Part shown: one piece after another, positions 1 through 64,000 of the stretch
Layout of the letters: each line of letters begins with the position of its first letter
Position numbering within the stretch: position 1 is the first letter of the stretch
Origin: a virus
Lineage: Duplodnaviria; Heunggongvirae; Uroviricota; Caudoviricetes
Virus record (IMG/VR): IMGVR_UViG_3300032167_000057
Span: 4,886-68,885 of that record
Length of the DNA: 64,000 nt
Strand: one strand, 5' to 3'
Program-made: the position numbers and the translations under genes
Notes under the pieces: generated by a model
What the model saw: the letters and a program-made list of their open reading frames with translations, nothing else
Database searches by the model: none
What the model was told of the DNA's origin: nothing

Positions 1-6
1 AGTTAT

Positions 7-321
7 CTATTTTCTCGGTAATAAATGAAGCGTAAATGCGGCTGGTGCTTTGTAGTCAATAACATCTCCACTGTGAACAACTAATGGGATTAAGTCATGT
101 ATCCAGAAACTATTTTCACCAGTCTGTATTTTTTTAACTGAGTAACCGTTAATATTTACATAAAAAGATGTATTTGCCGACAAACTGGCATAAACTTTTA
201 ACATTCCAACAGTATTATCTGGCACAGTGTACGTTCCAGTTATTCCACCAGAAGCAATATTTTTTATTTCAATAAAGTTTTCAGTATCAAACATCATTAG
301 ATTCTGTAAACTTCTGTTCAT
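7..321 (-). CDS. hypothetical protein; the ORF stays open to the left edge of the window (5' part lies in this window)
   Basis: Minus-strand ORF that starts at 321 and has no stop before the window edge. No recognisable motif. Confidence 0.3.
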   Translation of the reverse strand: MNRSLQNLMMFDTENFIEIKNIASGGITGTYTVPDNTVGMLKVYASLSANTSFYVNINGYSVKKIQTGENSFWIHDLIPLVVHSGDVIDYKAPAAFTLHLLPRK

Positions 322-395
322 ATAAGTATGATGTTTTTGATGATAAAAGGTATATGTAAACTGCTAAATAATAAGTAAACATAAAGGAGAGCTTT

Positions 396-863
396 ATGAA
401 AAACAAATTAGAATTATTATTATTATTTTTAATAGGCTCTTCTGCCTATACATTTATAGAAATATTTTATAGAGGTTATTCCTTCCGTCTAATGGCCTTG
501 GCGGGAGGAATAATTTTTGTATGCGGCGGTCTACTTAATGACCGTTTTTCATGGAAGATGGATTTAACCCTACAGTGTTTTTTGATTAGTTTAATGACCA
601 CATGTATTGAAATGGTATTCGGTACATTGGATTATTACTACTTACATCTAAACATGTGGGACTATTCCACTCTTCCATTTAATTATTTTAATGGCAAGAT
701 ATGTCTACCGTTCTCAATTATTTGGTTCTTCTTTGGGTTTATAGTTGTATTTTGCCACGACGCTATATGTTATTACTGGTTACATAAAGGTTCACAACCA
801 CGATATTACATATGGGGTAATTTAATATGGAAAATGCCAAAACGTAAATGCACTGTTCTTTAG
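396..863 (+). CDS. small multi-pass membrane protein (holin-like candidate)
   Basis: 155 aa with about 4 hydrophobic segments, immediately upstream of the lysis genes on the same strand. Confidence 0.4.
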   Translation: MKNKLELLLLFLIGSSAYTFIEIFYRGYSFRLMALAGGIIFVCGGLLNDRFSWKMDLTLQCFLISLMTTCIEMVFGTLDYYYLHLNMWDYSTLPFNYFNGKICLPFSIIWFFFGFIVVFCHDAICYYWLHKGSQPRYYIWGNLIWKMPKRKCTVL

Positions 864-1336
864 GAGGTGAACTTATGTCTTGGATAAAGAAAATTTGGAA
901 CAAAATAAAGAATTGGTTTTGTCGTAAACAAGTTGCTTACGGTTCTACTCATTTTATCAGACCTGATGCTACGATTATTAATATTGATGATAAGACAGAT
1001 GTGTTGGACGTTGATTTAGTTGATGATAATCTTTCTGAAAAAGATAGAAAGAAAGTTAAGCAATATACAAAAAAATGGGTGGATATTATTCTTACTGTTT
1101 CATTGATTGATGTGCAATTTTGTTTTGTACTAGCTTTTCTTGGTAAAGACCAAATTGCTGAAACACTTGGTATTGCTATAATTACTGAGATTGTAGCTAT
1201 AGGTCTAGGCTATATGCTAAAGGCATTTTTTGAGACAAATGCCCAAAAGAAAAATGAAATAGAAATGGAACGTATTAAACGCACATATGCAGTAACAAAA
1301 CCAATTGTAGAATCGGATGAAGAATCCGTAGGATAA
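848..1336 (+). CDS. membrane protein
   Basis: 162 aa with central hydrophobic helices. Overlaps the previous ORF's end by a few nucleotides, which suggests translational coupling. Confidence 0.4.
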   Translation: MHCSLGGELMSWIKKIWNKIKNWFCRKQVAYGSTHFIRPDATIINIDDKTDVLDVDLVDDNLSEKDRKKVKQYTKKWVDIILTVSLIDVQFCFVLAFLGKDQIAETLGIAIITEIVAIGLGYMLKAFFETNAQKKNEIEMERIKRTYAVTKPIVESDEESVG

Positions 1337-1350
1337 AAAGGAGAAAAATT

Positions 1351-1680
1351 ATGAAAGAATTAATTAAAAAATACAAATCTGAATTACTTATCGCCCTTGG
1401 TGCTATCTCTAGTATTTTAGCGACACTTGCTACCAAAGAAGGTACAGATGCTGCTATTTTATCTGCCCTCATTGCTGTATTTGCAGTAATTATTGAGTTG
1501 GTGAAAAATGGTGTTTCAAAAGAAGCTGTAAACTTATTTACCAACTTTATCGTTATTTTGTTAGAAGAACTCGGTGGTGTGACTGTAGTAGATGATAAAG
1601 AAAAAGTGGCTTCTACTGCTGTGAGAGGTAAAGCAAAATCTATTTCTGTGGATGAAATTAAGGAAAGACTTTTAAAATAA
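1351..1680 (+). CDS. putative holin
   Basis: 109 aa with two hydrophobic helices and a charged C-terminus. Sits directly upstream of the peptidase and endolysin and is preceded by an RBS (aaaggaga). Confidence 0.4.
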   Translation: MKELIKKYKSELLIALGAISSILATLATKEGTDAAILSALIAVFAVIIELVKNGVSKEAVNLFTNFIVILLEELGGVTVVDDKEKVASTAVRGKAKSISVDEIKERLLK

Positions 1681-1691
1681 GAGGTGTCTTT

Positions 1692-2504
1692 ATGATTGAT
1701 TATAAAGAGAAATATGGTCAGCACTTAAAACTTTTGCAGTCTCCATATGACTCAAGAGATTATCGCTTTGGTGATGCAGTTCCTATGAGGGCATATGAAA
1801 TTCCAAAAGAATATTTTACACCAGATGCAGGATTTACATATGACCAAGAAAATAGTTCTCAGTGCTGCGCTTCGGCCTATAATTATATTAGATTTTTACA
1901 AGAAAAAGATAAAGAACAGTCTGAAATTACTGTTCCATTTTGTCCATCATTTACATATGCGAATCGTATTGATGGCGAAGATTTTGAAGGTATGTATTTA
2001 CGTTCATGTTGTAAAAAGGGGCGTGAAGGTTCTGTTGTTTGGGGAGAAATGAAATATCCTAACACTTATTTCGGTTCAAAGAATGAATTTTTATCTCGTA
2101 AAAAAGAATTACTTGAAAAAGCAGAACCATTTAAAATCAGTAGTTTTTATACTTGTAGAAATCGTAAAGAAATTCAAGTTGCGATTATGGAAACTAAGGC
2201 GGTTTTAATTGGTGTTCCTGTTTATGAATGTTTCTATACACCTGATGAAAACGGTATTATCCATTATGTAAAAGGTCAAGAAAATCAAGGTGGACACGCA
2301 ATCGTAATTGATGGCTGGTGTGAAATTGATGGTAAATTCTATTGGCGCATTAAGAACAGCTGGAATGCAAATTGGGGCAATCTTGGTGATGGTCATGCTT
2401 ATCTTCCATCTGAATACCCATTTATGGATGATGTGTATGTAATTTGCGATTATGTAATGGATATGAAATTTAAAGAATATAAAGAAAAATATTATGGAGA
2501 GTAG
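1692..2504 (+). CDS. papain-like (C1 family) cysteine peptidase
   Basis: Has an SQCCASAYNY motif (resembles the Q-x-C-G-S-C-W-A active-site Cys of papain), a GGHAIVIDGW His motif and an NSWNANWGNLGDGHAYLP (N-S-W) motif typical of papain-fold peptidases. Confidence 0.6.
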   Translation: MIDYKEKYGQHLKLLQSPYDSRDYRFGDAVPMRAYEIPKEYFTPDAGFTYDQENSSQCCASAYNYIRFLQEKDKEQSEITVPFCPSFTYANRIDGEDFEGMYLRSCCKKGREGSVVWGEMKYPNTYFGSKNEFLSRKKELLEKAEPFKISSFYTCRNRKEIQVAIMETKAVLIGVPVYECFYTPDENGIIHYVKGQENQGGHAIVIDGWCEIDGKFYWRIKNSWNANWGNLGDGHAYLPSEYPFMDDVYVICDYVMDMKFKEYKEKYYGE

Positions 2505-2548
2505 GTTAACCCCTACTCTCTTCTATTATTAAAAAAGGAGGAACAATT

Positions 2549-3997
2549 ATGTCAAAGATAGAAAAAGCGGTACAATTTATGGAGCAAATTGCTGCTGATA
2601 ATAGCCACGGCTATGCTCAAGATAATAGAAATGGCTCTCCTGATTATGATTGCTCTTCTCTTGTAGGTACAGCCTTGTCAAAAGCTGGATTTAAAGTAAA
2701 TCCTTTAAGCACAACAAGGACTTTATATAAACAGTTGATTGATTGTGGTTTTAAAGAAATTGGAGTTAATGAGGCTCGGAAGCGTGGGGATATTTTCTTA
2801 ACAGCAGGAAAACATGTAGTAATGTGTACGGATGCAAATAACATTGTACATGCTAGTTTGAATGAAAAAGGAACTATTAAGAACGGGCAAGTTGGTGACC
2901 AGACGGGAAAAGAGATTTGTTGCCGAAGTTTTTATACTCCAAGTTATAAATGGACTTACCATTTGAGATATGTAGAAAACACTCCTACCCCATCCACTAT
3001 TAAGGGCGTTGATGTTTCTGGTTATAATAAAATAACTGACTATCAAGCAGTTAAAAATGATGGTGTACAGTTTGCAATTCTAAAAATCATTCGTAAGGAT
3101 TTGAATTTAGATAAACTGTTTGAAACTCACTTGAAAGGTTTTAACAAAGTAAATTTACCTATCATTGGGGTTTATAATTATTCATACGCCACATCAGTTG
3201 CTAAATCACGGTCTGATGCTTCTATTGTGGTTAAATACTTAAAACAGTTTAATATGCCAAAATCTACAGTGATTTATATGGACGTTGAAGATAATTGTCA
3301 GAAAGGGTTGGGTCAGTTACTTATTGATATGATTAATGCTTATCAAGAAGTAATTGAAAAGGCTGGTTATAAATTCGGACTTTACACAGGGTTATCTTTC
3401 TGGAATTCGTATATTAAACCATATAAATCCAGTTTAAAGTGTAATGTAGAGTGGATTGCTAGATATAAAAAGGGATATTCACCTATGCAATTTGCAGAAA
3501 ATCCAGAAGAAAGCAGTAAACCGAATATTGGCACTCCAATTGAAGGGTATCAATACACAAGTTCAGGTCAAGTTTCTGGTATTCAAGGCTCTGTAGACTT
3601 AAATATTCTTTATAACACTTCCACTTTATCTTCCTCTCCAGTAATCAAAAATATTGTACGAGTGGATACAACTCTTAATGTTCGTAATAAACCTAATGGA
3701 GATATAAAGGGGAAACTCTACAATGGTGATGAAGTAGACATTTCAAATTATCAAGACGGATTTTACAGGATTGGTATAAACCAATGGGTATCTGCTACTT
3801 ATATTCAGTCAACACGAGGTATTGTGAATGCAAATATATTAAATATACGTAAAGGCGCAGGAACTAATTATGCAGATATAGGGAACATACCGAGGAATAC
3901 TATTATTCCTCTGTTAAAGGAGAAAAAAGGATGGTATTACACGGTATATGATTCAATAGGCGGTTGGGTGTCTGCTGAATATATACACGGACTATAA
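2549..3997 (+). CDS. multidomain endolysin: NlpC/P60 peptidase + GH25 muramidase + SH3 cell-wall-binding repeats
   Basis: The N-terminus reads GYAQDNRNGSPDYDCSSLV...GDIFL...HVVMC...IVHA (NlpC/P60 Cys-His-His). The middle reads GVDVSGYNKITDYQAVKNDGVQFAILKI (GH25 lysozyme signature). The C-terminus carries two SH3-like repeats (NVRNKPNGDIKGKLYNGDEV / NIRKGAGTNYADIGNIPRNT). Confidence 0.85.
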   Translation: MSKIEKAVQFMEQIAADNSHGYAQDNRNGSPDYDCSSLVGTALSKAGFKVNPLSTTRTLYKQLIDCGFKEIGVNEARKRGDIFLTAGKHVVMCTDANNIVHASLNEKGTIKNGQVGDQTGKEICCRSFYTPSYKWTYHLRYVENTPTPSTIKGVDVSGYNKITDYQAVKNDGVQFAILKIIRKDLNLDKLFETHLKGFNKVNLPIIGVYNYSYATSVAKSRSDASIVVKYLKQFNMPKSTVIYMDVEDNCQKGLGQLLIDMINAYQEVIEKAGYKFGLYTGLSFWNSYIKPYKSSLKCNVEWIARYKKGYSPMQFAENPEESSKPNIGTPIEGYQYTSSGQVSGIQGSVDLNILYNTSTLSSSPVIKNIVRVDTTLNVRNKPNGDIKGKLYNGDEVDISNYQDGFYRIGINQWVSATYIQSTRGIVNANILNIRKGAGTNYADIGNIPRNTIIPLLKEKKGWYYTVYDSIGGWVSAEYIHGL

Positions 3998-4032
3998 AGA
4001 AAGGCATAAGATATGAAATGGTAAATTATTAA

Positions 4033-4575
4033 ATGAACACAATGAATTTTATTAATACAGTTAAAGAATTTTTAGCTCAAGATTTTGGCAATATTATCTT
4101 GAGTATTTTTATTTTAATGGCTTTTTGTATTGCTGTGTATGAAATTATTGGTAAATTTTCTAAAATTATTAAAAAACCAGTGAAGTGGGTAAGTAAGAAA
4201 GATGAAGACCATGAGTTATTAATGCAGACAATCCAAGATTTAACTGCTTTACATAATAAACACGAAGAAGATACAAAACAATCAATTCGTCACGATGAAA
4301 TGATTCGTGACGATATTAAAGAATTAACATCCACTATACGTGAAGTGGTAGTACGTTTAAGTGACATGGAAGCTAAAATAGATGCCACCGAGATGGCCAA
4401 ATTAAAAGATAAAATCTTAGGTTATTATCGTAAATATAAAGACCTTGGAGAATGGGAACGTTTTGAAGCAGATACATTTTGGGGATTATATGATAGATAT
4501 ATTACACATGGGGGTAACTCGTTTGTAAAGCATGATATTGAACCCGTAATGCGTAATCTACAAATAAAAGACTAA
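4033..4575 (+). CDS. membrane-anchored coiled-coil protein
   Basis: 180 aa with an N-terminal transmembrane helix followed by a charged coiled-coil region. Confidence 0.4.
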   Translation: MNTMNFINTVKEFLAQDFGNIILSIFILMAFCIAVYEIIGKFSKIIKKPVKWVSKKDEDHELLMQTIQDLTALHNKHEEDTKQSIRHDEMIRDDIKELTSTIREVVVRLSDMEAKIDATEMAKLKDKILGYYRKYKDLGEWERFEADTFWGLYDRYITHGGNSFVKHDIEPVMRNLQIKD

Positions 4576-4576
4576 A

Positions 4577-4771
4577 ATGACTGATATAGAAATTAAAGAG
4601 TATATTCAAACACATCAAGGTGCGGTAAAAGCGCAAGATTATATTATGGAAATCAGAAATACAAGCCCACAAATCATTGAATCATTTTATGATTTGAACT
4701 CTGGAAAGGTAACATTATATACGCCTGATAATACTTTCATGTTCCAATTAATATTAAATAAAATTATGTAA
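4577..4771 (+). CDS. small hypothetical protein
   Basis: 64 aa ORF, co-oriented with the lysis cassette and abutting the previous gene. Confidence 0.3.
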   Translation: MTDIEIKEYIQTHQGAVKAQDYIMEIRNTSPQIIESFYDLNSGKVTLYTPDNTFMFQLILNKIM

Positions 4772-4774
4772 TTA

Positions 4775-4803
4775 GGGAGACTATATGTCTCCCTATTTTT
4801 TTA
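4775..4803. terminator. bidirectional rho-independent terminator
   Basis: GGGAGACTATATGTCTCCC hairpin followed by TATTTTTTT. It lies between the converging plus-strand lysis operon and the minus-strand Ku gene. Confidence 0.6.
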
Positions 4804-4813
4804 CGCAAACGGA

Positions 4814-5521
4814 TTATTGTTTTATCTTTTTTTGAATTAAATTACGCAATTTGGTTTGATATTTATCATAATGAGTTGACCAATCAAATTCATGTGTATA
4901 AGTGGAAATCAGGGTTTGTAAAGTTGCTAACTCATGTCTATGATGTTTGTGTGACGCAATCAATGGGAGTTCGTTGATTTCATTTTCGTAAAATAGAATT
5001 GTTGCTACAATACATCTTTTATTTGGAAATAAAGCAATTAATCTCTGTTGATTACCTAAAACCATTTCAGCTATGGCTATCACTTTATTCGCAATTAATG
5101 CCTTTCTAAATAAATCATATCTTTCTTCAGATTGCATATCAGGTACTAAATAATAAGATTTATAAATTAATAAATCTCCTATTTCTTTAGATTTGCAAAA
5201 ATAACTTACAGTTAATTGTTTATCCTGTTCGGTAGTAATTGAATCAATTTCAGTTTGTTCCAATACAACATATTTATCTTTCGCATATTGATAACCTTTT
5301 ACAATATCTTCGTTTGTAATTTCTTTCTTACATGAAGGACAATATTTATGGTATCTCACTCTTTCCTTAGAATCTTTACATAATTGATTTAATTCAATAC
5401 TATTATCACAGTTAACTTTCATCATTTTTACTGGGATTTGTAAAGTTTGAAACCGTATAGTGGTTATATAAGAAGCGTTCATTTCATTATCTCCTTTGCA
5501 CGATTTGCATTTAGTATGCAT
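4814..5521 (-). CDS. Ku-like DNA end-binding protein (bacterial Ku/YkoV family, short form)
   Basis: SIELNQLCKDSKERVRYHKYCPSCKKEITNEDIVKGYQYAKDKYVVLEQTEID matches the bacterial Ku core (IRFHQ...R.RY.RVC..CG.EV...DI.KGYE...yV.ltd.ei). The N-terminal IRFQTLQIPVKMMKV resembles the Ku FGLVNIPVKLY beta-strand. Confidence 0.55.
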   Translation of the reverse strand: MHTKCKSCKGDNEMNASYITTIRFQTLQIPVKMMKVNCDNSIELNQLCKDSKERVRYHKYCPSCKKEITNEDIVKGYQYAKDKYVVLEQTEIDSITTEQDKQLTVSYFCKSKEIGDLLIYKSYYLVPDMQSEERYDLFRKALIANKVIAIAEMVLGNQQRLIALFPNKRCIVATILFYENEINELPLIASHKHHRHELATLQTLISTYTHEFDWSTHYDKYQTKLRNLIQKKIKQ

Positions 5522-6251
5522 ATAAATCGAGTCGAATATGCAGAAGTTTACAAAACATTACTTCTTTAAATTCAACAGAACAAAAAATCGGTACATTCTT
5601 AGGAAAACCATTATATGAAATAGTTTTGACTGGTACTTCCACAGGAAGTGGGTCAAATGAAGAACACAATGATGTATCGGCGTTAAATATTGAAAATGTA
5701 ATATCAATTGCGGGAACAATTATAAAAACGGCAGCAAGTGGTACGGTAGCAAATCCACTTCCAAGTTATTTTGATGAGGAGAATCTTTGTGTTCCGTATA
5801 TTTCATTTGCAAGATACAAACTTATGATGAAATCTAAAATGTCTGGTGAATTTATTGTTGTTTTAAGATATACAAAAACAACAGACTGATAAACTGTCGA
5901 AATTAAACAATAATTATTTATCGGTAATAAATTGCAATAAATGTTCTATAACCAGTATCATCACCTTTAGTTGTTTGTCTTGCTTCTACCAGACCAGTAT
6001 CGAAGTGTATTTTTGCTTGTGATTCAGCAAAATATCTCGAGTCATTTTGTGTACTCATAGTAAAAATTGAAGCGCTAGCAGAAGTTCCATTATTAAATAA
6101 TAAATGATGATAATTACTCATATTTACATATGCTTCTTTACAATTAATTAATTCAGGGTAAGTTCCTATGCTAACCCAATTTGTACTAACTGTTGTAAAT
6201 TTGTAGTTAATATCAATCGTTTTCCACTCTGAAAGTGCCGTTAAACTTCTG

Positions 6252-6297
6252 CTTAGTAATAAAAATAACGCCTACAATTACATAATCATAGGCGTTA
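6252..6297 (-). terminator. rho-independent terminator for minus-strand gene 6316-7023
   Basis: Inverted repeat TAACGCCTA...TAGGCGTTA. On the minus strand it is followed by TTTTTATT. Confidence 0.5.
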
Positions 6298-6315
6298 AAA
6301 GTATGCTTTTATCCA

Positions 6316-7023
6316 TTAAAAATCGAGGACGATATAATTTACCTTTTTAGGATTTACGACGATTTCATGCTCATTACGCGCGTTTAAATAGCATAATATA
6401 GCATCTTTTTGTACTTTACCCTTTAATATAATTGGTGTGCCCATTTGATATCTTTCAGCAAACCATTTGGCTGTATTATAGTTTGTTGTCCAAGAGAAAC
6501 CATTTTTATATTTAGGGTCACGAACTCCTCTATAAATAGTTACTTCTTCATCCAAGTTTTCTAAGAACCGTAATTCGTCTTCGTCCATTAAATATTCTTT
6601 TTTGGCTTTTTTAAACCATCCTAATAATTCACGACGAGTAACATTTGTTTCATCACAAATCACTTCCATTTGTACATATAGCTCTGACAGCAATTCACCA
6701 AAATCTTTTTCAGATAAATAGTCATGAATATATTTAAAGAAAGTAAGTTTATATGGAGTTGTAATGAACATGGCGAGACTGAATACATCAGGTCTACTTT
6801 TGATTACTTGCTCCATTTCTTTTTTATATTCATAAAAAGAATTTTCATCTTCAAACAGATTAAACATTTGTCCATTATTTGCGCTAAATAAGGCAGAAGT
6901 TGTAAAGAATGGATGTGACACAAATAAATCACCAAATGAACCAACTGGTACTGGGTCTACGTGCAACATACCAATTGCTATGTGTTGTATTTCTTTCATT
7001 TTAGTTTCTTTGATGCGAGCCAT
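6316..7023 (-). CDS. hypothetical protein; possible ADP-ribosyltransferase-like fold (weak)
   Basis: 235 aa. The C-terminal half has IYRGVRDPKY (Arg), FSWTTNYN (S-x-T-T) and ARNEHEIVV (E-x-E) in an order reminiscent of the R-S-E ART triad. This was read by eye and not verified. Confidence 0.45.
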   Translation of the reverse strand: MARIKETKMKEIQHIAIGMLHVDPVPVGSFGDLFVSHPFFTTSALFSANNGQMFNLFEDENSFYEYKKEMEQVIKSRPDVFSLAMFITTPYKLTFFKYIHDYLSEKDFGELLSELYVQMEVICDETNVTRRELLGWFKKAKKEYLMDEDELRFLENLDEEVTIYRGVRDPKYKNGFSWTTNYNTAKWFAERYQMGTPIILKGKVQKDAILCYLNARNEHEIVVNPKKVNYIVLDF

Positions 7024-7025
7024 TA

Positions 7026-7178
7026 TTTACCCTCCACTTTTGTCACATCTATATCCATTACATCACCTGTTGTGATATTTGAGGCAAACCATTTACGGGC
7101 CACATCTAACAGTTGTCCATCTTCCAGTTCACAAGTCACTATATTCTCTTCTATTCTAATTATTGTGAGTTTCATACT
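7026..7178 (-). CDS. small hypothetical protein (50 aa)
   Basis: Minus-strand ORF MKLTIIRIEENIVTCELEDGQLLDVARKWFASNITTGDVMDIDVTKVEGK, tightly coupled between the integrase and the 6316-7023 gene. Confidence 0.3.
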
Positions 7179-8574
7179 ATTCCTCGCTTTTGTAATATTC
7201 ATTATATATGTCTATATTGTTAATTATAATATCATTAATTGCAAGAGTTTTATTTATAGGAAGCTTAACAAGTTTTCCATTTTCAATATAGCCAAGCATT
7301 CCTTCTTCTATCTCTATTAGTGAAATACCCATTTTGCTCAATGATTCTACTACTCCTATAGGAGTAGTATTTACTTGCTTTTGAACATTGTTAAATAATT
7401 TGATAGCAGATGCTTTTTGAGCATTAATAATATGAACATATATATTTAACGTAATTTCTATACTAGAGTGTCCTAATAACTCACTGACAGTCTTAATATC
7501 AACGCCTTTAAGTATCAAATAAGAACCAAATGTGTGTCTTAAAGAATGTAATCCACTTTTCTTTATCTTGCAATTTGCATTCTTTTGCATAAGGTTTAAA
7601 GTGCGTGTAACATTACTATGATTGCTAATTGTAACCCCATCCTCAGTGAAAACATAATAATTAGGGTCTTGGTTTTTCCATAAACCTTTAAGAATTAATA
7701 AAGCAATGTCTGATAATGGAATGCTGCGCTCGCTAGAATATGTTTTAGTACCATCTGTATCTACATAAATATGTTTGGGTTTATCACCCTTTGGATTTCT
7801 TATTTTTGCAATAACGTGCGTTATTGTAATGATGTTTAGGTCTAAATTAACATCCTTCCATTTAAGTGCAAGAGCCTCAGATATACGCAAACCAGTATAC
7901 ATGATAAATATAACCATATGAGCATTTAGTCCATATTTGTTTCTACCAGTACTATGCATTTTTTGAAACTCATCATAGAGTTTTAACATATCTGATTCTT
8001 CTAAGAATGGTACTTTACGCCTTTTGGTTTTTACGTTCTTTTCAGAAGGAATGATGATGTCTTCCATATAATTACATGGAGCATACTTATCTGTTTCATA
8101 CATATACTCGCAAATCTGATTTAATAACGATTGCGTTCTTTTAATTGTACCTCTCGAATATTCTTTTTGCTTTACACAATAATCATCTATATAATCTTGG
8201 AAAATATCTTCGCTTAATGAAGCAATTTGAGTATTACCCAGAAATGTATCTTTAATTCGATTGTCTAACATATCTGCATACGAATCAATAGTTACTTGTT
8301 TTGTATCTGAACCATCATTAGGTTTTATATCTTCTATCCAATGCTTGCAATAATGATAGAATGTTTCCTGCTTAACATTCTTAGCATCGAATTTATGCTT
8401 ATCCTTATTTACTAATTCAAACTGTTCTCTCTTTTGATTAATTTCTTTTTCTGTTTTACCATAGAATGTGTGATAATCATCTTTCCAATCATAATACTTT
8501 CTATAGTATTTATATTGAACACCATTAATTGTACGAGTACCCCAATTACCTTCTCCGTTTTTTCTTTTAGCCAT
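7177..8574 (-). CDS. int: tyrosine integrase (phage integrase family)
   Basis: Catalytic signatures LRISEALALKWKDV (box I Arg) and HSLRHTFGSYLILKGVDIKTVSELLGHSSIEITLNIYVH (box II with the H-x-x-R...Y region). It sits next to the attP-like repeats and a tRNA. Confidence 0.9.
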   Translation of the reverse strand: MAKRKNGEGNWGTRTINGVQYKYYRKYYDWKDDYHTFYGKTEKEINQKREQFELVNKDKHKFDAKNVKQETFYHYCKHWIEDIKPNDGSDTKQVTIDSYADMLDNRIKDTFLGNTQIASLSEDIFQDYIDDYCVKQKEYSRGTIKRTQSLLNQICEYMYETDKYAPCNYMEDIIIPSEKNVKTKRRKVPFLEESDMLKLYDEFQKMHSTGRNKYGLNAHMVIFIMYTGLRISEALALKWKDVNLDLNIITITHVIAKIRNPKGDKPKHIYVDTDGTKTYSSERSIPLSDIALLILKGLWKNQDPNYYVFTEDGVTISNHSNVTRTLNLMQKNANCKIKKSGLHSLRHTFGSYLILKGVDIKTVSELLGHSSIEITLNIYVHIINAQKASAIKLFNNVQKQVNTTPIGVVESLSKMGISLIEIEEGMLGYIENGKLVKLPINKTLAINDIIINNIDIYNEYYKSEE

Positions 8575-8636
8575 AAGAATCCCTCCTTATTTGTGCTTTA
8601 TATAAGGATAACATATGGCAAAAAATTACTCAACAA

Positions 8637-8889
8637 TTTTACACAGATTTTCCATAATTTTACACAGATTAGGATACCTAAGAATACCTATAAATACCTA
8701 AAAATACATAATTGAGAAAAATATAAAAAGCCCCGAAAACGCCGAAAACACGGCACTTTCGAGACTTTTTGATAAGATATTAAAAAATTGTCTTACGCAT
8801 TGGTAGTGCTATTGTTATATTTTTGAAACGCCTATAAACACTGGCTTTGAAGCCTCTTTCAAAAAATTTACACAGATTTTTACACAGAC
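8637..8889 (+). repeat. attP-like region: four direct repeats of TTTACACAGA(T/C) and three ATACCTA repeats at 10-bp spacing
   Basis: TTTACACAGATT occurs at 8637, 8658 and 8867; TTTACACAGAC occurs at 8879. (A/G)(A/G)ATACCTA occurs at 8674, 8684 and 8694, i.e. with helical phasing. The region lies between int and tRNA-Thr, and xis is on the far side. Confidence 0.6.
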
Positions 8890-8903
8890 TAGAAACTTAA
8901 TAT

Positions 8904-8976
8904 GCTGATGTGGCACAGTCGGTAGCGCACTTCATTGGTAGTGAAGAGGTCACGGGTTCGATTCCCGTCATCAGCT
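8904..8976 (+). tRNA. tRNA-Thr (anticodon GGU)
   Basis: Acceptor stem GCTGATG/CATCAGC, T-arm ACGGGTTCGATTCCCGT, anticodon stem CTTCA/TGAAG with loop TTGGTAG. 73 nt including discriminator T. Confidence 0.8.
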
Positions 8977-8982
8977 TTAAAA

Positions 8983-9012
8983 ATAGGGAAGATATGCAAT
9001 CTTCCCTAAATT
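8983..9012. terminator. bidirectional hairpin terminator
   Basis: AGGGAAGAT-ATGCA-ATCTTCCCT hairpin flanked by T/A-rich tracts. It sits after the tRNA on the plus strand and after xis on the minus strand. Confidence 0.5.
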
Positions 9013-9227
9013 ATTATCTTCGTATTCATTTTAGCATTTTTACTTATCCAATCTATTAAATCATCTTCTGGGATATAATAATCTCTTCCAATCTTAAATT
9101 GAGGAAACCCCTTCGTATTTAATAATTTATATAGTGTTTTATCAGAAGCAATACCTAAATATTCTTTTACTTCCTTACTCTTTAATATGCGTTGTATATC
9201 TATCACACTCCTATTTATAAAACACAT
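9006..9227 (-). CDS. xis: excisionase / HTH DNA-binding protein
   Basis: 73 aa. KEVKEYLGIASDKTLYKLLNTKGFPQFKIGRDYYIPEDDLIDWI is the Xis/MerR-type HTH_17 fold. It is adjacent to attP and int. Confidence 0.6.
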   Translation of the reverse strand: MCFINRSVIDIQRILKSKEVKEYLGIASDKTLYKLLNTKGFPQFKIGRDYYIPEDDLIDWISKNAKMNTKIII

Positions 9228-9921
9228 GTCCTATATCATCTTTAAACACAAATGTTCTATTACGTTTAGCCCAACTATTTAAACCAGTATCAAACCATAA
9301 AGCACCATCAGTAGTATCTTCAAATAAAAAAGCATATTCAATTGCTAACACTGTAGAATAATCGATTTCAGTACGATGATAAGCAAACTGATTCTTACGA
9401 GTGATAACTTTACTCAAAGAGCCATTAATATCCGAAAATTCTGTATTAGCAACTCTATTTAATATAACATTGGCCACATTAACTTTAGAATCAAAATCGC
9501 CGTCATGTGTTTCTGTCTCTACCGCTCTTTGGAATAACTCAATCTCTTCATCTGTATATTCATCATAGACAGAATGAAACGGCATAACATACTCATCATA
9601 GTCTCGATATGCTTTTTTATATGCTAAAATATATGCTTGTCTATCATATTCTTTAATTGATTCTAGTGATGTAATTAACTCATTAAACTCTTGAATTTTT
9701 TTCTGTGCTTGAACTTGTTTAAGCTCCTGTAAAGTCGGTAACTGTTCTACTGTTCGTGTTTGCACTATCGGATAAGTAGAAATATGCGGTAAAATATCTA
9801 CAGGAGTAAATACAAAACGTAAAATTAATTGTATCCAGAACACCTGAAGAAGAATAATATTCAATATTTTATACATTTTTTCATTTAATTGAAGTGTTGG
9901 TAAATATCTACTTATGCTCAT
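9211..9921 (-). CDS. SleB-like cell-wall hydrolase (Hydrolase_2 family) with N-terminal TM anchor
   Basis: N-terminal hydrophobic helix. C-terminal VNVANVILNRVANTEFSDINGSLSKVITRKNQFAY matches the SleB/CwlJ core (vA.vvlNRv....fp.ti..Vv...gQF). Confidence 0.6.
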   Translation of the reverse strand: MSISRYLPTLQLNEKMYKILNIILLQVFWIQLILRFVFTPVDILPHISTYPIVQTRTVEQLPTLQELKQVQAQKKIQEFNELITSLESIKEYDRQAYILAYKKAYRDYDEYVMPFHSVYDEYTDEEIELFQRAVETETHDGDFDSKVNVANVILNRVANTEFSDINGSLSKVITRKNQFAYHRTEIDYSTVLAIEYAFLFEDTTDGALWFDTGLNSWAKRNRTFVFKDDIGHVFYK

Positions 9922-9945
9922 TCAGGCCTCCTTTGATACATAAAT

Positions 9946-10284
9946 TTACTCTTTTTTTATTTGAAAACTACGTATGATTATATGGTCGGGTAGTGGAGTC
10001 GCATCAAATTCTGAATATGCCCATCCCTCATCACCCCAATATAGAGTGCCATATGATATATCTTGTGTATTAATGTTTAAATACGTAATATCATAATATC
10101 CCGCTTCTGTTGGTATATAGGGTGCATACCATCTATCAGATTCTGGTTGGGGTTCATAATTATCATTGTCACCTTTATAACCTATCATCATGCGACAATT
10201 CGCACATTTTGGACTTAAATAATCGGTTTTTGTGTAATAACCACATGAAACACATGTACCACTTTCATTTGTTCCTTTACTCAT
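9946..10284 (-). CDS. hypothetical protein with N-terminal zinc-ribbon
   Basis: CVSCGYY...CANC motif; 112 aa. Confidence 0.4.
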   Translation of the reverse strand: MSKGTNESGTCVSCGYYTKTDYLSPKCANCRMMIGYKGDNDNYEPQPESDRWYAPYIPTEAGYYDITYLNINTQDISYGTLYWGDEGWAYSEFDATPLPDHIIIRSFQIKKE

Positions 10285-10286
10285 AG

Positions 10287-10832
10287 TTACCTCTCCTTAT
10301 CAATAATTCGTACCAGACGTTCTACTCCTTCTTCTAAAGTGCCATGATTTAAAATCCTGTACCAAATCAAGTTACTTTTTTCAAATTCGGTAAATTGCTG
10401 GTTTTCTGATTCATAGCGTTGTAAGTAAGAATCAATATTATCTTTTCTTTTTTTAGCCCGTTCAATTCCTTTAGTTTTACTTACTGTGATATAAATAGGT
10501 ATTAATTCAATATCTAATTCTTTTGTTTTCTCACTAAGTTCGTAATAACCATTAGGGTCAATAATGTAGATATCGCACTCCATTAATTGAGAGTATGTAC
10601 AAAAATATTGATAACCATTAATAACGGTGTATGCCATAATATCATCTCGATATTTATCTACTTCATCTTCGGTAATAAAAATATGGTCTGTTTCACCGTC
10701 CAGTTCGGCTGGTCTAGGAGGTCGTGTGGTATAAGAAGTAAGAATGGTTAAACCTAACTGTTTAGCTGCTTCTTTTGACAAGGTGGACTTCCCACTACTG
10801 CTTCTTCCCATTACACAAAATATTTTTTTCAT
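10287..10832 (-). CDS. guanylate kinase-like P-loop nucleotide kinase
   Basis: Walker A GRSSSGKSTL, and TTRPPRPAELDGETDHIFITEDE, which matches the guanylate kinase motif (TTRxPRxGEvdGxdYxFv). Confidence 0.7.
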   Translation of the reverse strand: MKKIFCVMGRSSSGKSTLSKEAAKQLGLTILTSYTTRPPRPAELDGETDHIFITEDEVDKYRDDIMAYTVINGYQYFCTYSQLMECDIYIIDPNGYYELSEKTKELDIELIPIYITVSKTKGIERAKKRKDNIDSYLQRYESENQQFTEFEKSNLIWYRILNHGTLEEGVERLVRIIDKER

Positions 10833-10833
10833 C

Positions 10834-11082
10834 TTATTTCTCCTTATAGAAAAATGGCTGTAACTGTGAGTTAAATCTTTCTAATACTGTCTCATCGTCA
10901 GAATCTAATGTTACTTCTACTGGCTCTTTACCACCTAATAAAATAACACCTAAAATTGATTTAGCATCAAAAGTTTTACCATTACGAGTAATAAAAGCTT
11001 TTTCTGCAAAAGAAGTAATAATATTAGCAAATTCCTGAATATCAGAAATTTTGTTTAAATATAAAGTAACTGTATTTTTCAT
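10834..11082 (-). CDS. HPr-like phosphocarrier-fold protein lacking the catalytic His15
   Basis: NGKTFDAKSILGVILLGGKEPVEV aligns to HPr NGKTVNLKSIMGVMSLG..GAEI, so the Ser46 region is conserved. The His15 region (GIHARPA) is replaced by ISDIQEFA, so there is no His. Confidence 0.65.
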   Translation of the reverse strand: MKNTVTLYLNKISDIQEFANIITSFAEKAFITRNGKTFDAKSILGVILLGGKEPVEVTLDSDDETVLERFNSQLQPFFYKEK

Positions 11083-11209
11083 AATTTGTTCTCCTCTCTC
11101 AACATAGTTTAGTAGTTCATTCGACTACATTATACAATTTTATTTCTATGTTGTGCAATATTTTTTTGTAGTTGCTTCAATTTTATTTTGCACTTAGTTA
11201 AATTTAGAA

Positions 11210-11755
11210 TTATTTTATCTTGTAACAATTCCAAATAACGGGTAATAATACCGTATCGCGTGCATGTAGCCAAGGTTTAGTTGTATCGCCAAAAGCGCCA
11301 TGTTCAGTTATCTGTACAAAATCGCCATGAACAATCTCAATCTTATAATCATTTATATTGTTATAAAAATCTTCTGGAATTTTTGTGCGGTCATGAGTTT
11401 GACCAAATAAGATATTATTCAGAACTTTAGAATAAAGATAAATAACAAATGTTGCTGTACCATCATGTGTAATGCGTTCAGAAGTTACATACTCAAAATC
11501 TGCATCGGGGTCATATTTGAGATGAATATTATAATTGGTAAGATGAAGCAGTTCTCCTACTTCATTCATCATTTCTCCTTCAGGTACTGTAACAATTATC
11601 TCATGAGTATCTTGATACCTTGTAATCACTTTGTTCGGTAAAAAATTCTGTGCCATTTCAAAAAAGGGTAATGAATGTATATTATAATCATCAGTCAATT
11701 GATAAGTATAATTGGGAGAATGTATTCGTTGTTGTACAAATCTTAATGAATTCAT
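11210..11755 (-). CDS. hypothetical protein
   Basis: 181 aa minus-strand ORF in the tightly packed operon; no motif recognised. Confidence 0.4.
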   Translation of the reverse strand: MNSLRFVQQRIHSPNYTYQLTDDYNIHSLPFFEMAQNFLPNKVITRYQDTHEIIVTVPEGEMMNEVGELLHLTNYNIHLKYDPDADFEYVTSERITHDGTATFVIYLYSKVLNNILFGQTHDRTKIPEDFYNNINDYKIEIVHGDFVQITEHGAFGDTTKPWLHARDTVLLPVIWNCYKIK

Positions 11756-11934
11756 CTAATTTCCTCCTCTTTATCAGGTATTTGGATTGACAATCGTGCA
11801 ATTTCTTTAATTGCTTGTAAATATGGACAATGTTCTAATTCTATCTCACTAGCGTTACAATAGCCTAATGAAGCTTTGCGGCAATATCTATGATATGCCA
11901 TATTACATTTACTAGGTGTCATCTGTACCTCCAA
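11752..11934 (-). CDS. small Cys-rich protein
   Basis: 60 aa with Cys/His spaced in a zinc-binding-like pattern; its stop overlaps the next gene's start. Confidence 0.3.
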   Translation of the reverse strand: MEVQMTPSKCNMAYHRYCRKASLGYCNASEIELEHCPYLQAIKEIARLSIQIPDKEEEIR

Positions 11935-11943
11935 GGCAATATA

Positions 11944-12741
11944 TTAATTAATTCTACTAATCTGTTCATATAGAAGAATATCTTTATCGTTTACAACATA
12001 ATTAATATGCATATGTCCACATAGGTGTTTATTAAACTCTGTCTTTTGTCGCACTTCCTCTAAATATGTAGTTAATATATCTTGGTTATATAAACCATGA
12101 CCCAATAGTGCAATTACACTAGCAGAAGGGCTATGTGTAATAATATAATCAACCTTATAATTATGTTTTCTTAAATTATTCCACCCATTCTGCATTTCTT
12201 CTTCTGAAGGAAGTTCGTGCTCCCACCAAGACAATCCTTTAATTTGATACATATATTTACCTTGCTTATCTAATGCCTTTGCTTTATCTCTCCAATCTTC
12301 ATCTTCATAATCAAGAATACCGTCTGAAATATCGTGAGAACTTGCACCGCCAAAAGCAAAGAATTTTTTATCTTCTATTGTAAATATTTCCCCTCTTCTT
12401 AATCGTAAAACGTGAGGACGTAGTTCATTAACCAATCCCCCATTCCATTCTTTAATTGGGAATGTGTCTAAACGAGGGATATTGTCATGATTACCATCTA
12501 CAAAAATAGTGGTAAACGGTTTTTCTTCTAACCAATCTAACAAATATTTTTCCTGTCTGGTTTCTTCTCTGTGCCATATAATTCCAAAATCACCAAGAAT
12601 AATGACTACATTTTCATCTTTATTGCCGCTAAACCCCTTTTGTTCATAAAAATTATCTGTACTAAATCTAACGGGGTTACCATGTATATCTCCCGTTACC
12701 CAAATAGACATAATAATCACCTCTTTTCTGTGTATAGACAT
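11944..12741 (-). CDS. calcineurin-like metallophosphoesterase (Ser/Thr phosphatase family)
   Basis: Motifs VTGDIHGN, GDFGIIW (GDxxDRG-like) and GNHDN. Confidence 0.75.
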   Translation of the reverse strand: MSIHRKEVIIMSIWVTGDIHGNPVRFSTDNFYEQKGFSGNKDENVVIILGDFGIIWHREETRQEKYLLDWLEEKPFTTIFVDGNHDNIPRLDTFPIKEWNGGLVNELRPHVLRLRRGEIFTIEDKKFFAFGGASSHDISDGILDYEDEDWRDKAKALDKQGKYMYQIKGLSWWEHELPSEEEMQNGWNNLRKHNYKVDYIITHSPSASVIALLGHGLYNQDILTTYLEEVRQKTEFNKHLCGHMHINYVVNDKDILLYEQISRIN

Positions 12742-12788
12742 TAAACCAAACCCGTTGTGAATAATCTTCTTTAGCGTGGTTCAAGAGT

Positions 12789-13184
12789 TTATATCTGTCT
12801 CGTTTTTTCATTTTTCTTTCCTCTATAATTATAACAATCAATTTTTTTATTAAGTTCTTCATATAAAGGATGATTGACACCAATTATAATACCTAATTCT
12901 TCTAGTCCATCTTCTGAATTGAAACAATAATAAAAACGCTTGTTATCATTTTGTATTGCGCGCGCCTGTTCTGCTGTTAGATTCATGTTTTTTATCCTCA
13001 TTTTTCTATCTTCAATTATTTCACTCATACCAAAAAATAGAGTTCCGATGCCCGCCCCAACAGCATAAGCATATGTTACTATATCTGTACGACTTAGTAC
13101 TACACCTGAGCAAATCATATAAAGTAAGAACCCGCCCCAACGTAATAGATACCAACCAATTGTTTTATTATTAATTTTTTTCAT
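12789..13184 (-). CDS. membrane protein
   Basis: 131 aa with two or three hydrophobic helices. Confidence 0.4.
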   Translation of the reverse strand: MKKINNKTIGWYLLRWGGFLLYMICSGVVLSRTDIVTYAYAVGAGIGTLFFGMSEIIEDRKMRIKNMNLTAEQARAIQNDNKRFYYCFNSEDGLEELGIIIGVNHPLYEELNKKIDCYNYRGKKNEKTRQI

Positions 13185-13518
13185 AAATATAATCCTCCGT
13201 CCCTCTTAACGACTGTTTCATCATTTCGCAAAAATCCAATATAAATTCTTCTAATCCGTCAACTCGATGCTCTAAATAACGTAAACCACAACTCTCAAAT
13301 TCAAATCCGTATTCTTTTGAATTCCAAGTTAAAGTTGCTATAGTGAAACAATGTCTGTAGCTTATTCGTTTTTCGCCAGTATAAAAATCTGTAACTTCAT
13401 GTGGTATATGGTCTTCCCATTTAATCAAATCAAATTTAAACGGTTCAAAATGACCATCTAAATATGTGGGTGCTCTGAATTGAAAACCATTCCATTCTTC
13501 TGTATATACTCTTACCAT
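13171..13518 (-). CDS. hypothetical protein
   Basis: 115 aa ORF, translationally coupled to its neighbours. Confidence 0.4.
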   Translation of the reverse strand: MVRVYTEEWNGFQFRAPTYLDGHFEPFKFDLIKWEDHIPHEVTDFYTGEKRISYRHCFTIATLTWNSKEYGFEFESCGLRYLEHRVDGLEEFILDFCEMMKQSLRGTEDYIYEKN

Positions 13519-13797
13519 TTATTCCTCCACAATCTGTGTAAAAGTGAATTTTGTGTTCTTAGTGGTTACTACTATTTGATTAGCAGGCCAGTTGTCTAAA
13601 TAAACCACATCACAAACTGTAGAAGTATGTATTCTATGCATGTCATCTAAACAGTTATTAGTCTGATATAAAAACCAACCTCTTTCACCCACATTGAAAT
13701 AAGCCAAATAACATGTACATCCAGCCAAATCAAGATATAACGGGTTAGGACGATTAAATTCTTCTATTCTATCTAAACGATATTTTTTACTGTACAT
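13519..13797 (-). CDS. hypothetical protein
   Basis: 92 aa ORF whose stop abuts the next gene's start. Confidence 0.4.
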   Translation of the reverse strand: MYSKKYRLDRIEEFNRPNPLYLDLAGCTCYLAYFNVGERGWFLYQTNNCLDDMHRIHTSTVCDVVYLDNWPANQIVVTTKNTKFTFTQIVEE

Positions 13798-14206
13798 TTT
13801 TCTTATTCTCCTTTAATTGCTGTTTATATTGACGTATAACTTCATATGTAATAGTTCTAATGTTTGCATGGGCTTGATAATAGCAATCTATTTTTTGTAA
13901 TTTGTTACAATCAGTTTCAAAAGCGTATCCTGCGCTACATTCATATTCAACTCTTGAAAATTCTTGCCAACAGATTATTGAATCAATTTCTTTTACAAGA
14001 GCTTCAAAACCTTCAAAGGTTTTTTCATATGGATGATAAGATTTATACGTAAAATTTTTGGGATTGCGTAAATATTTTTTTACCGCTTTCTCAGTATGTT
14101 TTTGTACATGATAATTATCAAATATATTAAACATTTCTACTCTGTGTTTATTCACATGATAATTGAGAACATAAAATTCAAATATCATATCCACACCTAC
14201 TTTCAT
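13787..14206 (-). CDS. hypothetical protein
   Basis: 139 aa ORF. Confidence 0.4.
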   Translation of the reverse strand: MKVGVDMIFEFYVLNYHVNKHRVEMFNIFDNYHVQKHTEKAVKKYLRNPKNFTYKSYHPYEKTFEGFEALVKEIDSIICWQEFSRVEYECSAGYAFETDCNKLQKIDCYYQAHANIRTITYEVIRQYKQQLKENKKNVQ

Positions 14207-14458
14207 TTTCGTTTACTACCGACAAATTCTTGTAAATAGCCGTATACACATCGGAGATAAAATAACGAATATATACATTTAATTCTCCTCAAATACTTCT
14301 TTTACAATTATTAATTCATCTACAAAATGGTTATTTTCAAAATATGAAATTCTAATACTATCCCCTAATTTATCAACTACCCAATTATCATTTTCATAAA
14401 GTCTTTCCACTGTTGTGTTTTTACCCTCTGTATTATATTTTAAAACCATTTATTTCTC

Positions 14459-14815
14459 CTATTTTAATGAAACAATTCGATATTTTTTCGTGCCATCATC
14501 ATAACTACGAACTTCCAAACTACCTGTACACACTTCTCCAACCTTATCTTTATATTTATTATAAGTTGAACTACCACTCATTACATAATTGATACCGTCA
14601 TATTCAACAGTGATACGATATACAGCAGGATGAGATTTAGTCATTGGCATTTTTAACGTGACATTATATTGAACCGTTGTGTAACTAGGTTTGTAATATT
14701 CATCAATAATATTGACTTCCACTTCTTTATATTCTGTGTTAATGCATTTAGTACAACCTGCTAAAATACAAAGATGTATCAATAATAATAAAAATAATGT
14801 AATATATTTTTTCAT
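14459..14815 (-). CDS. putative lipoprotein
   Basis: Signal peptide followed by a lipobox-like LAGC (LLLLIHLCILAGCTK). Confidence 0.5.
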   Translation of the reverse strand: MKKYITLFLLLLIHLCILAGCTKCINTEYKEVEVNIIDEYYKPSYTTVQYNVTLKMPMTKSHPAVYRITVEYDGINYVMSGSSTYNKYKDKVGEVCTGSLEVRSYDDGTKKYRIVSLK

Positions 14816-15187
14816 TTATGAATTCCTCAATTGTAATTGTATATAATCGTATATCGCTTTTTCAGGAAATGTATTACATTCGATAATGTCAAAGATTTGC
14901 ATACCACATACGCCAAGCATAAAAAACATGACCACACAGAACAATCCCCACTCCATACCATACCAATCACCCCAAATATGTATACAGATTGTAATTACCA
15001 AAGAAACAACCATGATTACACACGCTATAATTATCCAAGCCATAGAAGTTCCTACTTCCCACTTAATAAATTTTTCAGCTAATTGGGTAATATAAGGAAG
15101 AACATTCTCACCCGTCCAATCAATTGTTAATCCAATTTTACTTCCTAAATATTCTAATATTTTAATTACTTCATCACTTAACTGCAT
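14816..15187 (-). CDS. membrane protein
   Basis: 123 aa with two or three TM helices; its stop abuts the lipoprotein start. Confidence 0.4.
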   Translation of the reverse strand: MQLSDEVIKILEYLGSKIGLTIDWTGENVLPYITQLAEKFIKWEVGTSMAWIIIACVIMVVSLVITICIHIWGDWYGMEWGLFCVVMFFMLGVCGMQIFDIIECNTFPEKAIYDYIQLQLRNS

Positions 15188-15200
15188 GTAATATCACCTC

Positions 15201-15701
15201 TTATCTATATTTATCCAACACCTTTTCTTCATTACTGTAAACTTGTTGTGCAGCTTTTTCTTGGGCCGACATTTTTTGTGTCTGTTTCGTATGAAATTCT
15301 GTAACCACTTTATTACTCCAATCATTCATTAAATCAATAAACTGGTTAGGCATATAATGAATAATTTTTTTATTACTGCAATCCCATCGTCTATAAATTC
15401 TACTATCAAGTCCCATATCTAATTCAAATTGGTATTCTGCCATCTGAATTCCTTCCACATATGTTTTAACTTCCATACTATAAAAATGGGAATAAGCACC
15501 AAGATGATGGTGGAGATAAGGTATTTTTAGCACAAGAACATCATTCAAACGAATGGCCTCATTAACATGTGATACACAATTACATACCGATTTTAAATCA
15601 ATATTGTTAGAATAGATTGTTATAGCTTCGGCCAACAATCCTCTATCCAATTTATGATATTTTGCTTTTTTCTTTTTAAATAAATTCATCTTTTTCTCCA
15701 A
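15201..15701 (-). CDS. hypothetical protein
   Basis: 166 aa ORF. Confidence 0.4.
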   Translation of the reverse strand: MEKKMNLFKKKKAKYHKLDRGLLAEAITIYSNNIDLKSVCNCVSHVNEAIRLNDVLVLKIPYLHHHLGAYSHFYSMEVKTYVEGIQMAEYQFELDMGLDSRIYRRWDCSNKKIIHYMPNQFIDLMNDWSNKVVTEFHTKQTQKMSAQEKAAQQVYSNEEKVLDKYR

Positions 15702-15705
15702 TCTG

Positions 15706-16077
15706 CTAGTACATATAACAGAGCCATGTTCCCACTATCTGTAGCAGATGTAGACTTTGGTCTGTAACTAAATTTATTTTCTTCTGATTTGCCTTTAAAT
15801 CATCTATAAACATATGCGCTATGACATTTACAATAAAAAGTGATATGCTCCAGTTTCCGCCATATAAGATTAAATACAAGGTAGGAAGTAATGTAATACT
15901 AAATGCCCAACTAAAACTATGCATGAATAATGCCATTATGTAATCGTGCTTATATAAAGGTTTTGTATTCTCCCACCACTCTTTTTGTTTCATAGCCGCT
16001 AAACAACCTTGTAAGTAATAATCATCAACTATATGACAGAAAATCATACCTATCAAAAATAGAATCTTATAATCCAT
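15706..16077 (-). CDS. membrane protein with His/Asp motifs
   Basis: 123 aa with about 3 TM helices. Conserved-looking HIVDDYY and HMFIDD motifs. Confidence 0.4.
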   Translation of the reverse strand: MDYKILFLIGMIFCHIVDDYYLQGCLAAMKQKEWWENTKPLYKHDYIMALFMHSFSWAFSITLLPTLYLILYGGNWSISLFIVNVIAHMFIDDLKANQKKINLVTDQSLHLLQIVGTWLCYMY

Positions 16078-16474
16078 ATTTCTTGTTAATCCTCTTTATT
16101 ATTTGTCAATTCCTTAATTAAATTAGTTGGGTCGTACTTGGAATTATAAACAACCTTTCCTTTATCATTTGTTACAACATAAAAATCTTCATATTCTGTT
16201 CTACCCCAACAATCATAACCATCTGCTCTTCTTTCTATTGTTACTTTTACTCCCACAAAAATCACCTCAATTCAAAATCAAGTTCTGTTTTTATTTAGAA
16301 GAACTAAACGCCAATATATTCTGGCAGTATCTCTAATATCTTATTTATTTCTTCTAATATTGCTTCATCAACTTCTTCTCTTTTTATATCGTTATTATCT
16401 TCAATATTAATTTTTAAGGGTGGTGGTGTAATCATATTTTTACCTCCATTTTCCCAACCAAAGTGTTATTTTAT

Positions 16475-17263
16475 TTACTCAAATACCGATTTAAAAGCTT
16501 CTAAATTACCATCTCTACCACTTGGAATTGCGAATACAACTTTTCTAAAACAATTCTTATACGTTGTTTCTAAACACTCCTTAAAAATCATTGCGACTTC
16601 TACAGGATTCTGTCCGAACACACCACAACCATATGCCCCTAAGATAAGTACTTCCACTTCATTATCCTTTGCAATATCAAGTACAAATTTAATTCTTGAT
16701 TTTAAAACTTTTGTATTCTCTGTATCAGAAACATTCTGATACTTTTGCGCCGCTGATTTGTTGGGAGCTGCACATGTAATTACGTCACGATAGATTTCAG
16801 ACCCATCATATTGAAATACAATATTCGGGGTATATAAACCACGATTCAAATATAACGCTTTGTTCTTATGCTGATTATTCCAATCATAAAAATCTTTAAC
16901 AAACTGAGATAGAACATTATATAAGTAAGAATCATGACACAAACATTCTTCCTGCGCTTTACTACCATTAAGAAACATACCACCAGGATTCTTGTATGAT
17001 GAAAAATTTAGTAATGCAGTTTTACCATCTGAGTATTTACCGGATGCCATAACCGTATCCGCATCTGCAACTATGATTTTTGTAGGTTCTTCTAATTCGT
17101 TTACAATATCTCCGTTACATATAAAATCAGTATCATAAATTTTAGTATTCTTGATGGATTGTGTAATTTTATCTCCGTGTAATTTCTGCATTTCAGTAGT
17201 ATGTTTTCTTGCTCTCTGTGCTCTTTGGTCTTTGTTTTCCCAATATTCTTTTATATATGCCAT
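16475..17263 (-). CDS. bacterial-type poly(ADP-ribose) glycohydrolase-like macrodomain protein (DUF2263/TIGR02452-like)
   Basis: NPGGMFLNGSKAQEE matches the PARG signature GGG-x(6-8)-QEE. LILGAYGCGVFGQNP is the macrodomain diphosphate-binding loop. Confidence 0.6.
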   Translation of the reverse strand: MAYIKEYWENKDQRAQRARKHTTEMQKLHGDKITQSIKNTKIYDTDFICNGDIVNELEEPTKIIVADADTVMASGKYSDGKTALLNFSSYKNPGGMFLNGSKAQEECLCHDSYLYNVLSQFVKDFYDWNNQHKNKALYLNRGLYTPNIVFQYDGSEIYRDVITCAAPNKSAAQKYQNVSDTENTKVLKSRIKFVLDIAKDNEVEVLILGAYGCGVFGQNPVEVAMIFKECLETTYKNCFRKVVFAIPSGRDGNLEAFKSVFE

Positions 17264-17677
17264 ACTTTATCTCCTATCAAACTTTGTTTTTATTTACTAT
17301 CAAGTGCTCTAAATTGTTTCTTTTCGATGCTAAATGTTTCACATATTAAACTCATAGCGGCAACCAAATCTTCATAATAACCACCGTAACTAAGCTCATC
17401 TAATTCGTCTGCAAGACAATCTAAATTGTCAACTATTTCATATGGTGTCATAATTATCCTCCTTATCAAAGATTTATTTTATCTAGTTTCTTTATACCCG
17501 CCATTAAAATAAAATTGTGCCCATTCACAATTCAAAATTTGATGTTTAGACAATATAATCCAATCAGCTTCTCCATCTTTATTTATATAATTGCAGATAT
17601 AACTATCATGCTCTGTGTCGTTTCTAATATCTTCAAGCGTCATCACATCAATCCCTTCTCCTGACCAAACGTTAATT

Positions 17678-17935
17678 TTATAGCGGTAAGTCTCTTGTAT
17701 CTATTCCATCATCTTCAATATTTAACCAATCCAAGATAACTTTAGCACTATCATCCATTGTAAAATTTGTTTCAGATACAAGTTCTTCTGCCTCTGTGTA
17801 TAAATCATCTAATTCCATAGATATCATATCCCAAGAAAAAAACATTCCTGCATGAAGGTCAACATTCCTAATACATTCTCTTGCAGTTTCAAGTCCACAA
17901 TCTATTCCTATTTCCAATGCTTCTTTTAATTTCAT
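17678..17935 (-). CDS. small acidic protein
   Basis: 85 aa with strong Asp/Glu bias. Confidence 0.35.
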   Translation of the reverse strand: MKLKEALEIGIDCGLETARECIRNVDLHAGMFFSWDMISMELDDLYTEAEELVSETNFTMDDSAKVILDWLNIEDDGIDTRDLPL

Positions 17936-18186
17936 AGCTTACTCCAAAATCAAATATTAGTTTGATTCTTTTAAATCAAATCCTAACTCTTTAAGATGTT
18001 GATGGATTTTAAGTTTTTCGTTTACTATTACTTCGTCGGTGGGGTCACTTATATAATTCATCAAAGAATCCCAAATCGTATTAAAAATATCTACTCTATA
18101 TTTTTTATATAATTCATAATTCTTATCACTCATCATTTCTCCAATAAAAGCAAAATTCTATTGCTGTTTTCTATCTAAAATACTCT

Positions 18187-18501
18187 TTAGTATCCTAATA
18201 TATCCTTAATTGGCAATAACGTTTCCACTGAAACTCCATCTTTTTCTTCATCCAAAGTTAAAACATAACCTTGTTTTTCAATGTCGTATAACTTACTAAC
18301 AACATTGTTCAATTCTTCAAGCCTATTAGCCACGTCATGACACATGACAGACCAATTGTTTTCACAAGTTCCTACTCTATCGTTTTTATGTTTTTCTGCT
18401 AATCTTCTTAATTCATTAATCATTCTTTCTGTATTCATATAGGTCACCTCATTAAATGCCAAAGTTCTTTGACGGTGCAGTAAATGAAAATTTCTTACCA
18501 C
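18187..18501 (-). CDS. hypothetical protein
   Basis: 104 aa ORF. Confidence 0.4.
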   Translation of the reverse strand: MVRNFHLLHRQRTLAFNEVTYMNTERMINELRRLAEKHKNDRVGTCENNWSVMCHDVANRLEELNNVVSKLYDIEKQGYVLTLDEEKDGVSVETLLPIKDILGY

Positions 18502-18634
18502 ACTTACAACAAGTTTCTGTAATAGTACATGTCTTATTTACATCATCATATTTACAATCTGTATCATTACTTTTGAATTTATGATTTGTTAATCCGCATA
18601 AAAACTGTTTGATTTTCTTCATTTCTACCTCCAT
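18452..18634 (-). CDS. small Cys-rich protein
   Basis: 60 aa with a CKYDDVNKTCTITETCCKCGKKF motif. Confidence 0.3.
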   Translation of the reverse strand: MEVEMKKIKQFLCGLTNHKFKSNDTDCKYDDVNKTCTITETCCKCGKKFSFTAPSKNFGI

Positions 18635-18655
18635 TTTCTCAATAAAAGAGTTGTT

Positions 18656-19066
18656 TTATCCAATCCACTCCTCGCACTTAAAACCATTCTCGTTCAACCA
18701 ATCAGCTACCAAATGTCTATGACAGAAATCAGAAGGTTTTTCATAACAAATCAGACACACATCTTTCTCACCAATATTGTAGTCATACGATAATCTTGAA
18801 AAATCTAAAACAACATCCGTTGCGTTCAGCTTATCTAACACTTGCTCATTAAAGCATTTAATATAGTAGTCGTTATCATGATTCTCTTTCCATTTCATAA
18901 AAAAGTCATACTTTGGTGCTAACTTCTTATACTGCAATCCCTTATACCAATCAGGTGCTTTGCCACAAATTGAGATTGGTACAATGTTATCTGGTAATGA
19001 TTTTAATTTTGCAAAATAACTTGTATATATCATTTTCTTCTCCTCCTGATAAAATGAAAATTTCAT
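18656..19066 (-). CDS. hypothetical protein (conserved-looking YTSYFA N-terminus)
   Basis: 136 aa: MIYTSYFAKLKSL...PISICGKAPDWY. I cannot place the family. Confidence 0.4.
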   Translation of the reverse strand: MKFSFYQEEKKMIYTSYFAKLKSLPDNIVPISICGKAPDWYKGLQYKKLAPKYDFFMKWKENHDNDYYIKCFNEQVLDKLNATDVVLDFSRLSYDYNIGEKDVCLICYEKPSDFCHRHLVADWLNENGFKCEEWIG

Positions 19067-19068
19067 GA

Positions 19069-19320
19069 CTAAAACACCCTTTTATTCTCTATCTTCACAC
19101 ATTTAAATGTTGTTACAGTTTGAATGTTCTTACCTATAATGTGTGATTCTACAAACACCTTCCCATTACTGTCCTTATATTTTTCTTCATGAACTATTGG
19201 AGTTTCTTCATCTCTTGTAGATACCGTTTGTACCATAACATCAATTGTTTTTCCATTCATAATTAACTGTGCAGGTACATTAAATGTTGTCTCGAATGTC
19301 ATTCGCTTTACCTCTCTCAT
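19069..19320 (-). CDS. hypothetical protein
   Basis: 83 aa ORF. Confidence 0.35.
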   Translation of the reverse strand: MREVKRMTFETTFNVPAQLIMNGKTIDVMVQTVSTRDEETPIVHEEKYKDSNGKVFVESHIIGKNIQTVTTFKCVKIENKRVF

Positions 19321-19468
19321 AGAAATCCGTCTCTGTTCTGCTCTTAACTAATCCTTCTCCAACCATAAAAGAGATGACATTAAACGGGCAATCTGCTACT
19401 TGTGGATTTTCTTTTAACCACTCTTTATATGCCTCTTCTATTTTCTTTCTATCTCCAAACCAAACCAT
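19280..19468 (-). CDS. hypothetical protein
   Basis: 62 aa ORF overlapping its neighbour. Confidence 0.3.
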   Translation of the reverse strand: MVWFGDRKKIEEAYKEWLKENPQVADCPFNVISFMVGEGLVKSRTETDFYERGKANDIRDNI

Positions 19469-19717
19469 TCTCTATCACCTCAAAACCATAATAGAATCGA
19501 TATTGTTATATCATTGTTTGGGGTTGATTTTTCTTTATTTATTTCCCCAATATATATAATAATTAATAAAATACACTACACATATCAACGCAGCGCATAT
19601 ATGTGTACTAGGATGTATATTAATTCCCTTTATCCAACAACAAATACTTCTCAATATTTCATAAGCCCAAATTACGGCACATAATCCATTCATAATTTTC
19701 ATAAAATACATCTTTTA

Positions 19718-19933
19718 TTACCCCTTAATTCCGTACACCCAATAGTCATATTCTTCGGGTGTTAATCCTAAATATTCCCAAGGTTTCATCTTATCTTTAT
19801 CTAATTCGTTATACCAATACAAAGCGTCTTGAAATAAAGTTTCAATAGCAATCTCAATTGCAGTTTTATATGCTCCATCGGTTATTTCTGGAAGATGTGA
19901 CATTAAAACTTTTGCCGCCAATACATCATTCAT
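19718..19933 (-). CDS. hypothetical protein
   Basis: 71 aa ORF. Confidence 0.35.
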   Translation of the reverse strand: MNDVLAAKVLMSHLPEITDGAYKTAIEIAIETLFQDALYWYNELDKDKMKPWEYLGLTPEEYDYWVYGIKG

Positions 19934-20141
19934 AATAATTTCCCACTTCTTGATTAATTAAATATTTACCCAGTTGCATTTCTTCTGCTGTGCTGGTATA
20001 AATATCACAACGTTCTCCACTGCATACCATGCAACCATCACATCTTTGTAGTTGCATTTCCATTTTCATTGTGATATAGTCGGCTATTCTATCGTCACAC
20101 GACTTAATATTTATCCAATCATAATTGTTCATATTCTTCAC
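19926..20141 (-). CDS. small Cys-rich protein
   Basis: CDGCMVCSGERCDIY motif. Confidence 0.35.
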   Translation of the reverse strand: MKNMNNYDWINIKSCDDRIADYITMKMEMQLQRCDGCMVCSGERCDIYTSTAEEMQLGKYLINQEVGNYYE

Positions 20142-20152
20142 ATCCTATCTCA

Positions 20153-20665
20153 TTACTTTCCGCTACTACCCAATTTACCCACACCTCTAAGAGATGGAAT
20201 TTTGGATAATTCATCATAACTAATTTCTTCTGTATTGAGCTTTGGGAGTTTAAATAAGATGCCTTGAGCAATTGCTTTAGAATAAGGATAGAAAAGACAA
20301 TCTGAATAATATAGCCCATATTTGTGTATATGTTCTTCTCTAGATAATTTGGAAATGATAATATCGCGTTTGCCCAAATTGGTAATAGGGGCAACAATTT
20401 CTCCACGATAACCAGAATCAATTACTCCAGCCATCTGTGACATTCCTTTCGTTCCTGTTGAACCACGTTCTTTTAAAATAAACACATAATCATCACTAAA
20501 TGCTGTTGCTATACCAGTAGGAATCATTACTGTTTGTCCAGATTCTATATAAATACATTCCTGCGGAAAATTAGCGTATAAATCATAGCCTGCATCTTCT
20601 TCATTTTTAGTTGGAATAATTGCATCAGGTCGCACCTTTGCAAAATATAATATATCTGTATTCAT
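20153..20665 (-). CDS. dut: dUTP diphosphatase (dUTPase)
   Basis: Motifs AGYDLY, PTGIA and GVIDSGYRGEI (dUTPase motif III). Confidence 0.9.
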   Translation of the reverse strand: MNTDILYFAKVRPDAIIPTKNEEDAGYDLYANFPQECIYIESGQTVMIPTGIATAFSDDYVFILKERGSTGTKGMSQMAGVIDSGYRGEIVAPITNLGKRDIIISKLSREEHIHKYGLYYSDCLFYPYSKAIAQGILFKLPKLNTEEISYDELSKIPSLRGVGKLGSSGK

Positions 20666-20715
20666 ATTGTTTGTTCTCCTTATCTGTTTGATTAGAGTAG
20701 TAAGGGGATGCCCCC

Positions 20716-21675
20716 TTACATACTCACTCTATCCGCGATTTCCGCATTCTTTGCTTCGTTATAACGTGTATCACCATGTACTCTAGTGAATCCTAAATAG
20801 CCATTCATACGGTCAATTTTCGTAATCATGGAACTTCCACATTTAGGGCAGACATCCATTTCCACTTGCTGATAGCCACAATCTTCACAATAACACATTG
20901 CAAGATTTACCCCCTCATAAAACCCTTTATCCATAGCTCTAAGCACGAGAGTTTTAATTGCTTCCTTGTTATAACCTAAGTTATATCTGACATACTGAAT
21001 TTTTCCACCATTGAAATAATCCCAAAATCTTTCTTCTTTATCTTGTTTTTCAATAGGTGACATTTCTTCAGATACATGACAGTGAAAACTATTACTTACA
21101 TAAGGCTTATCTGACACATTTTCGATAATCCCATACATTTTACGGAACTGTTCTACTTGTAAACCACAAAGGCTCTCAGCAGGCGTTCCATATATTGCAT
21201 ATAGAATATTATCTTCTTCTTTAATTCTATCTACATAGTTCTGAATATACTGCATTACTTCTAAAGCAAATTGTCCATCTTCTCTAATAGAGTTACCATT
21301 ATATAATCTCTGTAATTCGTTTAGAGCAGTAATACCATAACTAATTGTCATAGGAGGAAGAATTGACTTAATCTTCTCTTCTGGTTTTAAATTACCACCA
21401 TATAAACCACCCTCACAGAAAGCAATAGGATTTACACTCGCTCGAAGTTCTCCAATATAATCATAAGTACGCTTATGTAATCCTCTGATAAGTTCAAGAT
21501 AATGTTCCAATACTTCAAAAAAGTCTTTTGATTCTTGTCTTGATTTTGCTAAAATCATCGGTAAATTAAGCGATACAACACCTAAATTACATCTTCCTTC
21601 AAATACTGGCTTGTCATCCTCATCCGCAGGATGCATTCCACCTCTTTCATACCATGGAGAAAGGAATGCACGACA
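20716..21675 (-). CDS. nrdD: anaerobic ribonucleoside-triphosphate reductase NrdD, exon 2 (C-terminal part)
   Basis: CRAFLSPW...GRCNLGVVSLNLPMI aligns to T4 NrdD CRSFLSVW...GRNNLGVVTLNLPRI. The C-terminus has the CEDCGY...CPKCGS zinc ribbon and the glycyl-radical region (GYLGFTRV). The frame is open upstream of the annotated Met back to a TAG at 21676-21678. Confidence 0.85.
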   Translation of the reverse strand, partial: CRAFLSPWYERGGMHPADEDDKPVFEGRCNLGVVSLNLPMILAKSRQESKDFFEVLEHYLELIRGLHKRTYDYIGELRASVNPIAFCEGGLYGGNLKPEEKIKSILPPMTISYGITALNELQRLYNGNSIREDGQFALEVMQYIQNYVDRIKEEDNILYAIYGTPAESLCGLQVEQFRKMYGIIENVSDKPYVSNSFHCHVSEEMSPIEKQDKEERFWDYFNGGKIQYVRYNLGYNKEAIKTLVLRAMDKGFYEGVNLAMCYCEDCGYQQVEMDVCPKCGSSMITKIDRMNGYLGFTRVHGDTRYNEAKNAEIADRVSM

Positions 21676-22524
21676 CTAACTGCTTTCGCAGTTTGGACTA
21701 TATCTTCATCTATTATTCTATTACCAAATAATAGATGCTCGGCACTTCCACATAAGGACTTTCACCTTATATGTACTCTACTCGCTTCTTCGCATAAGTT
21801 TTTCTCTTATGCTATGCTTTCGATAGTCTCTTGACTTTCTTCAACGTATTCAAATAAATAATCATAATTATTAGTTAATTTTTCATCTTTTAATATCATG
21901 GTTACTGTCTTTCTATTAATATGTAAATCTTCACACATACTTCTTATAGATTTATAAGTTTTAAAATATTTACCATTTTTCTTATAATAGACGTTTATCG
22001 CATGACATCTTGACTTATATTTATATAATTTGTTATCATAACCATGTTGGGTGTTATCACTATTTGTACACCACTCTAAGTTATCTATATTATTATTTAA
22101 CTTATTTCCATCTTTATGATTGACTTGTGGTAGATTATTTGGATTAGGAATAAACGTATTGGCGACCAACCTATGTACACGTTTATAACATTTCTTACCA
22201 TTTGAATCTCTTAAAACACATTGGTAATACCCAACGGTATCTATCCACTGACCAATTTCTTTGTTTCGTTTAGTATCATAAATCACACCGTTAATGTTGA
22301 TTCGATATCTCTCAAAACCTTGAATTTCTTTATTTATAATTATTGTTTCTATATAAAATTCACCTTCTTTAAAAGTGAATACGTTGAATATTAGCACAGG
22401 ATTATCATAATAATGACTTCCCCTGTTAGCCAATTCATTAGCCATCATTTCCTATGGTTACTATTCGTTGAATTGACACCTTATATATATAAGTTCACCG
22501 AGTTTTACATGAGCTATCATATTA
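21676..22524 (-). mobile_element. group I self-splicing intron in nrdD carrying an HNH homing endonuclease ORF
   Basis: Exon 1 ends ...SPMG (GGU) at 22525 and exon 2 starts CRAF at 21675; a direct join recreates the conserved NrdD SPMGCRSF junction. The S element AAGATATAGTC lies about 20 nt upstream of the terminal G (UAG) on the minus strand, and the 849-nt insert contains the HNH ORF. Confidence 0.8.
21807..22448 (-). CDS. HNH homing endonuclease (intron-encoded)
   Basis: NHKDGNKLNNNIDNLEWCT is an HNH motif. The N-terminal DNA-binding region is typical of phage HNH homing endonucleases. The ORF sits inside the nrdD intron. Confidence 0.8.
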   Translation of the reverse strand: MMANELANRGSHYYDNPVLIFNVFTFKEGEFYIETIIINKEIQGFERYRININGVIYDTKRNKEIGQWIDTVGYYQCVLRDSNGKKCYKRVHRLVANTFIPNPNNLPQVNHKDGNKLNNNIDNLEWCTNSDNTQHGYDNKLYKYKSRCHAINVYYKKNGKYFKTYKSIRSMCEDLHINRKTVTMILKDEKLTNNYDYLFEYVEESQETIESIA

Positions 22525-23727
22525 ACCCATTGGACTAATCACTCTTTTATATTTCTTATACATTTCAGGTACATATCCATTACCAGTTAAAGATAACCAA
22601 TCAGGATACATGGTTTTACTACTACAATCAATTCCTGCATTAAATACATCTGCATTTGGATACTGTTCAGAACCATCTCCGTGAAGTTCTTTATCATATA
22701 AGAATACAATCTTAGGGAATAAAACAGGACGCTTAAATCCTTTCTTACCTTGGCCCTCACTATGTACTTGGAGTAAAGTAATAGCGGCCATTTTGCCAAA
22801 TATATCTGTTGCTAATCCTATAGTCATGGTAACGAATGGGTAATCGCCCCTAGAAGAACCAACTGTATTTAACTTATATTCAATGCCTTGCCAACCTTGT
22901 TCAAAGTCTCTTCTGACTTTATCAAGAGCATATTTTATAGCTCCTTCGTCTTTAACTCGACCATTCCAAGACACTTGACTTAATACATCATTTTCAACTT
23001 TTCTATATTCTTCAATATATTTTCTATAAGACTTCTCTGCATAAGGTGCTAAAATCTTATCAACTTCTGGTACAGTAAACCCTCCGTATTGCTGTGCAGC
23101 TGTTGAAAGGATAATATCTCCCATAACATCGAATGCAGTATCAAGTGAATTAGGCTCGTTATACCAAACGTTCCCCATTTCAAAACCGTTATGCATAATA
23201 TGGCCTACACGCATCAAACAGCAATTAAAGGAATCAAGTCTAGCACTCCTATCATGGATATAGATGTACCCATCTTTCATTGCTTGCTTTTCATCAAGTG
23301 TTAAGAAAAACTTCTTATATAATTCACTGCTCAGTTCGTTATAAATTAAACTTCTCTTTGTTGCCACCAAAGCAGAATCAGTATTAGCATTACTCTTATC
23401 ACCAATGTATCTAATTGCTTGACTTCTGGCGTATACTTTATCCATCATATGAACAAAGTCTTTTTTATAATTTCTATATTCTTTATACATTTTCCCCACT
23501 ATTGGATATAATTCTTCCAATACGGCTTCAACGATATTATGCATTTCATAAATTTCAGTTTCTTCTAAATCATTTTCAACGAGTTTTTCCCAGACGGCGT
23601 TACAAATCAACTGATAATCATTAGCATTTAATTCTACCATTGCTCGTCTAGCAGCTTTATTACAAGCATTAATTATTTTTTGTTCATTATAATCTTCTAA
23701 TGTGCCATCTTTTTTAATAATCCTCAT
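22525..23727 (-). CDS. nrdD: anaerobic ribonucleoside-triphosphate reductase NrdD, exon 1 (N-terminal ATP-cone + catalytic core)
   Basis: ATP-cone MRIIKKDGTLEDYNEQKI. YIYIHDRSARLDSFNCCLM...QQYGGFTVPEVDKILAPY aligns to T4 NrdD IIHVHDIDYS..NCCLV...HQYGGTTFANVDKVLSPY. Ends at MYPDW...SPMG. Confidence 0.9.
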
Positions 23728-23739
23728 TCAGTTACTCCT

Positions 23740-24144
23740 CTAGTTATAATTTTGAATAAAATGGCTATAAATCCACTCCATTGCATGTTGTTGGGAATCA
23801 AAAGTTACCCAACTATATTCCTGTTCCCATGGATAAATGGTGTCATCAAATTCATTAAAACAAACAATGGGAATATGGCATAATTTAGCCGCTGTAAGTT
23901 CTCCCATAGTTCCTAATGAATTTAGACTATTGTGACCATTAAATAGAATTAAATCTGCGTGACAAGCCTGATATAAACAGAATTCCATAATTTCACGTTC
24001 AGATTGATGTCGCTGTTCTTCTACTGAATAATAATCATTAATATTAATTACTCGTACTTCCACCATATCAGATGCTTCACACTGTAAATTTTTAAAATAC
24101 TGTTGAGCGTATTCTCTCCATGAACGACTTTCTTGTTCCGTCAC
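23740..24144 (-). CDS. nucleoside 2'-deoxyribosyltransferase-like protein
   Basis: ADLILFNGHNSLNSLGTMGELTAAKLCHIPIV resembles the Nuc_deoxyrib_tr active-site region (S-G-T-x-x-E-x-G). 134 aa. Confidence 0.5.
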   Translation of the reverse strand: MTEQESRSWREYAQQYFKNLQCEASDMVEVRVININDYYSVEEQRHQSEREIMEFCLYQACHADLILFNGHNSLNSLGTMGELTAAKLCHIPIVCFNEFDDTIYPWEQEYSWVTFDSQQHAMEWIYSHFIQNYN

Positions 24145-24182
24145 TCCTGAACATGCCCCAGCAGTATAAATCGTAAAAGTTT

Positions 24183-24845
24183 TTATGGTAATTCACCCAC
24201 TTTCTTCGTGACAAATTTTAGATATTTATCCCACAAACCGACACTATGAATATAATCTTTACCCTTGAGTCCACGCTGTCGCATATCGGCAACAATTACT
24301 TCTTTTGGACGTTTTTTAGTGGCTAAAGAATTAATAAATTCCTTACATAAATGTCCTAATGCTAAGTAGGATAATCCAGATGGTTCAACAATTGCGTTAT
24401 ATTTTTGCAAATCTTCCTCTGGTATTGTGTATTTAGTTTTTGGTAAATTTTTAATGGAAAATGGACTGATTGAAGCACCACTTGTCAGCGGTTGAAAATA
24501 AGATACGAGTTTTGAAAAGTTCTTATCATAGAATTGAATTATGACTTCTTCATCAGATTCTCGAACAGATAATATATTATCTATTAACCCATCGGCTTTG
24601 ATTGCTCTTATTATATTTCTACCACGTCCTAACGACGGACAATAAAATTCTAATATTCCTTTACCGTAATAAAATATTTGACATTTATTTGTACATTTAA
24701 TATATACATCTGAAGTACATAAACTACCGTCAGGTTCTCGTGGAAAATCATTTGTCTGCAAATCATAAGGAGCGAGCAATCTATATTGCCCCTTATATTT
24801 GGATAAATAATAAGACATATTGTTTTCCCGTCCTTTCATTTTCAT
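24183..24845 (-). CDS. hypothetical protein
   Basis: 220 aa. No radical-SAM CxxxCxxC, so not an obvious NrdG. Confidence 0.4.
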   Translation of the reverse strand: MKMKGRENNMSYYLSKYKGQYRLLAPYDLQTNDFPREPDGSLCTSDVYIKCTNKCQIFYYGKGILEFYCPSLGRGRNIIRAIKADGLIDNILSVRESDEEVIIQFYDKNFSKLVSYFQPLTSGASISPFSIKNLPKTKYTIPEEDLQKYNAIVEPSGLSYLALGHLCKEFINSLATKKRPKEVIVADMRQRGLKGKDYIHSVGLWDKYLKFVTKKVGELP

Positions 24846-24874
24846 TATACAATTTTTGTCAGGACATGTTCATT

Positions 24875-27151
24875 TTAAAAATCTAATTTTGGATGTTCTA
24901 ATTCATACAAACATTCTTTTAAATAAGTTTGCTTCTTAGAAACACCCTCTTTTGAACATGCCATACGTAAAGCATTACTTTCCGCTATTACTTCTGTATG
25001 TTTCTTTGCTCTAGTAATACCTGTATATAACAGTTCTCTAGTTAATAAACTATAACCTGAAAAATCCACGCCCAAAATACAATAATCACATTGTGAACCT
25101 TGCATTTTATGTACTGTAATTGCATATGCTGGCTCAATACTAGACAAATCACCACCAGATACAACAACTTCTCCTATACCAACAAAATCAATAATGGCAA
25201 TTTGTTCATCATCAAACTCATCTTTGGTAATTTTACGAATCATACCAATACTGCCATTGAAAATATTTGGTGTAGTTTTATAATTATTTTTTGTATTTAT
25301 TACCTTATCACCCTCACGTAAAATAACTGGTTTACCACGTTGGATATAAGTGTACTCTGCTCTATATTTACTTGCTGGATTATATAACTCCTGAATCGCA
25401 TTATTTAATACATATGTACAAGCTTGTCCTTTATCTTTAACAGGAACAATTACTTGAATATCCATGATGTTTTTCTTTTCATCTAAACGTTTTTGCACGC
25501 TCTGCATAATATTATAAAAAGTATTACTTCTATCATTATAACAAGTAATAGTTAAATCCTGTAATTTACCAAGGGTTTGAGTTCCTACCCAGCCTTTATT
25601 AATAATCTGGTATCCATGACGAATCTTTCTACTTTCGGTAATAATAGCACTATCTGCGGCCTGTCTATGAATTTCTTGTAAATGAACCACAGGAATAGAA
25701 CCAGAATTAATCATATCATAAGCAACATTTCCACACCCGATAGATTCCAACTGCGCAATATCCCCTAGCATAATTAACTTAGCCCCATCTCGTATTGCAC
25801 GAATTAAATCATAAAAAAGAAAAGCGTCTATCATCGAAATTTCATCTACAATAATGATTTGATGAGATAAAGGATTTTCATCATGAAATGCGAAACCATC
25901 TTTATTTATTTCCTCTGTACAAGGATATCCCAACAAACGATGAATGGTGTAGCCCTCTGCTCCAGTAACTTCACTCATTCTAGCCGCTGCTCGTCCCGCT
26001 AAACTTGTTTGTGCAAATGAATAATTAGGTAGCGCTTTCAACATTGCACTCACTAAAGATGTTTTACCACAACCAGCCTCTCCATATACAATACACACAT
26101 TATTTTCTAATGTAGTCTGAATACCATTTAACTGTTCTTCTGTATAATTCCAACCTTGTGCTATTTCTAATTGTTTAACATCTTCGCGCCAATCTGTGTA
26201 TGAAGTAATGGGAGTCGCATCTCTCAATCGAAGCAATTCTTTTGCTATGTTCTGTTCTACATTATAATATTTGCTTAAACCAATTTTTGTTTTATCGTTG
26301 TTGTAATATACAATACCCTGATTGTATAAATCGTGGATAGCTTTTACTACTGTTTCATCCGCGACTTCTTCGCCAAGAGTTTCTAATAAAGCACCAAATA
26401 ATTCATCTGGGGTAACCCATGAATAACCATTTTCCCCCATTGAATTAAGATAATATTTAATATAAGCTATTACACGTTCTACTCCATAAGGATTGATACC
26501 GCCCTCTAATGCAAATTTATCAGCAGTAGACCATCCTACTCCATCTATTTGCATTAATGTGTATGGGTTATGTTTCACTGTCTCAATTACAATTTCGGGT
26601 GATTTATATTTGGCTAATAGTTTCTGAATCATAAGCTGAGTTAAATTAAAATCTTCTAACTCAATATAAATATTAGCCAAATGATAATGCATATTAAATC
26701 TATCTACCCATTCTCCTGCTCTGTGTAAACCACAACCATTAATTTTCACAAGAGAAGCGACATCGCCTTTTTTCAAAGTCTCAAATGGATTGTCCAATGC
26801 TTGATACATACTGTCTACTTGATTAGGAGTAAAAATGGTTGACAGAAATTTTTGCTGACCGTCTTTATCATCTACACTTAAACTTAGTGCATTGATAATT
26901 GTTTTAATTTCATATTGTTCTCCGAATTTTGGGTCTGGAGCATATATGGCAGTTACGATATATTTATTACCTATTTTGGGCTGAATCATCGTACCCTTTA
27001 AAACTATGATTTTATTTGATAATTTTCCCGAAATTATATCATCTACGCTACATTTTATAATGCCCCAGTCGTTTTTATAATAAATAATATCTTCAATGGA
27101 ACACGTTATTTTAATTTTATCTTCGTCCATATTCTGTATGTTTTTGCTCAT
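24875..27151 (-). CDS. RecD2-like SF1B DNA helicase
   Basis: Walker A VYGEAGCGKTS, Walker B IIIVDEISMID, AITVHKMQGSQ and the C-terminal VIAESNALRMACSK typical of RecD/TraA-type helicases. The N-terminal extension resembles RecD2. Confidence 0.8.
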   Translation of the reverse strand: MSKNIQNMDEDKIKITCSIEDIIYYKNDWGIIKCSVDDIISGKLSNKIIVLKGTMIQPKIGNKYIVTAIYAPDPKFGEQYEIKTIINALSLSVDDKDGQQKFLSTIFTPNQVDSMYQALDNPFETLKKGDVASLVKINGCGLHRAGEWVDRFNMHYHLANIYIELEDFNLTQLMIQKLLAKYKSPEIVIETVKHNPYTLMQIDGVGWSTADKFALEGGINPYGVERVIAYIKYYLNSMGENGYSWVTPDELFGALLETLGEEVADETVVKAIHDLYNQGIVYYNNDKTKIGLSKYYNVEQNIAKELLRLRDATPITSYTDWREDVKQLEIAQGWNYTEEQLNGIQTTLENNVCIVYGEAGCGKTSLVSAMLKALPNYSFAQTSLAGRAAARMSEVTGAEGYTIHRLLGYPCTEEINKDGFAFHDENPLSHQIIIVDEISMIDAFLFYDLIRAIRDGAKLIMLGDIAQLESIGCGNVAYDMINSGSIPVVHLQEIHRQAADSAIITESRKIRHGYQIINKGWVGTQTLGKLQDLTITCYNDRSNTFYNIMQSVQKRLDEKKNIMDIQVIVPVKDKGQACTYVLNNAIQELYNPASKYRAEYTYIQRGKPVILREGDKVINTKNNYKTTPNIFNGSIGMIRKITKDEFDDEQIAIIDFVGIGEVVVSGGDLSSIEPAYAITVHKMQGSQCDYCILGVDFSGYSLLTRELLYTGITRAKKHTEVIAESNALRMACSKEGVSKKQTYLKECLYELEHPKLDF

Positions 27152-27257
27152 ATTTTGTCCCTATTTCTATGTTTAAGAGCATAAGTGGAGAAATAGTCGT
27201 CTAAAATATTTAAACGGCTTATTTCTCTCTCAGCTCGTTATACGTTATTATCTATGA

Positions 27258-28712
27258 CTAGATTTGAAGTCGCTCTGCTTGTACAATTAATTCCTTTTCA
27301 TCCGTAACTTCTACAATTTTGTTAATGGTGTGATTAAAAATCGAATCGTTATACACTTTTAAGAAGAATTGGTCTCCCATTCTCATACCATGACATAATA
27401 AAAGCGTTCCTCGTTTTAACCAACTTTCTTCCAATCTTTTCTTTTTACCATTCTCTTCTGATACCTGAGATATGGTTTTGTTATAATAAGCATAAGCTCC
27501 CTTATTTGTTTTTACTGTTACTACTCCATATCTAGTCAATAAAGTAAATGAATGATGATTATTATCATTCGCTAATACTGTTCCAGCCAAACGGCTAATT
27601 TTATATTTAGGAAACGCTCGTGGTTCTCCGTTAATACGACGGGTGTACCACTCATAAGGTTCTGGTTCTTCTGGTAAATCAAAGTAATTGACAATTCCAT
27701 AATGCTTTTCATCTACCCCGTCTAACTCATGTTCCGCATCATAATAGCTTAATGCTTCCATATTCCAATGAGGTACTGTACCAGAAGCGTGTTTCTCCCA
27801 TAATTCATTAAATAGTTTTTGATTGTATAAGTTTAGTGTTTCTTCTTTACTCATCCAATCTCTAAACGTTTTTAATTTGGTTTCGACTTCTTTCAAGAAG
27901 TTCTTTTCAGAGATAACATAATACGAATTCTTCACTTCAATTACTGCATCTTCGGAGAAATTAGCCACGAAAAATGATTGAGAATTGCTATCTAATAGAA
28001 AATATCTGTCATGATAACCGCACTTCGGAACTTTTTTATCTGGGTTTACATATAATCTATCTAACCCATCTGGATGTAAAACATAATCTTTAAAGTTCAG
28101 AATACGTATAATAATGTCAAACTCATCAGGAATCATTTTCATTTCAACCATTTTACCCATTTGAGACATGGTGAGATTATCACATGGTTTAAACACATAA
28201 TTTTCTAAATATAACCGCATAGTTTTAGTACGGTCTGTATTGTGTAGTTCGGTAAAACTACCGCCTTTGATTAACTTAATCATTTGTGCATTTGTGAGTA
28301 ATTTGGTGACGATAAGTTTGTCACAGAAATCTTGAAATGAATTATATGGTCGGTGCTCTAGAATTGTTTGTACTGCTTCTGTTCCGATTCCATTGATTGC
28401 TTTAAGACTGAATAAGATACGATTATTTTGTTTATCCACTTTAAAACCAAAATCCGCTTCATTAATAAGTGGTAAAGCTACTTCTGTACCACTCTGTTTA
28501 ATTGAAGCAATAGCCGTAGACATTTTTCCATAGTTAGTTCCATCGTTTGCATCTTCATTATATGACCCAGAATCTACAACCAAATTGGCCGCAGACCAAT
28601 AGATTGAACCATATTTATAACATAAATTCAGTTCCTGCAATCCCAATAAACTGTAAGCAAGACAATGAGAACGATTAAATCCATCATTTATACCCCCGAT
28701 TTCTCGGTATTT
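27258..28712 (-). CDS. dnaE: DNA polymerase III alpha subunit (DnaE-type), exon 2 (C-terminal part; exact 5' boundary uncertain)
   Basis: Upstream of the annotated TTG start the frame reads ...GFNRSHCLAYSLLG, which matches DnaE YGFNRSHAVAYS. The HhH region AINGIGTEAVQTILEHRPYNSFQDF is also present. The frame is open back to a TAG at 28713-28715. Confidence 0.75.
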   Translation of the reverse strand, partial: KYREIGGINDGFNRSHCLAYSLLGLQELNLCYKYGSIYWSAANLVVDSGSYNEDANDGTNYGKMSTAIASIKQSGTEVALPLINEADFGFKVDKQNNRILFSLKAINGIGTEAVQTILEHRPYNSFQDFCDKLIVTKLLTNAQMIKLIKGGSFTELHNTDRTKTMRLYLENYVFKPCDNLTMSQMGKMVEMKMIPDEFDIIIRILNFKDYVLHPDGLDRLYVNPDKKVPKCGYHDRYFLLDSNSQSFFVANFSEDAVIEVKNSYYVISEKNFLKEVETKLKTFRDWMSKEETLNLYNQKLFNELWEKHASGTVPHWNMEALSYYDAEHELDGVDEKHYGIVNYFDLPEEPEPYEWYTRRINGEPRAFPKYKISRLAGTVLANDNNHHSFTLLTRYGVVTVKTNKGAYAYYNKTISQVSEENGKKKRLEESWLKRGTLLLCHGMRMGDQFFLKVYNDSIFNHTINKIVEVTDEKELIVQAERLQI

Positions 28713-28965
28713 CTATAGGGATTAGACTATATCTTTAGAGTAAAATACTCTATTCGGCACTTCCATCTGTGCTAATCTCAGATGTACGTAATAGTCGTTA
28801 CACCTTCCTTATGTATAAGGCTTGGCACGGTATTACCTTATCTTACGACTTAGGCTTTCACCGTTAGCATAACAAAAATGTTACACACCGTTTTTGCATA
28901 CGTTCACCGAATTTTACGTGAGCAGGTTTGTTTACCCACGTTGCATGAAAATTAATACAAACCAC
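28713..28965 (-). mobile_element. ORF-less group I intron in dnaE (boundaries approximate)
   Basis: A roughly 260-nt non-coding insert splits DnaE between the conserved ...IEKFA and GFNRSH segments. It contains the S element AAGATATAGTC (minus strand 28735-28725) and shares with the nrdD intron a 12-mer (TCGGCACTTCCA on the plus strand), CTTTCACC and similar spacing to a terminal UAG. Confidence 0.65.
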
Positions 28966-31421
28966 ACATAACGAATTAATTTATTTGATAATTGTTTTTC
29001 TTTTGCGTTTTGTAAAAATTCCTGCTGTAATATTTCAAAATCTTTTGGAGACTTCTTCGCTACAGATTTTCTCAACTTGTCTGCCCATGCTAATGAAAAA
29101 CCACCAATCTTAGGATGCATAACTAACAGAAATAAGTATTCCTGCGCTTCACAAATACCATAGGAAATACCTAAAATATCCTTTAATATATCTTGTTCTT
29201 CCTCTGTAAGTCCCATACTAGACATTTCCTGATACCATAAATTAATATCATTTTTAAATCTAGCATACTTCTCAAGCGGTGCTTCCCCACCCTTTTCTTG
29301 TGCCATAAGTCTCATAACTGAGTTTAAAGCTGCTAAATCATCTACTGAATGTGGTTTTGATAACGAAATGGCTTGAATCCCCGAAGCCTTCTCCATCTGG
29401 AAAAAGCTTAATACTTTATGTTCCCACAGTAATTTCCACATTTCTTCTGCATCACGTTCTAAAGTATATATACCTAAATACTTTTCATAAGTATCTTTGA
29501 GAGTTCCTTGCCACTCAATAACACCATCCTCTAATAGTAAATTCATACAAGCATGAATCTTGTCGAGTGCTTCTACAGACAGACAGTCGAATTTAATTAA
29601 TGATAATTTTTCACATTCATGTAAATCAAATTGAGTAATAATATCTCCTGAATTGGTTTTCATCTGTGCTGCTACTTCTGTAAATGGTTCATCTGTTAAA
29701 ATAATGCCCCCAGCATGAGAACCTACCCCATTTACCAAACCTTCAAACTTCTGTGCACACTCCCATAATTCAGGGTATCTTTCCATTTCACGAACAAATT
29801 CCATTACAGGGCGGTTATCTTCATCTCCAAAATACATCTGTTTAAAGGAACGTAATTGTCCTCTATCTGCTACAATTAATGAAGATATATACTGTGCCGT
29901 ATCATTATCTATACCCAATCCTCTAGCACTGGTTAAAATAGCACTACGTGGTTTTTCGGTAGATAACGTCATAACTTTACTAATTCTATCTGCACCATAA
30001 GTGTCACGGAATTTTCGCATAACCGCTTCTCGTTTAGAACCCTCAATATCTACATCAATATCTAATGGCGACGCACGTTCGGGATTTAAAAATCTCCAGT
30101 GAAATGTTTTCGTTTTTTCTTTTAAAGGGTTAATCTGTGTAATATTTAATATATAATTTAGAATAAATCCTACACCAGAACCTCGGCCACATCCTACTAA
30201 TGATACTTCCCATAAGAGTTCTACAATATCTTTAACATCTAATAAATAGGCCGACCAACGTACTTTCATCTTATCCGAAGCAATAATTAATGAATCCAAA
30301 CATTCTGCAATTGCCTCATAAGTTTCTGTGTTGCAAAGTTCTTTTGGCTTTCTTTCCAGTTCATTCACGATTTCTCTACACAAATGTCTATCTGGCTCAT
30401 ATTCAGAAAGGAAGAAATAATCCAAATGAGGAATCAATGGTTGATATTTTTTGAATAAAGATGGGTCTGGTTCAGATGAATTAAATGGTACATACGGAAT
30501 ACGCATCGGTTTGCGCAGGTCATATATTTGCACCATATCATAAATCAATAAAGTATTATCCAGACCTCTTTGTACCGCTTCTTTCCCTATATAAGCATCC
30601 ATAAAGTCATGAATTTCTTCCGAAGTCATCACATAAGTTGTTTCATAAAAATCATCAACTTCTCTATCTCCGTCCTGACTTTCTAAAAAGATTTTGTGGA
30701 ATTTTCTATCTTCTTTCTTTAAGTAATGGGAATCCGTGCTGATAATATAAGGCGTGTTTGTGATTTCAGATAAGCGAATTAGATATTGATTAACTATAAT
30801 CTGTTCCATTTTAGGCGAAGGTTGTAATTCCAAAAAGAAATAACCTTGTCCAAAAATTTCATTCATATATTCAACCCAACTAATACATGCGCCCCATAAT
30901 TCGGGGTCTTTTGTGGCTTCAAATTCCAATATTTTGGCAGGTAAAATACCTCCCAAGCAAGCAGAAGAACCGATAATATGACCTTTATATGTCTCCAACA
31001 TAGTTTCTAATTCGTCATAATATGTTGGTACACGCATCATAACATTCATAAAAGCATTGTTTAACCATGATTGTGTACTTAATTCTCTAATACCCTTATG
31101 TCCAAAAGAATCTAAAGCCAGTAATATAAAGTGCGGATATTTCTGTCCTTTCTTATTTTCTGGTGTTACATCACGAGTGCATAAATAGATTTCATTTCCC
31201 AAACCTATTTTAAAATCTACCCATTCTGGATTATCTTTATGGCTATAGAAATATTCTATTGCCGATAAGCTAGAAGTGACTGATTCATGTCCTGTTAGGC
31301 AAATTCCTTTTAAACCTATATCATGTGCATATTGGATAATATCTGATACCTTGTTAATTGAATCACGTATACGCAAATTACTATCTCGGTCTGTGTGGTT
31401 GTGTATACTAAAATAACTCAT
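28966..31421 (-). CDS. dnaE: DNA polymerase III alpha subunit (DnaE-type), exon 1 (PHP + palm/fingers)
   Basis: N-terminal PHP domain MSYFSIHNHTDRDSNLRIRDS (HxH). LLALDSFGHKGIRELSTQ resembles DnaE LLAKNEEGYKNL. The 3' end of the annotated ORF (IRYVWFVLIFMQRG) is probably read-through into the intron. Confidence 0.8.
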
Positions 31422-31525
31422 GCTATTACCTCTTTATTTATAGAGTAAAAAAATAGGCTTAAATAAATACCGATATTCATCTTCTTTATCAAGCCTATTT
31501 CTATATTGTTTCTATATTATTATGT

Positions 31526-32446
31526 TTAGTTTAGAGATACAATAGGAGTTGCATTACTCTGAACCTGTGGAACACTACCATTCCACTTATCATACATAAT
31601 TTTTTCAATCAATTCAGGAGTTAAACTTTCTGCAATCTTTTGATTTGCTTCAGCTTCTGCTTCTGCGGCAATTAAAATTGCATCCGCTTCTGCCTGTGCC
31701 GCAATGATTTTTCGCTCTGCTTCAATAGCGGCGGTCTCCTTATTCTTTCCTGCTTCAATTAAAGCAACTTCTTTCTCTTTCTGAGCCTGAATCTTAGCTG
31801 TCTGTGCTTCAATATTAGCAAGTTCCAATTCCTGCTGTGCTGTTACTTTTTTCTGAATAGCGGCAGCAGTTTCTTCATCTACAGAAATATCTGTAAAGTT
31901 CACAGTGTCAATAATAATTCCATAAGGTGCAAATTTCTCTTTTAAATAACTGTCTAATTCTGCATTAATTGCTGTACGCTGGTCGCCAAAAATATCTGTT
32001 ACTGGGTATTTAGCAGATACCTCCTGTGTCCATGCCACAATCTTTGGTTTGATAAAAATATCTTTTACTTCTTCTCCAGAACGCCCCTTGAACTGAATGA
32101 AAGTATCTGTTACTTTTTCTGCATCAAACTTATAAGAAAATTCAAGATTTACCCTTACTGTTTTACCATCAGAAGTTGGGATATTAAAACTTTCATCTTT
32201 CTTTGAATCACCCTTATCTTCTGAAGTTAAATAACTCTGCTCAATACCAATTGAATAATTAATTACTTTTTTAGTAGGAGACACGATGTGCCATCCCTGT
32301 GTTAACGTTTCATCAGTTACACCGTTTGCTACACTGTAAATTACACCAACATAACCCGCTGGCACTTTTTCGATACATAATAACAACATAATGATAATAC
32401 CGATGAAAATTACACCTAGACTAATACCACCAATTTTACCTTTCAT
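31526..32446 (-). CDS. SPFH/band-7 (stomatin/prohibitin-like) membrane protein
   Basis: N-terminal TM helix, the VPAGYVGVIYSVANGV band-7 start, and a long coiled coil (EAQTAKIQAQKEKEVALIEAG...). Confidence 0.8.
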   Translation of the reverse strand: MKGKIGGISLGVIFIGIIIMLLLCIEKVPAGYVGVIYSVANGVTDETLTQGWHIVSPTKKVINYSIGIEQSYLTSEDKGDSKKDESFNIPTSDGKTVRVNLEFSYKFDAEKVTDTFIQFKGRSGEEVKDIFIKPKIVAWTQEVSAKYPVTDIFGDQRTAINAELDSYLKEKFAPYGIIIDTVNFTDISVDEETAAAIQKKVTAQQELELANIEAQTAKIQAQKEKEVALIEAGKNKETAAIEAERKIIAAQAEADAILIAAEAEAEANQKIAESLTPELIEKIMYDKWNGSVPQVQSNATPIVSLN

Positions 32447-32600
32447 CTTTTTTCTCCTCTTCTGTTTCTTCGCTCATAGCTTCCATGGCATAATTCCAAA
32501 TACGTGCCACAAAAGTTCCAAATGGTTTATATATTCCAGCTAATAAAAGCCATATAATAAATACTCCTAAAAGTACTAAAATAATCAATGCGGGATTCAT
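32436..32600 (-). CDS. small single-pass membrane protein coupled to the SPFH gene (NfeD-like partner candidate)
   Basis: 54 aa MNPALIILVLLGVFIIWLLLAGIYKPFGT...EEKKDER. Its stop overlaps the SPFH start by 8 nt. Confidence 0.35.
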   Translation of the reverse strand: MNPALIILVLLGVFIIWLLLAGIYKPFGTFVARIWNYAMEAMSEETEEEKKDER

Positions 32601-32604
32601 AATG

Positions 32605-33242
32605 TTACTCCTCTAGTTCATCTATATGTGAAAATTCTTTTGCATGAAAGAATTCATTATATACATCATATCTGGATTGAATATCTAACCAATTAATCGT
32701 CTTATTATTCTCTTTCGCCCAATTAATAAATTCAGCTATATGGCCACAACAAGAAAATTCTGAGCATCCTGCTCTATATATACAATTGGGTACTAACACA
32801 TTTGCCAATTCTTCTTCACCCGCTTGTTTAATTACTTTTTTCAAATCTTCCATATAATGTCGCGTTTCATCAGAAGCTTGTCTACATAGACGGTATCTTG
32901 ATACATTAATTAGTGCCTGTAAATTGGCTTCTATATCCATATTTACTAATGTATCTTGTCGCGCCGCGTCTCTATCTATTCCTGTTCTATCGCTTCTTTG
33001 AGTAGAAACCCATTTTCCCACCCTAGCCAATGTCTTGCAAAATGCACAGAAATCCAAGATTTAATACCGTCCCAACTCCATTTTATTTTTCCAAGACGAA
33101 TTGGCGAATGTTCTGAAATAAGGATTTTTTTAATAAACTCACGAGTGGCTGGAATAGATGTATCTTCTTGATTTGTTGTGTGACGACATTGATTTTTTAT
33201 TTCAGTCCAATCTAATGAAATTTTCTGTATTTGCGTTTTCAT
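32605..33242 (-). pseudogene. thyX: ThyX-like flavin-dependent thymidylate synthase, disrupted by a frameshift (two overlapping ORFs 32976-33242 and 32605-33057)
   Basis: Frame 1: EHSPIRLGKIKWSWDGIKSWISVHFARHW matches ThyX [29 protein letters not shown]. Frame 2 continues KWVSTQRSDRTG (S-x-x-x-S-x-R region), and later RQASDETRHYMEDL matches the ThyX R..HAQ.EI region. The frame switch falls near the GGGTGGGAAAATGGG homopolymers. A segment of about 60 aa found in canonical ThyX is missing. Confidence 0.45.
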
Positions 33243-33709
33243 ATTTACCGCTTTCTATTTTTCTTTATGTTCAAATGATATATTCCCTACTTATCAGCCA
33301 TGTGTCTAATCTAAAGTCTAATACAAACATACTTATAACCTAAGCCATGGATTTGAAAAAACGTTACGATTTAAGCGTTAAATACCTACGAATAGGTAAT
33401 TAAACTTTGATAGAAATAAGCTTTTATCGTTACTCTTTAAACTATAAAAGTTAAATTTTAAACTTTACAGTCTCACCATTAGATTTAAATAGATGTTAAG
33501 CGCTCTCTATTTAACCAAATAATCTGTTGTTTTGGTCATTAATATCAGCCCAAATCTTCTATTAAACTTACGTTCCTCTGTAGAAGTAAATTTACTTGAA
33601 TAATTTTTAGAGAGGGTTTGTTTTGTTTTTTACATGATTCTGCACCCACAAAAGAACCATGGTTTGTAATTTAAGATTTTCGATAAGCAAGGAATATGAT
33701 TAATTACAT

Positions 33710-34348
33710 TTAATATTCAATTTCGATAATAGTCAGAGCATTGCTGACAGATAAAGCACTATCAACTTCTGCTGTAAAATTATCAATTTTCTGTGTTAAT
33801 AACTCAATCTGCTTATGTACGTCAATCGGGTCAACTAATACCGCAGTATTGGCCTCAATATATGTTTTACGAGCCTTGTCAAACTCGTCTACATTTGTAC
33901 GACCCTCTTTGTTACCAAGCATACCAGTAACATAATCATCAGCTTTCTTATCCAGTGATTCATTATGTTTCATAATAGTAGCCTGTGCTGACATGTACTG
34001 TCTCTGTAATTCTGCTAACAAGATTGTGTCAAATTCGATGCCATGGTTTTTCATTTCAATAGCCTCAGCCACCGTATATTCCACTCCACCAATTGTTACG
34101 ATTGTCTTTGCGTTAGAAAGAACAATTGCTTTTTTAAGAGCTGCTCTTCTACGAATTAAATCTGTAACAGATTCAAATCCAGCCTTCATCTGCTCTTTTT
34201 TCTCAGCCAATGGTACACCGCTAATCTGCTGAACATTATTTTTAACCTGTGTTACGTATGAATTCTTATCAATCGCATTAATAATTCTAGAATCCAATAC
34301 TTTTAAACTAGCTAAAGCCGAATGAATTGTCATTGTCTCTTTTGTCAT
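33710..34348 (-). CDS. hypothetical alpha-helical protein
   Basis: 212 aa ORF; no motif recognised. Confidence 0.4.
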   Translation of the reverse strand: MTKETMTIHSALASLKVLDSRIINAIDKNSYVTQVKNNVQQISGVPLAEKKEQMKAGFESVTDLIRRRAALKKAIVLSNAKTIVTIGGVEYTVAEAIEMKNHGIEFDTILLAELQRQYMSAQATIMKHNESLDKKADDYVTGMLGNKEGRTNVDEFDKARKTYIEANTAVLVDPIDVHKQIELLTQKIDNFTAEVDSALSVSNALTIIEIEY

Positions 34349-34413
34349 AGCTCGTTCTCCTTTTTAATAAAATTTAATGATTAATAGTTAATAATATGGA
34401 ATACAATTCCTTA

Positions 34414-34485
34414 CTCCCCTTGCTGGATTCGAACCAGCGCTCCTCGGGTCAAAGCCGAGTTCCTTAACCGCTTGGATAAAGGGGA
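34414..34485 (-). tRNA. tRNA-Gln (anticodon UUG)
   Basis: Minus-strand TCCCCTT-TA-TCC-AAGCGGTTAA-GGA-A-CTCGG-CTTTGAC-CCGAG-GAGCG-CTGGTTCGAATCCAG-C-AAGGGGA-G. The acceptor and anticodon stems pair well. Confidence 0.75.
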
Positions 34486-34658
34486 AAATTATTTGCGTTT
34501 TTTATTGTTAGCCGCAACCCTAACATAACTTATATAAAGTTTAAAGAAATGAATTAAAGAAAGGAGGTATTTAAGATGTGCCAAAACTTTCTGTCTCATA
34601 CATCTTACATTTACATTATACAATTTTTAATTTAGTATGTTCATTTTATTTTAGTAAT

Positions 34659-35657
34659 TTAAAAAACAATTTTTCGTTTTGCCGTTTGTTCTTCTATCGG
34701 CTTTTCTTCATAAGATTTATTTACTTCAAAAGTTTTGTTTGTGGGAGTCCAAAGTGAATGGTATTCACACAGATTGTTGTATTTTTGTGCACCAGTGTTT
34801 GTTTTTGAATAAGAACACCATGCACACAAAGGTGTTGGACTTGGTTTCCAGATATGAGAAGAACCACATTGGTCGATTCCGTTTAATAATTTATCCAACG
34901 CTTTTACCAAACGTTTTTCCCAACCTTTAGTTAAAGCATGTTGTTGGTCATTAATTAGAATAAATCTATATAATGATTCAATTGGTAAAACACCAAATTC
35001 TAATAAGATAGCTAAAGCATATATTCCAAATTGTAATGAAGTAGCTACGTCACTACTTGAATATAATTTTTTAGATGTTTTATAGTCTGTGGTTCTATAA
35101 TATGTTTCTCCGTCTACTACTTTTTTATCAATTCTATCTATATAACCATGAATAATAATCCGATTATCATATACAAATTCAAAAGGATGTTCAAATAATA
35201 TTGGCATCCAATCATCTGTTTCCATTTCATGATGTAAAACCTCATCAAAAATCTTCATCTTATCTTCATAGGTTTTTCCACTTGCGTTGTCAGGAGCATA
35301 CCAGTCTTCCATATATTTCTTTTTGAGAGTGTTCACTCCAGACAACGGTTGCGTGGTTTTTTCATCTAATTCAGTTACACCATTAATTAAATAATCGGAA
35401 AGTCGTTCATAGTCTACTTTACCCCCATCACTGTTCAGCATTTTCCCTTTTTGCTCTAATACATAATGACAAATTGAACCAAGTTCCGTTGCCAAACTGG
35501 ATTCAAAAGAGAACTTTTTTTCTACATATTTATAATAGTACTGCATAGCACATTTTTTATATGTATCCAGTTTCGTATAACTCGCCATTTTAAGAGTTTG
35601 TCTATCTGCTTCAGTGACTGGTCTTATTTTAGTTAACAATGATTCCATTTTGACCAT
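34659..35657 (-). CDS. PD-(D/E)XK nuclease, Cas4/RecB-like with C-terminal Cys cluster (phage exonuclease)
   Basis: GYIDRID...TTDYKTSKK (D...D-Y-K core) and a C-terminal CAWCSYSK...C cluster, as in Cas4-family nucleases. The N-terminal Cys may be the fourth Fe-S ligand. Confidence 0.55.
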   Translation of the reverse strand: MVKMESLLTKIRPVTEADRQTLKMASYTKLDTYKKCAMQYYYKYVEKKFSFESSLATELGSICHYVLEQKGKMLNSDGGKVDYERLSDYLINGVTELDEKTTQPLSGVNTLKKKYMEDWYAPDNASGKTYEDKMKIFDEVLHHEMETDDWMPILFEHPFEFVYDNRIIIHGYIDRIDKKVVDGETYYRTTDYKTSKKLYSSSDVATSLQFGIYALAILLEFGVLPIESLYRFILINDQQHALTKGWEKRLVKALDKLLNGIDQCGSSHIWKPSPTPLCAWCSYSKTNTGAQKYNNLCEYHSLWTPTNKTFEVNKSYEEKPIEEQTAKRKIVF

Positions 35658-35667
35658 CCTTTACAGT

Positions 35668-36825
35668 TTATGAACGGTGCAAAACTTTTAAATCTTCTGG
35701 AGTAATAACTATTTTATCATCCAATAATTGTAATAATACGTCTTTTCCCCTATCTGTAGGAGAATCTTTTCGTCGTAATAAATTTTGTCTATCCATTAAT
35801 AAACTTATTTTGACATAAGGCACTAATGGACTTACCTTTTTTAGTAATTTATGATAATAACTCTCGGCTTCAAAGCTGTCATGTTTTTCATATTCCTTGT
35901 CAAAACCAATAATAACCTCTTCAACTCCGAGCACGTCTATTAATAATTTACATTGTGTCAGTGTAATATTTGAACCGCATACACTAACTGCATATGAACT
36001 ATCTCCAAAATAACTATAGTTCTGCATACATGACTTTTCACTTTCTAAGAGAAGACATTTCTTGGTCTGTTGTATACGCTCTTTTGTAACGTTGATTCCG
36101 TATAAATTACTTCCCAAACTATGACTTAAAAAGTTATTTTCAAACATTAAAGGCATGTATTTTCCATTAAACTGTTCTATATCTTTTTCATCCAAAAACC
36201 GTCCACGTATTCCAATCAATCGGTTGTCTTTATCCCTATGTGGTATGATAATCTGATTAGTTAATCCATAATATCCAATCTCATATCTACTCAATGCTTC
36301 TCTAGAAATATTGTCATTCAACCATTCTTCATGTGGCACATAACAAAACATTTCTAAAATATTTTCATTTATTTCATTTAAAATTGGGATGGCTTTTGGT
36401 TTTTTTTGTGCTGCTTTTAATCTTTCAATCCATTCAAAATCAGTAATTGTAGAACTGGATTCAGATTTTGTTTCTCCTTGGTAATCTGCATATCCCACAA
36501 TATTTGCTATATATAATAGAGCCTTATACCATGTGATAGTTTTACCTTGGTTTCTATTTCCACGAATCACCAGCTCAATCGGGCTAAAACTGTCTCCACA
36601 GGTATAACAATGAAACATTCTTCCTTTTGAATCTGGTACATTATCATTAGGTTCATGATAATAAGCCAATTTGTACGGTGAATCTCCGTTGTGGCACAAT
36701 TTAGTACTGAACCATAAATTATCTTGGTTATCAGTTTTATAATCAGGACACCCTAACTCACGACAAATTGTAATAATATGTTCTTTGGTAAGGGTTTGTA
36801 GTATCGCATCTTTATTTAAATACAT
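35668..36825 (-). CDS. DnaG-like DNA primase (zinc-binding + TOPRIM)
   Basis: Zinc finger CPDYKTDNQDNLWFSTKLCHNGDSPYKLAYY...FHCYTCGDS. TOPRIM-like EEVIIGFDKEYEKHD. Confidence 0.6.
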   Translation of the reverse strand: MYLNKDAILQTLTKEHIITICRELGCPDYKTDNQDNLWFSTKLCHNGDSPYKLAYYHEPNDNVPDSKGRMFHCYTCGDSFSPIELVIRGNRNQGKTITWYKALLYIANIVGYADYQGETKSESSSTITDFEWIERLKAAQKKPKAIPILNEINENILEMFCYVPHEEWLNDNISREALSRYEIGYYGLTNQIIIPHRDKDNRLIGIRGRFLDEKDIEQFNGKYMPLMFENNFLSHSLGSNLYGINVTKERIQQTKKCLLLESEKSCMQNYSYFGDSSYAVSVCGSNITLTQCKLLIDVLGVEEVIIGFDKEYEKHDSFEAESYYHKLLKKVSPLVPYVKISLLMDRQNLLRRKDSPTDRGKDVLLQLLDDKIVITPEDLKVLHRS

Positions 36826-36837
36826 TACTCATTCCCC

Positions 36838-38463
36838 CTACCAATCGAACTTAGTTGCAGTTTTAGTTTCTGTCTCTTCTGAAGAAGTGTTTTGTTGTTC
36901 AAAGTCTTCTTCTTTCATAATATGGCTATTAGCTTCTATTACTTTATCCATACATTCAATCTTAGTAAAATCAACATTAATCAAATTAAAATCAAAATCC
37001 GTTACAAACACCGTTTTTTCTCGCATACAACCTAAATCAATATGCGAAAAAATAATAATACGTGTTAATTTTCCTCGACGCACTTTATATACCCAATGCA
37101 TCATATTAATTTGTGGACAATTAACTATTTTCTTAGTAATGTTTTCTATCTTTTTCAATTCTGATTGCGTTGGCCGCATAGAAATAATACCAACATCAAT
37201 CTTATTCGCAATCTGCTTACTACCTTGTAAACAGTTTTGGTCTTTATATTTCGCTTCCATTGCTTCATAATTTAACTGCGTAGAAGACATAATGAAAATA
37301 TTTAATTGTTCTGCCAATGCTTTTAATCGTGTACTGAAAATACTGAGTAACTGATATTCCTGCATTCTCATACTTGACTTAGCACCAACTTCTGTTATTA
37401 ATCGTAGGGAACTATGAAGATAATCAAAGAATACATAGTTTACACTATATGTATTATGATAACGTTTGATAATGTTTTCTATATCTGAGATACTAAAATC
37501 TGTACATACACAAATGTACAAAGGACTTGATTGTATGTATTGAATTGCTTGCTGGACTCGTTCATACTCACCAGCTTCATAATCTCCATATAAAATATGT
37601 TCTTCGTTAACACCGCTAATGGTTGCCAAAATAATTGTTTGACATTCATCTTCGCTCATTTCTGTTGAAATAAATAAGGCTGGACATTCAAAACCAGTGT
37701 ATTCCCATTGTTTGCTTTTTACATTCCAATGATAAGGAACACTAATATTACATACATCCATAATAGCCTGTCTGGACTTAGACGAACCAGTAGTACCTGA
37801 GCGTAAATAGAATTTACCTAAACGCATTCCTCTACACGCGGTATTCAAACCACTAGAAGTTAATGGCACTCCAACATCAGGTGTTTCACATAACTCTTCA
37901 ACCAACTCACTCAGTTTATCTCCTGCTTGTACATCTACAGTTAATGTATTGGTACAATATTTCATCTTAGGAGTTAAAACCAAATCATTTTCTATTTGTT
38001 CAATAATACTTTCTTCTGTATAATTATCGAATTTGATTTGTTCTGTTTCAACCTCGGAAGGATTGGTTAGAGTTGCATTAAATATTAGATTGGTATCATA
38101 ACCTTTATTTGCGTAATAACGCAACAGGCTATATTTTTTTAATCTATGATAGAAGTAGTCATAGTTTCCAATATCCACCATGCTACGAGCAGAAGTTAAA
38201 TATTCCAACCCCTTGTTATTTTGGAATATATTATATTGATTTTGATACTGACTTAAATAAGAATCTATAGTAAATTCGTCTATATGTTCACACCCTTGCA
38301 TAAATAAATTATACATGGAGACAAATAGAATTTCATAAAACGGCTCAGTGTTAAAATCACTACGGTCTAACGGTCTATCTATATCACTTAGCAAGCTAGG
38401 GTCTTGCATGATTGAGCCAAATATAGCCAAATAACTACGTTTACATACCAGTTGTTCGTTCAT
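36838..38463 (-). CDS. DnaB-like replicative helicase (RecA-fold, deviant Walker A)
   Basis: DnaB N-terminal-like region (AIFGSIMQDPSLLSDI...FYEILFVSMYNL). P-loop YLRSGTTGSSKS. FISTEMSEDE resembles the DnaB H2 motif. YICVCTDFSISDIENIIKRY resembles DnaB (I.Dd...t..ei....r). Confidence 0.55.
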   Translation of the reverse strand: MNEQLVCKRSYLAIFGSIMQDPSLLSDIDRPLDRSDFNTEPFYEILFVSMYNLFMQGCEHIDEFTIDSYLSQYQNQYNIFQNNKGLEYLTSARSMVDIGNYDYFYHRLKKYSLLRYYANKGYDTNLIFNATLTNPSEVETEQIKFDNYTEESIIEQIENDLVLTPKMKYCTNTLTVDVQAGDKLSELVEELCETPDVGVPLTSSGLNTACRGMRLGKFYLRSGTTGSSKSRQAIMDVCNISVPYHWNVKSKQWEYTGFECPALFISTEMSEDECQTIILATISGVNEEHILYGDYEAGEYERVQQAIQYIQSSPLYICVCTDFSISDIENIIKRYHNTYSVNYVFFDYLHSSLRLITEVGAKSSMRMQEYQLLSIFSTRLKALAEQLNIFIMSSTQLNYEAMEAKYKDQNCLQGSKQIANKIDVGIISMRPTQSELKKIENITKKIVNCPQINMMHWVYKVRRGKLTRIIIFSHIDLGCMREKTVFVTDFDFNLINVDFTKIECMDKVIEANSHIMKEEDFEQQNTSSEETETKTATKFDW

Positions 38464-38478
38464 TCACGAACCACCTTT

Positions 38479-39060
38479 CTAGACTATATCTTCGATATTC
38501 ATCTGTTTAATATTTTTCTTCTTGTGAGGGTTAATTTTTATCACTTTTTCGTGATAAAAGTTATTAACTTGTATTTCCCTATTTTGCTCTTCTATTGTTT
38601 TGAGCGCTGTATAGAATTGTCTTCCCTCATCTAATATGTAAGGAAATAGACCTATACAATCACCTACTGGTTCGTTTTGCATTATGTCCAGATGCCAATA
38701 AAATATATTATACATTTCTTCCCAAGAAGAATTGTATTGCTCTACATACCTAGCACTTAATGTATAAAATTTTGCACCTAATTGCTCCACCTCTAACACG
38801 CTCGACATATAATCAAAGAATTTTTGTTTTGCTTTATATTCTTCTTCGCTTATAGGTTTTGCAATTTCCTTTGGTGCTTTAACAGTTTGGCGTTTTTTTG
38901 ACTTTGCCTTTTCTGCTAATTGTTCTTGTTTATTAGATGCTAAGGCTTTCATGCTGGCGTTAAAACACGTAGTGTGCACATAACGTGTTTTATACGGCAT
39001 TAAATTATCCGTAGCTTCTATATATTCGCCACATAAGGCACACTTACGTTTGTTCGCCAT
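38479..39060 (-). CDS. hypothetical protein with N-terminal zinc-ribbon
   Basis: CALCGEYIE...YVHTTCF. The 3' end of the coding sequence contains a group-I-intron S-element-like AAGATATAGTC immediately before the stop. Confidence 0.4.
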   Translation of the reverse strand: MANKRKCALCGEYIEATDNLMPYKTRYVHTTCFNASMKALASNKQEQLAEKAKSKKRQTVKAPKEIAKPISEEEYKAKQKFFDYMSSVLEVEQLGAKFYTLSARYVEQYNSSWEEMYNIFYWHLDIMQNEPVGDCIGLFPYILDEGRQFYTALKTIEEQNREIQVNNFYHEKVIKINPHKKKNIKQMNIEDIV

Positions 39061-39077
39061 TGGTTAAGTTCCTTTAA

Positions 39078-40073
39078 TTACAGTTTCATTTCTGCAATAA
39101 ATGATTCAATATCATAAATAATGGTTTCAATCTGCTGTTCCTGACCTTTTTTCAAATCAGAAGCTTTTTTACCACTACCTAAATTATCAGCAACAATTCT
39201 CTGTAAATCATCCAAATAGCCTGCTTCAGCCAATTTTTCTCCTAGAATCTGCATTTCATCCATTAATTCATCGTAGGATTTTTTCTCGACTGTGCGCTGC
39301 GCTTTCTGTTCTGCATAAGTTACAGCGGTAATACCTTCTGCTTTTTCCTGTGTCTCAATAGCATCTACAATCAACTTTTCTAAATTTTCTGCTGTAAACT
39401 CGGGCATATAAGTGGAAGGTAAATAATCAAATCTACTTCTTGCAAAGAATCTATCTGTCTCCGCTAAATAACCAGATGATTTAATAATACGTCCATCTTC
39501 ATCCACGCCATTAGATTCTACGTAGATGCATAAATCTGTATTATCTAAGATTGGGGATAAACTACGCTTATCTGCCTTTGGAGAAATAAAGCCTGTATTT
39601 GGGTCTGATTGTGCATGAGCAATAAAATATACACAATATCCAGCACCAACCAGTTTGTTAATCTGTTTCCAAAATTCTGTAGCGTATTCTTTCCATAGTC
39701 CATAACCGCCTCTGCCTGAAGCAATAGATTCTTCTCCATATTTCTGACAAATATATTCCTGACAATAATTGGCCGCTGGCTCAATTGAATCAAAAATAAT
39801 TGTAGAATACATTTCTCTCGCTTTTTCTACTGTTGTAGGGTCAGTTAACTGCTTATTAATCTTGATAAAATCTGACCATTTAGTAATCGGACAAAATGGA
39901 ACGTTAGGAATAGCATTTAATCCAGCCTCAAATGGTAAATAAAACGGCTTTTCCATACGCGTTGCCTGTTTTGTCTTTCCAAGATTATTACCCCCGTATA
40001 CAAGTAAAACTTTGCCTGCTAATCCTTTAGCAACTGTGGAATACTGGGGCGCAAAAATATCTAAAGATGCCAT
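39078..40073 (-). CDS. AAA_24/Sak4-like RecA-fold ATPase (phage recombination/replication)
   Basis: Walker A GKVLLVYGGNNLGKTKQA. Length and layout are typical of the phage AAA_24 family. Confidence 0.5.
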   Translation of the reverse strand: MASLDIFAPQYSTVAKGLAGKVLLVYGGNNLGKTKQATRMEKPFYLPFEAGLNAIPNVPFCPITKWSDFIKINKQLTDPTTVEKAREMYSTIIFDSIEPAANYCQEYICQKYGEESIASGRGGYGLWKEYATEFWKQINKLVGAGYCVYFIAHAQSDPNTGFISPKADKRSLSPILDNTDLCIYVESNGVDEDGRIIKSSGYLAETDRFFARSRFDYLPSTYMPEFTAENLEKLIVDAIETQEKAEGITAVTYAEQKAQRTVEKKSYDELMDEMQILGEKLAEAGYLDDLQRIVADNLGSGKKASDLKKGQEQQIETIIYDIESFIAEMKL

Positions 40074-40135
40074 TTTTCTTCTCCTTTATCTTTAAAAATC
40101 AAAATTGTTGTAACTCAATCCGCTTCGGGCTTCGT

Positions 40136-41065
40136 TTAGAAACCCAAAGAACGGCCTTTAGACTGAGCAGATGGGCGTGACTGTGGTGCTGGAGTTACAG
40201 TCTGATTCTGTCTCTGAGCCATCTTCTCATTACGGACATTAATAGCTAAGGCTACTGTGTCCTTATCATATGCGTTTTCATCTTCATAAGGTTCTGAAGC
40301 ACCAGTAATTAACATATCATTCTTATAATCATAAGTAATTTCTACCTTTGGCTTACCAATCTTCATAGGAATTTCTTTAATATGTTCAATACGATTATTA
40401 ATAATCTCGCCTGTAAATAATACAGTCTGTCCAGCTTCATAACTATCCATTACTGCATCTGCAATTCCGTCTGTCGCAGGTGCTTTTAAAGCAATAGGTT
40501 CAATTCCGTTATATGTAGGCATCCATCCATGCACAATTACTGCCCCTGTTTCAACACCCTCTGTATCTACTTCTGGAACAAGAGATTTAATATAGACTTC
40601 TACTTCAAACTCTGATTTCATATCTTCTGTAGTTAAAGGTCTATTTGCTCTATTAAAGAAATTGCTCTGGAAGTTTACTACATCTCCATTACGACCAGTG
40701 TAAGCATTAATTTTTCCTTTAACAATTAACTGGGTAGCTTCTGCTTCACCAACTTCTTTAATAGTTTTATATTCTTCTTTACATGTCTGTAAACCTTTGT
40801 AAATTGAATTTTCTTTTCCATCCTGTGTAAGTTTATTAGCCTTTGCTTTATACTTTACAAAATTTACATCGCTGGTCTTTACAGTCAAATAACCTTCAAT
40901 AATGTCACGGCCTTCGTCATCTTTCTTTTCTTCTAAAACCATTTCGCTTAATAAACCAGCACTATAAGCAACGGCTTTAGCCTCTTTTAAATTTGTGTTT
41001 GTTGTGTCACTCATGTTTCTTCTCCTTTTTACTGATTCATCATACATGTCATACAAGATTCGCAC
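40136..41065 (-). CDS. hypothetical protein (possible SSB-like; weak)
   Basis: 309 aa. It sits immediately downstream of the AAA_24 gene, as DUF2815-type SSBs do. The C-terminal tail ...GRSLGF ends in an aromatic residue. No firm motif. Confidence 0.3.
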   Translation of the reverse strand: MRILYDMYDESVKRRRNMSDTTNTNLKEAKAVAYSAGLLSEMVLEEKKDDEGRDIIEGYLTVKTSDVNFVKYKAKANKLTQDGKENSIYKGLQTCKEEYKTIKEVGEAEATQLIVKGKINAYTGRNGDVVNFQSNFFNRANRPLTTEDMKSEFEVEVYIKSLVPEVDTEGVETGAVIVHGWMPTYNGIEPIALKAPATDGIADAVMDSYEAGQTVLFTGEIINNRIEHIKEIPMKIGKPKVEITYDYKNDMLITGASEPYEDENAYDKDTVALAINVRNEKMAQRQNQTVTPAPQSRPSAQSKGRSLGF

Positions 41066-41355
41066 TCATCACATGAGCACCAATCAAATTCATCCATTGA
41101 CATTTCTTCAATGCAACAAGTGTCTTCGTTAATAAATAAAACACAGCCCTCATAATCTGCTTCAAACTGTGACATATCCTGATGCAAACGATAAGTTGCC
41201 GCATTAATTTTGTCCAGTTGGTACTGAAGAGCATCAAAACGTCTCTGTTTTTCTTCATAATCTACAGGTTTTAATGTTTTTTCGTATCTTACACACTCAT
41301 CTGGATTATTAAACATGCTACCATCGGTAGCCACATACATCTGTTGAACTTGCAT
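41029..41355 (-). CDS. Cys-rich small protein
   Basis: C-terminus WCSCDECESCMTC. Confidence 0.35.
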   Translation of the reverse strand: MQVQQMYVATDGSMFNNPDECVRYEKTLKPVDYEEKQRRFDALQYQLDKINAATYRLHQDMSQFEADYEGCVLFINEDTCCIEEMSMDEFDWCSCDECESCMTCMMNQ

Positions 41356-41370
41356 TGTTTATCCCTTTCG

Positions 41371-41595
41371 TTATGAATAAGAATTATATATGTAATAACG
41401 TTCGTCAGTATTTACATATATGTTTTTATCTATAATGTGAGCAATTGTATTTGTTGTTCCACAACAAGGGCAAACGCCTAATTTTGCTTCATAATTTCCA
41501 TATATAATGGTCTGCGTTGCTTGTTCTGGTGTTAAATCACACTCGCATTTTATACATTTTTGATTGATTACTTCGACAATCATACTCCCAAACAA
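41371..41595 (-). CDS. zinc-ribbon protein
   Basis: CIKCEC...CPCCGT. Confidence 0.35.
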   Translation of the reverse strand: MFGSMIVEVINQKCIKCECDLTPEQATQTIIYGNYEAKLGVCPCCGTTNTIAHIIDKNIYVNTDERYYIYNSYS

Positions 41596-41686
41596 TCACT
41601 TCCTTTCCTGTCGCCGTTTATTACATTATACAAATTTTTTTGGCTGTTGTTCATTTTAATTTAGTAGTTGCTTTGCGTTTTAGTAA

Positions 41687-42271
41687 TTAGAAAATTTTCT
41701 TTCCAATCATAATGGCTACTATGTCACGAACTGTTTTTTCAGAAAGTTGTGTATTAGTATCTAGGGTATCGATAACTTCTTGATATGCTTGATTCTGTTC
41801 TTGCAAAGATTTGATAATGGATTTGTAATCAGCAATGGCTGCATCATTATCTAGGATTAAAGATTTATATGTTTCTTTTTCAATATTTACGCTTTCTTGA
41901 CTCTCAGCGAATTTTTGTTTGGCTTGGTCTAATTTCTCTTTCAATTTTTCAATGTATTCGTCATTAAAATCTTTACCTAAGCCTAAATCAATACTATATA
42001 AAGTAATAACATTATTTTTATTTGGGTCTACAATAATTACCCATGTTCCGTTTAAATAAATATCGACCAACTGTTTATTAAATATATCAGATGTAGGTTT
42101 TCCTGAATAAATCAGTTCACCATATTCTATCATTTTACGAATATCGTTTTTAATTTTGTCGTCTTGTTCGAATAGAAAAATGGCCACTTCTGTTTGGTCT
42201 TGTTTATTCATAATACGTTCCGCATAACGCTGTTTTGCATGTTGCGAAAACTGTAGAGTATCAAGATTCAT
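41687..42271 (-). CDS. hypothetical protein
   Basis: 194 aa with a coiled-coil C-terminal half. Confidence 0.4.
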   Translation of the reverse strand: MNLDTLQFSQHAKQRYAERIMNKQDQTEVAIFLFEQDDKIKNDIRKMIEYGELIYSGKPTSDIFNKQLVDIYLNGTWVIIVDPNKNNVITLYSIDLGLGKDFNDEYIEKLKEKLDQAKQKFAESQESVNIEKETYKSLILDNDAAIADYKSIIKSLQEQNQAYQEVIDTLDTNTQLSEKTVRDIVAIMIGKKIF

Positions 42272-42467
42272 ATACCTCGTCCTCCGTTATTTTTTTATGG
42301 TTTACAATAGCCGTAATATCGGCTAACATACCAGTCATTGTGTTTAATCTACGCAAAAGCTCCTGAATTATTATCTCATTTGATATAGTTTTTAAAATGT
42401 AGATTTTATCCTCTTCTGACATACCTTTTGCGATATTTTTCATCTCATTTTGCTCTAAAACGTTCAT
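42261..42467 (-). CDS. hypothetical protein
   Basis: 68 aa ORF overlapping the next gene's start. Confidence 0.35.
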   Translation of the reverse strand: MNVLEQNEMKNIAKGMSEEDKIYILKTISNEIIIQELLRRLNTMTGMLADITAIVNHKKITEDEVYES

Positions 42468-42478
42468 TTTTTCCCTCT

Positions 42479-42568
42479 AAAACAGGCCAAATCTAATATA
42501 AATTATGTAAATTTTAGGTTTAGGTTTAGTTTTTTCTTCGTACATTAGCAGATAGATTTGGCCTGTTT
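42479..42568. promoter_or_regulatory. perfect 16-bp inverted repeat AAACAGGCCAAATCTA ... TAGATTTGGCCTGTTT separated by about 58 nt in an intergenic gap
   Basis: The two arms are at 42479-42494 and 42553-42568. They lie between the end of gene 42584-42898 and the start of 42261-42467. Confidence 0.4.
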
Positions 42569-42583
42569 ATTCATAATAAATAA

Positions 42584-42898
42584 TTAAATAGCTACATATT
42601 TTTGCCAAACATCATGAACTAAAAATTGTGGTAGGTCATCATATTTAGCATATACTTCATCATCGTCTAAAATCCGATGTAAACCATCGGTAGTTATTTC
42701 GCTTATAAAGAATTTAAAATCATAAATTTTACCACAATCAGCACAATATAATGCTTTATAAGGTTTATGTGTGCTCTCATGTACCAATAAACAATCCTTA
42801 TATGTGTGTTTATGTTTTGCTTTTGATTTTGATTTTGAAACAGTGGACTGTTTCTTTTTGCGGTGTTTAGGTATCTCTTCTAGTAAAAAATCCGTCAT
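42584..42898 (-). CDS. hypothetical protein
   Basis: 104 aa with a basic N-terminus and a CADCGK motif. Confidence 0.35.
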   Translation of the reverse strand: MTDFLLEEIPKHRKKKQSTVSKSKSKAKHKHTYKDCLLVHESTHKPYKALYCADCGKIYDFKFFISEITTDGLHRILDDDEVYAKYDDLPQFLVHDVWQKYVAI

Positions 42899-42914
42899 GT
42901 TTTTCTCCTTTGAC

Positions 42915-43124
42915 CTAACTATTATTCCATATATCTAAGTCTATAAACGCCAACCATCCAGAAAATAGTAATAATCCTATTACCGATAGCCACCAATATC
43001 CCGCAAAACCATAACCAACCATAATTATGCTACCAAATAACCACGTTGCCATCGCTATCAGTAATATAATTACGGCGAAAGTGGATAAAGTTTTTTCAAT
43101 AAATTGTAAAAGCGTATTCTTCAT
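42915..43124 (-). CDS. small membrane protein
   Basis: 69 aa with two TM helices. Confidence 0.35.
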   Translation of the reverse strand: MKNTLLQFIEKTLSTFAVIILLIAMATWLFGSIIMVGYGFAGYWWLSVIGLLLFSGWLAFIDLDIWNNS

Positions 43125-43136
43125 TATTACCTCCTG

Positions 43137-43328
43137 TTAAACAAGCGGTTTTTCATCGGTAATTAAATAATAAGTAATCACCAAAGTTCCAATAATCGTA
43201 CATATTACTGTCGGTATTGGAAAACATGAATACATAAAATTCAAAAAAGTCCCTATAAGCGCATATAAACATATATAAATTGCTAAAAATATAATTACTT
43301 TATATATATTACTTAAAATTCGCTTCAC
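43137..43328 (-). CDS. small membrane protein
   Basis: 63 aa with two TM helices. Confidence 0.35.
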   Translation of the reverse strand: MKRILSNIYKVIIFLAIYICLYALIGTFLNFMYSCFPIPTVICTIIGTLVITYYLITDEKPLV

Positions 43329-43343
43329 TTTTTCACCTTCTCT

Positions 43344-43853
43344 CTATGATTGTAATTGTAAATATTGTTGCTTATAGTATCGTCTCATAAAAGAAATTGC
43401 GTTTGGTGTTAATCCACATTCGTCGGCTACCACCGAACGTGTTTTACCTTCTGCTAATAGAAACAGGGCTTTTTTATGGTTTCTGTTGTTAATATTAGTT
43501 AAAAACTGAAACAAAGCCATACAATTAATTACATCACTATATTCACATATTGTTTGTTGGGAATAAATTAGCGAATCATTTTCAGACAATTGAAAAGAAA
43601 TATAAAATGAATCAGATTGAGATTTGTCTAATACTTTACTCCAAGTTTGTTTCATTAATTGGAAAGCAAAAGTAGAAAATTTCATTCCTTTATTTTCCTG
43701 ATAATATAGCCCAGCTCTGCATAAACCCAAAGCAGCAACATCATAATACTCATCTTCCGATAAGCCATAGTGTTTCAAGAAACGATAAATAAGTTCGTGA
43801 TTATCCTCAACCATTTTCCGTTGTTGACTGGATAACTTTTGTGGTTGTATCAT
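43344..43853 (-). CDS. sigma-70 family (ECF/phage-type) sigma factor-like protein, paralog A
   Basis: Region-2-like HELIYRFLKHYGLSEDEYYDVAALGLCRA, FSTFAFQLMKQ, and a C-terminal region-4 HTH (ECGLTPNAISFMRRYYKQQ). It is paralogous to 46844-47356. Confidence 0.55.
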   Translation of the reverse strand: MIQPQKLSSQQRKMVEDNHELIYRFLKHYGLSEDEYYDVAALGLCRAGLYYQENKGMKFSTFAFQLMKQTWSKVLDKSQSDSFYISFQLSENDSLIYSQQTICEYSDVINCMALFQFLTNINNRNHKKALFLLAEGKTRSVVADECGLTPNAISFMRRYYKQQYLQLQS

Positions 43854-43904
43854 ATCACTTTATCTCCATTATACATTTTTTTTTAGTAGTTGTTCAAAAA
43901 TAAT

Positions 43905-44201
43905 TTAGAAGATAAAGTATACAGAGGTTGTATCGTTTAACATTAATTTATAACTTCTTGAACCATTTTCTTCAATTTTACTAAACACAAGTGTTTGTAA
44001 AACCTCCCAGTTAATTTCTATTTCTCCATTATACAAAGTAATAACCCATACAGGTTTGTCTAAAGAATAAGTGGAAATATCTAATGGTTTAATTAATTCC
44101 GAATGAGAAAAGGAGGGGTTTTCTATGCAATAAATAACGCGCCCCTGATTATCAATTACCTTATTTAGTTCTTCAAAAAAGATTTCAAAATTGTCTTGCA
44201 T
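43905..44201 (-). CDS. hypothetical protein
   Basis: 98 aa ORF followed by a hairpin terminator at about 44208-44250. Confidence 0.35.
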   Translation of the reverse strand: MQDNFEIFFEELNKVIDNQGRVIYCIENPSFSHSELIKPLDISTYSLDKPVWVITLYNGEIEINWEVLQTLVFSKIEENGSRSYKLMLNDTTSVYFIF

Positions 44202-44267
44202 TGGTTTTCCCTTTCACATAAAAAAGACTGGATATTTCTATCCAGCCTTTTTATTGATTATTCTCTA

Positions 44268-45200
44268 CTATACAACGTCATATTCTTTTAATTTACGAAA
44301 TACTTGGTATGGTTTCCAATGTCCTCTGCCATATCTATTTAAAATTCTTTGAATTTGAGGATGTTTATATCTACTCTCTAGAGATAAAGACACCTTTATT
44401 CGCTCTGATTCTGTCAGTAAAGACCAAATCATACCACTATCTTTTAATTCTATGGTTTTAATAACAAATTTCTGTTGCTTTGCGTAATTATATAACCTCC
44501 ATTTGATTTTCGTATGTCTAAATTCTGGGTCTAATAATTGTTCATTGTAAGACATAGTAATAGGAAACCGAACAATAAATTCATTTTCCTCTAATAAGAA
44601 ATCCATCGGCGGAGTTGTTTTAGTAGGGCCTCTGCGAAAATATTTTTCGGCAATTGCTTCCTGCGTTAACGCCACTAAATCATCCGAAATAGTTAAACAT
44701 GTTCCATCTGCCAATACCAATTCTTTAGTTTCAATATGTAAACTATCTTTGGTTAATTCAGCAATTTGTTGAACAGTGAAACCTTCATAAATACAGCGTA
44801 CTACAAATCGGTCTATTTTATTTAGAAACCCTGTTGTGGCAGCTTCTGTTAATTCTTCTGGTGTAATATAATCTGCTGGGCCTTTTATTTCTTTAAGCGT
44901 AGCAAATGGCATCGTTATTAAACCGCTGTCTGGTGTGGTAAATTCCATATCTAAACACCATAAACCATATTTACGCAACAAATAAAAATAAACAACCAAT
45001 GTAGCATATGTTTTATTTTTTAATAAATCTATTTCATAAATAGTTCTGACTTCATCTTGTGTAAAACAACATACATCTTTATCATATTGCACTTCTAACT
45101 CTTCCAATGTTTCTAAAAAATGGACAACATTAATAGAATAATGAATATCATAATCAGTTAAATACTGTATAAATAATTGCTTCCGTTCCGCGTTGTACAT
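44268..45200 (-). CDS. hypothetical protein
   Basis: 310 aa, immediately downstream of the second recombinase. Confidence 0.4.
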   Translation of the reverse strand: MYNAERKQLFIQYLTDYDIHYSINVVHFLETLEELEVQYDKDVCCFTQDEVRTIYEIDLLKNKTYATLVVYFYLLRKYGLWCLDMEFTTPDSGLITMPFATLKEIKGPADYITPEELTEAATTGFLNKIDRFVVRCIYEGFTVQQIAELTKDSLHIETKELVLADGTCLTISDDLVALTQEAIAEKYFRRGPTKTTPPMDFLLEENEFIVRFPITMSYNEQLLDPEFRHTKIKWRLYNYAKQQKFVIKTIELKDSGMIWSLLTESERIKVSLSLESRYKHPQIQRILNRYGRGHWKPYQVFRKLKEYDVV

Positions 45201-45267
45201 AAAACTCCTCCCTTCTTTAGTTTTCTTGCTTCAAGTCTACCTATTAGTTGTTATTGTAGCATATTTT

Positions 45268-46305
45268 TTAATCTTTAGCCATGACAAAACCATCATGAAT
45301 TTGTTTAACAATGATATCGGCCGAACGCTGTTTTACATCAGAATCATTCATAACTACATAACGCTGGGTAGTACTAATATTAGAATGACCTACCGCTCGT
45401 CGTGCAAATTCTATATCTCCAGTTTCCTTTATAATATTAGTTACAAATGCATAACGTATTTTATGCGGTGAAATCCCTTCGCCTAAAACCGCTTCTGAGT
45501 ATTTATGAACAATTTCTGCTATACTATCTGTTGATAATCGCGCTTTTTGTCGAGAAATAAATAACGCATCCAGCTGAACACCCCATTCACGCAACAGTTC
45601 TTCTCTATCATATAACCAATCATTTACATATTGCATAATGGAACTGATTTGATAAACATGGGTTTTTCGCCCCTTATCAATAACTGTTAATTCTCCCGTT
45701 TCCAAATTAATATCTTCTACATTAATTTCGCTTAACGCACTACGACGCATACCAGTCAAAATAAATAATAATAAAATCAAGAAATCTCTTGATTTCCATT
45801 TATTCTGAATTTTACGAGCTCGTGTAGAACCAGCCCCAAATAATACAGCGCCCAACATTTGTTGCAATTCATCAGGAGTAATCTCAGGCCGTTGTACCTT
45901 ATCTTCTCCTTTTGGACGTTTAATTTCTGTTATTGGATTAATTTCGATTAACTTATTTGAGTATAAATACCCCATAAAGTTTTTTAATACAGTATAAATT
46001 AACTGTTGATAAAAAATTGATGTGGGAGTAACTTTAGCAACACCATTTTGTATAACCGTTTTGGTCTTTTTAGCAACCATATAACGTGCTACATTCTGTG
46101 CTGCTTCTTCTGGTGTCACTGTGGTTGAATCTTCTTTTATACTTTTATAAAAGTTCTCAATTATTCCAATATATTTATGAGCAGTTTTAATTTGAGCACC
46201 ATAAGAAAAAGAATAACAATAATCTTTTACATATTGAGGCAGACTTTCTAATTTTTTATCAATTTTATCCTGATAACATAATTGAGTTTCAAATCTACCA
46301 TTCAT
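45268..46305 (-). CDS. tyrosine recombinase (XerC/D-like, second phage-integrase-family enzyme)
   Basis: RRSALSEINVEDINLETGELTV (box I Arg) and HKIRYAFVTNIIKETGDIEFARRAVGHSNISTTQRYV (H-x-x-R ... Y). Confidence 0.8.
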   Translation of the reverse strand: MNGRFETQLCYQDKIDKKLESLPQYVKDYCYSFSYGAQIKTAHKYIGIIENFYKSIKEDSTTVTPEEAAQNVARYMVAKKTKTVIQNGVAKVTPTSIFYQQLIYTVLKNFMGYLYSNKLIEINPITEIKRPKGEDKVQRPEITPDELQQMLGAVLFGAGSTRARKIQNKWKSRDFLILLLFILTGMRRSALSEINVEDINLETGELTVIDKGRKTHVYQISSIMQYVNDWLYDREELLREWGVQLDALFISRQKARLSTDSIAEIVHKYSEAVLGEGISPHKIRYAFVTNIIKETGDIEFARRAVGHSNISTTQRYVVMNDSDVKQRSADIIVKQIHDGFVMAKD

Positions 46306-46308
46306 AGG

Positions 46309-46548
46309 TTATTTCCCCTTTCTCTGTTGGTTCTGTGCATCAATTTTTCTTATCTCTTGTATATAAGGGTCTTGTGATAATTCATAATTATTAAAACAGC
46401 AATACCCAGCATATATAATCCAACAAAGAATGAATCCAATAATTCCATCTTTACATAATAAACACATTAAAGATAGAGGAATAAACAATAATAACCCATC
46501 TTGATTTTTATAACTATAATATACAAACTTTTTATTCATTGTCAACAC
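46309..46548 (-). CDS. small membrane protein
   Basis: 79 aa with two TM helices. Confidence 0.35.
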   Translation of the reverse strand: MLTMNKKFVYYSYKNQDGLLLFIPLSLMCLLCKDGIIGFILCWIIYAGYCCFNNYELSQDPYIQEIRKIDAQNQQRKGK

Positions 46549-46556
46549 CTCCTTAA

Positions 46557-46832
46557 TTAGCCTTGAGCTTCTGTTAAAGTATCAATTAAGTCCGCGTCTA
46601 AGAATTCACTAATTGTATCAATTACTATCTCTAAACAATCTACTGCGTTTTCTGTTTGTTCATATCTTTCCGTGTCCTGTAAATTTTCAGGAATATTCTC
46701 TAATGCTTCTTCTTCCTCTGTAAATAAATCGGTAACTTCACTTAAAATAATAGACAATTCTATTAATAACGGCTGAAGCGCCCTTTTTACCCCATCTATC
46801 GCCTTTCGTCTTACATTATTCATCTTTACCAC
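46557..46832 (-). CDS. small acidic protein
   Basis: 91 aa with a highly acidic C-terminal half, immediately downstream of the sigma-like gene. Confidence 0.35.
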   Translation of the reverse strand: MVKMNNVRRKAIDGVKRALQPLLIELSIILSEVTDLFTEEEEALENIPENLQDTERYEQTENAVDCLEIVIDTISEFLDADLIDTLTEAQG

Positions 46833-46843
46833 TCCTTTCTAGA

Positions 46844-47356
46844 TTAAGCACAGCATCGTACATATTTCCGTTGCACAGATTTTAACGTATTTACCACAGT
46901 GCCTGTACTAATATTCATTTTTTCTCCAATGGTACGATACGGGACACTGTTTAATACATAGGTCAATACTTTCTGTTCGCGTTCTGTTAATTTGTGTTGA
47001 ACAAAGTAATCTAAAAATTCTCGTGCACAAATATCGGATGTAAAATCATATTCAGAAGCATGTTTACCTTTAACAACTGATGAGTTATCAATTTCTCCAC
47101 CTGTAGGTAATAAAACTGAAACACCTCGTTTTTTTGTACCATACATACTCTTAATATGATTTTTAACTACATTCTGACACATGTTTACAGCAAAAGTAGA
47201 AAATTTCCCTTTGCTATCATCATATTTAATTGCTGCTTCACACAAAGCAATGGCTACAATATCATAATATTCTTCTTCTGGTAAATGCATATTGTTAATC
47301 ACAAAATAAATTAAATTATGATGATTAACAACGAGTTCTTTCTGCTGTTCTGTCAT
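46844..47356 (-). CDS. sigma-70 family sigma factor-like protein, paralog B
   Basis: NHHNLIYFVINNMHLPEEEYYDIVAIALCEA and FSTFAVNMCQNV are shared with paralog A. C-terminal HTH (IGEKMNISTGTVVNTLKS). Confidence 0.55.
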   Translation of the reverse strand: MTEQQKELVVNHHNLIYFVINNMHLPEEEYYDIVAIALCEAAIKYDDSKGKFSTFAVNMCQNVVKNHIKSMYGTKKRGVSVLLPTGGEIDNSSVVKGKHASEYDFTSDICAREFLDYFVQHKLTEREQKVLTYVLNSVPYRTIGEKMNISTGTVVNTLKSVQRKYVRCCA

Positions 47357-47371
47357 TTATCCTCCCGTTTT

Positions 47372-47656
47372 CTAATATTCATTAGGAAATAATATTGTGG
47401 TAACACTTCTGTCCCATTCAGTAATTATCCAAATATTACCGCGACAGGTAGGATAAACTGCTAATATTCTATCATCTCCGTTTAAGACTGCTTCGTTGTT
47501 CAACTGCTGGTCATCTGTACAGGTAATTCCCCAATCACATGCTTTATATTGTGTTAAAGCCTGTGACAAATCTCTTTTAAAATCAGAATTACCTTCTTCC
47601 ATTACTGTGGCTATACCTCGTGTAACATACAACTGTCCTAAATCAAAAGCTCTCAT
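47372..47656 (-). CDS. hypothetical protein
   Basis: 94 aa ORF. Confidence 0.35.
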   Translation of the reverse strand: MRAFDLGQLYVTRGIATVMEEGNSDFKRDLSQALTQYKACDWGITCTDDQQLNNEAVLNGDDRILAVYPTCRGNIWIITEWDRSVTTILFPNEY

Positions 47657-47811
47657 ATTTATCCTCCTTTCTAAGCAAATATTATTGGTTTACTTTTTTA
47701 TTAAAACAAACGTATTCATTAACTTTTACGTCTGTCATATACGTCATACAGCCAAACTATTAGCCATAAAGCACAAATACCGCACGCTATACAAATGAAT
47801 TCTGTACTCAT

Positions 47812-48333
47812 TTAATATCTCCCTTCCAATATTTCTTTTAAAGTTCTGGGCGTAAATCCTATTATATCTGCTCCAACATTAAAAGCTCTGGGCATCTGAG
47901 CTGCATATTGAGTTGTAGCATTATGAAAAGTGTTATGAACATGACCATAGAAATGTAACACGTTACGATAATAACCGTTCCATTCTACCATTGGATAATG
48001 ACAACAACAGATTTGCGTGCCTCCATCATCCACCATTAAAATAGAATTTATTTCTTCAAAATATTGTCTATGGTCTGGATTTTTTAATAATTTGGTATCA
48101 TGGTTGCCAATAATTAAATATTTCCGTCCCTTCAATTGTGACAAATAAAAAATAGGGTCTTTTCCTTTATAAGAAAAATCCCCTAAAATATATACATCAT
48201 CATTTTCTGTAATTTTTTCATTCCATTTTGCAATCATTACATTATCCATTTCCTCAACCGTTTGAAATGGTCTATTGCTTAAACGTATAATGTTTTCATG
48301 ACCGAAATGAGTATCCGCAATATAATATTTCAT
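47812..48333 (-). CDS. calcineurin-like metallophosphoesterase
   Basis: IADTHFGH, GDFSYKG and GNHD motifs. Confidence 0.7.
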   Translation of the reverse strand: MKYYIADTHFGHENIIRLSNRPFQTVEEMDNVMIAKWNEKITENDDVYILGDFSYKGKDPIFYLSQLKGRKYLIIGNHDTKLLKNPDHRQYFEEINSILMVDDGGTQICCCHYPMVEWNGYYRNVLHFYGHVHNTFHNATTQYAAQMPRAFNVGADIIGFTPRTLKEILEGRY

Positions 48334-48334
48334 A

Positions 48335-48526
48335 TTACCCTCTCTTGTTTATAGGTCTTTGCCTAACTTCTTCCATGTCAAAACCAAATAAATTTAAAAC
48401 AAATTCCAAAGCATCCTCAAACCCTTTGCAATAATTAATATCTTCTATATTACCCTCGTCTTTGGCTGCTCGTAGGTCAATATGGTTATCTTGATATGCT
48501 TGTACTATTTTATTATCTAATATCAT
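48335..48526 (-). CDS. hypothetical protein
   Basis: 63 aa ORF abutting its neighbours. Confidence 0.3.
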   Translation of the reverse strand: MILDNKIVQAYQDNHIDLRAAKDEGNIEDINYCKGFEDALEFVLNLFGFDMEEVRQRPINKRG

Positions 48527-48735
48527 TAGTTTCCCTCACTATTCATTTGGTCTCTTAATCCCTGTAACTGAAACTCTTGCACTTTGACCATGTTTACGTT
48601 ATCAGCATCCAATTCTCGTTTTATAATTTCTTTCTGCATATCCCCAATGGCGCTTTTGTTTAATTCAAAACACTCAGGAACATCCCTATAAATCTTTGTT
48701 ACTTCAATTGTTGTTGTTACTTTTCTTTCGTTCAT
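48526..48735 (-). CDS. hypothetical protein
   Basis: 69 aa ORF. Confidence 0.3.
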   Translation of the reverse strand: MNERKVTTTIEVTKIYRDVPECFELNKSAIGDMQKEIIKRELDADNVNMVKVQEFQLQGLRDQMNSEGN

Positions 48736-48772
48736 ATTTTTTAATTCTCCTTTCTAATAGTAAATTATTAAA

Positions 48773-49039
48773 TTATTCAGTTTCACTACATAACCAATTT
48801 AAAATAGAATCATAACTATCATGTATATGTACATCTCCAAAATTTATAACACTTTCTCCATCATCCCAATAAAGGTCTATACCACAAAGCCAGTCTGCCA
48901 ATTCTTCTGTTGACATTCTCTGTATAACTTCAAAATTAGTAATGGGCTCAAAATCTGAAGCGCCATCACACATCATATTACATTTTGGTTCACAAGTTGA
49001 TGGTTTATAATTGTGTTTACATTTTCTACAATCAGCCAC
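48773..49039 (-). CDS. Cys-rich small protein
   Basis: CRKCKH...CEPKCNMMCDG. Confidence 0.35.
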   Translation of the reverse strand: MADCRKCKHNYKPSTCEPKCNMMCDGASDFEPITNFEVIQRMSTEELADWLCGIDLYWDDGESVINFGDVHIHDSYDSILNWLCSETE

Positions 49040-49052
49040 TCTAATTCTCCTT

Positions 49053-49316
49053 TTACTTAATTGAATTAAGACTATAATTATACTTATCTGGCAATATAAA
49101 AATCATATATTCGGGCAAATTGGTCGTACAACAATCTCGATAAGCTTCACTAATCATATTTAATACTTCTATTGCTGCTTTTTCCGACAAATATTCTTCC
49201 ATTATACCCACATCTTTATGATAAATATTATAGGAATCAGGCATAAATTGATTTCTTACAATTTCAAAATTTAAAGTTGAAACCATTTTCGTACCGCATG
49301 AATTTATGACAATCAT
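49053..49316 (-). CDS. hypothetical protein
   Basis: 87 aa ORF. Confidence 0.35.
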   Translation of the reverse strand: MIVINSCGTKMVSTLNFEIVRNQFMPDSYNIYHKDVGIMEEYLSEKAAIEVLNMISEAYRDCCTTNLPEYMIFILPDKYNYSLNSIK

Positions 49317-49837
49317 GTTCTTCCCCCTTTTTCAATTAATTCAATTTGTTTCTCTAATGCAGCAATAGCTAATTTTAAATCAGCAAATGCATCATGATTA
49401 ACACCGTCTCCCAGTTGTTTATTTGCAGTGTTAATTCTATATAGAATAGACTGTATTACTTCTTTTATTTCAGTAATTGTTGGTTGTTTTTCTACAAAAA
49501 ATTCTTCATCGAAAGTAACAACATACATTATTTGTCCCCAACCTCCATTTACCCAACATTTAATTACTGGTAAATTTTTAATTGATTCATACCAATTACT
49601 AGGACTTTGGTTCACAATACGCCATTCCCCCGTTTCCGTGTTTTTCCTTATTTCTATGCGATTACCTAACCACCCACCATATTTTTTATTTGAAGAACAA
49701 AATTCAATAAGAAACGAATTTTCGATTTTGCATATATAATTTAATAAATCATCAAATTTAACAGGAAAATCTCCAACTAAATCATAACTGGTAGTAGCAT
49801 CGCTATTATCTCTTAATTTGTGATACCTAAAATTCAT
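49313..49837 (-). CDS. hypothetical protein
   Basis: 174 aa ORF. Confidence 0.4.
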   Translation of the reverse strand: MNFRYHKLRDNSDATTSYDLVGDFPVKFDDLLNYICKIENSFLIEFCSSNKKYGGWLGNRIEIRKNTETGEWRIVNQSPSNWYESIKNLPVIKCWVNGGWGQIMYVVTFDEEFFVEKQPTITEIKEVIQSILYRINTANKQLGDGVNHDAFADLKLAIAALEKQIELIEKGGRT

Positions 49838-49857
49838 AATACCCGCCCAAATAAAAA

Positions 49858-49902
49858 AGCGTCTAAAGATTAAATCTTTAAACGCTTAATTTCCATGCTT
49901 AT
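49858..49902 (-). terminator. rho-independent terminator (minus strand)
   Basis: On the minus strand: hairpin AAGCGTTTAAAGAT-TTAATC-TTTAGACGCTT followed by TTTTTTATTT. It lies downstream of gene 49938-50333. Confidence 0.5.
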
Positions 49903-49937
49903 TATATCTTTAATAAATTACGAATATCATCATGCAT

Positions 49938-50333
49938 TTATCTTAACCATTCCCATTCACGTTCTTGTCTTAATTCTTTTAAGGCATAATCAATAATAAC
50001 TGCCTTCTCTTCTTCATTTAGAATATTTGTATCAATACTATCATCTGTAGGAGCGTCTTCATCCCATACAGACATATAAATCCCATCTAAGTTTTCTGTT
50101 CCTTTTTCAAAGTGTACAAAACACATAATATATTCTGTGCTGCTATTAATATTACGTTCTAACTTTTCAATTCCTTTATGATTGATTTCAAACTCAACCG
50201 AATCAATTTCTTTTACAATTCCATCTTTTGTGTTGGGTGTATTAGGTCTATCCCAATCTAAATAAACCAAGCTTGTATCTTGTCCTACTCCTAAAATACT
50301 TTCTCTTGTTATATTCATATCATCTACCTCCAT
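49938..50333 (-). CDS. hypothetical protein
   Basis: 131 aa ORF. Confidence 0.4.
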   Translation of the reverse strand: MEVDDMNITRESILGVGQDTSLVYLDWDRPNTPNTKDGIVKEIDSVEFEINHKGIEKLERNINSSTEYIMCFVHFEKGTENLDGIYMSVWDEDAPTDDSIDTNILNEEEKAVIIDYALKELRQEREWEWLR

Positions 50334-50444
50334 TTTCCTGTTAAAATTCCGATTTTATCCCATGAATCCTTCTCTTCCAATAAAAAAAGCATCTGAAGAT
50401 TTATTCTTCAAATGCTTTTTACTTATTTTATTCAATATAGCAAT

Positions 50445-50639
50445 CTATTTTTGCATTTCATGTTCGTATAATTGTATATATGCCCTAACCCCTTTTAATT
50501 TAACAATATAAAGTGTGGATTCATCGTCATCTGGGAATACCTTTCTAATTGTTTTTTCAACAATTTTTCCATTCATACTTTGAAGAAATTCACTTGTTGA
50601 GAACACTTTACATCCTGAAAAATTTTTTATGTTTGACAT
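50445..50639 (-). CDS. hypothetical protein
   Basis: 64 aa ORF with a hairpin plus T-tract terminator downstream at about 50385-50430. Confidence 0.3.
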   Translation of the reverse strand: MSNIKNFSGCKVFSTSEFLQSMNGKIVEKTIRKVFPDDDESTLYIVKLKGVRAYIQLYEHEMQK

Positions 50640-50875
50640 TTAACACCTCTTATATCATTATTTTTCTATTATTATACTATAAATCCCAATAATCACCAAG
50701 TTCCATACTACTTCTACTTTCTACTTATAATTTTCTCTCAATCTAAGTTTCCATTCATGAAAATTAAATTTTACATCAATATCATGTTTTCTTCCAATCA
50801 ACATAATTAATTCAAACATCTTATCTTCTGTCTACTTAGATTATTGCCAATAAATCCATTAATAAAGTGATGAAT

Positions 50876-51304
50876 TTATTGACATGTTTCAGTATCTCTG
50901 TAATAAGTATTAAAGTGCTCTTTAAATTCTTTTGCCTTTTCTAAATAATAATTCTCTACAGAACCAAAGTATCTGATTCTCCATAACTCCTGATATTTAT
51001 CCCACATATGTCTTAACTCATGCTCCCTATCTACAAGGCTCTTACTGTCGTCTGTAAGTAAACGATATGCGTTTATCATATCTCCATAACATCCACCACC
51101 AATTTTATTCTTAAAATAAGCCCACATAACCATTGCACTATTGTTTCCATTTGAGCATAATCCTAAAACACCCTTCCCATAAGTATCGAGCAACACATCA
51201 AGTTCATTGCATGTTACCCTTCTATACTCGCAAGGTGTCCACATTCCGTTCTCATCTACTCTAACTATATAATATTCTTTCTTTGCCATAATTAAATCCT
51301 CCAA
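50876..51304 (-). CDS. hypothetical protein
   Basis: 142 aa ORF. Confidence 0.4.
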   Translation of the reverse strand: MEDLIMAKKEYYIVRVDENGMWTPCEYRRVTCNELDVLLDTYGKGVLGLCSNGNNSAMVMWAYFKNKIGGGCYGDMINAYRLLTDDSKSLVDREHELRHMWDKYQELWRIRYFGSVENYYLEKAKEFKEHFNTYYRDTETCQ

Positions 51305-51551
51305 TCTTTGTAATAAAAAAGGTATCTGGATTATTATTCTCCAAATACCTTTTCGTTTTATTCACTATACAATTCTTCCCAATAAGTACAATTCTCACCG
51401 CCATGTTCTGTATAGTAATCATCAATTTCTTCTTCAGTCATATTGTCCATTTGTTTACAATCCATAGTGCCAGTTACATTGTAGTCATTGATACAATGCT
51501 TACAATTCCAACAACTCTTTTGCATTTCCATTCCTCCTTAGAAATCTAATT

Positions 51552-51749
51552 CTATTGACTACTATCCTTTATAAATTCTATTGCTTCTGTTCTGTTTCTT
51601 ACGGGAACAGTCTCATATTCACTATGAAACTTCCATCCATTCTTGAAATATAATATATACTTGCAGTCGTCCGTCAATCCTGATTCTACTTCCAATTTAT
51701 CAACTCTTTCATGATATTTTTTAGGTAATCTTTTTAATAATTTTTCCAT
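51552..51749 (-). CDS. hypothetical protein
   Basis: 65 aa ORF. Confidence 0.3.
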   Translation of the reverse strand: MEKLLKRLPKKYHERVDKLEVESGLTDDCKYILYFKNGWKFHSEYETVPVRNRTEAIEFIKDSSQ

Positions 51750-51768
51750 TACATATCCTTCTTAGAAC

Positions 51769-52179
51769 TTAGATTTCATTAAGAAAATCATTCAACTGTT
51801 TTTTAAATTTATCTGTATTTTTCTTTGTCTTATCTAATACTGACTGTGCTTCTGACACTTTTTTCTCTGCAATCATTTCCTCTTTTTCAAGTACTGTTAA
51901 TCTTTCATTATCTAAATCATTAAACAGCTCTCTTACAGTTTTATTTCCCTTATAACCATATCCCATCCAAACGGCAGGTACTTTATCAAAATGAGGAAGC
52001 CAATATTTTCTTGCTTCAATAGTTTTTGTTCCCCAATTTGCTCCACAATTTCTACACATTAATTTATAGGTTATTTCCTTTGTGTTTCCATTTACTTCTA
52101 TATCATCTCTAAACCATTCTGGTTTATCACAACTGCATTTTTTAGTTAATGCTGCTTTTCTGGCTATTCCTCTTCCCAT
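51769..52179 (-). CDS. zinc-ribbon protein with C-terminal coiled coil
   Basis: CSCD...CRNCGANWG. Confidence 0.4.
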   Translation of the reverse strand: MGRGIARKAALTKKCSCDKPEWFRDDIEVNGNTKEITYKLMCRNCGANWGTKTIEARKYWLPHFDKVPAVWMGYGYKGNKTVRELFNDLDNERLTVLEKEEMIAEKKVSEAQSVLDKTKKNTDKFKKQLNDFLNEI

Positions 52180-52273
52180 ATAGCCACGCCCCTTTCTCGA
52201 TAAAACCTATAATCTATCGTTTCATTCTACTTCTTTTACATTAACCCTCCATTCTACTATTAAAAATATTATT

Positions 52274-52456
52274 TTAACCGTATAAAATATTTTCTAAATC
52301 ATCAATTACAATTTCCAACTGTCTCTTAACTTCTTCTCTCGCTTCATCCGACATATCTATCTTATAAAGTTCTGTTAAATACAATCTATAATGTGCAATC
52401 TTTTCTTCAATCTGGTCGCAACACCATGAAGCATTATTTCGTTTTCTATCTGCCAC
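52274..52456 (-). CDS. hypothetical protein
   Basis: 60 aa ORF. Confidence 0.3.
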   Translation of the reverse strand: MADRKRNNASWCCDQIEEKIAHYRLYLTELYKIDMSDEAREEVKRQLEIVIDDLENILYG

Positions 52457-52487
52457 AATACAACTCCTTCCAATAGCCTTAAAACAA

Positions 52488-52715
52488 TCAATCTATCTCA
52501 TGCTCTATTGTATAACCCTTGCTTTTATAATGCTCAATCATATGTTCAATAGGATTAAATCCAATACTCTTAGAACCAATACCTTTTTTATTGATTATCT
52601 CAATGTCTGTATATCCATCTTCTCTTTTCACAAGTCTCCTTGTTTCTTTTGTTTTTTCATTGTATAATATTACTTCTTTCATATTCAAAACTTCCTTTTT
52701 ATCCGTGATAACCAT
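52488..52715 (-). CDS. hypothetical protein
   Basis: 75 aa ORF. Confidence 0.3.
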   Translation of the reverse strand: MVITDKKEVLNMKEVILYNEKTKETRRLVKREDGYTDIEIINKKGIGSKSIGFNPIEHMIEHYKSKGYTIEHEID

Positions 52716-52887
52716 ATTAACTTCTTTTAATGGTTACAGGTAAGCAAATTCTTAACAAGTATTATAACATAAGAATTATTTCATGACTATTAAAAGTACA
52801 ATTTTATTTGCTATCAGAGCCTCTAAAACCGCAATATATTCCTTTCTAATCAAATTAACGCTTAAATATTCATCCCGCAAAAGTTGA

Positions 52888-53160
52888 TTATTGATTCCAA
52901 ATTAAAGTATATATAACACCTTCTCCCGTACTTGTAATATTTAAATCTATTGCATTTATACCTTTTTCGTTCAATTTGTGTATTTCATTATTTACCTCGC
53001 GTGTTATATCATAATCATGGTGCAAACCTGTTATTAATTCAAATGCTTTAATCTGTTTCATATATTTTCCTTTCTGATAACTGATTTCTCCTACGGTTCT
53101 ATTGACTAACAACATAATAGTCACAACTTCTTTTACTATATTCTCCTGAATAAGAACCAT
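52888..53160 (-). CDS. hypothetical protein
   Basis: 90 aa ORF. Confidence 0.3.
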   Translation of the reverse strand: MVLIQENIVKEVVTIMLLVNRTVGEISYQKGKYMKQIKAFELITGLHHDYDITREVNNEIHKLNEKGINAIDLNITSTGEGVIYTLIWNQ

Positions 53161-53269
53161 CGAAATATTGCATTTTGAACGTATACCTTGACTCTACAAT
53201 ATTCCGAACATTTCTTTTAATTGTTTTTACTTCCGCATTTCTGTCGTAAATTTCTACTTCCATATCTCA

Positions 53270-53527
53270 TTACCTCTCATATTCTGCTGATTTATTTATA
53301 TCTATCTCTGCATAAACCCAAGTTATTGCTATCAACACCAACAAAAACAATAACCATAGAGAAGCGATGACCCAACGGCCACCGAATACAATGCTATATA
53401 TAAATTTCATAAAAGCCACACAAATAAGTGTTATATCAAGCATAATTGCCATCTTTTCAACAAAACTTTTTATACAATATTTTACTTTAGGATTTAATGA
53501 ATCCCAAAAATTCTTTATATCTGTCAT
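53270..53527 (-). CDS. small membrane protein
   Basis: 85 aa with two TM helices. Confidence 0.35.
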   Translation of the reverse strand: MTDIKNFWDSLNPKVKYCIKSFVEKMAIMLDITLICVAFMKFIYSIVFGGRWVIASLWLLFLLVLIAITWVYAEIDINKSAEYER

Positions 53528-53552
53528 TTTTATTTCCTTTCTAAAATACGGT

Positions 53553-53804
53553 TTAGTTATCTAATGATTCATAGGCATCTTTTAAACCTTTTATAAAATC
53601 TTCTGCAATTTTTTGACAAGTTTGAATAGAAGCCATATAACTTTTTTCTTCTGCAATCTTGCAAATCTCATCTACATAATGACCGACAATTTCAATCATT
53701 ATTTCAAGATTATTTTTCGCTTTATTATCATAATTCGTTTCTCCAATTGGTGTAATTCCACCAACCAATTTATCAATTACTTCAATAATCTGTTCTGGTT
53801 TCAT
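53553..53804 (-). CDS. hypothetical protein
   Basis: 83 aa ORF. Confidence 0.35.
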   Translation of the reverse strand: MKPEQIIEVIDKLVGGITPIGETNYDNKAKNNLEIMIEIVGHYVDEICKIAEEKSYMASIQTCQKIAEDFIKGLKDAYESLDN

Positions 53805-54002
53805 ATCTATCTCCTTCTACGGTTTAGCTTACTTTAATAAACCACAACCTTTTTTCAAATCTCTTATTTTCCTTTTCATGTTGTCTATCAAACTTTCCAT
53901 ATATTCAATTTGTCTTTCCATATCCCTAATTTCTTGCTCAACATAATTTCTTGATAAATGTTTGAATGGATTTTTCATATCATTTCCTTTCTAAAAATCA
54001 GT

Positions 54003-54302
54003 TTATCGGCTTAACCAAATCTTTACACCTTGAAATTCATAACAGCAATCATCGGATTCATTATTCATATCATCTAAAATGTTTGCTATAAAATCATTCA
54101 AGCCAGATTCTTCATAATCATAATCAAATAATTCTGCCGCCTCTGGTGTAATGAATCCCATTGCCACACATTCATGTTCTTTGGCTTCTACTTCAATCGG
54201 ATATGCTTCTCCATTGTTTAATATATCAAACAAATCAATAACATCATTTCTTGTCAATCCATCTTCGCCATGTTTTTCTCTTAATGTGATTCCGTATTCC
54301 AT
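54003..54302 (-). CDS. acidic small protein (member of a 3-gene set sharing a conserved 3' junction)
   Basis: 99 aa. Its 3' end is followed by CAGTTTATCGGCTTAACC, a degenerate copy of the junction repeat. Confidence 0.4.
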   Translation of the reverse strand: MEYGITLREKHGEDGLTRNDVIDLFDILNNGEAYPIEVEAKEHECVAMGFITPEAAELFDYDYEESGLNDFIANILDDMNNESDDCCYEFQGVKIWLSR

Positions 54303-54496
54303 ATTTATTTTCCTTTCTTCACTATAGTTTAGTGATTTTTTCTTTCATCAGAAAAATAGAAATTACCACCTGTTTCTGGATGCGACCATAAACCGTTTCC
54401 TAAATAATATCTGCCTTCTTTTTCGTTATCACTTTCTTCGCATTCATATGTTGTTAATTCTTTTTCTCCCATTTCGTTATTCTCCTAAAATTCAGT

Positions 54497-54865
54497 TTAT
54501 CGCTTTAACTGTTCTGCCACTTTCATGATATGTAATGCGGATAAATAATTGCAGCGTCCACCCAACTCCAATGCTCCCGCATAGTTTTTTGGTGCATTTT
54601 CCAGCAATTTTTCTGCGAAATTATCAATAGCTTTTTTATAACCGTCATTCCATCCGTTATAATAAAGACTTAATTCCACTTCATCACAACCTTTAACTTT
54701 TGCTTCGTCAACATCCTTTGCTATATCAAGCAATTCTTTGAGTTTTAGTTTTGTTGCTTTACGAAACGGAACGCATTTTGCTGATAAAGCATTACAAACC
54801 GCATCCGTAAAACGCATTTTATTTGCTATTACCTTTGCTTCTTCCAAATTCATTCCTGCACTCAT
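54497..54865 (-). CDS. hypothetical protein, paralog 1 (C-terminus ...AEQLKR)
   Basis: Shares KKAIDNFAEKLLENAP and the AEQLKR C-terminus with 54888-55214. The 26-mer TCAGTTTATCGCTTTAACTGTTCTGC spans its stop. Confidence 0.45.
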   Translation of the reverse strand: MSAGMNLEEAKVIANKMRFTDAVCNALSAKCVPFRKATKLKLKELLDIAKDVDEAKVKGCDEVELSLYYNGWNDGYKKAIDNFAEKLLENAPKNYAGALELGGRCNYLSALHIMKVAEQLKR

Positions 54866-54887
54866 AATTACTCCTTTAACAGTCAGT

Positions 54888-55214
54888 TTATCGCTTTAAC
54901 TGTTCTGCTATTTCGTCAATATCTCTGACCTTCCATATTGTACATTTCTTGTAATCTGCCATTATGTCAGGATTTTTTAGTATTTCTGCTGCTTTTTCTT
55001 TCAACCGTTCTGCAAATTCCTCAATAGCCTTGTTGCGGATTTCCGTATCATATTCAGATGTGTCTACTTCTTTATAGTACGGGCAATCTGTTCTTTCTCC
55101 ATTGCAAGGTACGTTAATAGTTCCTTCTGAACAAAAACACGAACATTCGAAACATTCATCTTGAAACTCTTCGTCTGTTATGATTTTTCCGTCGTTATCT
55201 CTACACCAACTCAT
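54888..55214 (-). CDS. hypothetical Cys-rich protein, paralog 2 (C-terminus ...AEQLKR)
   Basis: The N-terminus has CFECSCFCSEG...C...C. The C-terminal half is homologous to 54497-54865, and the identical 26-mer spans its stop. Confidence 0.45.
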   Translation of the reverse strand: MSWCRDNDGKIITDEEFQDECFECSCFCSEGTINVPCNGERTDCPYYKEVDTSEYDTEIRNKAIEEFAERLKEKAAEILKNPDIMADYKKCTIWKVRDIDEIAEQLKR

Positions 55215-55244
55215 ATCTGTTCCTTTTTATTCACTCCAATCAAG

Positions 55245-55601
55245 TTAGTCAAATTGTGGGCTTTTTATCCCATTCTCTAAACGATACCCTAAACAATATT
55301 TCTGTTTCTCTTTCCAAGCCTTAAATTCGTCAATAGTGCCGATTGCTTCATACTCTTGCACTTTTGCTTTATATTCCATACTTACACGAAAATTTTCTTT
55401 AGATATTTCAATTACTCGCTTATAACCTTCCACCGTTCCGATTGCTCGGTACTGTTGGATTTCTTCAAGGGCTTGGATTGCCATTTTTATAGCATCTATA
55501 TGTTTTCTATATGTATCTTCACTGCTTAAAAATTTAAGGTTTTCAATTAGACTAATTGCTTCATTCTCCGTCATGCTCATTTCTCTACCACCCCATATCA
55601 T
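55245..55601 (-). CDS. hypothetical protein
   Basis: 118 aa, with internally repeated helix segments (QQYRAIGTVEGYKR / QEYEAIGTIDEFKA). Confidence 0.4.
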   Translation of the reverse strand: MIWGGREMSMTENEAISLIENLKFLSSEDTYRKHIDAIKMAIQALEEIQQYRAIGTVEGYKRVIEISKENFRVSMEYKAKVQEYEAIGTIDEFKAWKEKQKYCLGYRLENGIKSPQFD

Positions 55602-55788
55602 TTCTGTTGCCGATATTATTAGGATTTATCATGTAAGACATTTTGTGTTTCAATTCTGCATTTTCTTTCTTTAATGCTCGATTTTCCCTAATTATATTCA
55701 GTAGTTTACAAGTATCTTTATTTTCGCATCTTGTACCCTTTGAATACTCGGTACACATATTACATAATTCACGTTCCGTCATGCTCAT
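55585..55788 (-). CDS. hypothetical protein
   Basis: 67 aa ORF. Confidence 0.3.
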   Translation of the reverse strand: MSMTERELCNMCTEYSKGTRCENKDTCKLLNIIRENRALKKENAELKHKMSYMINPNNIGNRNDMGW

Positions 55789-56069
55789 TCTCCTTTGCTA
55801 ACTCTTAAATGTACTGGATATTCATTCCTAAAAATAAATTCAATCCATTCTCCCCTATGCGGATAACCACTATATGTACTAATTCTGTCAAACCCAAAAT
55901 GTGCATTTCCAATCATTAAAGTACAGTAATTGCAGTACCACTCAATCTGTATTGTCTGTCCATCTATTTCAAATTGAAATATTCTACTAAATCCGTATTG
56001 GTCTGGGTTTATCCATTCGCCTTTTATTCCTACTATTTCCAATTTCTCAACTAATTCTTCTTTTGTCAT
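55785..56069 (-). CDS. hypothetical protein
   Basis: 94 aa ORF. Confidence 0.35.
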   Translation of the reverse strand: MTKEELVEKLEIVGIKGEWINPDQYGFSRIFQFEIDGQTIQIEWYCNYCTLMIGNAHFGFDRISTYSGYPHRGEWIEFIFRNEYPVHLRVSKGE

Positions 56070-56526
56070 TCTTTCACTCTCCTATCTGCTAAAAGTCTAC
56101 AATATTCTCTATATTCTTCTTCTGTTATTTCTATTCCATTATCAAGGGCAAATTCTACTCCATCAATTAATCCCTGTTGTTCTGCCGTATAACTCACATA
56201 TATCCCTTTCATAATAAAAGATTGCTTTTAATCAAACATATGCCTTAAACTTGTTAATTCATCGGCTAGCAAACTACAAATTTGTATTGCATCCATACCT
56301 CTATTTGCACCTTCTAACGCATTATAAATCATATGGTCTAAATCTTGTCTGATTCTTTCCACTTCGTCAAAATCAAGAATCGTAACACCTTTCATCATAA
56401 TTTTAATTCCTCCTCACCAGCTCTGCTTTCCTAATACTCCATACAACCAATTACATTTTGAAGTTCTTCCTCAAAAGTTAATTCATCTTCATTCTGCATA
56501 ATCTGCTTCCATAACAAATACATATT

Positions 56527-56706
56527 TTATTTACCAATTTCATATGGCTTCAAAATTAGTATAATCTTGTCGTCTTCTTTTTTATAAAAGAATTCCACCG
56601 GTTCTCCTGCTGTATCACGTCTTCCAAATATTTTTTCTCTCAATTCCTTCGGAATAACCACTCTGCCCAAATCATCTATTCTTCGAACAATTCCTGTTGC
56701 TACCAT
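56527..56706 (-). CDS. AbrB/MazE/SpoVT-family DNA-binding protein (59 aa; not in the supplied ORF track)
   Basis: MVATGIVRRIDDLGRVVIPKELREKIFGRRDTAGEPVEFFYKKEDDKIILILKPYEIGK carries the canonical swapped-hairpin motif G-x-V-R-x-x-D-x-L-G-R-x-V-I-P-K-E-x-R. Confidence 0.55.
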   Translation of the reverse strand: MVATGIVRRIDDLGRVVIPKELREKIFGRRDTAGEPVEFFYKKEDDKIILILKPYEIGK

Positions 56707-56726
56707 AAGACTATCTCCTTTTCCAT

Positions 56727-56909
56727 TTAGCTACTTTTATATCTCTTTGACATACCACATTTTGTACAACGATATGTCTTACAATTATATCTTGATGAAT
56801 CCGTTTCGACACACACATCAAAAATTAATTCCCATGCATGTTCACAATAACAAGAACGAATATAATTTATTAACCATCTCATGTATTTACCTCCAGTAAT
56901 TAAACACAA
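56727..56909 (-). CDS. small Cys-rich protein
   Basis: CYCEHAW...CTKCGMS. Confidence 0.3.
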   Translation of the reverse strand: MCLITGGKYMRWLINYIRSCYCEHAWELIFDVCVETDSSRYNCKTYRCTKCGMSKRYKSS

Positions 56910-56912
56910 ATC

Positions 56913-57125
56913 TTATTTCCTAAAATAACTAGCAAGTACTACCCATTTATCAAAAAACTTTTCTTCAATGGTTGTATAATCATTCTGTTTATAAACTTTA
57001 GAGTAGTACAACTTTGCCATAAACTTTGTCAGAAAATATTTTTCTTTATCAGACATCATATAAGAGCCTGCAAGTCTATAAATTTCTGTTACTCTATACA
57101 TATGAAATTCCTCCATAACCCACAC
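56913..57125 (-). CDS. hypothetical protein
   Basis: 70 aa ORF. Confidence 0.3.
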   Translation of the reverse strand: MWVMEEFHMYRVTEIYRLAGSYMMSDKEKYFLTKFMAKLYYSKVYKQNDYTTIEEKFFDKWVVLASYFRK

Positions 57126-57130
57126 AAATC

Positions 57131-57400
57131 TTATATAGCATGACGTTCTTCATAATCTATATTTTTTGCCAGTGAAGATAAATTAATTTGAACAAATTTA
57201 TCATCTAAAAGTACTCCAACTAAACCATCGAGAATATTCCCTTCTTCAGAAATTTGAAAACCATAAAATTTAATTACCTCAAATCTTCTGCCATCCTTAA
57301 CCAGACCGACTGAACCTTCTTTTATTATTGTTGTTTCCATAATTATATCCTCCAGACCAAATACAAATTTTATTCCCATTTTACTTTCTTCTCTAAACAA
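57131..57400 (-). CDS. hypothetical protein
   Basis: 89 aa ORF. Confidence 0.3.
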   Translation of the reverse strand: MFREESKMGIKFVFGLEDIIMETTIIKEGSVGLVKDGRRFEVIKFYGFQISEEGNILDGLVGVLLDDKFVQINLSSLAKNIDYEERHAI

Positions 57401-57636
57401 CCTTCATAAACAGCAGGATGTCCAACTTCTTCAATATTTGGTTTATCTGCATGTTGGATTCCACCAAATTCTTTTTCACAAATAGGGCATTCAAATACTG
57501 CATAATGAATATCAGATGAATAACGTAATTCATCTTCTGTTATTTCCCAACCACGAAACCATTTCTTACAGTTAGGACATTGCACTGCAACGTGTCTAAT
57601 AGGTGTTCTTTCATACTCTACTCTTACATTAAACAT
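57370..57636 (-). CDS. zinc-ribbon protein
   Basis: CPNCKKWF...CPICEKEF. Confidence 0.35.
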   Translation of the reverse strand: MFNVRVEYERTPIRHVAVQCPNCKKWFRGWEITEDELRYSSDIHYAVFECPICEKEFGGIQHADKPNIEEVGHPAVYEGCLEKKVKWE

Positions 57637-57667
57637 TTTATTCTCCTTTATAAATCAAACACGAATT

Positions 57668-58090
57668 TTATTCCCATTCATCTTTAAGTTCCTGTGGTAT
57701 CTCTTCTTCATACTCACCATCTCCCAAACACAACTCTCCGTTGTCTGGCAGTCTATCTCCGTATTTATTAGCAAAGTCTTCAAAGGCTGCATAAATATAG
57801 TCGTGTTCCTCTCTATCAAGTTCCATTATTGTTTCATAATCATCCCAATAGTAAACAACCTTTAAATCGTTTGTCTTATCATTAACCATATATCCTTCGA
57901 TTTCAAAGTATTGTTCATCTCTATCTGATAGATAATCACAACCATCGTCTATTTCCTCTGCCTGCTCGTACACCTCTTCTGGTAATTCATTTGCCTTTAC
58001 CCACATTCTGTAATACACTTCGTTGCCCTCAATTACCTTCATACTAATTCCATTAATCTTCATAACTTTTAATCTCCTTTCATTCATCAA
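57668..58090 (-). CDS. highly acidic protein (DNA-mimic candidate)
   Basis: 140 aa with more than 30% Asp/Glu (EEIPQELKDEWE, DDGCDYLSDRDEQYFEIEGY). Confidence 0.4.
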   Translation of the reverse strand: MMNERRLKVMKINGISMKVIEGNEVYYRMWVKANELPEEVYEQAEEIDDGCDYLSDRDEQYFEIEGYMVNDKTNDLKVVYYWDDYETIMELDREEHDYIYAAFEDFANKYGDRLPDNGELCLGDGEYEEEIPQELKDEWE

Positions 58091-58392
58091 ACATGGATTT
58101 TATCAACTCGCTAACAATCAGTCTTTTCTATGGTTTAAAGTGATAATGCAAATCCACAAATTAAAAAACAAATTGCAAATATACATCCTATAATATATAC
58201 TCGCTCTCTTTCTTTATTGGTTAAGTTATTTCTCCAATCTTCTAATTTGCATAAACAGTTATCAATTTTCGTTTTCATAATTACCTCCATCAAATGCGGG
58301 TTTTATCTATCTGCATGTTTCAATTCTCGCTTTATAGCAAGTCCTACTTCTTCTGCCGAAAAGACACTACAATACACTATACTTATACCTTT

Positions 58393-58758
58393 TTATTTAA
58401 ATTTACGTGGAAGAGTATTTATGCTCGTTTTCACGTCATATGAAGTGATTAATAGTAGTAATTTACTACTTATAATTTCATCCTTAAACTGATGAACTAA
58501 AGCCTCTCCTTTACTATAACGACAGCAAATTTGACAATATTCTTTTTGCAAATATAGAGTAATTGGCTCTTCTTTTTCTAAATAATGCTTTATCACAGTA
58601 TAAGTGCGTGAAGCAAATAAGTTATTTCCATCGCCCCACATTACATTAGTCTGAGCAAGATAATCAAACAATTCATCTAACTCAGTCGCTGAATAAACAG
58701 GTATTACTGCTCCTTTTGTTGTAAAAAATTGTTGTAATAAATTTTTATCTACCGTCAT
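58393..58758 (-). CDS. hypothetical protein
   Basis: 121 aa ORF. Confidence 0.35.
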   Translation of the reverse strand: MTVDKNLLQQFFTTKGAVIPVYSATELDELFDYLAQTNVMWGDGNNLFASRTYTVIKHYLEKEEPITLYLQKEYCQICCRYSKGEALVHQFKDEIISSKLLLLITSYDVKTSINTLPRKFK

Positions 58759-58968
58759 AGTTTCACCTTAATAGATTACTGTAATTTCTTTATCTGTTTC
58801 TCCCAATGTATCCGCCCACCATAAATCTGTCGCTTCAATCTGTTGGGGATTAGTATAATGTTTGGTTAATAAGTAACTTGCGTTTTGTGTTGTATAAATA
58901 CAATGTCGTCCCATAAGTCTTAATTAAAAAGAGGAGGCACTATACCTCCTCTTTTCCTCTCCTTCCTA

Positions 58969-60345
58969 TTATGATTCTACAAAATAATAATCATAAACAT
59001 CATTCGCACAAGTATTCGGATGTTCTCTAAAGAAATTACCCCATGCTTCTGCTTCGGTAATTCCTTCCGCATAATCAACTTCTTCTTTATCATTGATATC
59101 CATATAATAGATTTCCAGATAAATTTCTGGTTCTACATATAAATAAACACCCTGCGCTGTTTCTTTAGCCTTTGCTGATGCTACGTTTTCTGTTTCTTTT
59201 ACATTATTTGTTGTAGCGCTGGTTGATGTAGTAGTATCAGTAGTATTGTTCTGACATGCATCATAATGTTCTTTTGAATAATAACCATAGCGGCGCTTAC
59301 TGTAATAATAATCATAGTCATAATCATAATCATCATAACCATAATCGTATCCATAACCGTATCCGTAAGAAGAACGATAATTTCCAGTATAAGTATATTT
59401 CTTTTCAATATATTCAAATACTGGTGCTTCATCCGCTTTGTCTAATAAATCCTTAACAACATTACCTGTGTTATACATCTCTTCCAATAAGATATATTCA
59501 TCTTTTGTATGAGCATTGTAATAACCACAAGATAAATTAACTGCTGCCACTTTAGATGGAGGTGCTAAGTGACCAATATCACTAAATGAACCCCATGCCG
59601 TTTTAAATCCCGTATTATCTGTAATATATTTTGTAAATTCAGGATTATCGCACTGATAAAATACTGCATCCATTCCGTTTTTACGGTCAAGTTCAATCAT
59701 ATATTTCAAACTTTTTAATTCGTCCGCATATACAGTTTTCATAAACTTATTAGAACCAACACCGCCACTTTCTTCATCCTCACAGAATAAAATATAAGGC
59801 TTGTACGTGTTAATTATGTCCATAATAATATAAACACCGCAACGGTCATCTCCGCCAATACCAAAAGGAGAAGAAACTTTAGTTAAGCCTTCTTTCGTTT
59901 TTTCTTCCGTAATAATATAAGGCGGATAATCATGCACAGTATCCATATGAGATGTTAATAAAATAGGGATATCTCCAATTGCGAAAATATAACCATCTCC
60001 TACAATTGGCTGATATCCCTTGTTTTTCAAGTATTTCACTAAAAACTCTTTTAGTTTTTTCTGTGGAAACTTCACAATTGTTTCCAACGCTTTATTGCTT
60101 GGTATTCCTGTGTTGCAAATGAATGTCCTTTCCGCCTTTTTCGGTGTAGTTGTAGTTGTAGTTGTTGAAGTGGTAGTAGCAGTCGCTGGTTGAGAAACTG
60201 TCTGCTGAACAACACTTGGTACTGCTAAATTATTTGTTGCTGTTTTGTCAGGTTCGCTCTGTGTGTTTTCTTGACTAAAATTATACAATACTCCCATATT
60301 ATTCATCCTCGCTTTCTTCCCAATCTTCTTCCTCTGCACGTTCAT
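58969..60345 (-). CDS. M42/M28-type metallopeptidase-like protein flanked by Thr-rich and Tyr-Gly/Tyr-Asp low-complexity tracts
   Basis: Core LLTSHMDTV, FGIGGDDRCGVYIIMDI and FCEDEESGGVGSN resemble M42 (HMDEIG, DDRaG, EEvGlrGA). The N-terminus has TTTSTTTTTTTP. The C-terminus has YGYGYGYDYGYDDYDYDYDYYY. Confidence 0.45.
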   Translation of the reverse strand: MNVQRKKIGKKARMNNMGVLYNFSQENTQSEPDKTATNNLAVPSVVQQTVSQPATATTTSTTTTTTTPKKAERTFICNTGIPSNKALETIVKFPQKKLKEFLVKYLKNKGYQPIVGDGYIFAIGDIPILLTSHMDTVHDYPPYIITEEKTKEGLTKVSSPFGIGGDDRCGVYIIMDIINTYKPYILFCEDEESGGVGSNKFMKTVYADELKSLKYMIELDRKNGMDAVFYQCDNPEFTKYITDNTGFKTAWGSFSDIGHLAPPSKVAAVNLSCGYYNAHTKDEYILLEEMYNTGNVVKDLLDKADEAPVFEYIEKKYTYTGNYRSSYGYGYGYDYGYDDYDYDYDYYYSKRRYGYYSKEHYDACQNNTTDTTTSTSATTNNVKETENVASAKAKETAQGVYLYVEPEIYLEIYYMDINDKEEVDYAEGITEAEAWGNFFREHPNTCANDVYDYYFVES

Positions 60346-62566
60346 CTAACAGGTCTTGGTAACATTCTCCGCATAAATCCTGTCCCGTTTCTTCATCATA
60401 ATGTGATTCAGATTTTAACATCCATTCTCCACAAACATCGCAACATGTAATACGGTCATCTTCTTCTGGATATAAGTGGCCATTAATTTCAATATAGTCA
60501 TCTCGATAGTATTCTGGAACATAATAACCGTCTACATCTACAAAACAGTCATCTGGATGATAATAGTCTCCATTATATTCAACAATTCTAATAGAATCAT
60601 AAGCATCGTCACATACTCGGCCATAATTTTCTACATATATAGAATTACCAACTTCATATTCATTATGATATTCACAATAGAAAGTACAATCCATACAATA
60701 ATAGTCGCCATCAATAATTACATATGAATCTTCATATTCTAAATCAATCTCGTCCCCACAATCCGCGCAATACACTGTACGAGTGCGACTGCCTGTGCTT
60801 GCTTCTGCTTCAGTTTCAGCAGTGGGATGAAAATTTACATTAGATTTGCTTACTTCATGGCAACAATTGATTGTGTTATCTTCGTTAAACTCTTCTCCAC
60901 AAGAAATACAAATCGGTCTAGCACCAACCTTTACAGAAGTTTTATTCATTTCTCTTTCTGCTGGATAAGATACATTGCATCCACTCACATTTGTCCAGTC
61001 AGTGTAACATCTAGCACCTTCGCCTCTCTTGAACATATTACCGCAGATTTCTCCACCAAATTCAGTATTCCAGTTTGCAATACCTGCGCATGGTGACCAT
61101 AAAGATAAGAATGAATTTCTAACCTGAGTATATAAATCAGATTTTCCGTCACTGCCCTGAGGATATAAACGTGACTGGCACAATTTATCGTTGCCCCAAT
61201 AGAACATACAACGGTTAATCTTTTCTACTTCCTGAAGGTTAGGATTTTCTTCATTATCTTTTAAATGATAATAAACCATAGATGAAGCATCTAACATATA
61301 ACTTGTTGTACCGCTTGCGTGCATACCTGAATAGCCGTCTGACTTACTCTTTCTAAGATTGAGTTTGTCAATTGTATGACAACTTGTCCATGATACTCCA
61401 AAACTCTGTGTCCAATAATCTACTGGATGAACAGAAATAACCACTTTTCTCTTTTCTGGTTTTGGAGAAATTGCATCTGTATAAGCCGCATATTCACGCT
61501 CATACGGTTTCTTCATTTCCTCTTCATAATGGTCAACATGCCATACGTCTTCTTTGTGCTCTAATTCATCCAAGCGGAATAACTTACAAGCCTTACCAAC
61601 CGCTCTGGTTGTTTTCTGTCCTTCGGCTGCTTTAAACTTAGCATCCACTGGTTTCATAATTTCATTTAAAGCGTTAGCCTGCTCTTGGGTTAAATTCTCG
61701 TTACAAATGTTACTAATCCATTTCACAAATTCCTGAAATGCAGGATATACACCCTTATCTACATATTTAGGCAACTGCACCGCTTCTCTGTACTTGTCAT
61801 TATCCTGTTTCCATTCATCATATGTTCTACCATTAAATACTGTGGTTGCAGAATCACAGAAACGCAAATCATAAACAGCGCCAATAACTTCCGCGCCTCT
61901 TTCATATTTATTTAAAGCCTCATGACGTGGTAAGCCTTCTGATGTGATGGACGGTGTACACAAATGCGCTTCCATATCAAAATTATTTAACCAATATTTA
62001 CCGAACGCTTTAATCTTATCCTTATCAAGTTTGCGTTCAAATTCCTGAGTCTGTACAATCTGGAAGTTACCGTTATACGCTGGCGATTTCTTCATCATAT
62101 AGATTAAATCTTTTTTCTGTTCCCACCATCTATCAATAATGGCATTTAAACCTACCATAGAATATCTCCAACCTACGGCTGGTAAGACTCTCTGCATGGA
62201 CTCAATAATGCTTTGTCTCTCCTGCTCAGACAATACATTTGCTGACTGGTCAATTACATTGGCACAAGTAGTTGTATCAAAATGTTCTACTTTGTTTAAA
62301 CCAATCTTATCCATAATATAAACTGGAGCAGTGTCATCTCCATCGGTTGATACTAAATAAAGTGTATCATGTGTAATACGGTGTTCACCAGTACCTAATA
62401 CTATAAACAATCCATTGGCAGGATATGCCTTATTTGTGAATCTTGACTTATACTGCTGCAAATCTGCATTATCAGTAAAAAAGTCTTCATATTCGTCATA
62501 GACGTAATCGTTATTAACAAGTACTGTGTTTCCTTTCTCAATCTGTGTTCCTAATGCAAAACTCAT
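60299..62566 (-). CDS. large hypothetical protein with C-terminal multi-CxxC acidic region
   Basis: 755 aa. The C-terminal ~250 aa has at least 8 CxxC/CC pairs (CISCGEEF, CADCGDEI, CMDCTFYCEYH, CCDVCGEW, CGECYQ) and ends in an acidic tail EEEDWEESEDE. It overlaps the next gene by 47 nt. Confidence 0.4.
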   Translation of the reverse strand: MSFALGTQIEKGNTVLVNNDYVYDEYEDFFTDNADLQQYKSRFTNKAYPANGLFIVLGTGEHRITHDTLYLVSTDGDDTAPVYIMDKIGLNKVEHFDTTTCANVIDQSANVLSEQERQSIIESMQRVLPAVGWRYSMVGLNAIIDRWWEQKKDLIYMMKKSPAYNGNFQIVQTQEFERKLDKDKIKAFGKYWLNNFDMEAHLCTPSITSEGLPRHEALNKYERGAEVIGAVYDLRFCDSATTVFNGRTYDEWKQDNDKYREAVQLPKYVDKGVYPAFQEFVKWISNICNENLTQEQANALNEIMKPVDAKFKAAEGQKTTRAVGKACKLFRLDELEHKEDVWHVDHYEEEMKKPYEREYAAYTDAISPKPEKRKVVISVHPVDYWTQSFGVSWTSCHTIDKLNLRKSKSDGYSGMHASGTTSYMLDASSMVYYHLKDNEENPNLQEVEKINRCMFYWGNDKLCQSRLYPQGSDGKSDLYTQVRNSFLSLWSPCAGIANWNTEFGGEICGNMFKRGEGARCYTDWTNVSGCNVSYPAEREMNKTSVKVGARPICISCGEEFNEDNTINCCHEVSKSNVNFHPTAETEAEASTGSRTRTVYCADCGDEIDLEYEDSYVIIDGDYYCMDCTFYCEYHNEYEVGNSIYVENYGRVCDDAYDSIRIVEYNGDYYHPDDCFVDVDGYYVPEYYRDDYIEINGHLYPEEDDRITCCDVCGEWMLKSESHYDEETGQDLCGECYQDLLDERAEEEDWEESEDE

Positions 62567-62681
62567 TTTAATCTTCTCCTTTTGAAAATTTATTTTTTGA
62601 TTTTATTTTTTACGTACCTCATTCAACCCCATAAATGCCTTAGTATATTTCTTCTCCTTTCCTCGTTATTAGGGAAACCGC

Positions 62682-62747
62682 CCAGAAGGGACTTGAACCC
62701 ATTATTTACATACCATGGTACTGTCGTCTTTCCGTTAGACCACTGGG
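62682..62747 (-). tRNA. tRNA-like element (non-canonical; possible tRNA pseudogene or Met-like)
   Basis: On the minus strand: AGCCCAG-TG-GTCT-AACGGAA-AGAC then a T-arm ATGGG-TTCAAGT-CCCTT and CTGGGCG pairing with the 5' end. The anticodon region contains the palindrome GTACCATGGTAC. It gives only a 3-bp stem (loop ACCATGG, CAT centre). Confidence 0.3.
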
Positions 62748-62779
62748 CTATGATGGGGCTTTTCAGCCCCATTTACTAA

Positions 62780-63487
62780 TTACAGTCTAGCTGCTAAAGT
62801 TGATAAAGTTGCTGTTAAGGATGCAAGCACATCTCTTAAATCATCTGTATTATCACTTGCCACAGCATCTGCGCCTGCACAGCAGTAAGAATCCCTGTCA
62901 AATAACAGAGTTCTGCTTGTTGTGGAGTAAGGTCTTCCATCAATAGTATTCAGGATAGTCCAAACCTTCATGATATCCTTGCTCTGCTTGTAATTAACAG
63001 CCAACATATCATCATCCAACTTGGACAACTTAATTCCTTTGCCGTCTTCTGCAAAAGCAACAAGGCCGTCATTCTCTGTGTCCACTACAAGACGTAACTT
63101 TCCATCTCTTGTCTGTACTAACATATCTGCTGTAATATCGCTCTTTCTCATATTGCTACCTCCGTTAAATGAATAAGTTGTTACTGTTACAGTTGCTGAA
63201 ACTGGTGCACTCTCGGTCTGTCTAGACCATTTACATGTTCTGCATCCAGTCTCAAATACACGACCAGAAATGTCATGCATTGGGCCCCAAATCTCCATAA
63301 CGTCCTTGCTATCTCCGTAGCGGTTTCCGTCAAGGTCATCGGTTAACTTGGAAATCATGATTGACTTACCGTCTGCTGTGGAAGCAATAAGTCCATCTGC
63401 GCATGTGCTTGTTACAATGCGGTGTTTTCCATCTCTTGTGATGATAAGGTTACCAGTTGCGATTAAGTTTTTCTTTGACATAAGCAT
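62780..63487 (-). CDS. hypothetical protein built of two tandem ~105-aa repeats (GC content higher than surroundings)
   Basis: LIITRDGKHRIVTSTCADGLIASTADGKSIMISKLTDDLDGNRYGDSKDVMEIWGPMHDISGR is repeated as MLVQTRDGKLRLVVDTENDGLVAFAEDGKGIKLSKLDDDMLAVNYKQSKDIMKVWTILNTIDGR. The codons are visibly GC-richer than in neighbouring genes. Confidence 0.45.
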   Translation of the reverse strand: MLMSKKNLIATGNLIITRDGKHRIVTSTCADGLIASTADGKSIMISKLTDDLDGNRYGDSKDVMEIWGPMHDISGRVFETGCRTCKWSRQTESAPVSATVTVTTYSFNGGSNMRKSDITADMLVQTRDGKLRLVVDTENDGLVAFAEDGKGIKLSKLDDDMLAVNYKQSKDIMKVWTILNTIDGRPYSTTSRTLLFDRDSYCCAGADAVASDNTDDLRDVLASLTATLSTLAARL

Positions 63488-63531
63488 ATGTCCTCCTTTA
63501 AAATAAGTATTTTATTTTTCCTTTCGGAAAG

Positions 63532-63603
63532 TGACTCTCTGTGGATTCGAACCACAGTCTTTGCACTGAGAATGCAACGTCTTAACCTCTTGACTAGAGA
63601 GCC
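63532..63603 (-). tRNA. tRNA-Glu (anticodon CUC)
   Basis: On the minus strand: GGCTCTC-TA-GTC-AAGAGGTTAA-GAC-G-TTGCA-TTCTCAG-TGCAA-AGAC-TGTGG-TTCGAAT-CCACA-GAGAGTC-A. The stems pair well. Confidence 0.7.
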
Positions 63604-63616
63604 AATAAAAAAGAGG

Positions 63617-63922
63617 CTACGTATTAGCCTCTTTAAATAATTTCGGTATATATTGAGTTGATAAATTTAATGGTTCAATTATTTTATTCAAGTCTCTTAT
63701 CGCACCAAATTTTGAAACATTATATTGTATTCTTTTACTTGCTGTATTAATTTCAAACGCATAACCACCATCCCCATAATAATTCAGAATATCTTTAGTT
63801 GGGAATTGATTAAAATTCATTGAAAAACTAGGAAATCCACTCCATCTATATGACAGCGATGCCAACATTTGTATAATTAATTCCGTCTCTTTCCTGTTTT
63901 TAAATATCACTCTTATTTTCAT
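63617..63922 (-). CDS. hypothetical protein
   Basis: 101 aa ORF. Confidence 0.35.
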   Translation of the reverse strand: MKIRVIFKNRKETELIIQMLASLSYRWSGFPSFSMNFNQFPTKDILNYYGDGGYAFEINTASKRIQYNVSKFGAIRDLNKIIEPLNLSTQYIPKLFKEANT

Positions 63923-64000
63923 GGTTTATATCCTCTGCATAAAAGCTTTGTATCTTCAATAAATTCGGTTAACATTAATCGATTCCACATCCAACCTACT

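Follow-up and report, generated by a model that had tools for sequence, protein, structure and literature searches.

The window analysed here, a stretch of 64,000 nt of phage DNA, carries nrdD on its minus strand as two open reading frames separated by 849 nt, which raises the question of whether the gene is interrupted by an intron that is removed, broken by one that is not, or genuinely divided between two polypeptides. The insert (21676-22524), which separates the codons of Gly401 (GGU) and Cys402 (UGU), is very probably a mobile intron of group I, of the IA2 type that phages such as T4 (sunY) and Twort carry, and for it we infer splicing as well as the activity and specificity of the encoded endonuclease.

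The exons themselves pose few difficulties. Exon 1 ends in ...AGU CCA AUG GGU and exon 2 opens with UGU CGU GCA UUC, in which UGU encodes the catalytic Cys402; exon 2 also encodes the zinc-ribbon cysteines of the C-terminus and the glycyl-radical motif NGYLG (Table 1). The predicted join, ...CCAAUGGGU followed by UGUCGUGCA..., gives a product of 720 amino acids that reads ...KKYKRVISPMG and then CRAFLSPWYERGG, and that matches the Pfam ATP-cone and a full-length NRDD domain, the two frames abutting in the NRDD profile (positions 2-262 in exon 1 and 264-560 in exon 2). Alignments to the NrdD structures 9d3x and 1h78 (T4) have no gap at the junction, the latter covering query residues 112-718 with SPMGC and the C-terminal motif included. 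The uninterrupted homologue MT835545 is identical over the 24 residues around the junction, and 81 intron-less NrdD relatives are contiguous across the insertion site. Coordinates, profile and gapless alignments all agree with a preliminary description of this DNA, according to which the two frames join cleanly after an exon 1 ending in GGU once the 849 nt are removed. That description had placed the junction at SPMG/CRSF, a site said to be known from T4 NrdD; the position within this conserved NrdD motif stands, but CRSF is the T4 spelling of what is CRAF here, and T4's own nrdD intron lies elsewhere, about 110 codons upstream at ...AFQAYE/YEVNTLFSS.

The insertion is in phase 0, between codons. 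Shifting both splice sites by one nucleotide in either direction gives an identical NrdD protein, and only the splice sites chosen in the preliminary description combine a U at exon position -1 with a G at the 3′ end of the intron. The insert begins UAAUAUG..., UAA being an immediate stop codon after exon 1, and ends in ...GCAGUUAG directly before UGU, its terminal G being position 21676.

Table 1. Features of the interrupted nrdD gene and its insert, in the order of transcription.
Feature	Position	Strand	Sequence, role or pairing	Basis
nrdD exon 1	22525-23727	−	401 codons; ATP-cone and N-terminal half of NrdD	Pfam; aligns to homologue residues 1-401
P1 5′ strand	22525-22530	−	AUGGGU; last 6 nt of nrdD exon 1	
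Possible P10 strand	22515-22520	−	AUGAUA, in P1 loop	Complementary to exon 2 UGUCGU (21670-21675)
Internal guide sequence (P1 3′ strand)	22509-22516	−	UAGCUCAU	Read from sequence
J1/3 linker	22503-22508	−	GUAAAA; precedes P3 5′ strand	
P3 5′ strand	22496-22502	−	CUCGGUG	Covaries with 3′ strand; P3 position as in T4 sunY
Hairpin A	22480-22493	−	CUUAU AUAU AUAAG; peripheral, between P3 5′ strand and P4	
Hairpin B	22431-22475	−	Outer stem CAAUUCA/UGAAUUG, internal loop, inner stem CCAU/AUGG	
Hairpin B conserved loop	22446-22453	−	AGGAAAUG	Also conserved in ORF-less family members
HNH homing-endonuclease ORF	21807-22448	−	213 aa as called, stop included	Pfam HNH_3, 1.1e-09
P4 enclosing P5	22396-22426	−	P4 ACAGGG/UCCUGU; P5 GUCAU UAUU AUGAU	Rfam local match, model positions 60-138
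P6 5′ strand	22376-22388	−	UUCAACGUAUUCA	Perfect 13-bp complement to 21840-21852
P6 3′ strand	21840-21852	−	UGAAUACGUUGAA	Complement of 22376-22388
P7 5′ strand	21823-21828	−	GACUAU; inside ORF 3′ end	Pairs with AUAGUC at 21696-21701
P7.1a hairpin	21792-21812	−	GCAUAAG AGAAAAA CUUAUGC	Layout as T4 sunY P7.1
P7.2 hairpin	21749-21773	−	CAUAUAAGG UGAAAGU CCUUAUGUG	Layout as T4 sunY P7.2
P3 3′ strand	21738-21744	−	UGCCGAG	Covariation
P8 hairpin	21707-21737	−	CAUCUAUUAUUU GGUAAUA GAAUAAUAGAUG	Rfam alignment
J8/7 and P7 3′ strand (S element)	21696-21706	−	AAGAUAUAGUC	Identical to Rfam consensus
P9 hairpin	21678-21693	−	AACUGC GAAA GCAGUU; then A and terminal G (21676)	Rfam alignment
nrdD exon 2	20716-21675	−	319 codons and stop	Pfam NRDD 264-560; gapless against T4 NrdD ...SPMGCRSFLS...

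The S element that had been reported on the minus strand of the insert is present exactly as described, and around it the core helices P3, P4-P6, P7 and P8 follow in canonical order, with P3 and P7 crossing. Because the intron belongs to a sequence family present in public viral contigs, its helices could be compared with those of relatives. In an alignment of 10 introns, 90.2% of cells are paired as against 72.8% in shuffles, a value that none of 500 shuffles reached; changes on both sides occur in 51 of 76 pairs, and slid controls pair at 35-43%. MAFFT misaligned the length-variable P5 and P9, whose low pairing percentages are therefore artefacts, and complementary stems are visible in both when they are compared separately.

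The helix at the 5′ splice site ties the intron to its exon. The guide UAGCUCAU pairs with exon AUGGGU and intron UA, the portion opposite the exon being GCUCAU, and the final base of the exon is matched by G at 22514 in a U·G wobble. In relatives the guide tracks the exon (GCCCAA/UUGGGU, GUCGAA/UUCGAU, GCUCAC/GUGGGU). The Gly codon is GGU in 7 of 7 intron-bearing nrdD alleles versus 14 of 81 intron-less ones, among which all four Gly codons occur; all seven intron-bearing alleles read GGU/UGU at the junction. A candidate P10 of 6 bp, 2 of them G·U, is convincing in this copy only and was rejected as a family feature; we treat it as weak evidence because the pairing is not conserved in relatives. 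For the 5′ strand of P3, UUGGC (just before J3/4) was considered and rejected, as it is conserved neither in L086, a same-site relative, nor in an intron of the window's DNA polymerase III alpha gene; CUCGGUG/UGCCGAG is preferred because it covaries and matches the P3 position of T4 sunY. Copies in viral contigs have C..G in 40 cases and U..A in 11, with 0 exceptions; the relative L252 has CCUUGUG/UGCAAGG; and P3 is 100% paired in the 10-intron alignment.

Much of the remaining structure varies in sequence while keeping its pairing. P4 is 100% paired, with the compensatory variants ACGGGG/UCCCGU, ACAGUG/UACUGU and ACGGUG/UACCGU. The P6 stems of relatives differ yet stay complementary around their ORFs, and the P6 loop, here of 523 nt, holds the endonuclease ORF. 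P7 is nearly invariant in the family (97% paired), and P8 is 93% paired with compensatory changes in 10 of 12 pairs. P9 takes different complementary stems in relatives (CAAUAGGA/UCCUAUUG, CAACCUC/GAGGUUG, CAAUCUC/GAGAUUG), and the terminal G is found in 6 of 6 same-site relatives. The interval between the P3 5′ strand and P4, which T4 sunY and the Rfam consensus leave empty, is occupied by hairpins A (94% paired, compensatory changes in 3 of 5 pairs) and B (both stems 100% paired, covariation in 11 of 11 pairs), and for this reason the fold is not a textbook one. Two covarying hairpins, P7.1a (93% paired, 7 of 7 pairs compensatory) and P7.2 (90% paired, 7 of 9 compensatory), follow the P7 5′ strand and precede the P3 3′ strand; the conserved linker GAGUAGAGUA joins them, and AGUAG separates them as in T4 sunY. 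Such a P7.1/P7.2 peripheral domain is typical of subgroup IA introns, and the two hairpins supply the feature of subgroup IA2, as judged from their layout and covariation.

It is important to stress that the Rfam Intron_gpI model (RF00028) gave no match on the insert at its gathering cut-off of 50 bits, so that the check proposed in the preliminary description failed in a formal sense only: sub-threshold local matches cover the 3′ core (28.9 bits, E=3.3e-5) and P4-P6 (11.5 bits). The score falls below the cut-off because the 523-nt ORF loop in P6 and the two extra hairpins break the model, and failure at this cut-off does not mean that the core is missing. ORF-less members of the family exceed it, at 62.5, 65.9, 71.9 and 79.5 bits, and the ORF-less same-site relative L211 does not reach it. 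The U·G pair in P1, the terminal G, the helices from P3 to P9 and their covariation across related introns bear out the assignment to group I.

The 213-aa HNH frame claimed for the insert exists, and family searches place it among homing endonucleases. Pfam HNH_3 scores 38.2 bits against a cut-off of 24.8 over residues 90-133 (...VNHKDGNKLNNNIDNLEW...), phrog_59 matches at 4e-42, and the closest solved relative is I-HmuI (1u3e; E=2.4e-13, 53.6 bits, query 40-201), with an alignment that continues through residues 142-201; NUMOD1, at 20.3 bits, stays below its cut-off of 22.8. There are 776 homologues at E<=1e-20, and an exact-sequence look-up of the protein found nothing on record. These matches support a putative I-HmuI-like HNH enzyme. 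Homology begins at about residue 38-40 (about codon 38, 22337), the first 26-37 codons being ribozyme core sequence, and the AUG that opens the frame lies partly within the hairpin B loop. The P6 loop contains no canonical start codon for the frame; it does hold an SD-like GAAGGUGA at 22360-22367 and an in-frame AUA at 22350-22352, where AUG stands in the homologue P0018. Which codon truly starts the frame is uncertain, and since the only AUG lies within the ribozyme core, expression of the endonuclease is uncertain as well. At its other end the ORF is again tied to the ribozyme, its last approximately 10 codons (SQETIESIA) being encoded by J6/7, P7 and P7.1.

An endonuclease gene without an obvious start codon in P6, taken together with the sub-threshold Rfam score, could suggest that the insert descends from a group I intron but has lost the ability to splice, leaving nrdD a pseudogene whose intron core looks intact owing to recent acquisition. 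We consider this improbable, since the two exons are open over their full length and lack none of the conserved NrdD motifs, all core helices are fully complementary in the window's copy, and the single-stranded elements GUAAAA, GCUAAC, AGUAGAGUAC and AAGAUAUAGUC are unchanged relative to the family members that pass the Rfam cut-off. Nor is the lack of nrdG in the window (a search for a NrdG-like CX3CX2C ORF found none) much help to the idea of a dead gene, for nrdD without nrdG is found in many phages (PMC3653736).

The distribution of related introns fits a mobile intron. The same MG/C site is occupied in NrdD genes that are only 25-71% identical: the L086 intron is 86% identical in nucleotides and sits in a NrdD only 25-30% identical, in L252 this site is occupied in a NrdD that is 71% identical, three others (L168, L183 and L190) have GIY-YIG genes in the same P6 loop, and L211 is an intron of 326 nt with no ORF at the same site. 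The ORFs at this site, whether HNH or GIY-YIG, all end in the core-encoded SQETIESIA. That one site of divergent NrdD genes should harbour introns with HNH, with GIY-YIG or without any ORF is a signature of homing. The closest NrdD relatives (80-87% identical) do not have the intron. They carry inserts of about 300 nt at a different site, beside the glycyl-radical motif, which gave no match at the Rfam cut-off and 24.3 bits in E-value mode, and the split nrdD of ICP1/JSF vibriophages consists of overlapping frameshifted ORFs, not introns. Searched by megablast, the phage collection, to which this phage does not belong, gave nothing near-identical to the nrdD region as a whole, and the pattern AAGATATAGTCCAAACTGC in viral contigs retrieved only two unrelated ORF-bearing introns.

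The ORF-less intron L211 also bears on whether nrdD might be truly split, with a free-standing HNH gene between halves that are separately translated and then assemble, as has precedent in Aeh1 nrdA-a/nrdA-b with mobE (PMC3653736). An AUG in frame does occur within exon 2, at 21636, with purine-rich sequence ahead of it. Translation from that codon, however, would begin 13 codons past the junction and yield a second polypeptide devoid of the catalytic Cys402 and the finger-loop motif CRAFLSPW; the purines, moreover, code for the conserved ERGG motif and end almost directly at the AUG, with hardly any spacing. With the endonuclease gene embedded in a complete, covarying ribozyme core and an ORF-less version at the same site, a split gene is very improbable. 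Even though inteins also target RNR active sites and have been reported in nrdD (PMC3653736, PMC12880540), an insertion of some other type can be set aside almost entirely, since UAA directly past the junction, an insert that is not one frame continuous with the exons and an ORF without a Pfam Hint or intein domain speak against an intein, no group II family appeared in the Rfam search, and a transposon is contradicted by the lack of a target-site duplication and the exact restoration of the sequence upon removal of the insert.

If the insert is a group I intron, as we favour, the established chemistry of such introns suggests how it would leave the transcript. The nrdD gene would be transcribed as a single pre-mRNA, in which the guide would pair with the exon end to form P1; free guanosine bound at P7 would attack after the exon-end U of the U·G pair, and the terminal G would then replace the guanosine, allowing the 3′-OH of exon 1 to attack the 3′ splice site. 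Joining GGU to UGU would restore ...SPMGCRAF..., the finger-loop motif with the catalytic cysteine. By analogy, the HNH product may nick or cut an intron-less nrdD near the conserved ATGGG(N)/TG(Y) during mixed infection, and repair could then copy the intron into the cut allele.

Several known systems come close to this arrangement. The T4 nrdD (sunY) intron resides in the same host gene and likewise carries a homing-endonuclease gene; the guide and linker GCUCAUGUAAAA are common to both, leading straight into P3 with no P2, as is the order P7, P7.1, AGUA linker, P7.2, P3′ strand, P8 and GAAGAUAUAGUC. Apart from its site, the T4 intron differs in having an endonuclease annotated as GIY-YIG (I-TevII) and encoded not in P6 but downstream of the catalytic core, and in having no two hairpins between P3 and P4. 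The SPO1-type DNA polymerase intron shares with this one an intron-encoded HNH protein, there the nicking enzyme I-HmuI, and probably also its C-terminal DNA-binding module, but it occupies another host gene and the proteins are only distantly related. The Twort introns are also of group I, in nrdE rather than nrdD. Introns in nrdD had been described as known from both T-even and SPO1/Twort-like phages, which holds for T4, at its other site; for SPO1/Twort-like phages a survey of phage RNR genes lists introns in nrdE, nrdA and nrdF and not in nrdD (PMC3653736). The same survey notes group I introns, some with HNH genes, beside catalytically important residues of phage RNR genes (PMC3653736). 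Of 104 genomes of Jug gut jumbo phages, 95 have nrdD in fragments, and splicing of some predicted introns, with nrdD as an example, is visible in metatranscriptome reads (PMC12880540); the likeness drawn here is that of group I introns in phage RNR genes.

The insert is a genuine mobile element, though of an ordinary kind, and it changes nothing in what is known of group I introns. For annotation it would mean that nrdD of this phage is one spliced gene for 720 amino acids and not two fragments with a 'hypothetical' ORF between them, and it adds another mobile intron exactly at the catalytic codon of a ribonucleotide reductase. The versions that occur naturally at this one site (with HNH, with GIY-YIG or without an ORF, across NrdD genes 25-71% identical) could serve for studying endonuclease-gene swapping and homing-site choice. 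It is less likely than not that these introns form a formally undescribed lineage of IA2-like phage introns. Such a lineage would be marked by GUAAAA-YUCGGUG-AAC, by two peripheral hairpins inserted after the P3 5′ strand and ahead of J3/4, the loop of the second being invariant (AGGAAAUG), and by a P6 loop serving as a slot in which endonuclease genes can be exchanged; in the window the endonuclease would perhaps start at the core AUG or at a non-canonical AUA. Were such a start real, translation of the endonuclease would be coupled to folding of the ribozyme.

Across the window, the S element AAGATATAGTC occurs in three exact copies against 0.03 expected, a number that none of 100 shuffles reached. 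The third copy (38482-38492) was rejected as an intron, as it falls within the final codons of a coding ORF and nothing else typical of an intron accompanies it. A second intron of the same family is found in the DNA polymerase III alpha gene of the window, at about 28.70-28.93 kb on the minus strand. It shares GUAAAAUUCGGUGAAC ... GAAGUGCCGAA ... AAGAUAUAGUC with the nrdD intron and scores 62.5 bits against the Rfam model, and it differs in lacking an ORF, in having one P7.x hairpin and a hairpin B that is single and simple, and in its phase 1 insertion.

The two nrdD frames adjoin in profile coordinates, since the upstream one corresponds to the ATP-cone and NRDD profile positions 2-262 and the downstream one to positions 264-560 (Pfam). 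Joined, they form a 720-aa protein that aligns without gaps with the solved structures 9d3x and 1h78 over ...ISPMG|CRAFLSPW... (T4 1h78: VSPMGCRSFLSVW). The top NrdD match in the phage collection, from the human faecal phage scaffold MT835545 (69% identical), is uninterrupted and identical in the 24 residues KKYKRVISPMGCRAFLSPWYERGG at the junction, and 80 further NrdD relatives on viral contigs are contiguous at the insertion site. The preliminary description had placed a clean exon junction at SPMG|CRSF; the profile match and gapless alignments bear out the split at that site, but the motif here is CRAF. Moving both splice sites by one base either way leaves the NrdD protein unchanged, and only the choice made in that description gives a U at the final exon position together with a G at the intron end. 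Separate translation of the two nrdD halves is unlikely, because exon 2 offers no in-frame AUG until 13 codons past the junction, and a start there would delete the catalytic Cys.

Features of the nrdD locus and its intron, introns at the same site in other viral-contig loci (L-numbers), and tRNA genes of the window
Feature	Position or site	Strand	Sequence or remark	Basis
nrdD upstream ORF (401 aa)	22525-23727	-	3' end ...AGU CCA AUG GGU, UAA directly after	
Insert between nrdD ORFs, 849 nt	21676-22524	-	3' end ...GCAGUUAG	
nrdD downstream open frame	starts 21675, stop at 20716	-	begins UGU CGU GCA UUC	read from sequence
P1		-	AUGGGU+UA with UAGCUCAU; U·G pair at splice site	read from sequence
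P10, possible		-	AUGAUA/UGUCGU	read from sequence
J1/3		-	GUAAAA	read from sequence
P3		-	CUCGGUG/UGCCGAG	read from sequence
Hairpins A and B		-	two stem-loops	read from sequence
J3/4		-	GCUAAC	read from sequence
P4		-	ACAGGG/UCCUGU; P5 next	read from sequence
P6		-	UUCAACGUAUUCA/UGAAUACGUUGAA; 13 bp, around the ORF	read from sequence
P7		-	GACUAU/AUAGUC	read from sequence
P7.1a, P7.2, P8, P9, terminal G		-	P9 with GAAA loop	read from sequence
L086/L176 intron	same nrdD site		intron 86% nt identical, HNH 87%, NrdD just 25-30%	
L252 intron	same nrdD site		NrdD 71% identical; homologous HNH gene; nrdG directly downstream of nrdD	
L168, L183, L190 introns	same nrdD site		GIY-YIG genes in P6 loop	
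L167 intron	same nrdD site		another HNH gene	
L211 intron	same nrdD site		ORF-less, 326 nt	
tRNA genes, n=3	8904-8976; 34414-34485; 63532-63603	+; -; -		

Rfam at curated cut-offs (50 bits for Intron_gpI) gives a single Intron_gpI match in the whole window, at 28703-28925, and none in the nrdD insert, for which the preliminary description had proposed this very check. A more permissive search of the region alone does return two sub-threshold matches, one of 28.9 bits (E=3.3e-5) at 21677-21806, covering P8, the AAGAUAUAGUC element and P9, and one of 11.5 bits at 22362-22426, covering P4-P5-P6. The low score is attributed to the 523-nt P6 loop and to hairpins A and B, which sit between the P3 5' strand and J3/4, where neither T4 sunY nor the Rfam consensus has a hairpin. 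ORF-less family introns exceed 50 bits at L194 (79.5), L191 (71.9) and L188 (65.9) and in the window's own pol III intron (62.5); the ORF-less intron of L211 falls below. Hairpins A and B might serve to dock the P9 GAAA loop. The loop that caps hairpin B, AGGAAAUG (22446-22453, minus strand; also at loci L170, L188, L194 and L211), is invariant across the family, ORF-less members included.

The T4 sunY (nrdD) intron likewise has GCUCAUGUAAAA followed directly by P3, and the same order of P7, P7.1, AGUA linker, P7.2, P3' strand and P8, so that the window's intron is, judged by sequence, assigned to the phage IA2 type. The T4 intron differs in being inserted at ...AYE|YEV..., about 110 codons upstream.

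Pairing is supported by covariation. In the viral-contig collection 91 stretches contain GTAAAAYTCGGTGAAC, and where GAAGYGCCGAR follows, Y and R always pair (C-G in 40, U-A in 11, no exceptions); L252, with P3 as CCUUGUG/UGCAAGG, adds three compensatory pairs. In an alignment of ten family introns with ORFs and P6 removed (76 pairs, 12 helices), 90.2% of cells are paired versus 72.8% in shuffles (0/500 as high) and 35-43% when the partner strand is offset by 1-3 columns as a control, and both sides have changed in 51 of the 76 pairs. P5 and P9 score poorly because their length varies and MAFFT misaligns them; complementary stems are visible member by member. P6 stems are wholly different between members and complementary in every one. 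With no damage apparent in the core, it is improbable that the element is group I by descent only and has lost splicing. An intein, a group II intron or a transposon is excluded by the sequence.

The ORF matches Pfam HNH_3 (38.2 bits), phrog_59 (4e-42) and I-HmuI 1u3e (2.4e-13), with NUMOD1 slightly below cut-off, as expected from the homing-endonuclease assignment made earlier. Taken together, the helices, covariation and HNH matches support the reading of the confirmed insert as a group I intron carrying an HNH gene. Homology to HNH enzymes begins at residue 38-40. The candidate start AUG of the 213-aa frame lies partly within the hairpin B loop AGGAAAUG, and the codons up to about 25 traverse hairpin B, J3/4, P4, P5 and the P6 5' strand. 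In L086 the corresponding frame is closed and the ORF begins with a UUG codon inside the P6 loop; metagenomic homologues start in differing frames, and one of them, P0018, has an AUG in place of the window's in-frame AUA (22350-22352), 7 nt past GAAGGUGA. All HNH and GIY-YIG ORFs of the family end in ...SQETIE(S/N/R)(I/V)(A/S), continue into conserved core sequence (J6/7, P7 and P7.1) and share the stop codon. The final peptide ...SQETIESIA is common to unrelated endonuclease ORFs (window 21807-21836, minus strand; L086, L168, L183, L190, L245).

Family introns in other NrdD genes occupy the identical site, ATGGGT|TGT (Gly|Cys), and the window's nearest NrdD relatives (80-87% identical) lack an intron at MG|C. 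Conflict between intron and host-gene phylogeny, presence/absence polymorphism and swappable endonuclease genes together form the classical signature of homing. GGT and TGT flank the junction in 7/7 intron-bearing alleles; 81 intron-less alleles have GGC (33), GGA (20), GGG (14) or GGT (14) for Gly and TGC (49) or TGT (32) for Cys. GGT in every intron-bearing allele fits the requirement for U at the splice site.

Phage RNR genes that harbour group I introns with homing endonucleases include T4 nrdD (I-TevII), T4 nrdB (I-TevIII), Twort nrdE, SPbeta nrdE/F and that of Lactococcus phage 949, nrdD. A phage-genome survey found nrdD split more often than any other RNR gene (PMC3653736, PMC2988022). 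Among gut 'Jug' jumbo phages, 95/104 genomes have a fragmented nrdD, and metatranscriptomes show splicing of some predicted introns (PMC12880540). The kind of element is thus already textbook; the window's copy sits directly before the catalytic cysteine codon. Some close NrdD relatives (81-87% identical) have a second insert site next to the glycyl-radical motif, DRM|NGYLG, between residues equivalent to 691/692. That insert is ORF-less and about 300 nt long (L019 5071-5368; also L039, L047, L048, L049, L065), scores 24.3 bits with Rfam Intron_gpI (E=4e-4) and is absent from the window's NrdD. An NrdG-like CX3CX2C motif is found in none of the window's ORFs of 90 aa or more, so the 64 kb lack the activase gene.

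A second intron of the same family, without an ORF, at about 28700-28933 (minus strand), interrupts a gene resembling DNA polymerase III alpha (ORFs 28932-31421 and 27258-28646), with PHP, NTPase and finger domains upstream and HHH_6 downstream. Its 5' splice site follows ...CGUGGGU in phase 1, and there are two candidate 3' splice sites. Three exact copies of the 11-mer AAGATATAGTC are present in the window versus 0.03 expected. The third copy (38482-38492, minus strand) encodes the final residues EDIV and the stop of ORF 38479-39060, which immediately precedes a gene for a DnaB-like helicase; no further intron feature lies nearby, and despite the low expectation of 0.03 per window this copy is probably there by chance. 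A RAGATH-27 match at 33611-33694 (minus strand; 67.7 bits, cut-off 76.1, E=5e-7) lies about 700 nt from the tRNA gene at 34414-34485, and L170, a relative's contig with a same-family intron, carries a ROOL RNA (10899-11510, 303.8 bits) within a tRNA array.

Follow-up and report, generated by a model that had tools for sequence, protein, structure and literature searches.

A DnaE-type DNA polymerase is encoded on the minus strand of the 64,000-nucleotide stretch of phage DNA analyzed here (hereafter the window), but it is divided between two ORFs, 31421..28932 and a TTG-initiated ORF at 28646..27258, with a non-coding stretch between them (ORF list, Pfam). The upstream ORF specifies 829 aa with the domains PHP, DNA_pol3_alpha, and DNA_pol3_finger, and the downstream ORF bears an HHH_6 domain. 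What is the insert, and can a single polymerase be made across it? An earlier note on this DNA, made from the sequence alone, had recognized the split gene and had taken the insert for a group I intron that lacks an ORF and is related to one in the nrdD gene of the same window. Both the division of the gene and the nature of the insert are borne out below, whereas the splice sites proposed at that time are not. We conclude that the segment 28933..28685 (minus strand) is very probably a self-splicing phage group I intron of IA2-like type. It would interrupt a polymerase of the YorL/SPbeta DnaE type within the Tyr codon of the motif RG-Y-GFNxSH, just past the finger domain; this placement is part of the same explanation and is held with the same high confidence.

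The split dnaE gene and its splice junction

The main features of the locus are as follows.

28934..31421, minus strand: dnaE exon 1, with the PHP, Pol III alpha, and finger domains (ORF list, Pfam, homologue alignment, P1 pairing)
28685..28933, minus strand: predicted group I intron of 249 nt without an ORF (Rfam RF00028, covariance model R1, homologue-fixed junction, stop codons in three frames)
27258..28684, minus strand: dnaE exon 2, with the HHH_6 domain, stop codon included (homologue-fixed junction, Pfam)
28917..28940, minus strand: P1, exon CGUGGGU (28940-28934) with internal guide GCUCACG (28923-28917), 7/7 pairs

The junction was determined from homologues without an insert. A protein-database search with a junction-spanning query returned dozens of these, all conforming to ...YVWxVLxxxxRG-Y-GFNxSHTLAYS..., i.e., with one codon between RG and GFN; the closest were P0001 (66% identity, ...YVWFVLIYMQRGYGFNKSHTLAYS) and P0002. 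The RG and GFN codons are likewise exactly 3 nt apart, and the gene thus uninterrupted, in 24 of the 28 IMG/VR relatives. Exon 1 ends in ...UUC AUG CAA CGU GGG U, where the final U opens the Tyr codon, and the intron is assigned to 28933..28685 because only AU GGA UUU AAU, starting from 28684, continues exon 1 as Y-GFN. Exon 2 thereby completes the Tyr codon and proceeds with GFNRSH.... The predicted spliced product, ...FMQRG-Y-GFNRSH..., agrees residue by residue with the uninterrupted homologues; alignment of the joined protein to DnaE sequences, suggested in the earlier note as the way to find the exact junction, is free of gaps and fixes it at U28934/A28684. The junction region also aligns without gaps with residues 737-923 of Taq Pol III alpha (2HPI, ...FANYGFNKSHAAAYSLL...). 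Joining U28934 to A28684 yields a dnaE coding sequence of 3915 nt and 1304 aa with one terminal stop. The ligated junction is predicted to be ...CAACGUGGGU joined to AUGGAUUUAAU, and the intron-less target site reads ...CAACGUGGGUAUGGAUUU.... The gene is properly annotated as one feature made of both DnaE ORFs, join(31421..28934, 28684..27258), minus strand, which leaves the RG-Y-GFNRSH motif intact. Automated callers break dnaE here and in many metagenomic relatives.

The intron begins with AAACAAACC... and ends with ...UAUAAAUG, so that the 5' splice site falls after U28934 and the 3' splice site after omega-G28685, which precedes AUGGAUUU. A terminal G is expected of group I introns, and no join other than that at G28685 restores the sequence seen in homologues. 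It also closes a conserved tail of 8 nt that is identical ahead of the 3' splice site in family members residing in tape-measure genes. Stop codons are present in all three frames of the insert, and an in-frame UAA spans the 5' splice site. The wobble pair U28934.G28923 of P1 sits at the 5' splice site, with the guide occupying intron positions 11-17. In six introns of the dnaE site, that of the window included, all 7/7 pairs of P1 can form, with U.G where the 5' exon ends, and in the five others the guide follows the exon substitutions: an exon with GGC for GGG goes with a guide that has GGUC for GCUC, and CUU for CGU goes with CAAG for CACG. By eye, P10 appeared weak in the dnaE intron of the window.

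Ribozyme fold and covariation

The Rfam group I intron model, which the earlier note had proposed running on this part of the minus strand, matched above its cut-off. Intron_gpI (RF00028) aligned at 28925..28703 (minus strand) over model positions 1-253 of 253, with 62.5 bits against a gathering threshold of 50 (E=1.8e-13); the scan covered the whole window at the gathering threshold, and this was its sole non-tRNA match. Downstream of P1, the elements of the fold are these.

28905..28912, minus strand: P3 5' strand (AUUCGGUG), partner 28759-28752; changes on both sides in 4/8 pairs, 3 invariant
28865..28904, minus strand: family-specific J3/4 insertion, consisting of AAC, hairpin A (28902-28889, loop AUGCAAAA), GGUGUG, hairpin B (28884-28869), and GCUAA (covariation)
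28803..28864, minus strand: P4-P5-P6-P6a domain (Rfam alignment, pair counts, BLASTN to Firmicute phage introns)
28792..28796, minus strand: P7 5' strand GACUA, pairing with UAGUC 28729-28725 in a pseudoknot with P3 (invariant)
28764..28784, minus strand: P7.2 hairpin with invariant loop AGAUUAGCA; 5/6 pairs compensatory (pattern scans)
28752..28759, minus strand: P3 3' strand (GUGCCGAAU region), holding the 12-mer in common with the nrdD intron (pair counts)
28725..28751, minus strand: P8 hairpin (28751-28737; 5/5 pairs compensatory), J8/7 AAAGAUA, and P7 3' strand UAGUC
28685..28720, minus strand: P9 (CCC 28720-28718/GGG 28695-28693), P9a (CCGA-GAAA-UCGG 28707-28696), and tail UAUAAAUG (pairing)

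For covariation, nine compact family cores from metagenomes were aligned simply with MAFFT, and the structure of the window intron was mapped to them. Across these nine, 91.3% of the cells of the core fold are paired, compared with 30-41% in controls with slid 3' partners; changes on both sides are found in 31 of the 50 core pairs, and none of 500 shuffles matches the observed values. The covarying elements are P3, P7.2, P8, P6/P6a, and both small J3/4 hairpins. P7 is 100% paired but invariant in all family members and is thus uninformative in this respect. The seven pairs of P9/P9a, counted over 12 members, are also 100% paired, and five of them have changed on both sides (slid controls, 23-54%). 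Unconstrained minimum free energy folding yields P1, hairpins A and B, P4, P5, P6a, P7.2, P8, and P9a, with z = -2.5.

The S element AAGATATAGTC that the earlier note had placed at 28735-28725 (minus strand) is present there and belongs to the segment of P8, J8/7, and the P7 3' strand. An exact copy of AAGATATAGTC at 38492-38482 (minus strand) was considered as a third intron and rejected: it lies at an ordinary ORF end, there is no split gene, and it scores 6.9 bits with R1. We also rejected the P3 implied by the Rfam alignment (UUUUGUUA/UGCCGAAU) in favor of AUUCGG/CCGAAU, since only the latter covaries, as is evident from L031, a same-codon relative with AUUAUG/CAUAAU, and from others. The difference in P3 placement alters the drawing of the structure and leaves the intron call unchanged.

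Introns of subgroup IA2 have P7.1/P7.2, of which one hairpin, P7.2, is found here; other members of the family have P7.1 too. They also have a short J3/4 straight after P3, as in the Bastille intron, but here an insertion of ~40 nt, in which hairpin A has 3 bp, lies between P3 and UAA-P4. Because this two-hairpin insertion separates P3 from P4, we term the dnaE intron IA2-like rather than formally IA2. No description of a two-hairpin J3/4 insertion or of P3.1/P3.2 elements was found in the literature searched, an absence that is not in itself proof. The family may conceivably be a large structural variant of the IA2-like type, apparently undescribed, whose defining features are the two J3/4 hairpins and the invariant P7.2 loop; in it, the P7.2 loop AGAUUAGCA, complementary to GCUAA of the J3/4 insertion, might engage in a novel tertiary contact or a pseudoknot and so support the core, a role otherwise taken by a protein or by P2, and one of its dnaE-site lineages (L042/L061/L075) perhaps splices without a terminal G; we consider this proposal speculative and on balance unlikely.

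Predicted splicing pathway

With the fold, junction, family, and covariation taken from the sequence, we infer splicing by standard group I chemistry, and the evolutionary history discussed below likewise. The transcript would fold as P1-P3-(J3/4 insert)-P4-P6-P7-P7.2-P8-P9. An exogenous guanosine bound in P7 would attack after U28934, which would be held in P1 by its U.G wobble with the guide GCUCACG, and the freed 3'-OH of U28934 would then attack after omega-G28685. The ligated exons should read ...CGU GGG UAU GGA UUU..., restoring the Tyr codon and the 1304-aa polymerase. On unspliced RNA, the UAA across the 5' splice site would be expected to halt ribosomes.

Other readings of the insert

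The earlier note had offered a different splice, U28966 to G28705, with a group I intron of 261 nt and the product KLIRYV-EIGGINDGFNRSH. That join is in frame, and the required U and G do occupy those positions, but it removes the conserved WFVLIFMQRG and adds EIGGIND, and neither change is found in any homologue. No P1 can be drawn at U28966, against the 7/7 covarying P1 and guide at U28934, and G28705 falls within P9a, a stem that is 100% paired and covarying. We judge this splice to be exceedingly improbable. By comparison with homologues, it is displaced by 32 nt on the exon 1 side (exon 1 runs to U28934) and by 20 nt on the exon 2 side (exon 2 starts from A28684); exon 1 does not end with KLIRYV, and homologue alignment gives the junction as FMQRG-Y-GFNRSH and not KLIRYV-EIGGINDGF. 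The frame ahead of the TTG codon does read (D)GFNRSHCLAYSLLG, as had been said, but the "EIGGIND" included with it is the P9/P9a region and the 3' tail of the intron. Keeping the 5' site at U28934 and moving only the 3' site, to a position after G28697, again gives an in-frame join preceded by G, and adds four residues (FMQRG-WGIND-GFN). Extra residues at this point occur in no homologue, the equivalent site in the same-codon introns L031 and L029 leads to stop codons, and G28697 lies inside the P9a stem; the conserved 8-nt tail ending in G favors G28685. Use of G28697 is therefore very unlikely.

The insert might instead be a decayed remnant that no longer splices, with DnaE made as two polypeptides from a fractured gene, the second starting at TTG 28646. 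Gene callers do report two ORFs (P0003, P0005), and the absence of an endonuclease gene from the dnaE intron of the window is a trait of decaying introns. However, all of the core helices are intact and fit the family consensus at 182.9 bits. The interruption lies within one codon of a motif that is invariant, and a protein from the TTG ORF would be without GFNRSHCLAYSL; furthermore, there is no obvious ribosome-binding context at TTG 28646, because the sequence preceding it is coding. We give this reading, too, very little weight. An intein or a programmed frameshift would make the gap region coding, which the earlier note had named as grounds for abandoning the intron, and according to PMC4760082, DnaE genes elsewhere do carry inteins. 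The insert is only 249 nt long, is closed by stops in all three frames, and fits a curated ribozyme model; a sequencing artefact is contradicted by the presence of the same element in independent contigs. An intein, frameshift, or artefact in place of the intron is accordingly so improbable as to be negligible.

An intron family in Firmicute and gut phages

The self-splicing intron proposed here belongs to a family that is common in Firmicute and gut phages. Pattern scans with two of its distinctive segments recovered ~80 loci, of which 61 are on IMG/VR contigs and 15 on contigs of GTDB genomes, mostly gut Clostridia MAGs, with a few more on contigs from metagenomes. R1, a covariance model of the nine cores, gave 106 matches in the collected loci, and the window dnaE intron was the top match among all members, at 182.9 bits. 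R1 also matched annotated phages, namely Carnobacterium phage cd2 in a split terminase gene (102.7 bits), Staphylococcus phage PT1-1 (90.3 bits), and Streptococcus phage MissG1 at a tape-measure "ncRNA" (77.3 bits). Judging by the 5' exons, the tape-measure gene is the most frequent host; the terminase gene and the family-A DNA polymerase gene, the latter at two sites (L034, L037), are others. A family intron is also found in nrdD, at a site (L050) other than that used in the window. Among GenBank phages, megablast found nothing that matches the dnaE region as a whole, indicating that the region has no annotated close relative there.

Family introns occur at the same dnaE codon in the window and in L029, L030, L031, L042/L061/L075, and L049. 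Four of these (L030, L061, L075, and L029) carry ORFs of the I-HmuI-like NUMOD4-HNH_3-NUMOD1 type in the P8 loop. The window dnaE intron and L031 are without an endonuclease ORF, and the P6a and P8 loops of the former are only 4-5 nt long. In L032 and L033, another group I intron is inserted 5 nt downstream of the dnaE site, and L027 has a GIY-YIG-containing insert. One dnaE codon is thus a recurrent target, where no fewer than three kinds of insert are known; homing that is directed at invariant motifs would be expected to have this outcome (PMC3984707, PMC2504315). The introns of L027, L029, and L030 gave no match in Rfam E-value scans because they are truncated or ORF-bearing. The lineage L042/L061/L075 at the dnaE site shows no obvious omega-G.

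Since HNH genes reside in P8 of introns at the same codon, the window copy was most likely either stripped of such an endonuclease gene or acquired already ORF-less. The intron would now be passively inherited or mobilized only in trans.

Relation to the nrdD intron of the same window

21676..22524, minus strand: nrdD group I intron of 849 nt (sequence, Pfam, spliced NRDD match, R1 on both halves)

The nrdD intron has AUGGGU/GCUCAU as P1 and ends in ...GCGAAAGCAGUUAG|UGUCGU; the spliced NrdD is one unbroken NRDD match (profile positions 2-560 of 562, 384 bits). Its HNH_3+NUMOD1 ORF (22448..21807) begins in the J3/4 insertion and runs through P4-P6 to the P6 loop. The earlier note had assigned the two introns to the same family, which is correct in a broad sense only. 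They do share the derived J3/4 insertion, which opens with UGAAC-hairpin-GUGU in both, and BLASTN finds three colinear blocks in common. Among these likenesses are the 12-mer UGGAAGUGCCGA, the J8/7-P7 block, and the IGS-P3-UGAAC block, in which the two agree at 31 of 39 nt (E=3e-4); both introns lie on the same strand of the same phage, and both P1 end in GGGU|. The 12-mer, written TCGGCACTTCCA in the earlier note and singled out there, has exactly two copies in the window (28754-28765 and 21739-21750), whereas 0.06 would be expected. An 8-mer (CTTTCACC/GGUGAAAG) that had also been listed as common to both is not homologous, since BLASTN places it in P4/J4-5 of the dnaE intron and in the P7.2 loop of the nrdD intron.

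The distance between the two introns is nevertheless considerable. With filters off, R1 has its best non-self matches within the window to both halves of the nrdD intron, at 19.8 and 19.3 bits versus 182.9 for dnaE, and a family HMM built without the window sequences gives 122 bits to the dnaE core and 6.8 to the ORF-excised nrdD core, the latter still above 200 shuffles. Gap-tolerant global identity between the introns does not discriminate (shuffles reach 88-123 matches of 190), and the covariance model, HMM, and BLASTN were used instead. The nrdD intron differs further in having an HNH ORF that overlaps P4-P6, both P7.1 and P7.2, another P7.2 loop, a simple P9, and another P4-P6 sequence. 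These comparisons indicate that the dnaE and nrdD introns are related but distantly, with a derived architecture in common, and that the close kin of the dnaE intron are in other phages and not in the neighboring nrdD gene. The earlier suggestion of spread between genes holds at the level of the family, which is distributed across phages in tape-measure, PolA, terminase, nrdD, and dnaE genes, whereas the sequences offer no support for recent movement of an intron between the nrdD and dnaE genes of this genome. We also considered whether the HNH enzyme of the nrdD intron mobilizes the dnaE intron and found no support, as the target sites have only UGGGU in common at the junction.

Comparison with known phage introns

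The polymerase, RNR, terminase, and tape-measure genes of phages are textbook hosts of group I introns (PMC3984707, PMC2504315). Literature and database searches found no published or annotated group I intron in a DnaE-type gene, though such an absence is not proof. The DnaE/YorL-type polymerase thus joins the phage genes colonized by group I introns, which is an incremental addition; an expected element in an expected gene leaves the current understanding of group I introns unchanged.

Among described elements, the introns of Bastille (I-BasI) and SPO1 (I-HmuI) offer one comparison. The P4-P7 core of the dnaE intron is ~79% identical to that of Bastille over 66 nt, the family model R1 matches the Bastille intron at 36 bits, and relatives at the dnaE site carry endonucleases of the I-HmuI HNH/NUMOD type. 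However, those introns reside in a family-A polymerase gene, whereas the one described here is in a gene for DnaE/Pol III alpha (YorL-like) and is without an ORF; the Bastille intron also lacks the ~40-nt J3/4 insertion, its P3 being followed directly by AAUU-P4. Introns of tape-measure genes are a second point of reference. The MissG1 ncRNA is of the same family by covariance model (77 bits), and many metagenomic tape-measure introns score 150-182 bits with R1 and have the same P9 module and 3' tail. Homologous IA2 introns in tape-measure genes of B. cereus group prophages have been retargeted through changes in P1 and the guide, with frequent loss of the endonuclease gene (PMC2504315). The same principle of retargeting is seen in the dnaE intron, the comparison with B. 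cereus being by description; in both B. cereus and MissG1, the host gene and the insertion site differ from those of the dnaE intron.

The td, nrdB, and nrdD (sunY) introns of T4 are the classical phage IA2 introns (PMC3984707). The dnaE intron resembles them in general architecture, in having a stop codon that lies at the 5' splice site or close to it, and in its location in a gene of nucleotide metabolism or replication, but the T4 introns belong to a phage of Gram-negative hosts and have other types of endonuclease. With its series of ORF-less and ORF-containing introns, this single dnaE site could serve for studies of how endonuclease genes are lost and of trans-mobilization. The most unusual aspects of the dnaE intron are those at the level of its family, i.e., the J3/4 insertion and the lineage without an obvious omega-G.

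Structure of the intron family

In the intron family to which the window dnaE intron belongs, J3/4 holds a conserved insertion of about 40 nt that forms two hairpins, and it is arranged in the order UG-AAC-(3-bp stem, loop AUGCAAAA)-GGUGUG-(hairpin)-GC-UAA-P4. The same insertion is present in the nrdD intron and in the related loci L031, L034-L037, and L042-L116; unlike these, the I-BasI intron of Bastille lacks the two-hairpin insertion. The GCUAA of J3/4 is complementary to the P7.2 loop AGAUUAGCA, but both segments are invariant and are hence uninformative for covariation. The HNH ORF of the nrdD intron starts within the J3/4 insertion, crosses P4, P5, and P6, enters the P6 loop, and stops shortly past the 5' strand of P7; coding sequence and catalytic core thus overlap extensively in this intron.

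28865-28904 (-), J3/4 two-hairpin insertion, dnaE intron
22470-22500 (-), J3/4 two-hairpin insertion, nrdD intron
21807-22448 (-), HNH ORF of the nrdD intron

A third exact copy of AAGATATAGTC (38480-38492, minus strand) forms the 3' end of an ordinary 193-amino acid ORF (...NIEDIV*), immediately upstream of a DnaB-like helicase gene. With no split gene found around it and a family-model score of 6.9 bits, it was rejected as a family intron and judged a chance match.

Insertions in dnaE

The RG-Y-GFN codon of dnaE is a hot spot for multiple kinds of element. At this motif, L027 carries a 1.2-kb insert encoding a GIY-YIG endonuclease, and L032 and L033 have an unrelated group I-like intron that lies 5 nt downstream, directly after GGAUAUGGGU.

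L027:4478-5737 (+), insert encoding GIY-YIG endonuclease
L032:116-384 (+) and L033:4460-4698 (+), unrelated group I-like intron
L042:560-625 (+), L075:2880-2942 (+), and L061:3751-3813 (-), family intron, diverged contigs

In the three diverged contigs, the family intron ends in ...AGGGUACAUCA and the exon resumes with AUGGAUUY. RG-Y-GFN is restored only with A at the omega position, the last intron nucleotide, and the canonical site after ...CAAUG would give rise to UGA. Because their exons and intron ORFs are intact, these sequences may form a lineage in which the terminal nucleotide is not G or the 3' site is unusual.

Roughly half the DnaE homologues recovered by the search (P0007-P0055 and others) are ~660-720 amino acids long, with the N-terminus MLIKIDLLSVE.... 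Many relatives therefore have a second conserved site at which dnaE is split or interrupted. This site, upstream of the intron site, corresponds to residue ~600 of the window dnaE (about position 29620), where the window gene is uninterrupted.

tRNA genes and a sub-threshold RNA match

Rfam detects three tRNA genes, with scores of 61-65 bits; their presence fits a phage with a large genome.

8904-8976 (+), tRNA gene
34414-34485 (-), tRNA gene
63532-63603 (-), tRNA gene

Close to the second of these is an intergenic RAGATH-27-like RNA match (33611-33694, minus strand; 67.7 bits, E=5e-7, below the gathering score of 76.1).
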